A stretch of DNA of 64,000 bases from Escherichia coli (GTDB lineage: Bacteria; Pseudomonadota; Gammaproteobacteria; Enterobacterales; Enterobacteriaceae). Below, piece after piece: positions 1 through 64,000 of the stretch. The DNA is taken from assembly GCF_024502345.1 (NCBI RefSeq), contig NZ_JALDNN010000002.1; one strand, 5' to 3'. The translations under genes and the position numbers were made by a program. The notes below the pieces were generated by a model. That model worked only from the letters and a program-made list of their open reading frames with translations. It made no database searches and was not told where the DNA came from. Numbering within the stretch: the stretch's first letter is position 1; the number at the start of each line of letters is the position of its first letter.

Positions 1-1011
1 ATGACGAGCGAAAATAACAGCTTACTTCTGAACCTTCAGGAAGTTGATAAGACAACCGGCGAAGTTGTTAAGCTGGATGTCAACAGCACCAGTACCGTGC
101 AGCCAGTAGCGCTCATGAGACTCGGTCTCTTCGTCCCAACTCTGAAATCAACAGGGAAGAGCAAGGCGAACCGGAAAAACGTTACAGACGCGACTGAGGA
201 GCTTGTACAGCTGTCTATTGCCAAAAGCGAAGGGTACACTGACGTTAAGATCACCGGTTCGCGTCTTGATATGGACACGGATTTTAAAGTCTGGCTGGGG
301 ATAATTCGTTCCATGTCGGAGTATGGGGTAAAAAGTGACACCCTGGAACTGTCGTTCGTCGAATTCGTTAAGATGTGCGGATTTAACTCCCGTCGTTCAA
401 ACAAAAAAATGCGCGATCGCATCAGTAATTCTCTGTTTAAACTTGCCTCGGTTACGCTGAAGTTCCAGAGCGAGACCAAAGGATGGACCACCCATCTGGT
501 GCAGTCAGCCTATTATGACATCACCGAGGATATCGTTGAGATAAAGGCTGAACCTAAGCTGTTTGAGCTTTACCACATGGACAGAAGGGTACTGCTGCGG
601 CTGAAAGCCATTGACGCCCTGCAGCGCAAGGAATCAGCCCAGGCGCTTTATACCTACATCGAAAGTCTTCCCCAGAATCCTGCACCTATTTCCATGAAAC
701 GGATGCGTGACCGGCTAAATCTCACCTCAAATGTCTATACGCAGAACCACACGGTGCGTAAGGCGATGGAGCAGCTGCGGGATATTGGTTATCTGGATTA
801 CACCGAGTTTAAACGTGGCCGAGCCACCTATTTCAGCGTGCATTATCGCAACCCCAAACTCATCAGTGGTCCTGTGAAGGTTCCGCGCAAAGAGGAAGAA
901 GAGAAGGCGCCAGAGCAAAATTATGACGAAGTCATTAAGGCGCTGAAGGCTGCTGGCATCGATCCTCTTAAACTGGCTGAAGCCCTCTCAGCGATGAAGC
1001 CAGAAAATTGA
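1..1011 (+). CDS. RepFIB-type plasmid replication initiation protein (may be 5'-partial at window edge)
   Basis: 336-aa ORF recognised as an IncFIB-type Rep initiator; immediately followed by iteron-like TTGACTG repeats. Confidence 0.8.
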
Positions 1012-1260
1012 CTGCGATATGCATATCATGACTGCCGTATGCCGCTAAGGACATTCCATTGACTGTGATATGCATCACGCATACCGCAGTCAATGTTTAT
1101 TCTCTATCATCTCTGCCCGGATCGAACAATATTGACTGTAATATGTGATTTGGGGTCGTGATACGCAGATATTGACTACGGCATGCGGGTTAAATGAGGG
1201 TAATCCCTGGTCTGTTAACCATTCCATGGGTGATAACATGCCACAGTCAATTTTTCAGTA
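1012..1260. repeat. Iteron-like repeats downstream of RepFIB rep gene (ATTGACTG-N-ATATGCAT-type motifs, direct and inverted)
   Basis: Repeated TTGACTG(C/T)(G/A)ATATG motifs seen at least 5 times in 250 bp. Confidence 0.6.
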
Positions 1261-1409
1261 AAGCTCTATACCCCTTATGAAAATCTCAATCGGGTGCTGA
1301 GACGGTCATGTTACCTGACGGTATCCGTTCCCCTGTGTACTGCAGGTTTAGCCCGGAAGGATGAGACTGCAGCTGTCTGTATAACCCGGCGCCAGCTTCA
1401 CACTGCTAA

Positions 1410-2605
<1,196 letters not shown>

Positions 2606-2924
2606 TTAGATTATTTTCTTCGTGCAATTCATTGAACCAGTCTTGAATTGCCTGCACTAGTTCGGGGTGCTTAACTGCATTGACCGTTCTGAATAAGGAT
2701 GAAATGGCAATACTGACATCATCAAACCCTCTTATTACGGAACGATTACGTGCCGTGAGAAATCGGTTAAAGTCTGGCGTGCCTGGGGTAATAGTTACTG
2801 TAGCCATGCCGTAATGTTCATTTTTACTTTGCACGACCCTACGGCTATTATCGGACGCATGAGGGGAGCGGGTATTTACGTCAGGTACCTTATGCTCGCT
2901 TTCATTCATTGTTACATCGGTCAT
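2606..2924 (-). pseudogene. Hypothetical protein, 3' end replaced by IS5 copy A sequence
   Basis: 121-aa ORF 2559..2924 whose last 15 codons lie inside the IS5 terminus; overlaps upstream gene by 4 bp (operon). Confidence 0.5.
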
Positions 2925-3406
2925 TGTGCCACCTCTGATTTTGAGTATTGACGGACTTTTCGTCCCAGTTCGATATATGCAGCATGGTAGAACTCAAGTA
3001 ATTCTCTGTAGGGTTCCAGTAATCCCTCCGTTTTTTCAATCATTTCATATTCCCAGCTGGCATGATTAACAAAGCAGCTTTTCGTATATTTTCCACTTTT
3101 CATCGGTGAAATCCGTTTCGACATGTGACTAGGTGGCCTGTTTTTATACGGGCTAAACTGATGCCAGGTAATGGTGACTTTCCTGGCATTACCAATTAGC
3201 TCAACTTTTGGTGCATATGAACCCAGATACTCCTTCTTTAGAGTTTTGCTATCCCTGGGTAAATTCCTCTCAATGTGATTCCGTTCTTTCCACTCGATCC
3301 AATAATTGGTGATCAGTTCTTCAGCCTCTTCTCGAAGAACATCGATTTGTGAGCGCAATAAAGTACGTGAAATCTCTAATGACTTTAATAGCTTCGATTT
3401 AGACAT
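2921..3406 (-). CDS. Hypothetical protein (161 aa), first gene of a two-gene operon
   Basis: ORF with AT-rich promoter-like region upstream; ATGA overlap with the downstream ORF; no recognisable family. Confidence 0.5.
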   Translation of the reverse strand: MSKSKLLKSLEISRTLLRSQIDVLREEAEELITNYWIEWKERNHIERNLPRDSKTLKKEYLGSYAPKVELIGNARKVTITWHQFSPYKNRPPSHMSKRISPMKSGKYTKSCFVNHASWEYEMIEKTEGLLEPYRELLEFYHAAYIELGRKVRQYSKSEVAQ

Positions 3407-3669
3407 GGGGCCTCCTGATGTGAAATCACTATACCGAAGTGATTTTCAATTTTTTTTCACGAACGGGACTTTTTTCTGTGAATTTTTTCGAGAATTTTGC
3501 ATGGCAAATTTAAGAATGGAGGAAGCACTGAGAGTGAGTGACATCAGATGTAAACGGGAACGGCCAAAAGGTCCGCATTTTATCGTGGAAGAAAAGTAAC
3601 TTTTCCAGCAATGCTTATTGCTGAGATCGTGATCTGAAAAGAACTGTTTTACCTACTAAGTTATACATC

Positions 3670-3850
3670 TATCTAGTGCCACTTTTTAAAGGAAAGTGAC
3701 CCTATGATTTTGACGCATAGTGCCACTTTTAAAAAAAGTGACCCTATGTCGTGATTACATAGGGTCACTTTTCATCAAGAAGTGACCCTATGTCGATGGT
3801 GCATAGGGCCACTTTTCAGCAAAAAGTGACCCTATGTAGTAGTCATGTTA
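3670..3850. repeat. Four tandem palindromic repeats CATAGGG(T/C)CACTTTT-N6-8-AAGTGACCCTATG (operator or centromere-like array)
   Basis: Direct reading of sequence: four near-identical 13-bp-arm palindromes spaced about 10 bp apart. Confidence 0.7.
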
Positions 3851-4163
3851 AACAATCGAAAAAATAATCATGCTTACGCGCATTTTTCCCTAAGGTTATT
3901 GCTACTTAATGCCGATAACGACTCAGGCTTTGAGGTTTTTTTATACGGTTCACATTTCGTTAGCAAGGTCAGGGTTTTTTGATAAAATTCTGGTTAGTTT
4001 GGTTAAAAAGTGTTACAAGTATGGGTAATGGCTGAAAGGTTAGTTTTAAGGTTCAAAGCGGCAGTATTAAAATTCCAAAAGTTACTTTTCATCCTTCAGA
4101 ATCCAGACCTTAATTTCATGTAGAAGATTCGTACAATTGTATTGGCGCAAGGACAATCCGCAC

Positions 4164-4964
4164 ATGTCAGAATCAGATAACATCACGCGTAACTTACTCG
4201 GTAAACTATTACGTACCGAGATTTCGATTATTCGTAGTTACCGTGCCTTCTTAATGTTATTGCCTCTTCATGGATCTTCTAAGTATCAAACTGGATCACC
4301 ACTCCTCCAACGCCGACTATTTGGTAATGGATTTGGAGCTATGATTGATAATGCATTTGAAGTTGAAACTCGGCCAGGAAGCTTCCTCGTTCCTCGTTCT
4401 TTAAGTAAAGAGATCTCTTGGGACAAATTCTTTGTAGCTGTAGTTGATGGCGACACTAACGTCATTCGAGAATATGACAGTGAAGATACTGACTTCGGCA
4501 TTTACAATGAAGGTGAAAAAGTAACTTTGCTCAGCGGGCAGGAGGAATTTTATAATCCGAGAAAAATTCAGCAACTACGTTCTAAGTGTGTAGACATTCA
4601 AAATGATTACTTAATGCAAGTTTTCTTTATGTCAATGCTTGCACCTGAGTTTGTTAGTATCTTTTTTGGATTAAAACCTACCACCGTGGAGGCAATAAAA
4701 GATGTCGGGATGTCATCACTTAAATTAATTAATGATGTCGTTCTCTTTCCACGAACAATTCCCTTTACGCCAGGTCTGGGGGATGACAGTGCTACGCTAA
4801 AATCAAAGGTATTTGCTTGGGCATACGAAATATCTGCCGATATTCGTTTGGGTAAAGTTAGTGACGTTTTAATGGAATTACTGCGTTACGACACTATGTT
4901 TACATGCCACCGTCAGGATGTGTTCAATACTTTGGCAAATAAAGTGCTCTTGAAGGATTATTGA
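4164..4964 (+). CDS. Hypothetical protein (about 266 aa)
   Basis: Long ORF (track 4137..4964), no recognisable motifs; downstream of the palindromic repeat array. Confidence 0.5.
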   Translation: MSESDNITRNLLGKLLRTEISIIRSYRAFLMLLPLHGSSKYQTGSPLLQRRLFGNGFGAMIDNAFEVETRPGSFLVPRSLSKEISWDKFFVAVVDGDTNVIREYDSEDTDFGIYNEGEKVTLLSGQEEFYNPRKIQQLRSKCVDIQNDYLMQVFFMSMLAPEFVSIFFGLKPTTVEAIKDVGMSSLKLINDVVLFPRTIPFTPGLGDDSATLKSKVFAWAYEISADIRLGKVSDVLMELLRYDTMFTCHRQDVFNTLANKVLLKDY

Positions 4965-4966
4965 AT

Positions 4967-5059
4967 ATGGCTAAAGTCGATCAAACTAAAGCTAACATGT
5001 TATTGAGCGCTACAAAAACGATGTCTCTTGGTGCCAATAAAAACTCCATAAGGATACTC
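4967..5059 (+). pseudogene. 5' fragment of a gene (MAKVDQTKANMLLSATK...) truncated by IS1
   Basis: ORF starts 3 bp after the preceding stop and runs straight into the IS1 terminus at 5060. Confidence 0.4.
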
Positions 5060-5074
5060 GGTAATGACTCCAAC

Positions 5075-5578
5075 TTATTGATAGTGTTTTATGTTCAGAT
5101 AATGCCCGATGACTTTGTCATGCAGCTCCACCGATTTTGAGAACGACAGCGACTTCCGTCCCAGCCGTGCCAGGTGCTGCCTCAGATTCAGGTTATGCCG
5201 CTCAATTCGCTGCGTATATCGCTTGCTGATTACGTGCAGCTTTCCCTTCAGGCGGGATTCATACAGCGGCCAGCCATCCGTCATCCATATCACCACGTCA
5301 AAGGGTGACAGCAGGCTCATAAGACGCCCCAGCGTCGCCATAGTGCGTTCACCGAATACGTGCGCAACAACCGTCTTCCGGAGCCTGTCATACGCGTAAA
5401 ACAGCCAGCGCTGGCGCGATTTAGCCCCGACGTATCCCCACTGTTCGTCCATTTCCGCGCAGACGATGACGTCACTGCCCGGCTGTATGCGCGAGGTTAC
5501 CGACTGCGGCCTGAGTTTTTTAAATGGCGGAAAATCGTGTTGAGGCCAACGCCCATAATGCGGGCGGTTGCCCGGCAT
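5075..5578 (-). CDS. insB: IS1 InsB (expressed as InsAB' by frameshift)
   Basis: 167-aa ORF with IS1 InsB sequence. Confidence 0.9.
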
Positions 5579-5772
5579 CCAACGCCATTCATGGCCATAT
5601 CAATGATTTTCTGGTGCGTACCGGGTTGAGAAGCGGTGTAAGTGAACTGCAGTTGCCATGTTTTACGGCAGTGAGAGCAGAGATAGCGCTGATGTCCGGC
5701 GGTGCTTTTGCCGTTACGCACCACCCCGTCAGTAGCTGAACAGGAGGGACAGCTGATAGAAACAGAAGCCAC
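5497..5772 (-). CDS. insA: IS1 InsA
   Basis: 91-aa [43 protein letters not shown]... Confidence 0.95.
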
Positions 5773-6000
5773 TGGAGCACCTCAAAAACACCATCATACA
5801 CTAAATCAGTAAGTTGGCAGCATCACCGACTTCCACATCAAGGCGGCGCCAGTAATGCTTTTGTGATACCGTCTCAGATCCCACGATCCCACTGACGGGC
5901 TTATAGTCATAGTCCGTCTGAGTCTGCCCGTGTTTAACTTTCCTCGTTATTTTCTTCTCGACGACATATCCGGTTACGCCCGTCACTGGCTGTTCACTGT

Positions 6001-7195
<1,195 letters not shown>

Positions 7196-7256
7196 TTAGA
7201 GCAGGGGGGAGGAGGTGCGCAGTAATTTATCAGTGTATTACAGGTTAAAATTTGAT

Positions 7257-8661
7257 CTTAACGAATGGAAGGGACTTCCCCTGATTATGCGCCTGATTAA
7301 CTCTTGTGCAATCATGGGGTACACATCGTCCCGGAGGAATTCGTTATGACTATCACGACTGTCGGTATCGATCTTGCTAAAAATGTGTTTGCTGTTCACA
7401 GTGTTGATCAAAATGGTAGAACTGTTCTGGTTAAGCCTAAAGTATCGCGTGCTGCACTTCCTGAGTTAATTGCAAGTTTGCCTCCCTGTGTTATCGGGAT
7501 GGAAGCATGCTCCGGGGCTCATTACTGGGCAAGATTGTTTCGGCAGTATGGTCATGAGCCACGTCTGATGGCTGCTAAGTTTGTATCGCCTTATCGTATG
7601 GCCGGAAAATCAGGAAAAAATGATGCAGCTGATGCTCAGGCTATCTGTGAAGCTGTTCGTCGTCCGCATATGCGGTTCGTACCAGTGAAAGACGAAAGCC
7701 AGCAGGCCATGCAGTGTTTACATCGTACCCGTCAGGGTTTTATCGAAGAGAAAACAGCAACGTATAATCGTCTGCGAGGATTGATATCTGAATTCGGTGT
7801 CATCGCGCCACAAAGTGCTGATGCCCTGCGCCACATGGTTTCTGTGCAGAAGAGCTCTTTACCGCTTCAGGTTCAGCAATGTGTTGATGATTTGATGGAA
7901 CACGTTGATCGCATTGAAGCTAACATCACTGAATATGACCGAATTTTGTCCCACATAGCCAAAACAGATCATCGCAGTCAGCGGCTGATGGAGCTAAAGG
8001 GCGTTGGTCCCACAACGGCCTGTGCACTGGTCGCCAGTATCGGTAATGCACATGATTTTAAAAATGGACGTCAACTGGCAGCCTGGCTGGGGCTGACGCC
8101 ATCACAATACAGCAGCGGGGGAAAGTCGAAACTCGGCAGGATCACAAAAGCCGGTGATTCGTATCTGCGAACGCTTCTGGTTCAGGGGGCTCGTTCAGTG
8201 CTTATTGGCGCCGGGAAAAGGACTGACTCATTCAGCCGTTGGGTTTGTATGTTGGTTGAGCGCAGAGGGTACTGGCGGGCTGTTGTGGCCATCGCCGCCA
8301 AAAATGCGCGGCTGTGTTGGGCATCACTACATTACGGTGATGATTTCCGGCTGTACTCAGTCAACTAAAGCTCGAAGCTGTATAACCATCTGACCTGCAA
8401 TTCGTTGATGATAAAGGGTTAGACCCCGTGAGGCCTATCTGGCTATTGTACAGGATATACGTATCCGCTTAACGAACAAGAACCTCACGAGCGTCTTTCA
8501 TCAGGGGCCGAATCGATGACGATTCATCATGACCGTTTATAGTACCGCAGTCTCTCCCCTTTATTTTTTTACTATAGTGCAGACAGAAACCGTAAACACC
8601 GGCGTTGACATGCCGGGGAAGCCCTTATAGTACAATAATTCTCTATATCCAAACTGACCCC
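7257..8661 (+). mobile_element. IS110-family element copy 1 (about 1.4 kb), no terminal inverted repeats, long 3' non-coding end
   Basis: Boundaries inferred by alignment with the related copy at 38762..40163; right terminus ...CCAAACTGACCCC. Confidence 0.65.
7346..8368 (+). CDS. IS110-family transposase (DEDD)
   Basis: 340-aa core MTITTVGIDLAKNVFAVH..., typical IS110/IS1111-family N-terminus. Confidence 0.85.
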   Translation: MTITTVGIDLAKNVFAVHSVDQNGRTVLVKPKVSRAALPELIASLPPCVIGMEACSGAHYWARLFRQYGHEPRLMAAKFVSPYRMAGKSGKNDAADAQAICEAVRRPHMRFVPVKDESQQAMQCLHRTRQGFIEEKTATYNRLRGLISEFGVIAPQSADALRHMVSVQKSSLPLQVQQCVDDLMEHVDRIEANITEYDRILSHIAKTDHRSQRLMELKGVGPTTACALVASIGNAHDFKNGRQLAAWLGLTPSQYSSGGKSKLGRITKAGDSYLRTLLVQGARSVLIGAGKRTDSFSRWVCMLVERRGYWRAVVAIAAKNARLCWASLHYGDDFRLYSVN

Positions 8662-8808
8662 AGATAGCGCTGATGTCCGGCAGTACTTTTACCGTTACGC
8701 ACCACGCCTTCAGTAGCTGAGCAGGAGGGACAAGTGATGGAGATGGAAGCCACTGGAGCACCTCAAAACCACCATCATACACTAAATCAGCAAGTTGGTA
8801 GCATTACC
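8662..8808 (-). mobile_element. IS1 left-end fragment (about 147 bp)
   Basis: Matches IS1 IRL and first about 150 bp; truncated where the IS110-family element ends. Confidence 0.8.
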
Positions 8809-8984
8809 CAGAACTGGACAGAATAGGCTGTATGTCTAACTTCTAGCCACAGATATAATCGAGCCAGCAGTGCTCGCCGCAGCCGAGCGACAGGGCGAAG
8901 CCCCGAGTGAGCGAGGAAGCACCATGGAACAGTACTCATAAATTCTGCATACGCTCAATGCCTGCAAAATCACCTCCCATAGGG

Positions 8985-10042
<1,058 letters not shown>

Positions 10043-10245
10043 TTGAGGGCTATCTGTCACAGATTTAAGGGTGGTTCGTCACATTTGATCTGGAAAGTTG
10101 AGGGTGATTTGTCACAGTTTTGCTGTTCCCTCCCTGGCATCCTGCGCTTACTCATAGTTTTTTTGGCTGTAACCGGTAGTGGAGCCAGAATTGAGGGCAA
10201 TTTGTCACCCTATCCTGAGGGTAGTTTGTCACACTAGATTTTCTC
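10043..10245 (+). repeat. incC-like iterons downstream of repE
   Basis: Repeated TTGAGGG(N)ATTTGTCACA motifs. Confidence 0.8.
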
Positions 10246-10254
10246 CCTCTTCCC

Positions 10255-10778
10255 GGGTAATGGTGCCAACTTACTGATTTAGTGTACGATGGTGTTTTTG
10301 AGGTGCTCCCGTGGCTTCCATCTCCATCAGTTGTCCCTCCTGCTCAGCTACTGAAGGCGTGGTGCGTAACGGTAAAAGTACTGCCGGACATCAGCGCTAT
10401 CTCTGCTCTCACTGCCGTAAAACATGGCAGCTACAGTTCACTTACACCGCCTCTCAGCCCGGTACACACCAGAAAATTATTGATATGGCCATGAATGGCG
10501 TCGGATGTCGCGCCAGTGCACGCATTATGGGCGTTGGCCTCAACACGATTTTACGACACTTAAAAAACTCAGGCCGCAGTCGGTAAACTCACGCATACAA
10601 CCGGGCAGTGATGTGATTGTCTGCTCTGAAATGGACGAACAGTGGGGCTACGTCGGCGCTAAATCACGCGAGCGCTGGTTGTTTTACGCGTATGACAGGA
10701 TACGGAGGACGGTTGTTGCACACGTCTTCGGTGAACGTACTATGGCCACGCTGGAGCATCTTCTGAGCCTGCCGTCGG
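10255..10778 (+). mobile_element. IS1 copy, 3'-truncated (about 520 bp)
   Basis: IS1 IRL and insA intact (10311..10586); insB diverges after about codon 90. Confidence 0.85.
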
Positions 10779-12217
10779 ACTTTCAGGGCGCGTGGTTCCT
10801 TTTAAACACCAGCTCTGTATCTCTTTTAAAGATCCTTTAATAAATTCTGTAAACCCATAACCTGTTCATCGCCTGCATTGTGGACCGGCTCGGGAGAATG
10901 CCCGCCCTTGCAGCGACCAGACGGTCGCGCCGGTTCGGCAACACCAGAGAGAGCTCCCATCGCTTCGCGACGGGCCCCGACCGGAGAACCAAATTAGTTA
11001 CAGCATTCATAAGGAAGCTCATCATAAAACCAGCGCCGGTTTGCCGGCCAGGTGCCCCTCCCCACCACTGAAAAGCGCCGCCGCCCCCGGCCGAAGGCCG
11101 GGGAACACCATCGCTTATAATGATGGGTGTTGTAACTAACCTTCTTCATCGCTTTAGGTGGAGCTGCGGTGAGTTTCTGAGTACACGCTCGTAAGCGGCC
11201 CTGACGGCCCGCTAACGCGGAGATACGCCACGGCTACGGCTTACGCCTTGCCGTGACCACTCCGACCGCGTACAGAGGCATCTGAGACGTTTTTAGCGGG
11301 TATAGCTTTGCAGCTACCGTGTTAAGTTCCCTGGTGTCGCTGAGATAGTTGATGAACATCCCCCTAAGCGTCAGCAGCAAGCTGCCGCCGCTAAGGCCCC
11401 GGAAATCACGCCCTTTACGTCGTAAACGCCGTAAAGCCCGCTCACCGGGGTTAAAAGGGATTACTTTGACTTCTTCATTGCTGTTAGCGGGTTAAGGCTA
11501 ATCAGGGCAGGGGGTAGGGTGGCAGAATTTATAGCCCGGCAACCGGCTACGCCGGGCTTTCGGCGCCATTTGACTCCACAGACACATGTAACCTCATCTG
11601 GCGCCTCCATGCCGCTGACGCGGCATCCAGAAGTTTCCCGATGCTGTAAGTCTTAACGTCTGCTTTGTGCCAAAAGCGGAAGTAACTAACAGCAGTCTGT
11701 GTGAAAATACGGGGAGCAGGTTAAAGGTGCCTGGCCGTTGTTGAGGTGGAGTTGCAGGGCCGCACCTTCTATATCCTAGAAGTCGATACATCTGACGGTG
11801 TTTGTTCTCTATCAACTTTGCTATTACGGCTGAAGTCGCCTCTGGATTGGCCCAAGCAGCTTACGCTGTTGGCAGAAGAGTTAACCCAGAAATCACTGCA
11901 CTGGCCAAATCAGCGGTTAAAAATGCTCTGCGGCAAGGATGGCTATTCCGGCATTCCTCACCCGCAGACCAAATCCGTGGATAAGGGCAAGTTGCATGAG
12001 GAGTCGATAGAGCACTGGGCGGCAAGATTTCACAGTTGGATGACATCAATCTAACGTATTGAAGAGATTTAATACAAGACGAACTATGTCTACGTTTGAG
12101 GCTTTATATCTTGTTGTTATAGTAAAGATGGTGCATGATTGTAATCAATTTGATGATAACAATAGCGCTATATGGATCACATCACTACATTCTCCTTTCA
12201 TTTCATAGCTGCGGCAC
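10779..12217. other. ORF-poor, GC-rich, hairpin-rich 1.4 kb segment upstream of the WYL regulator gene
   Basis: No ORF over 102 aa on either strand; multiple GC-rich stem-loops (for example AGCCCGGCAACCGGCTACGCCGGGCT). Confidence 0.5.
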
Positions 12218-13126
12218 ATGATTAGTTCTCCCTCTAAACGGGTCGAGGATTTGAGCCTTGCCCAGCGCGAGCGGCTGGCCTACATCGACTTCCAGCTCTA
12301 CTTCTTCGGTGATATTGGGCGCCCAGACCTGATTGAGCGCTTCGGTGTGGCGCCGGCAGGGGCAACTCGCGATCTGGCTCTTTACCGGGAAATCGCACCG
12401 CAGAACATTGAATTCGATGGTAGCAACAAGATCTACCGCATAGGCAAGGCGTTTGTTCCAATTTTCGAGCACTCGACGCAACGTGTTTTGTCGACATTCG
12501 CGCTTGGGTTTGGAGATGGTGTGAACGTCGACTCGCGGCCGCTGCTGCCATGCGAGTCTCCAGTGGCTTTGAGCTGCCCACGGATGGATGTGCTGGCCCC
12601 AATCTGCCGGGCTATCCACGCCAAGCGGCCAGTAGCCATCCGCTACCACTCAATGAGCAGCGGTGAGACCGAGCGGATCATTGTGCCCTTTGCGCTGGTC
12701 GATACCGGCCTGCGCTGGCACGTCCGAGCTTTTGATCGCAAGAGTGGCGAGTTCCGCGACTTCGTTGTCACCCGCATTGAAGCGCCTATCCTGCTTGATG
12801 AAGAACCCAAGGCTAACGAGCGTTCGGACAACGACATTCAGTGGACTCGGATCGTGGAGTTGGACTTAGTGCCTCATCCGCGCTTTGCGCGTCCCGAGGT
12901 CATCAAGATGGACTACGGGATGACCAACGGGTCGATCAAGATGCGCGTGCGGGCTGCTGTTGCGGGCTACATGCTGCTGCACTGGAGCGTGGACTGCTCG
13001 CCTGACCATCGCCTCAAAGAAGAACAGTATCGCCTATGGCTTAGCGATCCGCTGGTGCTGTACGGAGTCGAGAGCGCCAAGCTGGCTCCAGGATACCAAG
13101 CCCTGAGCAGTTCCAAGGGATCATAG
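12218..13126 (+). CDS. WYL-domain transcriptional regulator, BrxR/CapW-like (wHTH + WYL + C-terminal extension)
   Basis: N-terminal wHTH-like segment LAQRERLAYIDFQLYFFGDIGRPDLIERFGV; WYL-like core VAIRYHSMSSGETERIIVPFALVDTGLRWHVRAFDRKSGEFRDFVVTRI; 302 aa, typical BrxR size. Confidence 0.7.
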   Translation: MISSPSKRVEDLSLAQRERLAYIDFQLYFFGDIGRPDLIERFGVAPAGATRDLALYREIAPQNIEFDGSNKIYRIGKAFVPIFEHSTQRVLSTFALGFGDGVNVDSRPLLPCESPVALSCPRMDVLAPICRAIHAKRPVAIRYHSMSSGETERIIVPFALVDTGLRWHVRAFDRKSGEFRDFVVTRIEAPILLDEEPKANERSDNDIQWTRIVELDLVPHPRFARPEVIKMDYGMTNGSIKMRVRAAVAGYMLLHWSVDCSPDHRLKEEQYRLWLSDPLVLYGVESAKLAPGYQALSSSKGS

Positions 13127-13140
13127 GAAAGAGGAAAACA

Positions 13141-14871
13141 ATGGCCAAGACACTTGAAGCCCACGACAAACTGATCCGCGAGATCTTCGAAGGCAGCTAC
13201 CAGTTCGAGATTCCGGACTACCAGCGTCCCTATGCCTGGACAACCGAGCAGGCCACAGAGCTGTTCGATGATCTGCACTCGGCGATGCTGGATGCGCGTG
13301 TCTCCGGTGCAACCAGCCAATACTTCCTCGGCAGTATCGTTCTGATCAAGAACGACCGAGAGCCCAAATCGTCGGTGGTCGATGGCCAGCAGCGCCTGTC
13401 GACGCTGACGATGCTGTTTGCAGTGCTGCGCGAGGCCATGCCGCACGCAGCCGACGACATCACCGATTTCCTCTACAAGAAGGGCAAGGTCAGCCTCGGC
13501 GAGAAAAATGAATACCGCCTGACCGCCCGCGAGGAGGATGTCGACTTCTTTCGCACCAACATTCAAGAGCCGGGCGGCATCGCACAGTTGGTCACTAGCA
13601 CCGACAAGCTGGAAGACAGCCGACTTCGATACCGCGAAAACGCCATGCTGCTGCTTGCCAAAGCCAAGGCGCTACCGCCCGCCGATCTGATCGCACTGTG
13701 GCAGTTCCTGGCCAACAACTGCTCGCTGGTTGTTATCTCCACGCCCGATCTTGAAGCTGCCTACCGCATCTTTTCCGTGCTCAATAATCGGGGGCTTGAC
13801 CTCGCGCCTATCGACATCATCAAGGCGCAGGTTCTGGGCCTAATCCGCACCACGGCAGGCGACATTAAGAGTCGGGTCTATGCCAAGGAGTGGAGTCGCA
13901 TCGAAACCTCACTGGGCCGTGACGCCTTTGGTGATCTGTTCGGTCACATCCGTAGCATCTATGCGAAGAAGAAGCAGAAGTACATTTTGGTCAAGGAATT
14001 CCAAGAGCACGTCACCGAGTACAATAACCCTATCGCCCTGATCGACTCCGTCATCAAACCTTATGCAGAAGTATGGGACTTCGTGCGCGACGCTGACTTT
14101 GAGGCGACCGAGCACGCCGAGACGATCAACGAGCACCTGTTCTGGCTCAACCGCGTGGACTTTAAGGACTGGGTACCCCCGGCACTGGTGTATTTCAAGC
14201 GATTCCGGCAAAAACCAAAATTGCTCGCAGAATTCTTCGAATCACTAGAACGCCTTACCTATTTCATGTTGGTCACAAAGGTGGGTATCAACGAACGCAT
14301 CGAAACCTACGCTGCGCTCATTAAAGACATCGAGTCCACAGCCTTCGACGGCGCTCTAGTCACCTTGGGCACTCTGGCACTTACAGACAAACAGAAGCGA
14401 GATTTCGTGGCTGCTCTCGACGGAGATATCTACCGCAACCTGCCCAAAGCCCGCATGGCACTGGTTTTACGTCTCGAATCTCTGGTTCGAGCCCCTGGAG
14501 TGCAGCTGCAAAACGCCGTGTCGCTGGAGCATGTGCTGCCGCAAAACCCGCCTGACGGTTCGGACTGGATCAAGTGGTTCCCGGATGAAGACGAGCGAGA
14601 TTGCTGGACGCACCGTTTGGCCAATCTAGTTCCGCTGGATAGGAACAAGAACTCATCTGCCAGCAACTACGACTTTTCCAAGAAGAAGGATGCCTACTTC
14701 AGGGGTAAGGGCAAGGCGTCTCCCTTCGTGCTAACGCAGGAAGTTAGGTCAGAAAACGAGTGGACACCCAACCTTCTGGCTGAGCGTCAGAAACGCCTGA
14801 TGGGAGAACTCAAAAATCATTGGAAACTCGCCGTCACCACAGACAATGCCAGCGCCTCAGCGGCGAATTAA
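13141..14871 (+). CDS. GmrSD-family (DUF262 + DUF1524) putative type IV, modification-dependent restriction endonuclease, BrxU/SspE-like
   Basis: N-terminal DUF262 motifs (EIPDYQRPYAWT, DGQQRLST); C-terminal DUF1524 His-Me finger-like motifs (VSLEHVLPQNP, HRLANLVPLDRNKN); 15 bp downstream of the WYL regulator. Confidence 0.75.
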   Translation: MAKTLEAHDKLIREIFEGSYQFEIPDYQRPYAWTTEQATELFDDLHSAMLDARVSGATSQYFLGSIVLIKNDREPKSSVVDGQQRLSTLTMLFAVLREAMPHAADDITDFLYKKGKVSLGEKNEYRLTAREEDVDFFRTNIQEPGGIAQLVTSTDKLEDSRLRYRENAMLLLAKAKALPPADLIALWQFLANNCSLVVISTPDLEAAYRIFSVLNNRGLDLAPIDIIKAQVLGLIRTTAGDIKSRVYAKEWSRIETSLGRDAFGDLFGHIRSIYAKKKQKYILVKEFQEHVTEYNNPIALIDSVIKPYAEVWDFVRDADFEATEHAETINEHLFWLNRVDFKDWVPPALVYFKRFRQKPKLLAEFFESLERLTYFMLVTKVGINERIETYAALIKDIESTAFDGALVTLGTLALTDKQKRDFVAALDGDIYRNLPKARMALVLRLESLVRAPGVQLQNAVSLEHVLPQNPPDGSDWIKWFPDEDERDCWTHRLANLVPLDRNKNSSASNYDFSKKKDAYFRGKGKASPFVLTQEVRSENEWTPNLLAERQKRLMGELKNHWKLAVTTDNASASAAN

Positions 14872-14882
14872 GGTAAGTATCG

Positions 14883-15598
14883 ATGCATAAGAAGCAACAA
14901 CAAGACCAAAGCCAGATCAAGTGGATTTCCGATTTCATCTGGAACATTGCCGATGACCGCTTGCGCGACGTCTATGTACGCGGCAAGTACCGCGACGTGA
15001 TCCTGCCCTTCACCGTACTGCGACGGCTTGATGCCGTGCTAGAGACGACGAAGGATGCTGTGCTAGAGCGCAAGAAGCTCCTTGATGCCCATAAAGTGGT
15101 CGAGCAGGACGGCGCTCTGCGTATGGCAGCAGGCCAAGCCTTCTACAACGTATCGGAATTTACTCTGGCCAAGCTCAAGGCCAGTGCCGCAGGCCAGCGG
15201 CTGCGTGATGATTTTATTGCGTATCTGGATGGATTTTCGCCCAACGTCCAGGAAATCCTCACCAAGTTCAGTTTTCACAACCAGATCCAGAAGTTGGTGG
15301 ATTCGCACGTTCTGGGCTATTTGATAGAAGATTTCCTCGACCCGGAGGTCAATCTCTCGCCGTTGCCGGTTAAGGATGCCGACGGCCGCATCAAGCTGCC
15401 GCCGCTGGACAACCATGGCATGGGCACGGTGTTCGAAGAGCTGATCCGCCGCTTTAACGAAGACAACAACGAAGAGGCTGGTGAGCACTTCACACCGCGC
15501 GATGTGGTGAAGCTCATGGCCAAGCTACTGTTCCTGCCTGTGGCCGAGCGCATCGAGTCTAGCACCTATTCGCTCTACGATGGCTCCTGTGGCACAGG
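14883..15598 (+). pseudogene. hsdM: Type I restriction-modification methyltransferase HsdM, N-terminal about 238 codons only, truncated by IS911
   Basis: HsdM_N-like start and N6-methylase motif GEHFTPRDVVKLM; reading frame runs into the IS911 terminus at 15599. Confidence 0.7.
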
Positions 15599-15933
15599 TG
15601 AAGTGGCACACTGAATTTGGCCACCTGAACAGAGGTGATATGCTCACCTCAGAACAACACAGGTGCTCCAATGAAAAAAAGAAATTTCAGCGCAGAGTTT
15701 AAACGCGAATCCGCTCAACTGGTTGTTGACCAGAACTACACGGTGGCAGATGCCGCCAAAGCTATGGATGTTGGCCTTTCCACAATGACAAGATGGGTCA
15801 AACAACTGCGTGATGAGCGTCAGGGCAAAACACCAAAAGCCTCTCCGATAACACCAGAACAAATCGAAATACGTGAGCTGAGGAAAAAGCTACAACGCAT
15901 TGAAATGGAGAATGAAATATTAAAAAAGGCTAC
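15599..15933 (+). mobile_element. IS911 (IS3 family) left end fragment with orfA truncated at its frameshift site
   Basis: IRL TGAAGTGGCACACTGAATTTGG; Orf[24 protein letters not shown]... ends at ..EILKKA where IS30 begins. Confidence 0.85.
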
Positions 15934-17154
15934 TGTAGATTCAATTGGTCAACGCAACAGTTATGTGAAAACATGGGGTTGCGGAGGTTTTTTGAATGAG
16001 ACGAACATTTACAGCAGAGGAAAAAGCCTCTGTTTTTGAACTATGGAAGAACGGAACAGGCTTCAGTGAAATAGCGAATATCCTGGGTTCAAAACCCGGA
16101 ACGATCTTCACTATGTTAAGGGATACTGGCGGCATAAAACCCCATGAGCGTAAGCGGGCTGTAGCTCACCTGACACTGTCTGAGCGCGAGGAGATACGAG
16201 CTGGTTTGTCAGCCAAAATGAGCATTCGTGCGATAGCTACTGCGCTGAATCGCAGTCCTTCGACGATCTCACGTGAAGTTCAGCGTAATCGGGGCAGACG
16301 CTATTACAAAGCTGTTGATGCTAATAACCGAGCCAACAGAATGGCGAAAAGGCCAAAACCGTGCTTACTGGATCAAAATTTACCATTGCGAAAGCTTGTT
16401 CTGGAAAAGCTGGAGATGAAATGGTCTCCAGAGCAAATATCAGGATGGTTAAGGCGAACAAAACCACGTCAAAAAACGCTGCGAATATCACCTGAGACAA
16501 TTTATAAAACGCTGTACTTTCGTAGCCGTGAAGCGCTACACCACCTGAATATACAGCATCTGCGACGGTCGCATAGCCTTCGCCATGGCAGGCGTCATAC
16601 CCGCAAAGGCGAAAGAGGTACGATTAACATAGTGAACGGAACACCAATTCACGAACGTTCCCGAAATATCGATAACAGACGCTCTCTGGGGCATTGGGAG
16701 GGCGATTTAGTCTCAGGTACAAAAAACTCTCATATAGCCACACTTGTAGACCGAAAATCACGTTATACGATCATCCTTAGACTCAGGGGCAAAGATTCTG
16801 TCTCAGTAAATCAGGCTCTTACCGACAAATTCCTGAGTTTACCGTCAGAACTCAGAAAATCACTGACATGGGACAGAGGAATGGAACTGGCCAGACATCT
16901 AGAATTTACTGTCAGCACCGGCGTTAAAGTTTACTTCTGCGATCCTCAGAGTCCTTGGCAGCGGGGAACAAATGAGAACACAAATGGGCTAATTCGGCAG
17001 TACTTTCCTAAAAAGACATGTCTTGCCCAATATACTCAACATGAACTAGATCTGGTTGCTGCTCAGCTAAACAACAGACCGAGAAAGACACTGAAGTTCA
17101 AAACACCGAAAGAGATAATTGAAAGGGGTGTTGCATTGACAGATTGAATCTACA
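15934..17154 (+). mobile_element. IS30 (1221 bp, complete)
   Basis: Terminal TGTAGATTCAATTGGTCAACG ... CATTGACAGATTGAATCTACA; 383-aa IS30 transposase. Confidence 0.92.
15996..17147 (+). CDS. IS30 transposase
   Basis: 383-aa ORF with HTH N-terminus and DDE core, matches IS30 Tnp. Confidence 0.92.
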
Positions 17155-17468
17155 GCGGCTTTTTTTAATATGTCCCGTTCGTCGGTAACCCGTTTCAGCT
17201 CTTTCTGGAGACGGCGGATCTCGGCCTGAGCATCTGACTGTTCTTTATTAGTGGAAGAATCCGGACCGTACTTCTTTATCCAGGCATAAAGGCTGTGGGT
17301 GGTGATATCGAGACGTGTTGCAACGCTGGAAACAGAATAACCGCGATCAACAACCTGTTTGACTGCTTCAGTTTTAAACTCTTCGGGATAACGCTTACCG
17401 CTCATGGGCACCTCTCTTTAAGCCATCTTAAATGACTCTGAGGTGTCTGTTAAACCCGTGGCGATTCA
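17155..17468 (-). mobile_element. IS3-family element fragment (left end plus 5' part of orfA)
   Basis: OrfA MSGKRYPEEFKTEAVKQVVDRGYSVSSVATRLDITTHSLYAWIKKYG... truncated at ..DILKKA by IS30; terminus TGAATCGCCACGGG. Confidence 0.75.
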
Positions 17469-17658
17469 TTCTTCCATAAGCTTCATGAGTGTAAGGGGAA
17501 GGTTATATTTACCATAGCATTCCTTGTCCGAACTGCCATGCGATGGTCCACCGGGGCAATGAGGCAAAGCCGTTGTCTGTGGAAGCACTACGCGGCATGA
17601 TGAGCGTCGCCAGTTGCACACCGGCAAAGACGTGAAACACTTTTAACCGGAGCCAGTC

Positions 17659-17937
17659 ATGCGCGTTGCCGAAAGCATCATCCTCGATGCCCTCACTCGC
17701 GGAGGATGCATCAAAACCTTTTACCGCATATCCTCACGGCAGGCTGCTGAATCGGCCACGCGGATACCTGAGGGGTATATTCTGGAGTCGCCCGGCGAGC
17801 CGGAAGATATTGTGCTCAGCCATGCGGACTTTCATGCACTGGAGAAGCAGCTGGAGCAGAAGGAAACCTGGGAGCAGGTGGTCGGTGTGACCTGTTTTGG
17901 TGGGGCAACCTGGCAGCTGAGAGCCGGGTCCGTGTGA
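17659..17937 (+). CDS. Hypothetical protein (92 aa)
   Basis: ORF only; no recognisable family. Confidence 0.25.
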   Translation: MRVAESIILDALTRGGCIKTFYRISSRQAAESATRIPEGYILESPGEPEDIVLSHADFHALEKQLEQKETWEQVVGVTCFGGATWQLRAGSV

Positions 17938-18199
17938 TGAGTGGCTGAGGTGCCGAAATAATTCTTTTATTTCAGCAGTGGCATTTCTGCAGTCCACGAC
18001 TACAGTCTTCTCACCGGATGCATTGTGACTGTCCCACACTCCGGGGATTTGCTCCCTTTGACGAACCACAATTGTGTCCGGCCAGCCTTTCACGCTGGCT
18101 TTTTTTCGCACAACTCTGTTCAGACTGAGTCTGAATGGTCATCTCCCTGCCCTGCCCGTTTACGCTGATGGCCAGACAGGGAGCGCCAGGAAAGAATGG

Positions 18200-18721
18200 T
18201 TAGTGGCGGATCTGCGCCAGGTCGTCTTCCGTCAGGCCGGTCATTTTCATAACGGTATTGCGGTCAATGCCGTTATGCAGCATGGTGCGGGCAATTTTCA
18301 GAGTGGCCTGACGCTCACCTTCTGAACGGCCCTTTTCAATACCCCGTTGTTCACCGAGCTGGATGCCCTGCTCAATCCCCTTCTGGATACCCTTCTGCTC
18401 AAGCTGTTGTGCGATGGTCATGAGTGCGTCTCCGTGTTGCGGCACACGCTGTGCCAGTTCGCGTACAAAGGCTTCGGCGTCAGCTGTCTCGCCTGCCTGG
18501 AGTATATAGTGTACCAGCGATATGACCTGGGATGAAGACAGATAGCCGGCCAGCAAAATGGGCGCCAGCCGGTCAACCAGTTCAGCGAGGTCGCGCTGGT
18601 GAATATGTTTCTGCAGTAAGGTCAGAGCGGCCATACTGCGGTGGCCGGCGATGTCATCATCCGGAATAACGGTCACATCAACCAGCGGGAAAGCGCCGCT
18701 GTAGAGTGTGCCTGCCAGCGC
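18200..18721 (-). pseudogene. Rpn-family (YhgA-like, PD-(D/E)XK) recombination-promoting nuclease, C-terminal part only; N-terminus lost to IS1
   Basis: C-terminal signature ..QKGIQKGIEQGIQLGEQRGIEKGRSEGERQATLKIARTMLHNGIDRNTVMKMTGLTEDDLAQIRH; frame continues to the IS1 boundary. Confidence 0.65.
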
Positions 18722-19489
18722 GGTAATGGTGCCAACTTACTGATTTAGTGTATGATGGTGTTTTTGAGGTGCTCCAGTGGCTTCTGTTTCTATCAGCTGT
18801 CCCTCCTGTTCAGCTACTGAAGGCGTGGTGCGTAACGGTAAAAGTACTGCCGGACATCAGCGCTATCTCTGCTCTCACTGCCGTAAAACATGGCAGCTAC
18901 AGTTCACTTACACCGCTTCTCAACCCGGTACGCATCAGAAAATCATTGATATGGCCATGAATGGCGTCGGATGTCGCGCCAGTGCACGCATTATGGGCGT
19001 TGGCCTCAACACGGTTTTACGTCACTTAAAAAACTCAGGCCGCAGTCGGTAACCTCGCGCATACAACCGGGCAGTGATGTCATCGTCTGCGCTGAAATGG
19101 ACGAACAGTGGGGCTACGTCGGGGCTAAATCACGTCAGCGCTGGCTGTTTTACGCGTATGACAGGATACGGAGGACGGTTGTGGCGCACGTATTCGGTGA
19201 ACGCACTCTGGCCACGCTGGAGCGTCTTCTGGGCCTGCTGTCGGCCTTTGAGGTCGTGGTATGGATGACGGATGGCTGGCCGCTTTATGAATCACGCCTG
19301 AAGGGAGAACTGCACGTAATCAGCAAGCGATATACGCAGCGCATTGAGCGGCATAACCTGAATCTGAGGCAACATCTGGCAAGGCTGGGCAGGAAGTCAC
19401 TGTCGTTCTCAAAATCGGTGGAGCTGCATGACAAAGTCATCGGGCATTATCTGAACATAAAACACTATCAGTAAGTTGGAGTCATTACC
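18722..19489 (+). mobile_element. IS1 (768 bp, complete)
   Basis: IS1 termini; insA 18777..19052; insB 18971..19474; no target duplication. Confidence 0.95.
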
Positions 19490-19601
19490 ACGAACGTCGC
19501 GAAATAAAGTATCGAAATAGCCACAAATACAAATAACTTAAACCGATCTTCCAGCAAACAACCATTCCACAACCTTTTGATTGATTCTATCATCGAACTA
19601 G

Positions 19602-20797
<1,196 letters not shown>

Positions 20798-20983
20798 CTA
20801 AGTCACCGGCGGCTTGCCTGCCACACATTGAACATTACAGACCAATTAGCACTTTGTCACCGGGGAAAGATGTAAAGATTATGTATAAATAGATTGGCTT
20901 AGAAGTGACATTTCAACTTTGGAGAAACAGGTGACATTTTAAACTTGCTTTAACAAAATTTTGGGACTGACCGAAACAAAAAG

Positions 20984-21004
20984 GCCAGCCCCGGAGGGCT
21001 GGCT
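20984..21004 (-). terminator. Rho-independent terminator downstream of higA
   Basis: GCCAGCCC-CGGA-GGGCTGGC hairpin followed by a T-run on the minus strand. Confidence 0.6.
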
Positions 21005-21006
21005 AT

Positions 21007-21288
21007 TCAGTACAGGGCAATGACAGGTTTCTTGATGCCGCAGGCGTGAGCGTAGCGGGTCAGTGTGTCGATGCTGGCTTTGGTGATGTTGTTTTCCAGG
21101 CGAGAAATAACCGGAGGTGTAACCCCCATGCGTTCAGCAACCTGCGCTTTTGTCAGGTTGTCATGCTTGCGCCATTCAGCAAGCAGCTCCCTGAGCTTTT
21201 CCTTACGTTCTTCTTCCTGCCATGCAGCGCGATATTCATCGTCCTGCATCCACTCGTTATGCAGTTCTTTATGGCTTACCAGTTTCAT
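21007..21288 (-). CDS. higA: HigA-like antitoxin (HTH XRE family)
   Basis: 93 aa with HTH (LTKAQVAERMGVTPPVISRLEN); overlaps upstream toxin gene. Confidence 0.8.
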   Translation of the reverse strand: MKLVSHKELHNEWMQDDEYRAAWQEEERKEKLRELLAEWRKHDNLTKAQVAERMGVTPPVISRLENNITKASIDTLTRYAHACGIKKPVIALY

Positions 21289-21598
21289 TAAGTACCTCCG
21301 CTAACCGCTTTTTGGCGAGATCGATTTCTTTCGCTGGCGTTTTCTGTGACTTCTTGATGAAAACACGGAGCATGATGATGGTATTGCCTTTGTGGTATAC
21401 CCAGATTCCCCTGGCTATGTCCGTCCCCATCGTGCGGATCTCAAAAAGTCCATCGCCCAGGGGCTTCGTGTCCGGCTCCCGCAGTAATCGGGCGTCATAC
21501 TCCAGTTTGCCGATGAGACGGTCAAACTTCACCCTGATTTTTACGGGTAATGCTGTGGCTTCTTCCCTGGCTTCCGGGTGATAAACAACGCTAAACAT
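21269..21598 (-). CDS. higB: HigB-like toxin (RelE/ParE superfamily), toxin-first operon
   Basis: About 109 aa, RelE-fold-like; gene order toxin then antitoxin is typical of higBA. Confidence 0.75.
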   Translation of the reverse strand: MFSVVYHPEAREEATALPVKIRVKFDRLIGKLEYDARLLREPDTKPLGDGLFEIRTMGTDIARGIWVYHKGNTIIMLRVFIKKSQKTPAKEIDLAKKRLAEVLNETGKP

Positions 21599-21709
21599 GT
21601 GACCTCCCATTTCTATTAATATTAACCTATAGGCTAATTTCAGACAAGGTAGAATTAACCTATAAGCTAATTTTGTTGGCAGTTATCGTGGCTACCCGGT
21701 CACTACCCT

Positions 21710-21747
21710 GTTAGCGTGAGTTTTCGTTCCACTGAGGAACGGGGATT
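21710..21747. repeat. Tn3-family IR-like 38-bp sequence (inner 27 bp match Tn3 IR, outer 11 bp differ) abutting IS26
   Basis: GTTAGCGTGAGTTTTCGTTCCACTGAG matches the reverse complement of CTCAGTGGAACGAAAACTCACGTTAAG. Confidence 0.55.
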
Positions 21748-22567
21748 GGCACTGTTGCAAATAGTCGGTGGTGATAAACTTATCATCCCCTTTTGCTGAT
21801 GGAGCTGCACATGAACCCATTCAAAGGCCGGCATTTTCAGCGTGACATCATTCTGTGGGCCGTACGCTGGTACTGCAAATACGGCATCAGTTACCGTGAG
21901 CTGCAGGAGATGCTGGCTGAACGCGGAGTGAATGTCGATCACTCCACGATTTACCGCTGGGTTCAGCGTTATGCGCCTGAAATGGAAAAACGGCTGCGCT
22001 GGTACTGGCGTAACCCTTCCGATCTTTGCCCGTGGCACATGGATGAAACCTACGTGAAGGTCAATGGCCGCTGGGCGTATCTGTACCGGGCCGTCGACAG
22101 CCGGGGCCGCACTGTCGATTTTTATCTCTCCTCCCGTCGTAACAGCAAAGCTGCATACCGGTTTCTGGGTAAAATCCTCAACAACGTGAAGAAGTGGCAG
22201 ATCCCGCGATTCATCAACACGGATAAAGCGCCCGCCTATGGTCGCGCGCTTGCTCTGCTCAAACGCGAAGGCCGGTGCCCGTCTGACGTTGAACACCGAC
22301 AGATTAAGTACCGGAACAACGTGATTGAATGCGATCATGGCAAACTGAAACGGATAATCGGCGCCACGCTGGGATTTAAATCCATGAAGACGGCTTACGC
22401 CACCATCAAAGGTATTGAGGTGATGCGTGCATTACGCAAAGGCCAGGCCTCAGCATTTTATTATGGTGATCCCCTGGGCGAAATGCGCCTGGTAAGCAGA
22501 GTTTTTGAAATGTAAGGCCTTTGAATAAGACAAAAGGCTGCCTCATCGCTAACTTTGCAACAGTGCC
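21748..22567 (+). mobile_element. IS26 copy 1 (820 bp)
   Basis: 14-bp IRs GGCACTGTTGCAAA / TTTGCAACAGTGCC; Tnp26 ORF; no 8-bp target duplication. Confidence 0.97.
21811..22515 (+). CDS. tnpA: IS26 transposase Tnp26
   Basis: MNPFKGRHFQRDIILWAVRWYCKYGISYRELQEML... 234 aa. Confidence 0.97.
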   Translation: MNPFKGRHFQRDIILWAVRWYCKYGISYRELQEMLAERGVNVDHSTIYRWVQRYAPEMEKRLRWYWRNPSDLCPWHMDETYVKVNGRWAYLYRAVDSRGRTVDFYLSSRRNSKAAYRFLGKILNNVKKWQIPRFINTDKAPAYGRALALLKREGRCPSDVEHRQIKYRNNVIECDHGKLKRIIGATLGFKSMKTAYATIKGIEVMRALRKGQASAFYYGDPLGEMRLVSRVFEM

Positions 22568-23078
22568 CGTCTGCCCGCAGCGGCATTGAGCTGGTTTCCC
22601 CGGCCGGGAACCGGAAACCCATTGCGTGCCACAGCCTGTCCCTCCGGATCTTGTTTTCTTCTTTTTCTTCATCAACCTGGGAAATTTCAATCGGCAAAAC
22701 CCGGGTTTCTGGCGGAAGGCATCTGGCCCAGAGCACAAACTGCTGCGTGATCCAGCTACCCAGGCCGTGTCCCTGCAGGCGCCGTTCTAGTCTGAACTCA
22801 TCTGTAAACAGATGCAGGGCCTTCTGTTGAGGCCAGTAGATTGCAGTGAAAGCCTGAGTCTTCGTCTGTTCGGTATCGGCCAGGTACAGTATCATTATGC
22901 AGGAGACCCGGTACAATCCGTCGGGAAAATGGTCAGAAGTTGGCCCCCACGATTGCTCCCTGCACAGAATGACGATCAGATTTTCCTCCTGGCGGGTACT
23001 GTTATTTGTAATGATCTCCGGCAATGTCACGAGCCACATTGTTTTGTCCTTAACTGTCCGGGTCACGCAGTCGGTCAT
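22568..23078 (-). pseudogene. Hypothetical protein, 3' end truncated by IS26
   Basis: ORF 22461..23078 continues into the IS26 IR; no confident family assignment. Confidence 0.35.
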
Positions 23079-23247
23079 GTTTTTTCCCTGGAGGGTTATA
23101 CCCCGGTGCTGTCAGCAGATATCGGATAGGGGAGTGTCCCCTGCCCCCACGAAAGCCTGCAGGGCATCCGCTCCGGAGGGCAGTTCATGCTGAGGGTTAA
23201 TCTCTGCGTCAATGGCTTCGTTTTGACATCCTCCCCGTCCTTCAATG

Positions 23248-23773
<526 letters not shown>

Positions 23774-24372
23774 AATGCACTCCTGAATACATACTAATGA
23801 TATGCATATCAGTATAGCTTACTGATGCAACTGATACACGCCCGACTGAAACATACTGTTATGTCGCCATTCATTTCATAACGTGAAATTCATATACAAA
23901 ATAATCAACCATGAGATAACAAGCAGACGTATAGACACGTCGTTAAATTACCGGACGACCGTTCCGGTCGGATCCGACTTTCCGCGCTTTACTAAGTTTC
24001 CGGAAGTGTATCACGGTCAGGAAATAAGCAAAGCGGCGTTTTCCGGTGGTGAGCGGCCGGTCACGGGGCAGGGGAGGGACACAACATATAGCGTCAAAGT
24101 CAGCTGGGAACACCGCTACATCTTGTGTTGCCGGGCCGCTGCGCGCCGGTGGGGTTCGCAGAGATCCGGGACTGGTATTTTTCGGATCTGAGCGGGAAAA
24201 GTGAGAAACCAACATAGGTGTAACATATCCATATGTCGGGCATCTGCATAGGCAAAGCATACGCATATACCTACCATCTGCATATGTAACACCTATACAA
24301 GCCGGGCTTGCAGGCATATACTTCACCTATGCGGGAATACTCCCTGGCACACTCAGCATATGAGGAAAAACC

Positions 24373-24603
24373 ATGCGCACAGTTTCGATATTTAAAAACG
24401 GCAATAACCGCGCCATCCGTCTGCCCCGGGACCTGGATTTTGACGGCGTCAGCGAGCTGGAGATCGTCCGGGAAGGGGACAGCATCATTCTGCGTCCCGT
24501 CCGGCCGACCTGGGGCTCGTTCGCGCAGCTGGACAGGGCCGATCCGGACTTTATGGCGGAGCGTGAGGATGTGGTCAGCGATGAAGGACGCTTTGAGCCA
24601 TGA
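24373..24603 (+). CDS. vapB: VapB/VagC antitoxin (AbrB/SpoVT fold)
   Basis: 76 aa MRTVSIFKNGNNRAIRLPRDLDFDGV...; 4-bp overlap with toxin gene. Confidence 0.9.
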   Translation: MRTVSIFKNGNNRAIRLPRDLDFDGVSELEIVREGDSIILRPVRPTWGSFAQLDRADPDFMAEREDVVSDEGRFEP

Positions 24604-25016
24604 AGAAAACCTGGATGCTCGACACTAACATCTGCTCGTTCATCATGCGCGAGCAGCCGGCAGCGGTGCTGAAGCGCCTGGAGCAGGTGGTGCTGCGCGG
24701 TGATCGCATCGTGGTCTCGGCCGTGACGTATGCCGAGATGCGCTTCGGCGCCACCGGCCCGAAGGCCTCGCCGCGCCATATTCAGCTGGTCGACGCGTTC
24801 TGCGCGCGCCTCGATGCCATCCTGCCCTGGGACCGGGCTGCGGTGGACGCCACGACGGACATCCGGGTGGCGCTGCGCCTCGCCGGGACGCCGATCGGCC
24901 CGAACGACACCGCCATTGCCGGACACGCCATCGCGGCGGGCGCCATCCTGGTGACGAATAATACAAGAGAGTTTGAGCGGGTGCCGGGTCTGGTTCTGGA
25001 AGACTGGGTTAAGTAA
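24600..25016 (+). CDS. vapC: VapC/VagD PIN-domain toxin
   Basis: 138 aa, PIN motif MLDTNICS...; classic vapBC arrangement. Confidence 0.9.
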   Translation: MKKTWMLDTNICSFIMREQPAAVLKRLEQVVLRGDRIVVSAVTYAEMRFGATGPKASPRHIQLVDAFCARLDAILPWDRAAVDATTDIRVALRLAGTPIGPNDTAIAGHAIAAGAILVTNNTREFERVPGLVLEDWVK

Positions 25017-25061
25017 CGTAGTCAGGCCGCTATCCATCGGCCTGACAGTTTCTCTGCGATG

Positions 25062-35491: not shown

Positions 35492-37495
35492 TTAACGAAC
35501 GAGGTGCAGGAAGTGCAGGTGTTTTTCGTACTGGTCCAGTATGTCATTAATCAGCTGTTCCTGATTCCAGCCCATCACATCATAGTTTTGACCGCCTTCT
35601 TTCAGATAGACCTCAGCGCGATAATATCGATGTTGCTCAACCTGCTGCTCGTCATTGTCCATTGCAGCCATGGCGAAAGCCGGTGAGTTATAGCCACGAA
35701 GTCTCACTTCATAAATAAAGTTCAGCTCATTGCCCAAATCGACTTCAAGCCGAATTCGTTCGTCATCAGTATCACTTATATGGCTTATCGTTCCCTGTTT
35801 ATTCAGTTCTTCCTGAACCAGCGTCATGGCGGGCTGGATAACGTCGCCCATAAAGCGTTTCACAAGAGAGCGCTTTGGCAGATAAGCGATATTGCGCAAG
35901 CGTCTCTGCCATGGAATCGGGTTACGCGCTGCAGTCGGAGCAATAGTCGCCATGCTCAGGCTTTCACGCTTGGTCAAATCCCGACGCAGGGCTTTTAATA
36001 ATCCGTATATGGATATCAGTAAAATCACTGAGAAAGGTAATGCGCTCGCTATTGTCACGGTTTGCAGCGCGCTCAGTCCCCCCGCAATCAGCAGTGCGAT
36101 TGCCACAATCCCTATGAGCGAGGCCCAGAAAATTCGCTGCCATACAGGCGTGTTAGCGACGCCACCCGATGCCAGCGTATCAACAACCATTGCCCCGGAG
36201 TCAGCCGAGGTGACAAAGAAGACAATGACCATCGCCATTGCAATAAATGACAGCACGGAAGAAAACGGGAAATGCTCCAGGAAATTAAACAGGGCCAGCG
36301 CGACATCCTGCTGAACGGTATTGGCGAGATCAGCCGCCCCCTGGTGCATAATGAGATAGATTGCGCTGTTACCAAACACCGTCATCCACATGAGCGTGAA
36401 GCCGGCGGGAACAAACAGCACGCCGGTGACAAACTCGCGAATGGTTCGACCGCGCGAGACTCTTGCGATGAACATCCCCACAAACGGCGACCATGAAAGC
36501 CACCATCCCCAGTACAGTAATGTCCAGCCCCCCAGCCAGTTGCTCGACTTAGGTTCATACGCATAAAGGTTAAAAGTTTTACTCACCAGTTCAGAAAGAT
36601 AACCGCCCGTATTTTCCACAAATGACTTCAGCAGAAGCACGGTTGGTCCCAGACACAGGACCAGCGCCAGCAGCAGCACTGCCAGGCCCAGGTTGAGCTC
36701 AGACAGTATACGTATTCCCTTGTCCAGGCCGGACACCACCGAAATCGTCGCTAAACCAGTGATGACAACGATTAGAATCACCTGCACCGTTTCATTAATA
36801 GGCACCCCGAAAAGATGATTCAAACCAGCATTCACCTGCAAAACACCGTACCCCAGCGATGTCGCAACGCCAAAGACGGTGCCAATAACGGCGAAAATAT
36901 CAACCGCATGGCCTACAGGTCCGTATATGCGCTCGCCAATAATGGGATAAAGTGCGGAACGCAGCGTTAAAGGCAGACCGTGACGGTAACTGAAAAAGGC
37001 CAGGATCAGTGCCACAATGGCATAGATTGCCCATGCGTGCAGGCCCCAGTGGAAGAACGTCAGGCGCATTGCTTCCTTCGCTGCCGCAACGGTCTCTGGA
37101 GTGCCGACAGGAGGTGAAAGATAATGCATCACAGGTTCAGCAACGCCAAAGAACATCAGGCCGATCCCCATCCCTGCCGAGAAAAGCATCGCAAACCAGG
37201 AGTGATAGCTAAAATCAGGCTGCGCATGGTCCGGACCCAGTTTGATATCACCGTAGCGTGAGAGTCCCAGGAACGAGACACTCAGTAGAATCAGGGCCAC
37301 TGCAAGGATGTAGAACCAGCTGGCATTCGTGAAGATTTGTTGCTGAAGTAGTTTAAAATTTTTGTCGGCGACATCCGGGAATACAGCGGCAAAGGCGACA
37401 AGAAGGAAAATTAACAAAGCAGATGTAAAGAATACCGCTTTGTTAATCTGGCTTTTAGACTTCTTTTGGATTGTATCATTTTCACTCATAATCAT
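35492..37495 (-). CDS. BCCT-family transporter (choline/betaine/carnitine; BetT-like)
   Basis: 667 aa, 12-TM profile with a long C-terminal cytoplasmic domain. Confidence 0.85.
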   Translation of the reverse strand: MIMSENDTIQKKSKSQINKAVFFTSALLIFLLVAFAAVFPDVADKNFKLLQQQIFTNASWFYILAVALILLSVSFLGLSRYGDIKLGPDHAQPDFSYHSWFAMLFSAGMGIGLMFFGVAEPVMHYLSPPVGTPETVAAAKEAMRLTFFHWGLHAWAIYAIVALILAFFSYRHGLPLTLRSALYPIIGERIYGPVGHAVDIFAVIGTVFGVATSLGYGVLQVNAGLNHLFGVPINETVQVILIVVITGLATISVVSGLDKGIRILSELNLGLAVLLLALVLCLGPTVLLLKSFVENTGGYLSELVSKTFNLYAYEPKSSNWLGGWTLLYWGWWLSWSPFVGMFIARVSRGRTIREFVTGVLFVPAGFTLMWMTVFGNSAIYLIMHQGAADLANTVQQDVALALFNFLEHFPFSSVLSFIAMAMVIVFFVTSADSGAMVVDTLASGGVANTPVWQRIFWASLIGIVAIALLIAGGLSALQTVTIASALPFSVILLISIYGLLKALRRDLTKRESLSMATIAPTAARNPIPWQRRLRNIAYLPKRSLVKRFMGDVIQPAMTLVQEELNKQGTISHISDTDDERIRLEVDLGNELNFIYEVRLRGYNSPAFAMAAMDNDEQQVEQHRYYRAEVYLKEGGQNYDVMGWNQEQLINDILDQYEKHLHFLHLVR

Positions 37496-37862
37496 TTATT
37501 CCATTAATTAAAATCCGCACTGTATAGAGGGTACTACATCTCAAAGATTAGCAAACTTCAACTTACGATGCGGCGTCAATCGGAATGCAGAGTGCAAGAG
37601 TGGCCATACAGATATCCTGTTGATAGTCTGCCAGCCGTCTTCTGGAGCATTTGATTTGCATAAATTGCATCAGATCTGGGGATTCACTTTGATTAGAGCA
37701 ATATTGAGAATGACTTACTAACGTCTGATGTTGCGTAAAGCGGGCTTTAAGGATGGTCGCAATGTCAGAGGTAAGGACAGACGTTCAGGATGCAAATAAT
37801 CAGTGCCGGTTCGTCGCTGATTTTCCTTCAGGCTGACTTGTCCAAAACGAGTAACAATCGCC

Positions 37863-38051
37863 GGTGATGCTGCCAACTTACTGATTTAGTGTATGATGGT
37901 GTTTTTGAGGTGCTCCAGTGGCTTCTGTTTCTATCAGCTGTCCCTCCTGTTCAGCTACTGACGGGGTGGTGCGTAACGGCAAAAGCACTGCCGGACATCA
38001 GCGCTATCTCTGCTCTCACTGCCGTAAAACATGGCAACTGCAGTTCACTTA
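37863..38051 (+). mobile_element. IS1 left-end fragment (about 189 bp)
   Basis: GGTGATGCTGCCAACTTACTGATTTAGTGTATGATGG...; truncated at the junction with an IS110-like end sequence. Confidence 0.85.
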
Positions 38052-38093
38052 GGGGTCCGCTTGGAAAAAGGAAATTATCCTACGCTAAGCGCA
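38052..38093 (-). repeat. Solitary inverted copy of the IS110-family element right-end sequence (about 40 bp)
   Basis: GGGGTCCGCTTGGAAAAAGGAAATTATCCTACGCTAAG is about 85% identical to the reverse complement of 40122..40163. Confidence 0.6.
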
Positions 38094-38195
38094 TTTTTTG
38101 CACAGATGGCTACCGACTGAACGTAACGTGTGAGTCATGATCAGAAATGTGTTAACTCTAGGAATTGACACGACTTACTGTTTGATGGGGAAATC

Positions 38196-38564
38196 ATGTT
38201 TAGCTATCTCAAGGCTATGTATCATCAATCAAAAATTCAGGCTGAACTCAAGGTACAGATACATGAACAAACTACGGTTAATGCTATCTGTCATCACCCT
38301 GAATCAATCGAGATCATTGCGGTTTGTTCGACTGATGCGTATTACCGAAAACGTAAGGACGCTGCTTTTCTGACAACCTGTTCTGTGCTCATGCGTACTT
38401 TAAAAGATGAATCCGTACCGATGGTACTACGGAAAACAGCATGGCGATTATTGAACGAAAGATACCAACGAATTAAGTTAAATCAGGCTTATAGGATAGA
38501 AAATTTCTTGCTTGTTGCCGATTTTGAATATGCTCTCGAAGAACATGATGAACTAGCAGAGTAG
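38196..38564 (+). CDS. Hypothetical protein (122 aa)
   Basis: ORF only; lies between the solitary IS110-like end and IS110-family copy 2. Confidence 0.35.
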   Translation: MFSYLKAMYHQSKIQAELKVQIHEQTTVNAICHHPESIEIIAVCSTDAYYRKRKDAAFLTTCSVLMRTLKDESVPMVLRKTAWRLLNERYQRIKLNQAYRIENFLLVADFEYALEEHDELAE

Positions 38565-38761
38565 TACTAGTGAGGCGATGAATACCGACAGTTAACGTGC
38601 ATGTGACTTAAACGTCCGAAACCGAACGATTACGTACACCATGCCGTTGATCTGTCCGAAAGTAGGCAAAACCAGAAACGGACAGCCTGACAGTTCCGTA
38701 CATCCCTTGCGGTCAGGGGTTTCCGATCAATGGAACGAAATCACCCGTTAAGCTTGAAAAT

Positions 38762-40163
38762 CTTAACGAATGGAAGGGACTTCCCCTAGATATGCGCCTG
38801 ATTAACTTTCGTGCAATCATAGGATAAACATTGACCCAGAGGGATTCGTTATGACCATCACCACTGTCGGTATCGATCTTGCTAAAAATGTGTTTGCTGT
38901 TCACTGCATTGACCAAAATGGTAAAGCTGTTCTGGTTAAACCCAAGGTGTCGCGTGCAGCACTTTCTGAACTCATCGCAGGTTTACCTCCCTGTGTCATT
39001 GGAATGGAAGCCTGCTCGGGTGCCCACTATTGGGCAAGATTATTCAGGCAGTATGGCCATGATGTCCGGTTGATGGCTCCGAAATTTGTCTCACCCTATC
39101 GCATGGCGGGTAAGACCGGGAAAAATGATGCAGCTGATGCAATAGCTATTTGTGAGGCAGTGCAGCGGCCGCATATGCGCTTTGTACCAGTCAAAGACGA
39201 AAGCCAGCAGGCAATGCAATGCTTACATCGGACAAGACAGGGATTTATCCAGGAAAGAACAGCAACGTATAACCGTCTTCGGGGCCTGATATCTGAATTC
39301 GGGGTTATTGCCCCACAAAGCACTGATGCTCTGCGTCATGTTGTTTCTGACCAGAAGGAAACTCTGCCAGTACAGGTTAGGCTGTGCATTGATGATCTAT
39401 TGACACATGTCACTAATATTGAAGAGAAAATCGCCGAATATGACAGGGTATTATCTCGTGTGGCCAAAACAGATCATCGCAGCCAGCAGTTAATGGAACT
39501 GAAAGGTGTTGGGCCCACCACAGCGAGTGCGCTGGTCGCCAGTATTGGCAATGCCCATGATTTTAAGAACGGGCGCCAACTGGCAGCCTGGTTGGGGCTA
39601 ACGCCATCACAATACAGTAGTGGCGGAAAATCAAAGCTTGGCAGGATAACAAAAGCGGGTGATGCCTATCTGCGAACCCTACTGGTCCAGGGAGCCCGTT
39701 CTGTAATGGTAGGGGCAGAGAATAGAACGGACCCGTTTAGCCGTTGGGTCTGCTCGTTGATTGGTAGGCGGGGATACTGGCGTGCTGTCGTTGCAATCGC
39801 CGCCAAGAATGCGAGGTTGTGCTGGGCATCATTACATTACGGCGATGACTTCAGACTGTATTCAACAACATGAAAAATTTAACTGAGTAGTAACTGAACT
39901 GTAAATTGTTGATGGTAAAGGGTTAGACCCCCGTGAGAAGTATCTGCATATCCTACTGGATATCACTATCCGATTAACGAAGGAGGATCTCACGAGCGTC
40001 TTTCATCAGGGTCCGAATCACTAGCGATTCAGCATGACCGTTTATAGTAGCGCAGTCTTATCCCTTGCCTTTCATTGATGAACAGACAGAAATTAAAAAC
40101 CGGCGTTGACTGTTCGGGGAAGCCCTTATAGTAGGATAATTTCCGAATTCCAAGCGGACCCCC
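38762..40163 (+). mobile_element. IS110-family element copy 2 (about 1.4 kb), inserted in mrkJ
   Basis: About 80% nucleotide similarity to copy 1 over its whole length; right terminus ...CCAAGCGGACCCC. Confidence 0.7.
38851..39873 (+). CDS. IS110-family transposase
   Basis: 340 aa MTITTVGIDLAKNVFAVHCIDQNGKAVLVKPK... Confidence 0.9.
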   Translation: MTITTVGIDLAKNVFAVHCIDQNGKAVLVKPKVSRAALSELIAGLPPCVIGMEACSGAHYWARLFRQYGHDVRLMAPKFVSPYRMAGKTGKNDAADAIAICEAVQRPHMRFVPVKDESQQAMQCLHRTRQGFIQERTATYNRLRGLISEFGVIAPQSTDALRHVVSDQKETLPVQVRLCIDDLLTHVTNIEEKIAEYDRVLSRVAKTDHRSQQLMELKGVGPTTASALVASIGNAHDFKNGRQLAAWLGLTPSQYSSGGKSKLGRITKAGDAYLRTLLVQGARSVMVGAENRTDPFSRWVCSLIGRRGYWRAVVAIAAKNARLCWASLHYGDDFRLYSTT

Positions 40164-40585
40164 AGAAGGATATAAAAGCCAAAATCGCCGCCCTGACCTG
40201 CGTCCATTTCGAGGTAACCGAAAACGCCGAGAATCTGCTGCATAATTCTCTTGCCGCCTGGCAGAGCCCACAGGATACCTCACTGTGGCTCGACGACTTC
40301 GGCTCCGGCTACGCGGGAATTAACGCTATTCGCGGTTATCACTTTGACTATGTGAAAATTGATAAGGATTTTTTCTGGCACCTGATGCGCAAAGAGTTCG
40401 GCCGCCAGCTGATGGATGCGCTGGTGACCTTTTTATCGCGCAACCATCATAATGTGATTATTGAAGGTGTCGAAAGCGAAGCCCATAAAGAATGGCTGCA
40501 GGGAATGGAGTGGTTTGCTATCCAGGGACATTACTGGCGGGAAGTCAGTATTGAACAACTGGTCGCCGATGATATTGCCATGTAA
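40164..40585 (+). pseudogene. mrkJ: EAL-domain c-di-GMP phosphodiesterase MrkJ, C-terminal about 140 codons (N-terminus removed by IS110-family insertion)
   Basis: EAL motifs DDFGSGYAG, KIDKDFF, EGVE; convergent with mrkF across a shared terminator. Confidence 0.7.
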
Positions 40586-40616
40586 AAAAAGCCGGGAATT
40601 CCCGGCTTTTTAACGT
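40586..40616. terminator. Bidirectional rho-independent terminator between mrkJ and mrkF
   Basis: AAAAAAGCCGGGAATTCCCGGCTTTTT perfect hairpin with flanking A and T runs. Confidence 0.85.
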
Positions 40617-40619
40617 CAC

Positions 40620-41285
40620 TTAATTATAAACTAATTCCCACGTTGCCCAGCTGGTAATCGGCCCGCTGGTGGCGCTTTTCGGCGTTGGCGAAACATAGCC
40701 AACGTAATAGGTGAACAGGCCGCCGCTGACCGCGCTTTCCTGCAAACGCACCTGATTTTGCTGCGGGTCCGCCGGGACAATTTTATTACTCTTATCCAGC
40801 GTATTATTATCGTTAGTCGATAGCGCCAGATAAATATTCTGCGCTCCATCCGGCAAGGTATTGGCCAGATACCCGGCGTTTTCGTTACCGACCGCCGTCA
40901 GTAAAAAACCATCGACCCAGCGCACGCTGACCCGACGCACCTCATCCTGCGAGGCTGCCCCACCATCATGGCGCAGCTGGCAGTTTGACAGTGCCAGGGT
41001 AAACGGCTGCGGTTTCATAAACGCCCCGGCACCGCGATCGTGGACTTCCGCCAGGCTGACCGGCGCCAGCCAGACATTACCGCTGCCGGCATGCTGGCCG
41101 CCGTTTAGCGCGATGCTACAGGAAATATCCGTCACCCGCCCGGCAAAATCGACCCGTCCGCGATCGTAATTCGTCTCGAATCCCCACGCCGAGGAGGCAA
41201 TAAGCGTCCCGCTTATCAGGGCCAACTGAATGAGTCGTGTGCTATTTTTATACTTTGCTGAATCACTCATACCCGCCTCCCGCAT
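40620..41285 (-). CDS. mrkF: Type 3 fimbrial minor subunit MrkF
   Basis: Fimbrial subunit-like, last gene of the mrk operon. Confidence 0.75.
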   Translation of the reverse strand: MREAGMSDSAKYKNSTRLIQLALISGTLIASSAWGFETNYDRGRVDFAGRVTDISCSIALNGGQHAGSGNVWLAPVSLAEVHDRGAGAFMKPQPFTLALSNCQLRHDGGAASQDEVRRVSVRWVDGFLLTAVGNENAGYLANTLPDGAQNIYLALSTNDNNTLDKSNKIVPADPQQNQVRLQESAVSGGLFTYYVGYVSPTPKSATSGPITSWATWELVYN

Positions 41286-42259
41286 TAATCGTACGTCAGG
41301 TTAAAGACCAGGTGCGACTCCACTTCACCGGTACTGGTAGTCGGCGCATATTGATAGAAGCGCGCATGGAGAGGCAGGGTGATATAACGAGTTTCCTGGT
41401 TTTGTAATGTACCAATATTATATTTTTTGTTGAATTCCAGAGGAGTGTTGTCCTTTATAACCTGCACACCAACGCCCTTAGCAGCAGAATTTCCGGTCTT
41501 TTCGTTTAGTAGAACACCTTGATTCGCTGATGTATTTGTAGCTAATGTTCCAGAAAATGAGGTGTTAATATTTGCATAACCACTGACACTGACTCCCCCA
41601 CTACACTCCAGTTTAATATCAAATGGTGTACCGCCAGCCCAGGTCCCCACCCCTTTTAAATCAGCTCGTTTAATCGTGCCTATATCGACATTCATATTTT
41701 TGCCACCTAAAATGGTACAAGAAGGTGAAACAATTGTAATGGCATCAGCATTAAGGCTGGTTTTAAGGATTGTAAATCCTGGTCCGTACTCTGTATACGG
41801 CCCACTGGCTAAGGTTCCACTCCCTGTTGTGGTACTGGTCTTAATTATATCTAATGTGAATGTTGAACCTGCGAGTCTAAAGGAGGAACCTGTCGTGGTA
41901 TAACTATCAGGGTAGATCATACTGATCTCCCCTTTACGTGAGAAACGTAAACCAATTCCAGGAATTGCAGTTGAATAGACTTTATTGGCCCCCTGAACCA
42001 AACCAGCAGCAACAACTTTCGCATCGAATTTCAGAGTAGTAATTCTATCACATGTAACATAAATCGTATTATTATCCGGCATTGGCCATGTTTTAGTTGC
42101 AATGACACTCCCTACTGGTAAGTCCGGGCTAACAACCACGCGCCCCATAGCCATATTAATTTCATAGGCACTATGAGATTGCCAACATGATGCCCATGCT
42201 GACGTTGTCCCCAGCGCCATTAAGCCAATAAAAAGCGTCAGTTTTTTCATTAGCGACAT
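41285..42259 (-). CDS. mrkD: Type 3 fimbrial adhesin MrkD
   Basis: About 324 aa with signal peptide MSLMKKLTLFIGLMALG; position after the usher. Confidence 0.75.
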   Translation of the reverse strand: MSLMKKLTLFIGLMALGTTSAWASCWQSHSAYEINMAMGRVVVSPDLPVGSVIATKTWPMPDNNTIYVTCDRITTLKFDAKVVAAGLVQGANKVYSTAIPGIGLRFSRKGEISMIYPDSYTTTGSSFRLAGSTFTLDIIKTSTTTGSGTLASGPYTEYGPGFTILKTSLNADAITIVSPSCTILGGKNMNVDIGTIKRADLKGVGTWAGGTPFDIKLECSGGVSVSGYANINTSFSGTLATNTSANQGVLLNEKTGNSAAKGVGVQVIKDNTPLEFNKKYNIGTLQNQETRYITLPLHARFYQYAPTTSTGEVESHLVFNLTYD

Positions 42260-44736
42260 AGCGTTTCCTTTGTTTTTTCCTGACTTAATTCCACCGAGCA
42301 CTGTCCGCCGCTCCACTTAACCGTGGCCTTCGGCGCGCTGGCGTCGCTGATAAACATCATGCTGCCCTGCCCCACCACGCCGATCTCTTTCCCGGACGGA
42401 CCGAATATCGTGGCGGCAAACGGTAACGGCAGGCCATTAGCCTGGCGCGCCCGCAGAGTGATGTTGTTCTGCAGCGTGGTATCGAAGGAGACCTTGACCA
42501 CGCTCCCTTCCCACGGCACCACCTGCGCCACGGTACTGCCGAAGGCGACATCGTCATTGCTGCCTTTCGGGTCAATTTCAACGGAATTTATCCGGTAAGG
42601 CCGCAGATACGGCAGAATGGCGTAGCCGTTGCTGTCGATGCGGGTACCCGGCGAACCGGGCAACATCGCGCCCGCGGCATCTTTCGCTTCGATCAGCGCC
42701 ATAGTAGTGCCGGTTTCCGGCGAGAATACGACGCCGTGCTGATGCGCGATTAGCGTCCCGCTGGCGCCCACGCCGCTCTGGCGATAGCCTTCGCCCTGGC
42801 TATAGCTGCCGTTCAGCGTCGTCCACGGGGTACGGTAACTGCCGTTCAGCGCCACATCGTGCTGGCCGCCAGTGGCGGTGGTCGTCGACACGCCGTAGTT
42901 AAGGTTGTTTTCGCTATCCAGCGAACCGTTGACGCCAATCTGCGAGCTGGCGAAACGCGAATTGTTAAACGCGGTATTCGATGTCAGGTTAGCGGTGCGG
43001 TTTTCACCGAACCACAGCGGGTAGCTAAAGTTGAGAGACACTCGATCGTCGCGGCGGTGGCCGGAACTATCCGGGGTATAGACGCGCTGGGCGCTGACCG
43101 ACCACGAGAGCCGACCGTACATGTTGTTGTAACTAAACTGATACTGCTTTTCCGTCCCCGAACGGTTCCAGTAATCCGCCACCCGACCGCTCAGATAAAA
43201 ACCGCCCCAGCCGTCCGGCAGGTTCTGGTTGACGGTAAAGGTCATCCCGTTTTTCTGGCGCCACACGGTGTAGTTGCTGTTGTAGTTCTTCTCCTGATCG
43301 ACGGCGTAGAGGGCGTCGTTCAGGTTGTAGTAGCCTTTGGTGGAGTAGCGATACGCCGCCAGCACGATGCTGGTCTGGGTTTCGGTAAACATGCGGTTAA
43401 AGGTGGCGCGATAGCTTTGACCGTGCTCGTCAAGGGTATCGCTCTTCAGCCGCGAGTGAGTCACGTCGAAGGAGAGCGCGCCGATGCCGGTGTTCATCCC
43501 GGTCCCCAGCAGGAACGCCTGATAGTCATCAAATCCGGTGACGCCGGTATAGCCGGTAAACAGGTTATTTAAACCATGCTGCCAGGTTCCCTGGTAGAGC
43601 ATCGGTTTATTACGCAGCGAACTATCGTCGACTTTACCGGCGGAGAGCGCGTAGCGGGTCATCCCCGGACGCAGCAGCTGCGCTACCGAGGCGTAAGGTA
43701 CGCTGAATACCTCGACCGAACCATCGCCCTCTTTAACCGACACTTCAAGGTCGCTACCGTAGCCGGAAGGATAGACATCCTGCAGGGTAAACGGCCCCGG
43801 CGGCACCGTGGTCTGATAGATAATATTGCTGCCCTGGCGCACCGTCACCAGGGCGTTGCTTTGCGCCACGCCGCGAATTTCAGGGGCGTAGGAGCGCATG
43901 CCGTCGGGAAACATATTGTCATCGGTCGCCAGGTTAACCCCGCGCAGGCCGATGGTGTCAAAGAACTCGCCGTTGGTAAAAATCTGCCCGCCGCTGACTA
44001 TCGAGTTAATCTGCGGAATCGGCCGCTGCAGATAGGTCTGGTTGCTGTTCCAGTGCGCTTTCCCCTGCTGCTGCTGCCAGTTCAGGTTACCGATATGCTT
44101 GAGCAGCCAGCCGTCCCACGACAGGCCCGCGTTAACGCCAAGATACGCGCTGCTGTTATCGGAACCGTTGGCCGAGGAGATATGGCTGTTCCAGGCGTTG
44201 GCCATCCAGCCTAAATTCAGCGCCGCAACGCCTTTATCCCAGAATTGCGGGCTGACAAAGTTTTTCAGGCGCTGATCTTCGTAGATTTGCGGTACGGCAA
44301 TATCCAGTCTCAGGGAGGACTGAATCAGCGTGTCTTTGACGTTATCTTCGTGACGCCACTCCTGCAGGCGTCCGCAGAAGCCCTCTTTTTCGCTGAGCTG
44401 CGGATTTAATTTTTCCGGCGAAATCCCATACTGCATCAGCATCGCTTTGGTATAGCAGACGCCCATTTTGCCGTCTTTACCGGCGGTGATTTTCAGGTCG
44501 TAGCGCCCTTTCCATTCGCCGTTGGTATAGACATCAAGGGAGTAGACGCCCTCGCTGATAGCGCTGGTCGAGAAGCGCGACAGGTCGACCTTTTCGCGAC
44601 TGCCGACGATAAAACCATCGTTAAATTGATAGATCGTTCCCGGGTTTTCCTGTCCGCTGGAAAATGGCGGAAAGCAGCACAGCGCGATGGCGATCGCGGT
44701 GCTTAATCTTCCCGGGCAGAATGACCTCTGCTTCAT
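42250..44736 (-). CDS. mrkC: Fimbrial usher MrkC
   Basis: 828 aa outer-membrane usher. Confidence 0.85.
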   Translation of the reverse strand: MKQRSFCPGRLSTAIAIALCCFPPFSSGQENPGTIYQFNDGFIVGSREKVDLSRFSTSAISEGVYSLDVYTNGEWKGRYDLKITAGKDGKMGVCYTKAMLMQYGISPEKLNPQLSEKEGFCGRLQEWRHEDNVKDTLIQSSLRLDIAVPQIYEDQRLKNFVSPQFWDKGVAALNLGWMANAWNSHISSANGSDNSSAYLGVNAGLSWDGWLLKHIGNLNWQQQQGKAHWNSNQTYLQRPIPQINSIVSGGQIFTNGEFFDTIGLRGVNLATDDNMFPDGMRSYAPEIRGVAQSNALVTVRQGSNIIYQTTVPPGPFTLQDVYPSGYGSDLEVSVKEGDGSVEVFSVPYASVAQLLRPGMTRYALSAGKVDDSSLRNKPMLYQGTWQHGLNNLFTGYTGVTGFDDYQAFLLGTGMNTGIGALSFDVTHSRLKSDTLDEHGQSYRATFNRMFTETQTSIVLAAYRYSTKGYYNLNDALYAVDQEKNYNSNYTVWRQKNGMTFTVNQNLPDGWGGFYLSGRVADYWNRSGTEKQYQFSYNNMYGRLSWSVSAQRVYTPDSSGHRRDDRVSLNFSYPLWFGENRTANLTSNTAFNNSRFASSQIGVNGSLDSENNLNYGVSTTTATGGQHDVALNGSYRTPWTTLNGSYSQGEGYRQSGVGASGTLIAHQHGVVFSPETGTTMALIEAKDAAGAMLPGSPGTRIDSNGYAILPYLRPYRINSVEIDPKGSNDDVAFGSTVAQVVPWEGSVVKVSFDTTLQNNITLRARQANGLPLPFAATIFGPSGKEIGVVGQGSMMFISDASAPKATVKWSGGQCSVELSQEKTKETLCR

Positions 44737-44747
44737 TAGCTTTTCCC

Positions 44748-45449
44748 TTATTTAACGGCCACTTTCACTGCGACATCGGCGCCATAGTCATTAATGTTGT
44801 TAACGGTCAGGGTTTCGCCGCGGTTGACGGCGGAGGAGAGCGCCACCGTCTGGCTGGACTGCGGCGCCAGCATCACGGTTTTGCTGTTCAGGGCTTTACC
44901 GCCGTCGCGGGAAATACGGCTGACGGTAATGTAGAACGGCGTCGGGTTGTTGATGGCGAGACTACTGCCGCTGGCGGTCAGGGTCAGCTTCTCGGCCGCC
45001 GCATCGCGGTTGCCCAGTCCGGCAGGACGATAAATAAATTTAAAGCGCGAACGGATCGCCAGCTGCAGCACGTTCTGGCCTTCATTTTTCTGATTGGCCA
45101 CCACCGGCGGAATTTCCAGCAGATTCAGCCACCACAGCGTCTCTTTATCTTTCGCCAGACCGGCGCTGCTACCGAGCTTAATACGCAGCGTCTGGCCGCT
45201 CTTGGCGTCAACGCGCGAAATCGGCGGGGTGATAATAAACGGGGTGGTAATGGTATCCGGTGTGGCATCGGCATCGCCGTTATCCAGCCAGGCCTGCGCC
45301 AGCGCCGGACGGTCGGCGTTATTTGAAAGCTGTACCGTTATTTCTTTTTCATTTCCTGGATAAATAAAGCGGGTACCGTTAACAATAATATTGTTGGCAT
45401 GGGCCGCAAAACTAAAAATGAAACAGAAAAAAAGGGCAATACGCTTCAT
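44748..45449 (-). CDS. mrkB: Fimbrial periplasmic chaperone MrkB
   Basis: PapD-like chaperone, about 233 aa with signal peptide. Confidence 0.85.
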   Translation of the reverse strand: MKRIALFFCFIFSFAAHANNIIVNGTRFIYPGNEKEITVQLSNNADRPALAQAWLDNGDADATPDTITTPFIITPPISRVDAKSGQTLRIKLGSSAGLAKDKETLWWLNLLEIPPVVANQKNEGQNVLQLAIRSRFKFIYRPAGLGNRDAAAEKLTLTASGSSLAINNPTPFYITVSRISRDGGKALNSKTVMLAPQSSQTVALSSAVNRGETLTVNNINDYGADVAVKVAVK

Positions 45450-45544
45450 GCTGACCTCAGAATAAAAATACAAGCGGCGGACATTGCCGCTTTATTATTG
45501 TTATTAACTGCCCCATCGCGGGGCAGTTTTATTTTCTGACGGAA

Positions 45545-46183
<639 letters not shown>

Positions 46184-46379
46184 TCAATGAGCACACTGTG
46201 AATTCGCATAGAACCAGAAACATCAGGCGATGCTGATTTATGCCACTGCTAATAGAATCTTCGACTGACCGGGAGCCGCAATATTTAAGGCGTCAGGTAA
46301 CGAACCTAAAAATATAAGTTCGCTGGTGCTATCGGCGTCAAAGAATGCTATTTATTCGCCGACAAATATACATTTGTTC

Positions 46380-46454
46380 GGTGATGCTGCCAACGGCTTT
46401 GTTGAATAAATCGGCGGTAATAGTGCCAACTTACTGATTTAGTGTGGCTTTGTT
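46380..46454. repeat. Stack of solitary IS terminal repeats: IS1 IR (15 bp), complete IS903 IR (18 bp), IS1 IR variant (about 30 bp), first 9 bp of the IS903-2 IR
   Basis: GGTGATGCTGCCAAC | GGCTTTGTTGAATAAATC | GGCGGTAATAGTGCCAACTTACTGATTTAGTGT | GGCTTTGTT. Confidence 0.85.

Positions 46455-64000: not shown

Follow-up and report, generated by a model that had tools for sequence, protein, structure and literature searches.

A 1.4-kb ORF-free segment upstream of a brxR-like gene is very probably a relic of the IncFII replication origin region, followed by a tnsE tail and a predicted brxR promoter

The window analysed here is a 64,000-nt stretch of Escherichia coli DNA, in which the segment at positions 10779-12217 lies between a truncated IS1 and the gene of a WYL/BrxR-like regulator, which starts at 12218. 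The left boundary of the feature is at 10776/10777, where the IS1 fragment ends. We found that the segment is a mosaic of several pieces, not a single element, and that nothing in it behaves like an unknown protein. Its parts and the IS1 fragment beside it are as follows.

10256-10776, plus strand: truncated IS1 (nt 1-521 of 768), 89.4% identical to IS1B of R100 by blastn
10777-11721: IncFII oriR-distal DNA, which lies directly 3' of repA in thousands of plasmids including R100
10777-10875, plus strand: right-hand, AT-rich repeat part of the IncFII oriR, from alignments with KpINF133, R100, pYV and Shigella plasmids
10982-11013, minus strand: left Ter site (terRL type), core GCTGTAACTA at 10995-11004, with one mismatch and G at Ter position 6
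11070-11113, no strand assigned: two-tier hairpin between the Ter sites, outer stem AAAAGCG/CGCTT(T>A)T, inner stem CCCCGGCC/GGCCGGGG at 11085-11103
11120-11142, plus strand: right Ter site (terRR type), ATGATGGGTGTTGTAACTAACCT, with the perfect core GTTGTAACTA at 11129-11138
11183-11275, minus strand: block G, a candidate primase-dependent priming signal with invariant cores at 11183-11229 and 11255-11270
11293-11483, no strand assigned: 191-nt hairpin-rich insertion of the IncFII(K)-type lineage only, with TTAGCGGGT repeats at its flanks
11484-11633, no strand assigned: block H, a second conserved element, with a CCGGC-N3-4-GCCGG hairpin, a GGCGCC...GGCGCC long-range stem and a CATGCCGC/GCGGCATG hairpin
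11697-11724, plus strand: CTGTGTGAAAATACGGGGAGCAGGT, where the IncFII(K) backbone ends and meets the island, possibly an att-like half site
11725-12054, plus strand: 3' remnant of a Tn7-like tnsE for 532 aa, with the final 109 codons kept
12055-12217, plus strand: brxR promoter region, AT-rich intergenic DNA
12096-12123, plus strand: sigma-70-like promoter between tnsE and brxR, TTGAGG-16-TATAGT with an extended -10 TG, from a promoter scan

The initial annotation had called the segment ORF-free, GC-rich and hairpin-dense, unlike the other intergenic DNA of the window. The first of these statements held on both strands: the longest ORF lying fully within 10779-12217 has 102 aa (11746-12054, plus strand), which is at chance level, as shuffles of equal composition gave a longest ORF of 100 ± 23 aa. 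Only two ORFs above 102 aa reach the edges, the IS1 read-through at 10505-10840 and a minus-strand frame at 12203-12649, and 10841-12202 (1362 nt) is the longest run in the window without coverage by an ORF of at least 103 aa. The GC content is 0.523-0.53 for the whole segment against 0.512 for the window. The richness belongs to approximately the first 950 nt (0.568 at 10779-11724) and not to 11725-12217 (0.451), where the final ~200 nt are AT-rich (0.33-0.38). The contrast with the remaining ORF-free stretches was confirmed, their GC of 0.365-0.50 being below that of the segment. Folding was computed for single-stranded DNA, with z-scores against dinucleotide shuffles and two values per sub-segment. 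Four sub-segments were more stable than their shuffles, namely 11055-11150 (z -3.6/-3.2), 11165-11300 (-1.7/-3.0), 11301-11450 (-2.3/-3.4) and 11500-11640 (-2.0/-2.4). No extra stability was found at 10860-10990 (-0.7/-0.1), and 11725-12217 showed no excess of GC-corrected folding stability. Hairpin density thus applied to roughly 10860-11640, where both hairpins quoted earlier were located (11084-11103 and 11533-11558), but not to the remainder, and for the 1.44-kb block overall the GC-corrected stability was only at roughly the 10th percentile of the window.

The first ~945 nt of the segment match more than 5000 plasmid records and are found 247 nt 3' of IncFII repA in K. pneumoniae, E. coli and other plasmids. 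Among nine compared plasmids, including R100, the homologous DNA begins 170-250 nt after repA, and a synteny check showed that intact IncFII plasmids do carry the ~945-nt sequence beside this gene. R100 is 80% identical over 227 nt that include block G, the right-hand Ter site and the hairpin, and 50 consecutive nt are the same in both; the left-hand Ter site falls in a separate 56-nt match (77%). A structured non-coding RNA, a decayed gene of the defence island, and the remnant of an integration or recombination site had been offered as explanations; the main identity, the IncFII oriR cis region that occupies about two thirds of the segment, was missed. This ori-distal region is known biology, already well studied in IncFII plasmids.

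The 188-bp oriR has a DnaA box at one end (PMC5883639), and the order of IncFII elements is oriR, terRL, terRR and the leading-strand start, according to a review (PMC10331603). The segment has the position of the ori-distal region, 3' of repA1 in intact plasmids, and two opposed Ter sites 3' of oriR; it has neither a complete 188-bp oriR with the DnaA box TTATCCACA nor repA1 in cis. IS1 takes the place of the DnaA box and of ~78 nt of the RepA-binding part of oriR. We saw no TTATCCACA-like DnaA box near the expected position beside the oriR remnant, and tblastn returned no homologue of IncFII RepA within the 64-kb window. The IS1/oriR junction is identical in at least 429 plasmids. The segment is a relic of the IncFII (RepFIIA) family and no working member of it: an IncFII(K) replicon was once present on the plasmid or recombined with it, and was then destroyed by IS1. 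The close match to intact replicons could merely mean recent ancestry. Taken together, we are highly confident that 10777-11721 derives from an IncFII replication origin region, followed by a dead tnsE tail and the brxR promoter.

Both Ter sites carry the defining features of such sites, a core GTTGTAAC(T)A and G-C at position 6, the right one perfectly and the left one with one mismatch, a T-to-C substitution in the core. R100, EC2001, pYV and Shigella plasmids have a perfect GTTGTAACTA at the left position, and the right site is invariant in 12 of 13 homologues. The two sites form a 17-nt inverted repeat, 112 nt apart. TerB of MG1655, which lies upstream of tus, served to calibrate their polarity, and by this orientation the left site is predicted to halt leftward-moving forks and the right site rightward-moving ones; fork arrest in the window is likewise proposed by analogy with MG1655 TerB. 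A third GTTGTAACTA at 43126 was rejected as a Ter site and is probably a chance occurrence, because it has T instead of G at position 6 and lies within coding-like DNA. The inner stem of the hairpin between the Ter sites is the first of the two hairpins quoted in the initial annotation. When 10 homologues were folded singly, four inner-stem sequences and one outer-stem variant were found with pairing kept in all, so this hairpin covaries over four stem variants.

Block G starts 45 nt past the right Ter site. Its two cores (47 and 16 nt) are invariant in 13 of 13 plasmids of the IncFII, IncFII(K), pYV and IncI-gamma/K1 types, among which the flanking DNA is 70-90% identical, and the variable hairpin between the cores (11230-11255) shows two compensatory pairs. 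The minus strand folds better than the plus strand in all 13, by 6 kcal/mol on average. Plasmid G sites reportedly consist of highly conserved blocks parted by a dispensable variable domain (attributed to Tanaka et al. 1994), an arrangement that block G shares. It also lies where the leading strand should start, 3' of oriR and the ter sites in the order given by PMC10331603. From this position, the extreme conservation and the R1/R100 literature, block G is probably the IncFII G site, acting on the minus strand. The R1/R100 work behind this assignment is that of Masai & Arai 1989 and Tanaka et al. 1994. A plasmid G site is defined by primer synthesis through primase alone, on single-stranded DNA coated with SSB and from a CTG. 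The CTG primase start triplet is not conserved among the homologues on either side of block G; on the 3' side of the minus strand, R100 has TACTG and the window TACTC. For block G we claim no homology to the complementary-strand origin of phage G4, as the local alignment score was 22 against 18.7 ± 3.2 for shuffles; phage and plasmid G sites reportedly bear little resemblance to each other.

Beyond block G lies the 191-nt insertion, which we recognised from overlapping blast segments in three homologous plasmids and which is missing from R100, pYV and IncI/K plasmids. Block H follows, always just past block G in the compared plasmids and 76-88% identical to R100 (40435-40519), pYV, IncI/K and others. 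It may be a second single-strand initiation signal. The second hairpin quoted earlier, 11533-11558, falls within block H, but as a conserved hairpin it was rejected: its 5' arm is lineage-specific and absent in R100-type sequences, and what is conserved is the smaller CCGGC/GCCGG hairpin with the same 3' arm.

Could the hairpin-rich part instead encode a structured non-coding RNA, regulatory or antisense, of the plasmid or the defence island? The four sub-segments that fold better than shuffles would suit such an RNA, as would the compensatory changes of the inter-Ter hairpin, whose flanking A and T tracts resemble those of a bidirectional terminator, and the few compensatory pairs within blocks G and H. 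However, Rfam gave no match at E ≤ 1 over 10000-13000 on either strand, and the promoter scan of both strands found no promoter-like site 5' of the hairpins. With 13-14 diverse homologues, RNAalifold detected only two compensatory pairs in block H, as in block G, and covariation terms near zero (+0.22 and -0.43 kcal/mol for the two blocks), which gives no support to a conserved RNA structure but leaves room for a DNA structure. Moreover, most stems are sequence-invariant, the invariant 47-nt run is more readily explained by a protein that reads the sequence than by an RNA helix, and in intact plasmids the region sits in the known oriR/ter/priming zone. On these grounds the non-coding RNA proposed earlier was not borne out, and we regard it as highly improbable.

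An equally improbable account is that the whole segment represents one or more decayed protein genes of the defence island or of the replicon, for example repA4. The repA4 region holds the ter sites and is required for stable maintenance (PMC4398462). The 128-aa repA4 ORF of R100 spans the Ter sites and block G and matches 10954-11313 of the window by tblastn (E=7e-18), and 11725-12054 is a genuine gene remnant, that of tnsE. Against this, the repA4 frame has four in-frame stops here, its 40% identity is concentrated where the DNA is invariant, the indels among homologues are not multiples of three, and IncFII(K) plasmids have no RefSeq CDS in the interval. The tnsE remnant covers 23% of the segment, and tblastn with the TnsE of pPSV found nothing of tnsE upstream of 11725. 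The initial annotation had named frameshifted gene remnants across the whole segment as the result that would count against its view; none run that far, the repA4 frame with its four stops included. A decayed gene is thus found at 11725-12054 only, where the last 20% of a Tn7-like tnsE remains, and not in the remainder; in pPSV, tnsE is followed by the same WYL gene. Conservation at the DNA level, the lack of an Rfam match and the weak covariation fit cis-acting replication signals better than a non-coding RNA or a segment-wide decayed gene.

TnsE of pPSV aligned with the window at 97.2% identity over 109 aa, which are codons 424-532 of 532, plus the stop codon (tblastn), and RefSeq names the gene at 11725-12054 'Tn7-like element transposition protein TnsE' in many plasmids. 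A full Tn7-like TnsE has ~530 aa and belongs to a tnsABCDE operon, while here residues 424-532 only are kept, with no upstream tns genes beside the remnant; IncFII DNA abuts it at 11722-11724. The tnsE of the window is a fossil, and there is no transposon. In pPSV, the intact tnsE directly adjoins the WYL regulator gene, and as the WYL/BrxR gene is the natural 3' neighbour of tnsE, we read the defence genes as Tn7-like cargo. The WYL/BrxR-like gene at 12218 is served by the predicted promoter at 12096-12123, whose hexamers are kept in pPSV and a K. oxytoca plasmid at 88-90% overall identity. An inverted repeat, TTGTTAT...ATAACAA, 5' of brxR was considered as an operator and rejected, since it is not conserved in pPSV.

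Two recombination junctions lie in the segment, IS1/oriR at 10776/10777 and backbone/tnsE remnant at 11722-11724, and C600p23 diverges from the window after 11721 and AW1.7 after 11724. The block of tnsE remnant, BrxR, DUF262 and type I restriction-modification genes is the left end of an island whose other end, in related plasmids, carries mcr-10.1 and xerC, and it co-occurs with xerC-mcr-10 in a published set of mcr-10 plasmids (plasmid list of PMC9603504). We considered whether ~11697-11722 might be the attB/attL site of the XerC-type tyrosine recombinase adjacent to mcr-10, the whole island from the tnsE remnant to mcr-10 having been delivered as one unit. In KpINF133 p5, a block of ~18 kb from the tnsE remnant to mcr-10.1-xerC sits between the ori-distal region and an N6-methylase cluster that follows directly after the ori-distal region in C600p23. 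The junction sequence CTGTGTGAAAATACGGGGAGCAGGT recurs at the opposite end of that block as CTGCGTGAAAAATCGGGGAAAAGT, ~40 nt upstream of xerC, a 21/26 imperfect direct repeat, and a second copy of the CTGCGTGAAAAATCGGGGAAAAGT type stands beside xerC in the window as well (50677-50695, minus strand). In addition, a study cited in PMC9045214 reportedly describes recombination sites flanking a Cronobacter mcr-10 integrative element. On the other side, the gene at the start of the island is truncated, which points to an illegitimate deletion more than to a clean att site, and the 21/26 repeats that flank the 18-kb island of KpINF133 have no evident dyad-symmetric core. The similarity at the right junction runs on for ~80 nt into backbone-like sequence, which could come from homologous exchange between backbones that had diverged. 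Break points at 11626/11634 and 11680, besides 11722, are seen in other plasmids, E. coli AW1.7 has different cargo at the same junction with no recombinase found on the far side, and most mcr-10 plasmids have no complete recombination sites (PMC9045214). The earlier suggestion of an integration or recombination remnant was borne out in part, by the two junctions and by an imperfect repeat of the backbone side beside xerC; delivery by XerC at a putative att site is a tentative idea that we think unlikely.

In plasmids R1 and R100, RepA and DnaA open oriR, DnaB unwinds away from repA, and primase primes the displaced strand at the G site, where the leading strand starts. Between oriR and this start point are two opposed Ter sites, bound by Tus, so that a wrong-way fork is stopped at once and the productive fork after one round. 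In the explanation that we favour, 10777-11721 is the cis-acting DNA 3' of repA in the IncFII family (R1, R100/NR1, Klebsiella IncFII(K) type), whose single-stranded-DNA signals account for the density of hairpins and the GC richness, and whose action in cis accounts for the absence of ORFs. An IS1-associated rearrangement took away repA together with the DnaA box and the left portion of oriR, which is why the relic cannot initiate replication. It retains both Ter sites, the hairpin between them, block G as the putative minus-strand G site, and block H. By analogy with the known Tus-Ter systems, we infer that Tus may still bind these Ter sites, and the relic would probably form a polar fork barrier at a distance of ~1-2 kb from the RepE replicon next to it. 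The defence genes under BrxR control came as Tn7-like cargo and now belong to the mcr-10 island.

TnsE prefers sites of replication termination and lagging-strand synthesis. A speculative extension, to which we give little credence, is that ~11697-11724 is a recurrent docking site for islands, entered by the island with the tnsE remnant, BrxR, type I restriction-modification genes and mcr-10 through XerC-type site-specific recombination, or by a Tn7-like ancestor drawn by this preference of TnsE, which would make the IncF fork-trap neighbourhood a hotspot for defence and resistance genes. A separate speculation is that block H could be an undescribed second single-strand initiation signal common to IncFII and IncI/K plasmids.

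In thousands of IncF plasmids this ~1-kb interval is left unannotated by automatic pipelines and so seems mysterious, yet it is the best-studied kind of cis-acting plasmid DNA, comprising an origin, Ter sites and a priming signal. A retained Tus fork trap beside a RepE-type origin could affect replication of the plasmid. The conservation maps of block G, the covarying inter-Ter hairpin and block H, the last shared with IncI/K, could aid the annotation of IncF and IncI origins.

Compared with the oriR-distal 'repA4' region of R1 and R100 (NR1), the window has the same position relative to repA, the same order of elements and the inverted pair of Ter sites. Its copy is orphaned, with a truncated IS1, beside a RepE-type replicon, where repA, the DnaA box and the left portion of oriR should stand; it also differs in the T-to-C change of the left Ter core, in the insertion between blocks G and H that marks the IncFII(K) lineage, and, relative to R100, in a closed repA4 reading frame. 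With the Tus-Ter traps of the E. coli chromosome (TerA-J) and of R6K it shares the core GTTGTAACTA and G at position 6, and by their orientation its sites should let forks into the interval but not out. Unlike those traps, the putative trap here is only ~130 bp wide and adjoins an origin rather than lying opposite to it.

Like the G sites of phage G4, R100, R1 and ColIb-P9, block G is a structured single-stranded DNA element just past the origin and Ter sites, with invariant blocks common to IncFII and IncI-type replicons and, by predicted folding, three stem-loops in the template of the leading strand. Unlike the G4 origin, it shows no significant sequence similarity and no conserved CTG triplet. 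With regard to the xerC-mcr-10 module, that part of the window lies 39 kb from the tnsE remnant and is inverted, and the island is interrupted by an IS30-family element at 15600. As for Tn7, whose TnsE selects targets in the TnsABC+E pathway, the window encodes 109 residues that are 97% identical to the C terminus of a TnsE annotated with 532 aa. Unlike Tn7, it keeps the last 20% of tnsE, with no tnsABCD and no transposon ends found beside it; its cargo, the defence genes regulated by WYL/BrxR, follows tnsE immediately, which is also where the variable cargo of Tn7 begins.

In the segment at 10779-12217, directly upstream of the BrxR-like (WYL-domain) regulator gene that starts at 12218, the longest ORF has 102 aa, which confirms the initial annotation. 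Since shuffled sequence of the same composition gives a longest ORF of 100 +/- 23 aa, the segment matches non-coding DNA in its ORF content. Of the stretches in the 64-kb window that lack an ORF of at least 103 aa, 10841-12202 is the longest, and its GC content (0.523) is higher than that of the others (0.365-0.50). The reported GC richness holds for 10779-11724 (0.568) but not for 11725-12217 (0.451). Both hairpins originally quoted are present (11084-11103 and 11533-11558). When folded as single-stranded DNA against dinucleotide shuffles, 11055-11150, 11165-11300, 11301-11450 and 11500-11640 were more stable (z from -1.7 to -3.6, depending on the strand), 10860-10990 showed no stability excess, and the whole block ranked only near the 10th percentile within the window for GC-corrected stability. 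Given this uneven GC content and folding, the description "GC-rich, hairpin-dense" applies to approximately 10860-11640, and the final 500 nt do not match it.

A megablast search with the segment matched more than 5000 plasmid records, and it is present on plasmids of 2168 of the 5426 complete E. coli genomes. Intact plasmids carry the first ~945 nt of the segment starting ~247 nt past the end of repA, the IncFII initiator gene, in an interval to which RefSeq assigns no gene. In R100, the corresponding ~940 nt separate repA from the gene annotated after it and are likewise free of RefSeq-annotated genes. An IncFII(K) replicon is the source of the ORF-free, GC-rich, hairpin-dense DNA: it is the ori-distal region of that replicon, now orphaned and joined to a fragment of tnsE and the promoter of brxR, and its odd composition is the typical look of cis-acting replication signals. 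The suggestion of a new structured RNA was rejected.

Features of the segment and of the distant mcr-10.1 locus
10777-10875: AT-rich repeats of oriR, retained (alignment)
10995-11004, minus strand: left Ter core GCTGTAACTA, terRL type (sequence match)
11129-11138, plus strand: right Ter core GTTGTAACTA, terRR type (sequence match)
Block H (11484-11633), feature 1: small CCGGC/GCCGG hairpin
Block H, feature 2: GGCGCC...GGCGCC stem; GGCGG...CCGCC in R100
Block H, feature 3: CATGCCGC/GCGGCATG hairpin
12055-12217: AT-rich tnsE-brxR intergenic region
50736-51731: xerC, 99.9% identical to p5, inverted
52098-53717: mcr-10.1, 99.9% identical to p5, inverted

Alignment placed IS1 nucleotide 521 in fusion with the middle of oriR at 10776/10777. 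The window's oriR lacks the DnaA box TTATCCACA together with ~78 nt to the right of it; no DnaA box was found at the expected place in the remnant, and tblastn with IncFII RepA gave no match in the window. At least 429 plasmids share this junction, in every case beside a RepE-type initiator, so the rearrangement is old and has been inherited widely. A RepE-type (F RepFIA-like) initiator gene lies at 9239-10042 (NCBIfam equivalog, E=1e-160), with two adjacent DnaA-box-like 9-mers upstream at 8986-9002, and this replicon (8986-10042) is likely the working one beside the dead IncFII origin. Additional IS1 copies at 5060-5827, 18716-19489 and 37863-38051 (a complete copy with 100% identity to IS1B, a complete copy with 93% identity and a 189-nt fragment) could have mediated the inversions and deletions of the window.

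At the other end, tblastn with the 532-aa TnsE of pPSV aligned 11725-12051 to residues 424-532 with 97% identity and found nothing upstream of 11725 in the window. With tnsE confined to this interval and no RefSeq gene annotated by intact plasmids across the segment's first ~945 nt, a gene decayed across the whole length was dismissed. In pPSV, a tnsD fragment and an intact tnsE precede the same WYL-domain regulator gene, so the BrxR-like gene and the genes after it were cargo of a Tn7-like element. The intergenic region contains a promoter-like site (12096-12123) whose hexamers are conserved in pPSV. Further into the island, the type I methyltransferase gene is intact for residues 1-239 only (14883-15599) and is followed by an IS30-family element (transposase ORF 15996-17147), so the restriction-modification part is disrupted in the window.

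The IncFII(K) plasmid C600p23 is collinear with the window to 11721 and then continues into an N6-methylase gene cluster. In K. pneumoniae KpINF133 plasmid p5 (LR890193), a block of ~18 kb is inserted between the ori-distal region and this cluster, in the order tnsE' (the 3' remnant of tnsE), brxR, DUF262, hsdMSR, IS elements, mcr-10.1 and xerC. Its left-junction CTGTGTGAAAATACGGGGAGCAGGT recurs as CTGCGTGAAAAATCGGGGAAAAGT at the right junction, ~40 nt from xerC. In the window, the second junction copy is found on the minus strand at 50677-50695, beside xerC and mcr-10.1; the copy region (50617-50700, minus strand) is imperfect (GTGAAAAATCGGGGAAAAG...), lies ~40 nt upstream of xerC and matches the IncFII(K) backbone end at 11701-11719. 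Here xerC and mcr-10.1 (50736-53717, plus strand) are inverted relative to the tnsE'-BrxR island and 39 kb away from it, and plasmids bearing tnsE' include many published mcr-10 plasmids (list from PMC9603504). These repeats could be attL/attR sites of a XerC-type integration, with 11697-11724 as a candidate attachment site, and a citing paper reports such sites for a Cronobacter element (PMC9045214), but we consider this unlikely: the right-junction similarity continues ~80 nt into backbone-like DNA, the island begins on its left with a truncated gene, breakpoints of other plasmids fall at 11626/11634 and 11680 in addition to 11722, and E. coli AW1.7 carries different cargo at the same junction with no recombinase at the far side. 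The copy at 50617-50700 could be either an att-type repeat or a diverged backbone copy. The idea of a recombination scar was right in spirit for the two junctions (IS1/oriR at 10776/10777 and backbone/tnsE' at ~11722). Defence-like cargo directly after the same ori-distal region differs among plasmids, suggesting a variable, defence-rich neighbourhood.

Cargo following the IncFII(K) ori-distal region in three plasmids
L009, 9771-14142: patatin-like phospholipase with RdcB and a dynamin-family protein
L010, 7150-12399: DUF4268 with SIR2 and an ATPase
L003, 7148-12121: N6-methylase cluster

Within the orphaned ori-distal region, the first quoted hairpin belongs to a two-tier structure between the Ter sites (11070-11113); its outer stem reads AAAAGCG/CGCTTTT, and its inner stem is GC only. 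The same structure formed in nine of ten homologues folded individually, the exception being the divergent Ebug sequence. The inner stem occurs as four sequences (CCCCGGCC, CCGGCCC, CCGGGCC, CCCGCCC), and the outer stem of pYV is altered but compensated. As all variants pair, the structure is under selection; it could serve as a terminator or an insulator, or it could form on the displaced strand.

Block G (11183-11275) has two cores, 11183-11229 and 11255-11270, that are invariant in all 13 plasmids compared (IncFII, IncFII(K), Yersinia pYV and one Salmonella IncI-gamma/K1 replicon), whereas its flanks are only 70-90% identical; the variable hairpin between the cores shows two compensatory pairs. 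Its minus strand, the template for the leading strand leaving oriR, folds into three stem-loops and is the more stable of the two strands in 13/13 homologues (by a mean of 6 kcal/mol), which, with invariant cores, is effectively one observation. The block starts 45 nt past the right Ter, where the leading-strand start has been placed (PMC10331603). On this basis, we infer that block G is a candidate primase-dependent G site of the IncFII family. Plasmid G sites reportedly have conserved blocks in two domains with a dispensable domain between, and block G agrees. Its similarity to the phage G4 origin was not significant, and the homologues compared share no conserved CTG triplet beside it. The Salmonella IncI-gamma/K1 plasmid CP082710 (1272-1651) keeps the right Ter, the inter-Ter hairpin and blocks G and H downstream of its rep gene, so the cis-acting module is common to more than IncFII.

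Block H is 74-88% identical to the DNA directly after block G in R100, pYV, IncI/K and other plasmids, and its three conserved structural features include two compensatory pairs in total. The 5' arm of the second quoted hairpin was found only in the IncFII(K) lineage, in which a hairpin-rich insertion of 191 nt (11293-11483) with TTAGCGGGT repeats at its flanks separates blocks G and H; this insertion is absent from R100, pYV and the IncI/K replicons. Block H could plausibly be a second single-strand initiation signal, and an R1 miniplasmid is said to carry two ssi signals.

Both Ter sites have G at Ter position 6, and they pair up as an inverted repeat of 17 nt, 112 nt apart. The right Ter is invariant in 12/13 homologues, and R100, EC2001, pYV and Shigella plasmids have a perfect GTTGTAACTA as their left Ter. 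In MG1655, TerB carries GTTGTAACTA on the plus strand just upstream of tus and halts clockwise forks; by analogy, the plus-strand site should stop rightward forks and the minus-strand site leftward forks, giving a predicted inward-facing trap. A third perfect GTTGTAACTA at 43126-43135 (plus strand) has T rather than G at Ter position 6, lies in GC-rich coding-like DNA and is probably due to chance. The R100 repA4 ORF has 128 aa; as a coding gene it is not conserved in the window, where four stops fall in frame and the amino-acid identity coincides with invariant DNA. Little in the segment is new, as it represents known IncFII-type biology. The R1 sites terRL and terRR, located after the minimal origin and before the leading-strand start, enforce unidirectional replication and then terminate it (PMC10331603; PMC4999828), and the R100 "repA4 region" carries ter sites and is required for stable maintenance (PMC4398462); the Ter arrangement in the window agrees with both descriptions.

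What the first reader, a model, noticed from the sequence alone, without database searches (positions are those of the whole stretch)
12218..15598. IS-decayed phage-defence island: WYL (BrxR-like) regulator, GmrSD-like DUF262/DUF1524 nuclease, truncated type I hsdM
Three co-directional, tightly spaced genes form a defence module. The first is a 302-aa wHTH-WYL regulator of the BrxR/CapW type. The second is a 576-aa protein with DUF262 (QRPYAWT, DGQQR) and DUF1524 (His-Me finger) motifs, the architecture of modification-dependent type IV nucleases such as GmrSD, SspE and BrxU. The third is the N-terminal about 238 codons of a type I methyltransferase (GEHFTPRDVV motif) cut off by IS911, itself interrupted by IS30. 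No hsdS or hsdR remains in the window, so the type I system is dead while the regulator-nuclease pair looks intact. BrxR-family regulators are established controllers of BREX and other islands; a BrxR-GmrSD-type I combination on an mcr/mrk plasmid is not a classic named system and could be a compact two-gene module.
Basis: partly seen in the sequence, partly recalled or inferred. Interest (0 to 1): 0.72.

Follow-up and report, generated by a model that had tools for sequence, protein, structure and literature searches.

The report
Decayed plasmid phage-defence operon remnant
This is what is left of a five-gene anti-phage operon (a BrxR repressor, a DndI/GmrSD-type nuclease and a type I restriction system) after insertion sequences removed the restriction system; all its parts belong to known families, so it is an ordinary though well-preserved example.

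Summary
Three co-directional genes lie at 12218-15598.

- **Regulator:** a 302-aa BrxR-family wHTH-WYL protein, matching the solved pEFER BrxR (7QFZ) at E 4e-87.
- **Nuclease:** a 576-aa DUF262/DUF1524 protein with its catalytic motifs intact.
- **hsdM remnant:** the first 239 codons of a 792-aa type I hsdM, cut by the left end of IS911 at 15599. No hsdS or hsdR is in the window.

Intact mcr-10 plasmids show the ancestor: TnsE relic, brxR, nuclease, hsdM, hsdS, hsdR, ISEc36, mcr-10.

The interpretation needs three corrections.

1. BrxR plus nuclease is not a recurring two-gene unit. In 57 related genomic loci, BrxR was adjacent only where a type I system or its remnant followed. All nine evaluable homologues with no type I methyltransferase gene downstream lack it.
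2. The nuclease family is a promiscuous single-gene add-on. It occurs with two type I families, with type III RM, with Qat, or alone.
3. Its nearest characterised relative is DndI (9JFL), not GmrSD or BrxU. "Modification-dependent type IV" is therefore an assumption.

A new detail is a conserved palindromic operator (TGTAATCAATTTGATGATA, 12140-12158) directly after a conserved promoter.

Verdict: a new member of known kinds, of modest interest.

The parts
11746..12054 (+). C-terminal relic (102 codons) of a Tn7-like tnsE gene that travels with the cassette
   Evidence: Annotated as TnsE in near-identical plasmids. Precomputed Pfam TnsE_C hits on the same fragment in Aeromonas and Edwardsiella. 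Only fragments of this TnsE exist in the 5.8-billion-protein collection.
12111..12139 (+). Putative brxR promoter: -35 TTGTTG (12111-12116), 17-nt spacer, -10 CATGAT (12134-12139)
   Evidence: A TTG..-N17-CAT(A/G)AT arrangement is conserved at the same place in an alignment of 25 otherwise diverged upstream regions. The consensus scan proposed a different site, TTGAGG/TATAGT at 12096-12123. Inferred, not measured.
12140..12158 (.). Candidate BrxR operator: imperfect palindrome TGTAATCA-ATT-TGATGATA
   Evidence: This is the only match in the 64-kb window, with 0.06 expected by chance. ATC and TGAT are invariant in 25 aligned upstream regions. The degenerate motif occurs exactly once, about 60-105 nt upstream of brxR, in 31 loci with an adjacent close BrxR, and has no other zero-mismatch hit in 1.3 Mb of loci. 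Its position just after the -10 matches the pEFER R-BOX arrangement (PMC9122601), although the sequence differs.
12218..13126 (+). brxR: 302-aa BrxR-family wHTH-WYL-CTD transcriptional repressor, intact
   Evidence: PDB 7QFZ (pEFER BrxR) at E 3.9e-87, residues 9-294 aligned to 7-293; CapW and Acinetobacter BrxR also hit. 49% identity to pEFER BrxR. Pfam WYL. Precomputed WHD_BrxR + WYL + BrxR_CTD on orthologues. One private substitution, L94F.
13141..14871 (+). 576-aa DUF262 (ParB-like NTPase) + DUF1524 (His-Me/HNH nuclease) protein, DndI/HEC-06-like, intact
   Evidence: Pfam GmrSD_N and GmrSD_C. PADLOC Orf5 (= DndI) model PDLC02686 at 3.4e-146 and HEC-06 at 9e-65, both full length. Identical to the protein of intact loci. 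Q28, R29, D81-G-Q-Q-R85, E463, H464 and N495 are invariant in 100 diverse homologues. AF2 model pLDDT 93.4. Best fold matches are DndI 9JFL, then SspE, then BrxU.
14883..15598 (+). hsdM pseudogene: first 239 of 792 codons, ending in AdoMet-binding motif I (..DGSCGTG)
   Evidence: tblastn residues 1-239 are 100% identical to the intact HsdM, then stop. Pfam shows HsdM_N plus only the start of N6_Mtase; the full protein has N6_Mtase 177-492. Junction read directly from the sequence.
15599..15933 (+). Left-end fragment of IS911 (IRL plus orfA up to the frameshift window)
   Evidence: The sequence starts TGAAGTGGCAC.. where hsdM homology ends. The OrfA fragment hits the IS3-family transposase model. 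Naming it IS911 rests on my recollection of the OrfA sequence.
15934..17154 (+). Complete IS30 (1221 bp)
   Evidence: Terminal inverted repeats TGTAGATTCAAT../..ATTGAATCTACA. 383-aa transposase, NF033563 at 3e-82. Annotated as IS30 in matching plasmids.
17155..17471 (-). Inverted left-end fragment of a different IS3-family element, abutting IS30
   Evidence: An orfA fragment on the minus strand hits the IS3 model at 1.5e-16. It has no similarity to ISEc36 of the intact plasmids. The whole composite 15599-17471 recurs at 99.0% in one piece in E. coli plasmid NZ_CP070072.

Best explanation
The region is the 5' remnant of a mobile five-gene defence operon: brxR, a DUF262/DUF1524 nuclease, then hsdM, hsdS and hsdR. 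The operon sits next to the IncFII replicon and, in intact relatives, next to mcr-10.

Shown: IS911/IS30-associated rearrangement removed everything after codon 239 of hsdM. There is therefore no type I methylation or restriction. The brxR gene, its promoter/operator region and the nuclease gene are unchanged.

Inferred mechanism: a BrxR dimer binds the palindrome at 12140-12158, directly after the -10 element, and represses its own promoter and the genes downstream. An unknown ligand of the WYL domain relieves repression. The nuclease acts as a self-sufficient single-protein defence. Its ParB-like DUF262 domain (DGQQR NTPase) reads a feature of DNA and gates the C-terminal His-Me nuclease (E463/H464). 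It most likely nicks or cuts invading DNA that carries, or lacks, some modification. The DNA feature it reads is not known. The family's many genomic contexts indicate that it does not need the type I system, so the remnant is probably a still-functional regulated one-enzyme defence.
For: - Identity of the parts.
- Ancestral operon in intact plasmids and in Aeromonas, Edwardsiella, Cardiobacterium and Nitrosomonas chromosomes.
- Loss of hsdM 3', hsdS and hsdR.
- mcr-10/xerC/ISEc36 displaced by about 35 kb and inverted.
- Operator and promoter footprint. BrxR precedent for binding inverted repeats just after its promoter: PMC9122601.
- Autonomy of the nuclease. Among 35 evaluable GTDB loci it is followed by the long-HsdM type I system in 20, by a truncated one in 3, by another methyltransferase in 3, and by no such gene in 9. 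One of the three others, L030, is confirmed as a different type I family. The nine include loci beside type III RM, QatABCD and a DrmD-like helicase and beside housekeeping genes.
- Homologues at 42-67% identity are stand-alone genes.
- HEC-06, BrxU and Eco94GmrSD work as single proteins (bioRxiv 10.1101/2024.01.29.577857; PMC12373910).
- The nuclease ORF stays intact in plasmids with independently truncated type I systems, for example the pKPX-1/NDM-1 group. It is therefore tolerated without the cognate methyltransferase.
Against: - No expression or phenotype data exist for this locus.
- The nuclease protein is identical to that of intact loci, so intactness may reflect recency only.
- The pair lies 1-2 kb from the essential repA/ori, and all decay comes from the resistance-gene side. 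Retention therefore needs no selection.
- The closest characterised relative, DndI, depends on a partner modification system to avoid self-damage (PMC11662687).
- TgvAB protects less well outside its type I cluster (PMC11411939).
- The operator is supported by conservation only.
Confidence: 0.72

Rival explanations
1. Inert relic. The two intact genes are carried only because they sit beside the essential IncFII replicon. They are silent or irrelevant in the current hosts and will decay with time.
For: The position is 1-2 kb from repA in every plasmid examined, and all truncations come from the distal side. The nuclease is 100% identical and BrxR 99.7% identical to an intact locus, so there has been no time to test selection. 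One otherwise intact plasmid copy, CP096995, appears to have lost the DUF262 annotation, with a 1-nt shorter match.
Against: Two separately truncated plasmid groups (IS911 here; next to IS3000/NDM-1 in pKPX-1-type plasmids) both keep full-length brxR and nuclease ORFs. The promoter and operator are unchanged. Homologues function as single genes elsewhere.
Confidence: 0.25
2. BrxR plus the nuclease is a dedicated two-gene system, an evolutionary unit distinct from the type I genes.
For: The BrxR-nuclease pair (83-87% and 87-89% identical) precedes methyltransferase genes only 27-28% identical to the cognate HsdM in L025 and L030. In L030 these are confirmed as a different type I family. The pair has therefore recombined as a block. 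The 14-nt spacing is conserved.
Against: No intact pair was found without a type I system or its remnant downstream. All nine evaluable homologues with no type I methyltransferase gene downstream lack BrxR, and so do the stand-alone homologues at 42-67% identity. The nuclease with type I also occurs without an adjacent BrxR: in Xanthomonas, Castellaniella, L042, L062 and L063, and in Stenotrophomonas, where BrxR lies two genes further upstream. BrxR heads islands of varied content, for example BrxR-PsyrTA-nuclease-hsdMSR, as described for the family (PMC9122601).
Confidence: 0.1
3. DndI-like logic. The nuclease attacks DNA lacking the mark written by its neighbour (here m6A from HsdMS) and is restrained on marked self DNA. 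Without hsdM the remnant would be self-damaging and survive only under tight BrxR repression.
For: DndI is the nearest solved relative by profile (3e-47, full length) and by fold (TM 0.63). The best PADLOC model is Orf5 = DndI (PMC2978375). The gene lies immediately before hsdM in 26 of 35 evaluable loci. DndI is toxic without its partner modification (PMC11662687).
Against: Close homologues (71-90% identical) sit next to Qat, a DrmD-like helicase or housekeeping genes with no methyltransferase, and distant ones stand alone. HsdS specificity varies freely between loci while the nuclease stays 80-90% identical. Dozens of plasmids carry it with a dead hsdM.
Confidence: 0.07

Closest known systems
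pEFER defence island of Escherichia fergusonii (BrxR - BREX - embedded BrxU)
   Same: A plasmid-borne operon headed by a BrxR-family WYL repressor (49% identical, full-length match to 7QFZ). It controls a methylation-based system plus a DUF262/DUF1524 nuclease. An inverted-repeat operator lies just after the promoter.
   Different: The partner here is type I RM, not BREX. The nuclease precedes the methyltransferase rather than being embedded. The operator sequence is unrelated. The nuclease is only marginally similar to BrxU (E 0.006). Here the partner system has been destroyed.
DndI (ORF5) of the Salmonella Cerro 87 dnd cluster, PDB 9JFL
   Same: It is the closest characterised relative of the 576-aa protein: profile E 3e-47 over the full length, top fold match at TM 0.63, and the PADLOC Orf5 model at 3e-146. 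It has the same DGQQR NTPase plus HNH layout.
   Different: Only 16-17% identity in the structural alignment. No dnd genes were seen beside this gene or the homologues examined. DndI needs phosphorothioate on self DNA, and nothing shows this protein senses phosphorothioate.
HEC-06 (Hma-embedded GmrSD-like defence, Payne et al. 2024 preprint)
   Same: A single-protein DUF262/DUF1524 defence, validated experimentally. It has the DGQQR and EH..P motifs whose mutation abolishes defence. PADLOC HEC-06 models hit full length (9e-65).
   Different: It is embedded in Hma rather than placed before type I RM. The score is lower than for the Orf5 model, so it belongs to a different subfamily.
TgvAB / RloF: GmrSD-like genes inside type I RM operons (V. 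cholerae VPI-2, C. jejuni)
   Same: A DUF262-family nuclease co-transcribed with hsdR/M/S, proposed to complement type I restriction.
   Different: TgvAB needs two proteins and lies between hsd genes. This one is a single protein at the 5' end, has a BrxR regulator, and its family also occurs away from type I systems.

Membership tests
BrxR family of WYL transcriptional regulators | N-terminal winged HTH, central WYL domain and C-terminal dimerisation domain in about 300 aa | tested here: met
   Residues 9-294 align to 7-293 of 7QFZ at E 3.9e-87. Pfam WYL. WHD_BrxR + WYL + BrxR_CTD on orthologues.
BrxR family of WYL transcriptional regulators | Encoded at the head of, and co-directional with, a phage-defence system | tested here: met
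   It precedes nuclease-hsdMSR in intact plasmids and chromosomes. It is adjacent in 23 of 48 evaluable loci.
BrxR family of WYL transcriptional regulators | Inverted-repeat operator next to its own promoter | tested here: met
   Sequence level only. There is a conserved palindrome at 12140-12158 directly after a conserved -10 element.
BrxR family of WYL transcriptional regulators | Binds the operator as a dimer and represses transcription | not testable with these tools
   Needs EMSA and reporter assays.
GmrSD-like DUF262/DUF1524 nucleases (GmrSD, BrxU, SspE, DndI, HEC-06) | N-terminal DUF262 with QR, DGQQR and F..LN motifs | tested here: met
   GmrSD_N at 5.9e-38. Q28, R29 and D81-R85 are invariant, and F211 and N215 nearly invariant, in 100 homologues.
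GmrSD-like DUF262/DUF1524 nucleases (GmrSD, BrxU, SspE, DndI, HEC-06) | C-terminal DUF1524 His-Me finger with (D/E)H ... N ... N | tested here: met
   GmrSD_C at 1.4e-22. E463, H464 and N495 are invariant; N504 and N509 are nearly so. The model has beta strands at 461-464 and 496-499 followed by a helix. Fold hits are DndI, SspE and BrxU.
Type IV (modification-dependent) restriction enzyme | Cleaves only modified DNA | not testable with these tools
   No biochemical data. The nearest relative, DndI, does not behave this way (PMC11662687), so membership is open.
DndI / PT-based defence | Encoded with dndBCDE (or ssp) phosphorothioation genes | tested here: not met
   The neighbours are brxR and hsdM in the window. 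No Dnd-family Pfam hit appears among called neighbours. The contexts found are type I, type III, Qat, DrmD-like or none.
Type I restriction-modification system | Complete HsdM with the N6_Mtase catalytic domain | tested here: not met
   Only residues 1-239 of 792 remain, and N6_Mtase is matched for 58 of 311 model positions.
Type I restriction-modification system | hsdS and hsdR present | tested here: not met
   No tblastn hit in the 64-kb window.
Tn7-like transposon cargo | tnsABC(D/E) genes and element ends flanking the cargo | tested here: not met
   Only a 102-codon TnsE C-terminal relic is present. No full-length close TnsE exists in the collection.

The most novel reading that the evidence does not exclude
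The nuclease generalises DndI logic from phosphorothioate to methylation. It uses the m6A pattern written by the adjacent HsdMS as a 'self' signal that switches it off, giving the operon two independent restriction arms that share one methyltransferase. In the window it would then be an unrestrained nuclease held in check only by BrxR.
Probability: 0.07. Interest if true: 0.7.

Novelty: new member of a known kind. Interest (0 to 1): 0.25.

Why it matters
The remnant sits on clinically important mcr-10 and NDM-type IncF plasmids of Klebsiella, Enterobacter and E. coli. A still-active BrxR-controlled nuclease could influence phage susceptibility, including therapeutic phages with modified DNA, and plasmid or phage traffic. 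The comparative data also give two usable results. One is a defined candidate operator for this BrxR clade. The other is evidence that this widespread DndI/HEC-06-like nuclease clade (889 clusters at 50% identity with E below 1e-30) is an autonomous add-on to many defence systems. None of this changes current concepts.

Tried and rejected
1. After seven lineages I concluded that the nuclease is always fused to the long-HsdM type I operon. The 57-locus genome scan overturned this.
2. I suspected the IS3-type fragment right of IS30 was ISEc36 from the ancestral hsdR-ISEc36-mcr-10 arrangement. blastn found no similarity, and ISEc36 is elsewhere in the window.
3. A search for an intact Tn7-like ancestor through the TnsE fragment found only fragments.
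4. NCBIfam has no model for the regulator or the nuclease.
5. The first AlphaFold model, from an 18-sequence alignment, was unusable (pLDDT 52.8). It was replaced by a model from 100 sequences.
6. The pEFER R-BOX sequence does not occur here.
7. No second operator copy was found in the window.
8. The PADLOC name 'Orf5' was traced through the literature to ORF5/DndI of the Salmonella dnd cluster.
Full report
**Observation.** The three co-directional ORFs are where the finding puts them.
- ORF 12218-13126 (302 aa) has a Pfam WYL domain.
- ORF 13141-14871 (576 aa) has GmrSD_N (DUF262, 5.9e-38) and GmrSD_C (DUF1524, 1.4e-22).
- ORF 14883-15614 has HsdM_N and only the first 58 model positions of N6_Mtase.
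- The intergenic gaps are 14 and 11 nt, each with a Shine-Dalgarno-like sequence.

These matches are far beyond chance.

**The regulator.** It aligns end to end with the crystal-structure sequence of the E. fergusonii pEFER BrxR (7QFZ, E 3.9e-87, residues 9-294 against 7-293). It also matches CapW (9C5G, 6e-35) and Acinetobacter BrxR (7T8K, 5.5e-21). Identity to pEFER BrxR is 49%. Orthologues of the same length carry the precomputed Pfam families WHD_BrxR, WYL and BrxR_CTD. It is a BrxR-family member. Relative to all close relatives it has one private conservative change, L94F.

**The ancestral locus.** Near-identical DNA occurs in many Enterobacteriaceae plasmids. In intact copies such as pWL374-mcr-10 the order is as follows:
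- IncFII repA and a TnsE C-terminal relic;
- brxR, the nuclease, hsdM (792 aa), hsdS (468 aa) and hsdR (1023 aa);
- ISEc36, mcr-10 and a xerC-type recombinase gene.

The same operon, again with the TnsE relic, lies in Aeromonas and Edwardsiella chromosomes at 97-99% protein identity. Only fragments of this TnsE exist in the large protein collection. The Tn7-like origin is therefore a fossil.

**The decay in this window.** Comparison with intact hsdM puts the break at 15598-15600, inside the AdoMet-binding motif DGSCGTG. The sequence continues as an IS3-family left end, TGAAGTGGCAC... HsdM residues 1-239 are 100% identical to the intact protein, and nothing of HsdS or HsdR is in the window.
- The IS911 fragment is 335 bp long.
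- It is followed by a complete 1221-bp IS30 (15934-17154).
- Then comes an inverted fragment of a different IS3-family element, not the rest of IS911.
- The composite 15599-17471 recurs at 99% in an unrelated E. coli plasmid.

mcr-10, xerC and a truncated ISEc36 are in the window at 50736-55378. They are inverted and about 35 kb away relative to the intact arrangement.

**Other decay states in plasmids.** Among 102 plasmid records with the locus, 24 keep at least 80% of it. A large group (31 of the 60 rows shown, the pKPX-1/NDM-1 type) is cut near the 3' end of hsdM, next to IS3000-blaNDM-1. In these too, brxR and the nuclease gene are full length.

**The nuclease.** PADLOC places it full length in 'Orf5' (PDLC02686, 3.4e-146) and more weakly in HEC-06 (9e-65) and SspE. 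'Orf5' is ORF5 of the Salmonella Cerro 87 dnd cluster (PMC2978375), since renamed DndI, with a solved structure (9JFL; PMC11662687).
- A profile of 100 diverse homologues matches DndI over its full length (E 3e-47) and SspE at 3e-28. It matches BrxU only at 0.006.
- A confident AlphaFold model (pLDDT 93.4) has DndI as its best fold match (TM 0.63), followed by SspE and BrxU.
- The catalytic signatures are invariant across the family and present here: Q28-R29, D81GQQR85, E463-H464 and N495. They correspond to residues whose mutation abolishes defence in HEC-06 and BrxU (bioRxiv 10.1101/2024.01.29.577857).

The architecture claim is therefore right. The label 'modification-dependent type IV' is not established. 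DndI nicks DNA regardless of modification and is released from self DNA by phosphorothioate. SspE is activated by phosphorothioate. GmrSD, BrxU and TgvAB cut modified cytosine DNA.

**Is BrxR plus nuclease a module?** Seven lineages first suggested a fixed nuclease-hsdMSR core. A scan of one genome per GTDB species returned 57 loci at 62-100% identity (best segment). I classified them with tblastn and ORF reading and with PADLOC.

Downstream context, in 35 loci evaluable on that side:

| Downstream of the nuclease | Loci |
|---|---|
| Long-HsdM type I system | 20 |
| Truncated remnant of it, like this window | 3 |
| A different methyltransferase (HsdM only 27-30% identical; L030 confirmed as another type I family) | 3 |
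| No such gene | 9 |

- The nine with no such gene include loci after a type III mod/res pair, after QatABCD, next to a DrmD-like helicase, and beside purB or carboxylase genes.
- More distant homologues (42-67% identity) are stand-alone genes.
- BrxR is directly upstream in 23 of 48 evaluable loci. It is a fragment in 3, several kilobases upstream in 7, and absent in 15.
- Of the distant cases, the 55-56% identical copies lie about 6.5 kb upstream. In Stenotrophomonas the genes between BrxR and the nuclease are PsyrT and PsyrA.
- All nine loci with no type I methyltransferase gene downstream lack BrxR.

The nuclease is thus a mobile single-gene add-on that attaches to many defence systems. 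BrxR is a regulator that heads composite islands. The pair alone is not a recurring unit, although the pair has recombined as a block in front of two type I families.

This fits published surveys. BrxR homologues co-localise with type IV (17.6%) and type I (16.2%) restriction genes (PMC9122601). Type I RM domains are the most enriched neighbours of GmrSD homologues (PMC4619093). GmrSD-like genes are often embedded in type I loci (TgvAB, PMC11411939; Payne et al. preprint).

**Regulatory DNA.** An alignment of 25 brxR upstream regions, otherwise diverged, shows one sharply conserved block. It reads TTG..-N17-CAT(A/G)AT, followed at once by TGTCATCA-N3-TGATGATA.
- In the window this corresponds to -35 TTGTTG (12111-12116), -10 CATGAT (12134-12139) and the palindrome TGTAATCAATTTGATGATA (12140-12158).
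- The palindrome is the only such site in 64 kb, with 0.06 expected by chance.
- The degenerate motif occurs exactly once, about 60-105 nt upstream of brxR, in 31 loci with a close adjacent BrxR. It has no other zero-mismatch hit in 1.3 Mb. The motif was derived from these sequences, so the informative part is its absence elsewhere.
- The layout, an inverted repeat just after the -10, matches the experimentally defined pEFER R-BOX. The sequence is different (PMC9122601).

I infer autorepression by promoter occlusion. The signal sensed by the WYL domain is unknown.

**Function of the remnant.** I consider it most likely (about 0.6) that the window encodes a still-functional, BrxR-repressed, single-protein nuclease defence.
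- For this: the promoter, operator and ORFs are unchanged. Relatives work as single genes. The family stands alone in many genomes. The gene is tolerated in plasmids with dead hsdM.
- Against: intactness may only reflect recency and physical linkage to repA, since all erosion comes from the resistance-gene side.
- The DndI relationship keeps open a minority reading in which the nuclease needs the neighbour's methylation for self-restraint.

**Novelty.** All three components belong to described families, and the combination type has been reported. The exact locus is already present and annotated in more than a hundred public plasmids. The new elements are modest:
- the clade-specific operator;
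- the placement of this nuclease nearer to DndI than to GmrSD or BrxU;
- the context census.

I rate it a new member of a known kind, with interest 0.25.

Noticed in passing
window 15599-17471: IS30 is flanked by inverted left-end fragments of two different IS3-family elements. Each is cut exactly at its programmed-frameshift A-run (TTAAAAAAGGCTAC|IS30|GCGGCTTTTTTTAA). The same composite occurs at 99% identity next to tsh in E. coli plasmid NZ_CP070072. This suggests that IS30 targets this site, or that the three-part unit moves as a whole.
   Followed up: partly
window 50736-55378: xerC-type recombinase, mcr-10 and ISEc36 are present but inverted and about 35 kb from the hsdM stump. In intact plasmids they follow hsdR directly. 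ISEc36 is itself truncated at 55378 by a resolvase/IS26 region.
   Followed up: partly
window 11746-12054: A TnsE C-terminal relic always accompanies the cassette in plasmids, Aeromonas and Edwardsiella. No full-length close TnsE was found anywhere, so the Tn7-like ancestor appears to be extinct or unsampled.
   Followed up: yes
L003 15602-16924 (Aeromonas), also L006: An extra 440-aa gene with no Pfam or PADLOC hit is embedded between hsdS and hsdR in the Aeromonas and Edwardsiella versions of the operon. It is absent from the plasmid version. By the 'guilt by embedding' argument it is a candidate unknown defence gene.
   Followed up: partly
L003 20015-21320; L010 16596-17719: A two-gene CBASS-like pair (2TM/SLATT effector plus CD-NTase cyclase) directly follows hsdR in Aeromonas and Cardiobacterium.
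   Followed up: partly
L014 3538-16555 (Stenotrophomonas): A 55-56% identical BrxR heads a longer island: BrxR, PsyrT, PsyrA, nuclease, hsdM, hsdS, hsdR. L022, L027, L033, L035 and L037 also have a 55-56% identical BrxR about 6.5 kb upstream of the nuclease; the intervening genes were not checked there.
   Followed up: partly
L029, L035, L050, L067: Chromosomal or MAG loci in other phyla and classes also show an intact nuclease gene with a truncated hsdM (residues about 1-90 to 1-190). This parallels the decay seen in the window.
   Followed up: no
window 18200-18676 (-) and 17659-17937 (+): A C-terminal fragment of an Rpn-family recombination-promoting nuclease and a 92-aa ORF with no family hit lie between the IS composite and the next IS1.
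   Followed up: no
plasmid CP096995 (hit H48): An otherwise intact copy of the operon lacks a DUF262 CDS in its annotation, and its match is 1 nt shorter. This may be a frameshifted nuclease gene.
   Followed up: no

Follow-up and report, generated by a model that had tools for sequence, protein, structure and literature searches.

The IS30 system of Olasz, Kiss and co-workers is characterized, in the accessible parts of that literature, by a nearly palindromic target cut with a 2-bp stagger and by rearrangements that leave a single IS30 between an old and a new flank. According to the accessible sections of PMC9333248, IR-IR junctions of IS30 target hot spots with this 2-bp stagger, and the products are deletions, inversions and cointegrates. 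The same sections describe a natural copy inside an IS3-family element, namely IS911A::IS30A of E. coli K-12 (insN interrupted; CP4-6 prophage, 270206-272190), and the tsh/hbp-linked IS911-IS30 of ColV-type IncF plasmids has also been reported (Otto et al. 1998, PMC2212542).

We analyzed a 64-kb stretch of E. coli DNA (64,000 nucleotides, referred to as the window) that contains a related block of ~1.87 kb at 15599-17468, in which a complete IS30 is flanked by the 5′ parts of two different IS3-family elements (Table 1). The initial annotation had recognized an IS911 orfA ending ..EILKKA on the left and, on the opposite strand, an IS3-family orfA ending ..DILKKA on the right, both reading towards IS30, and its coordinates and parts are correct. 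The block consists of two hot-spot halves joined through IS30, which is a known kind of structure and an ordinary mobile-element scar. Very probably, it is a recombinant joint made from the two halves of the preferred natural target of IS30. A single IS30 thus lies between two flanks, as in the rearrangements of the Olasz and Kiss system; the experimental hot spots in the accessible part of that work are located in phage lambda (LHS), whereas the target in the window is the frameshift region of IS3-family elements.

Table 1. Features of the IS911′-IS30-ISX′ block and its left-hand context, in window coordinates.
Feature	Position	Strand	Remarks
hsdM-like 5′ part, type I restriction-modification methylase	14883..15598	+	truncated by IS911 left end; context, outside the IS cluster
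IS911 5′ fragment, 335 bp	15599..15933	+	left inverted repeat, orfA′ from 15671; IS911-derived part ends ...EILKKA at 15933
IS911 A-AAA-AAG slippery heptamer	15922..15928	+	intact; 5 nt upstream of IS30 junction; direct reading of the sequence
AC dinucleotide at IS30 left end	15932..15933	+	native IS911 dinucleotide, duplicated in simple IS911::IS30 insertions
IS30, complete, 1221 bp	15934..17154	+	runs TGTAGATTCAATTGG to CAGATTGAATCTACA
IS30 transposase gene, 383 aa, intact	15996..17147	+	PGAP name: IS30-like element IS30 family transposase
GC dinucleotide at IS30 right end	17155..17156	.	native ISX dinucleotide, duplicated in simple ISX::IS30 insertions
ISX 5′ fragment, 314 bp of 1229-bp IS3-family element	17155..17468	-	left inverted repeat at 17468, orfA′ from 17406; ends ...DILKKA
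ISX slippery run (A7G on minus strand)	17159..17166	-	intact; adjoins junction; direct reading of the sequence

The K-12 chromosome provides the closest counterparts. The left junction of IS911A::IS30A is identical to that of the window and has the same relative orientation; however, AC borders IS30 at either end there, followed by the 3′ part of IS911, where the window has the inverted ISX 5′ part, and IS911A differs from the IS911 fragment of the window at 30/335 nt. Beside yagB, the IS30B-ISX joint of K-12 shows the right junction as in the window (IS30 right end, GC, inverted 314-bp ISX 5′ fragment). Strain C600 has the whole architecture, IS911A 5′ - IS30 - ISX, but the outer flanks in C600 and K-12 are perR and yagB on the chromosome, instead of hsdM′ and an Rpn/zinc-finger plasmid backbone, and their block has another IS911 variant and an ISX that differs at 5/314 nt. 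In the KpLE2 region of K-12, IS911B 5′ - IS30D - IS600 5′ is likewise head-to-head with each element broken at the homologous nucleotide, although the partner is IS600 and IS30 has the other orientation relative to IS911; this block, which lies within a single IS911 copy, looks like a short local deletion. In tsh/ColV plasmids, the IS911 5′ fragment and IS30 are virtually identical to those of the window (0-3 differences in the IS911 fragment), but the left neighbour is tsh rather than hsdM, and most of these plasmids have, to the right of IS30, an inverted 5′ part from a third IS3-family element, such that a perfect 17-bp palindrome surrounds IS30. The whole three-part structure IS911 5′-IS30-ISX is present in 13 complete E. 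coli records (six chromosomes and seven plasmids).

The central element is a genuine IS30. It shows 2 mismatches to K-12 IS30A, identity to the IS30 copies at four loci (L002, L012, L017 and L018), and the expected size (~1221 bp) and 26-bp imperfect terminal inverted repeats (TGTAGATTCAAT...). Its 383-aa product, found as an exact protein in 46003 blocks of the collection index, is a single DDE transposase with an N-terminal helix-turn-helix and an rve catalytic domain (precomputed Pfam matches HTH_38 and rve), as is typical of the IS30 family. Yet this copy is not a simple insertion, since AC on its left differs from GC on its right and a 2-bp direct target duplication is thus absent. Neither an IS30-flanked composite transposon nor an (IS30)2 dimer was found, there being one IS30 in the 64 kb and no IR-IR junction (IRR-2 bp-IRL). 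The IS911 fragment, whose IRL (TGAAGTGGCACAC...) begins at 15599, has the same length and breakpoint as the annotated K-12 IS911A fragment (270206-270540), is 335/335 identical to L020 and shows 3 differences from the tsh-plasmid copies. It comprises the left repeat, orfA′ and the heptamer, and neither IS911 orfB nor the right repeat occurs in the 64-kb window; it is therefore a fragment and not an element. The ISX fragment matches a full-length copy in NZ_LT174529 at 313/314 nt and the element annotated ISX/insX in E. coli K-12 at 309/314 nt; a full-length 1229-bp ISX with both ends and orfAB is absent from the window, which holds 314 bp of the 5′ end only. Elsewhere in the window, at 48876-48925, lies a 50-bp remnant that resembles the 3′ end of ISX. 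Identity between the two OrfA fragments is 32% (28/87), lower than the approximately 40% first estimated. The IS911′-IS30-ISX′ block is inert; IS30 is intact, but both IS3-family elements are deprived of orfB and right ends.

Outside the block, the intact hsdM genes of pWL374-mcr-10 and of some 75 further plasmids are homologous only up to window position 15598-15600. In K. michiganensis pC52_002, ISX runs uninterrupted through the breakpoint and has the right-hand flank of the window. The unequal dinucleotides, each native to its own element, and the uninterrupted ISX of pC52_002 agree with the initial annotation, which had read AC and GC at the two ends and argued against a simple insertion with target duplication. 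The neighbourhoods to the left and right come from different plasmid backgrounds. The block marks the joint of these two backgrounds in an mcr-10 plasmid: a Tn7-like/type I restriction-modification segment meets an IncF backbone that bears ISX. Relative to pWL374-mcr-10, hsdM′ and the mcr-10 segment are inverted; this was rejected as evidence for a large inversion, because a closer relative, pI9455333_MCR10, already lacks hsdRSM beside mcr-10, and IS26 and IS1 copies intervene.

The two IS3-family fragments break off at homologous nucleotides, each 5 nt beyond TTA-AAA-AAR. The ISX break (ATA TTA AAA AAA GCC GC|) is homologous in position to that of IS911, and the native ISX element reads AAAAAAAGCCGCGGCGTAC across it. 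Breakage at the homologous nucleotide, as first proposed, is thus upheld, but the breaks are 5 nt 3′ of the slippery heptamer and not inside it. The same nucleotide is used by IS30 elsewhere. At the IS911 breakpoint of the window, the simple insertion IS911A::IS30A of K-12 reads GGCTAC|IS30|ACCGCGC (AC/AC), and AC/AC is also found in L026, L056 and L064, while IS911::IS30 in the inverted orientation carries GT/GT (L014, L018 and L143). Simple ISX::IS30 insertions with GC/GC at the ISX breakpoint occur in L012 and L105, and IS600-like::IS30 insertions with AC/AC at the homologous nucleotide at 8 loci. The partners at this site comprise IS911, ISX, IS600 and further IS3-family relatives. In a metagenome scan, 114/148 IS30 ends (77%) among the matches listed abut the IS3-family site, a count in which some copies may share descent and some contigs may be chimeric assemblies across the 1.2-kb repeat. 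Of 10 distinct genomic contexts in which the IS30 transposase occurs, 9 are at this site. A contig scan for the IS30 right end gave 5 loci, used as extra examples only. IS30 therefore occupies exactly the same position repeatedly and in both orientations, as a hot spot requires. The two breakpoints do not coincide by chance: dozens of independent contigs, as well as intact IS911, ISX and IS600-like elements, have their IS30 junction at this very nucleotide. The landing spot between the IS3-family halves is the favourite natural site of IS30. The target preference that the initial annotation had suggested, and its expectation of other copies with IS30 at the same site in each element, are both borne out by these insertions.

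A 24-bp IS30 target consensus was reportedly published by Olasz in 1998. As a stand-in, we used an empirical half-site weight matrix built from 32 non-IS3 IS30 half-sites only. With this matrix the IS911 5′ half scores 8.59 bits (top 0.012% of window 16-mers) and the ISX 5′ half 7.18 bits (top 0.049%), so that both junctions rank in the top 0.05% and match this empirical target consensus. The IS600-like half reaches 8.94 bits, and the 3′ halves are weaker (2.5-6.6 bits). Judged by the matrix, each flank is an optimal half-site, and together the two are nearly palindromic. The lambda hot spot LHS, which we placed by guess at 33290 from the plasmid description in the accessible part of PMC9333248, has a poor score.

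In a sample of 40 complete IS30 copies, 23 have one 5′-type and one 3′-type flank (mostly simple insertions), 9 have one IS3-type and one non-IS3 flank, 4 have 5′-5′ flanks, 2 have 3′-3′ flanks and 2 have two non-IS3 flanks. Head-to-head joining as a systematic outcome was rejected on the basis of the 4/40 copies. Joints of an IS911-type 5′ part with an ISX 5′ part nevertheless recur with different variants and outer flanks (window, L001, L025 and C600).

The formation of the block may be described in three steps. IS30 very strongly prefers one nucleotide of IS3-family orfA, 5 nt 3′ of TTA-AAA-AAR, as seen directly in the insertions above. On the upstream side of the 2-bp staggered cut, T-T-A-A-A-A-A-(A)-G-S forms a near-optimal half-site, whose A-tract comes from the slippery run required by these elements for frameshifting. 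Judging from the relatives, IS30 would then have entered an IS911 copy inserted into hsdM, leaving the native AC, and a resident ISX would have provided the second hot-spot junction, with its native GC, either as a free target or with an IS30 already in place. An hsdM gene carrying a complete IS911::IS30 is a hypothetical intermediate, because the hsdM::IS911 junction has no counterpart in PLSDB, where no record has IS911 at that hsdM position. Finally, a single IS30 would have come to link the 5′ half of IS911 to the inverted 5′ half of ISX, with the 3′ parts of both elements and the intervening DNA lost or moved beyond the window.

For the joining itself, we lean slightly towards an IR-IR junction (dimer or circle), formed from the IS30 in IS911, that attacked the ISX hot spot and gave a deletion, an inversion or a replicon fusion; we consider the chances of this route to be about even. 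These three outcomes are indistinguishable, because a second IS30, the IS911 3′ part and the reciprocal junction are all absent from the 64-kb window, as is the ISX 3′ part save for the 50-bp remnant. A plausible competitor, to which we give somewhat below an even chance, is that two ordinary IS30 insertions, one in IS911 along orfA and one in ISX in the opposite direction, were recombined by RecA over the 1.2-kb IS30, with the transposase idle in the joining. Both flanks keep their exact native dinucleotides, AC and GC, ISX::IS30 is common in both orientations, and C600 lacks the DNA that separates IS30A from the 181-bp IS30B remnant in MG1655, a loss that yields the same IS911-IS30-ISX block; this difference is most simply read as RecA recombination between two IS30 copies. 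However, this requires two IS30 copies in one cell simultaneously, while the window holds one, and the mixed-flank copies (9) outnumber the required partners with two non-IS3 flanks (2), an excess that fits a one-step IS30-driven rearrangement better and that metagenome chimeras may inflate. The initial proposal of two insertions joined by IS30 is supported as regards two hot-spot halves across IS30; "IS30-mediated" is about as likely as not, since RecA recombination gives the same product. Sister structures carry AC (L001 and L025) or GT (L027) on the ISX side, not the native GC, and this dinucleotide is not constant even among copies of one ISX sequence variant. The possibility that GCCGT is native to some ISX was rejected for that reason and because it is absent from 763 uninterrupted ISX copies. 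The non-native dinucleotides fit a carry-over of the 2-bp donor spacer, which favours attack by an IR-IR junction. The AC and GC of the window itself are predicted by both routes.

Three further explanations carry little weight. A simple insertion of IS30 into a pre-existing head-to-head IS911/ISX palindrome, an ideal symmetric target, would be in keeping with the near-palindromic flanks and with AC on both sides in L001 and L025, but it is close to refuted and has a negligible probability in our estimate: the window has AC versus GC without duplication, and no IS30-free head-to-head joint (AAAAAAGGCT-NN-GGCTTTTTTT) is present in PLSDB. Three apparent full-length PLSDB matches retain TCTACA from the IS30 right end and are thus deletion scars of the IS30-containing structure. 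To our knowledge, there is no IS30-independent way of joining two IS3-family elements at exactly this nucleotide. It is highly improbable that the block is a chimeric mobile unit with two inverted IS3-family left ends, moved whole by an IS3-family transposase in trans. Its termini are indeed two outward-facing IS3-family left inverted repeats, nearly identical to one another in the IS911/third-element version of the tsh plasmids, yet there is no target duplication (AGG left, TTC right), the two neighbourhoods differ in plasmid background, and the uninterrupted ISX at the same right-hand flank in pC52_002 implies that the right end of the block was in place before the joint formed. Split-target integration, in which each end of one IS30 intermediate captured a separate optimal half-site (IS911 and ISX), would necessarily make both fragments read towards IS30; it draws on the much higher scores of the 5′ halves relative to the 3′ halves and on the recurrence of head-to-head IS911-type/ISX 5′ joints. 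Such joints are not favoured overall, however (4/40, against 23 with 5′ and 3′ flanks and 2 tail-to-tail), and the accessible IS30 literature yielded no biochemical precedent, and we regard this mechanism as very unlikely.

For the window itself, a joint of two hot-spot halves is of little importance, being an inert scar. It is possible, although on balance doubtful, that IS30 uses the IS3-family frameshift window as a homing site, held constant because the target needs -1 frameshifting, with most natural copies residing inside other insertion sequences, disabling them and shuffling their halves, and with foreign junction dinucleotides as a record of prior residence. If this is true, an AC or GT beside ISX would tell where the incoming IS30 had resided before. 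The generalisations on the homing site and the dinucleotide record are not stated in the accessible literature; the Olasz 1998 paper on target specificity may already contain the first of them. The IS3-family frameshift site, as a proposed home for IS30, is multi-copy, harmless to the host and often on plasmids. In annotation, an IS30 beside a truncated IS3-family orfA ending ..ILKKA should be taken as the expected state and not as a coincidence, and mismatched IS30 flanks as a mark of an IS30-linked rearrangement or replicon fusion; the IS3-site bias and the dinucleotide carry-over would refine the reading of IS30-driven plasmid fusions from sequence. PGAP labels ISX, as well as the third and fifth IS3-family partners, just "IS3 family transposase".

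Our reading of the sequence bears out the composition and coordinates that the initial annotation gave for the block at 15599-17468, i.e. a 5' fragment of IS911, IS30 and an inverted 5' fragment of a second IS3-family element, here identified as ISX. The breaks fall at the homologous nucleotide of the two elements: in codons, IS911 ends ATA TTA AAA AAG GCT AC and ISX ends ATA TTA AAA AAA GCC GC, so that both orfA' are cut after base 2 of the codon next to I-L-K-K-A. The cut is not inside the slippery heptamer, where it had been placed, but 5 nt past TTA-AAA-AAR, and the OrfA fragments share 32% identity rather than about 40%.

Features of the block and of its surroundings in the window
Feature	Position	Strand	Remarks
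Segment left of the block	10781-15598		Tn7-like remnant (TnsE fragment), WYL-domain gene, DUF262 gene, type I methylase gene (its first 716 bp)
IS911 left inverted repeat	begins at 15599		TGAAGTGGCACACTGAATTTGGCC...; interrupts hsdM-like gene
Chimeric ORF (predicted)	15635-16039		134 aa; IS911 orfA' reading on into IS30 end; would encode a truncated OrfA-like regulator
IS911 orfA'	15671-15933	+	ends ...GGCTAC
IS911 A-AAA-AAG heptamer	15922-15928	+	intact
IS30	15934-17154	+	intact, 1221 bp; 2 mismatches vs K-12 IS30A
IS30 transposase	15996-17147	+	383 aa
Chimeric ORF (predicted)	17067-17411		114 aa; ISX orfA' reading on into IS30 end; would encode a truncated OrfA-like regulator
ISX 5' fragment	17155-17468	-	first 314 bp; left repeat TGAATCGCCACGGG... 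at 17468; orfA' ...DILKKA pointing to IS30
ISX-type remnant	48876-48925		50 bp, 96% identical to element positions 1164-1213, near its right end
mcr-10.1 module	50617-55377		colistin resistance; XerC-type recombinase, part of ISEc36
IS1, two copies	5075, 18971
IS26-like, at least four copies	21793, 56042, 59066, 63283
Other IS copies, among others	1655-2458, 6147-6950, 9239-10042, 19749-20729, 61336-62139

The window fragment is identical at 309 of 314 positions to ISX (insX), which adjoins yagB in E. coli K-12 MG1655. A full-length 1229-bp copy of this type on plasmid NZ_LT174529 reads ...ATATTAAAAAAAGCCGC/GGCGTACTTC... across the breakpoint, so the sequence of the window fragment is native right up to its end. 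In K. michiganensis pC52_002 the same element is unbroken at this point and has the window's right-hand flank, so ISX was present in the lineage before it was broken. Of the two flanking dinucleotides, confirmed as AC and GC, the first is native to IS911 and the second to ISX. The initial annotation was thus right that this is not a simple insertion; the window combines halves of two hot-spot junctions, one in IS911 and the other in ISX.

The proposed IS30 target preference is well supported. IS30A interrupts IS911A of K-12 MG1655 at exactly the same nucleotide with an AC duplication (GGCTAC-IS30-ACCGCGC), an interruption also described in PMC9333248. A look-up of sites encoding the window's IS30 transposase yielded ten distinct contexts. 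In nine of them IS30 occupies this position in a member of the IS3 family; they include ISX::IS30 with a GC duplication, IS600-like::IS30 with AC, IS911::IS30 with GT and IS30 inverted, two head-to-head joints (two 5' parts) and one tail-to-tail joint (two 3' parts). The tenth is a phage tail gene. IS911 and ISX are hence each found carrying IS30 here. Scanning metagenomes for the two ends of IS30 gave at least 120 loci, and 114 of 148 termini with flanks (77%) among the matches listed lie at the IS3-family site (68 beside a 5' half, 46 beside a 3' half, 34 elsewhere). The ISX 5' halves occur in at least 10 sequence variants and on both IS30 ends, which points to many separate insertion events. 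To judge from these sequences, most natural IS30 copies appear to reside within the frameshift window of elements of the IS3 family, a striking pattern.

A half-site matrix built from 32 distinct non-IS3 IS30 flanks, an empirical stand-in for the published 24-bp consensus, is informative at T(-13) A(-12) A(-11) A(-10), A/T at -8 and -7, G(-5) and C(-4). The 5' halves of IS911, ISX and the IS600-like element agree with every one of these positions and score 8.59, 7.18 and 8.94 bits (top 0.012%, 0.049% and 0.006% of window 16-mers on both strands), against a leave-one-out median of 2.8 bits for the training sites; the 3' halves are weaker (2.5-6.6 bits). TT followed by the slippery A-run thus itself makes up the core of a half-site that suits IS30 extremely well, and the K-12 ydbA::IS30C site (ending TTAATAAAGGTACT) is similar. 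At a C. freundii locus (L026, NZ_OW849083, 187-1407), IS30 is flanked by an ISX 3' part and, on the other side, by the 5' part of yet another IS3-like orfA; this half ends ...GAGTTTCTCAGGAAGCCGC and has no A-run, which shows that the A-tract is not an absolute requirement.

Hybrid-flank joints of IS30 are common. Among the matches listed, 40 complete IS30 copies have both flanks: 14 carry a 5' part on the left and a 3' part on the right, 9 the reverse, 4 are head-to-head, 2 tail-to-tail, 9 have one IS3-type and one non-IS3 flank, and 2 have two non-IS3 flanks. The first two classes, 23 copies together, consist largely of simple insertions whose dinucleotides match, but also include joints of different elements' halves, e.g. 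loci L067 and L068. At 4 of 40, head-to-head is one outcome of several and not the rule. The window block adds a further case to an architecture already in E. coli K-12 strains, where IS911B 5' - IS30D - IS600 5' is built alike; in MG1655 a 181-bp IS30B remnant is joined via GC to inverted ISX, and strain C600 has IS911A 5' - IS30 - GC - ISX between perR and yagB. The IS911-IS30 pair beside hbp/tsh has been on record since 1998 (PMC2212542); on tsh/ColV plasmids it is virtually identical to the window's, but there the 5' part of a third IS3-family element comes next, in inverted orientation, and a perfect 17-bp palindrome results. In NZ_CP062831 (L027) and five sister pig plasmids, IS2 lies inside the IS30 of an IS911-IS30-ISX block, nesting insertion sequences three levels deep.

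How was the joint formed? An assembly artefact is unlikely, as each of the two junctions is seen again in many complete genomes. The whole structure is found in 13 records from complete E. coli genomes (7 plasmids and 6 chromosomes), and at least one junction in 1039 of 5426 genomes. Movement of the block as one unit is rejected, since there is no target duplication (AGG vs TTC) and ISX was already resident in pC52_002. A pre-existing IS30-free IS911/ISX palindrome was not seen in PLSDB, where the only three records spanning an artificial IS911-ISX joint (CP088401.1 at 2520-2540, CP099107.1 and NZ_CP148376.1) read ...GGAGAATGAA-TCTACA-GCGGCTTTTTTTT... and retain an IS30 end. They are deletions at the microhomology GAATGAA/TTGAAT that removed 14 nt of IS911 along with IS30 except 6 nt of its right end, and their joint is a footprint of the three-part structure.

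Two routes would give exactly the window's product. According to PMC9333248, IS30 moves by copy-out-paste-in: its ends, abutted as an IR-IR junction around a 2-bp spacer, attack hot spots, where the cut is staggered by 2 bp, and the products are insertions, deletions, inversions or cointegrates. Such a junction from IS30 in IS911 could have attacked the ISX hot spot, a route to which we give about an even chance. RecA recombination of an IS30 copy in IS911 with one of opposite orientation in ISX is a serious contender, if short of even: C600 equals MG1655 (270-281 kb) minus the roughly 9.4 kb that separate IS30A from the IS30B remnant (IS911A 3' part, eyeA, ykfC, IS5A, mmuPM, afuCB' and IS1B), most simply a homologous deletion. 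Any other route is improbable. The transposition and RecA routes alike lead to AC and GC, and the window does not tell them apart; the initial interpretation stands, save that its joining step may be the work of either transposase or RecA.

Related junctions are informative about transposition. At IS30-ISX junctions in L001, L025, L027, L044, L115, L124 and L140 the 2 bp are GC, AC or GT and ISX is constant beyond; L001 and L025 have AC, L027 has GT, and all three dinucleotides turn up within one ISX sequence variant. GCCGT occurs in 0 of 763 uninterrupted ISX copies in PLSDB. The foreign dinucleotides (AC, GT) are those of IS911-type donor sites, which suggests that the 2-bp spacer of the donor is carried over at IS30 integration: it would sometimes be ligated in beside ISX. 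L044, with GC on one side and AC on the other, would fit one daughter of such a heteroduplex. We infer that these sister structures bear the mark of IS30 having transposed into ISX.

The window is an IS-rich mcr-10 plasmid mosaic. The TnsE/WYL/DUF262/hsdM' segment left of the block is as in Enterobacter and Klebsiella IncF plasmids; hsdS and hsdR, the next genes in relatives, are absent from the 64-kb window, and no PLSDB record has IS911 within hsdM. To the right lie 1.25 kb of pC52_002-like backbone, then IS1 and a 37-kb segment close to pI9455333_MCR10. The joint may thus mark the fusion of two plasmid backgrounds. Its reciprocal product is not in the window; the ISX-type remnant, wedged between two other transposase genes, is not that product. 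The mcr-10.1 module matches pWL374-mcr-10 at 99.9% identity; with respect to the hsdM segment it is inverted. The window as a whole is a patchwork of segments with insertion-sequence borders, and its IS load is very high, with several IS5-family (IS903B/ISKpn26-like) copies and IS110-family genes.
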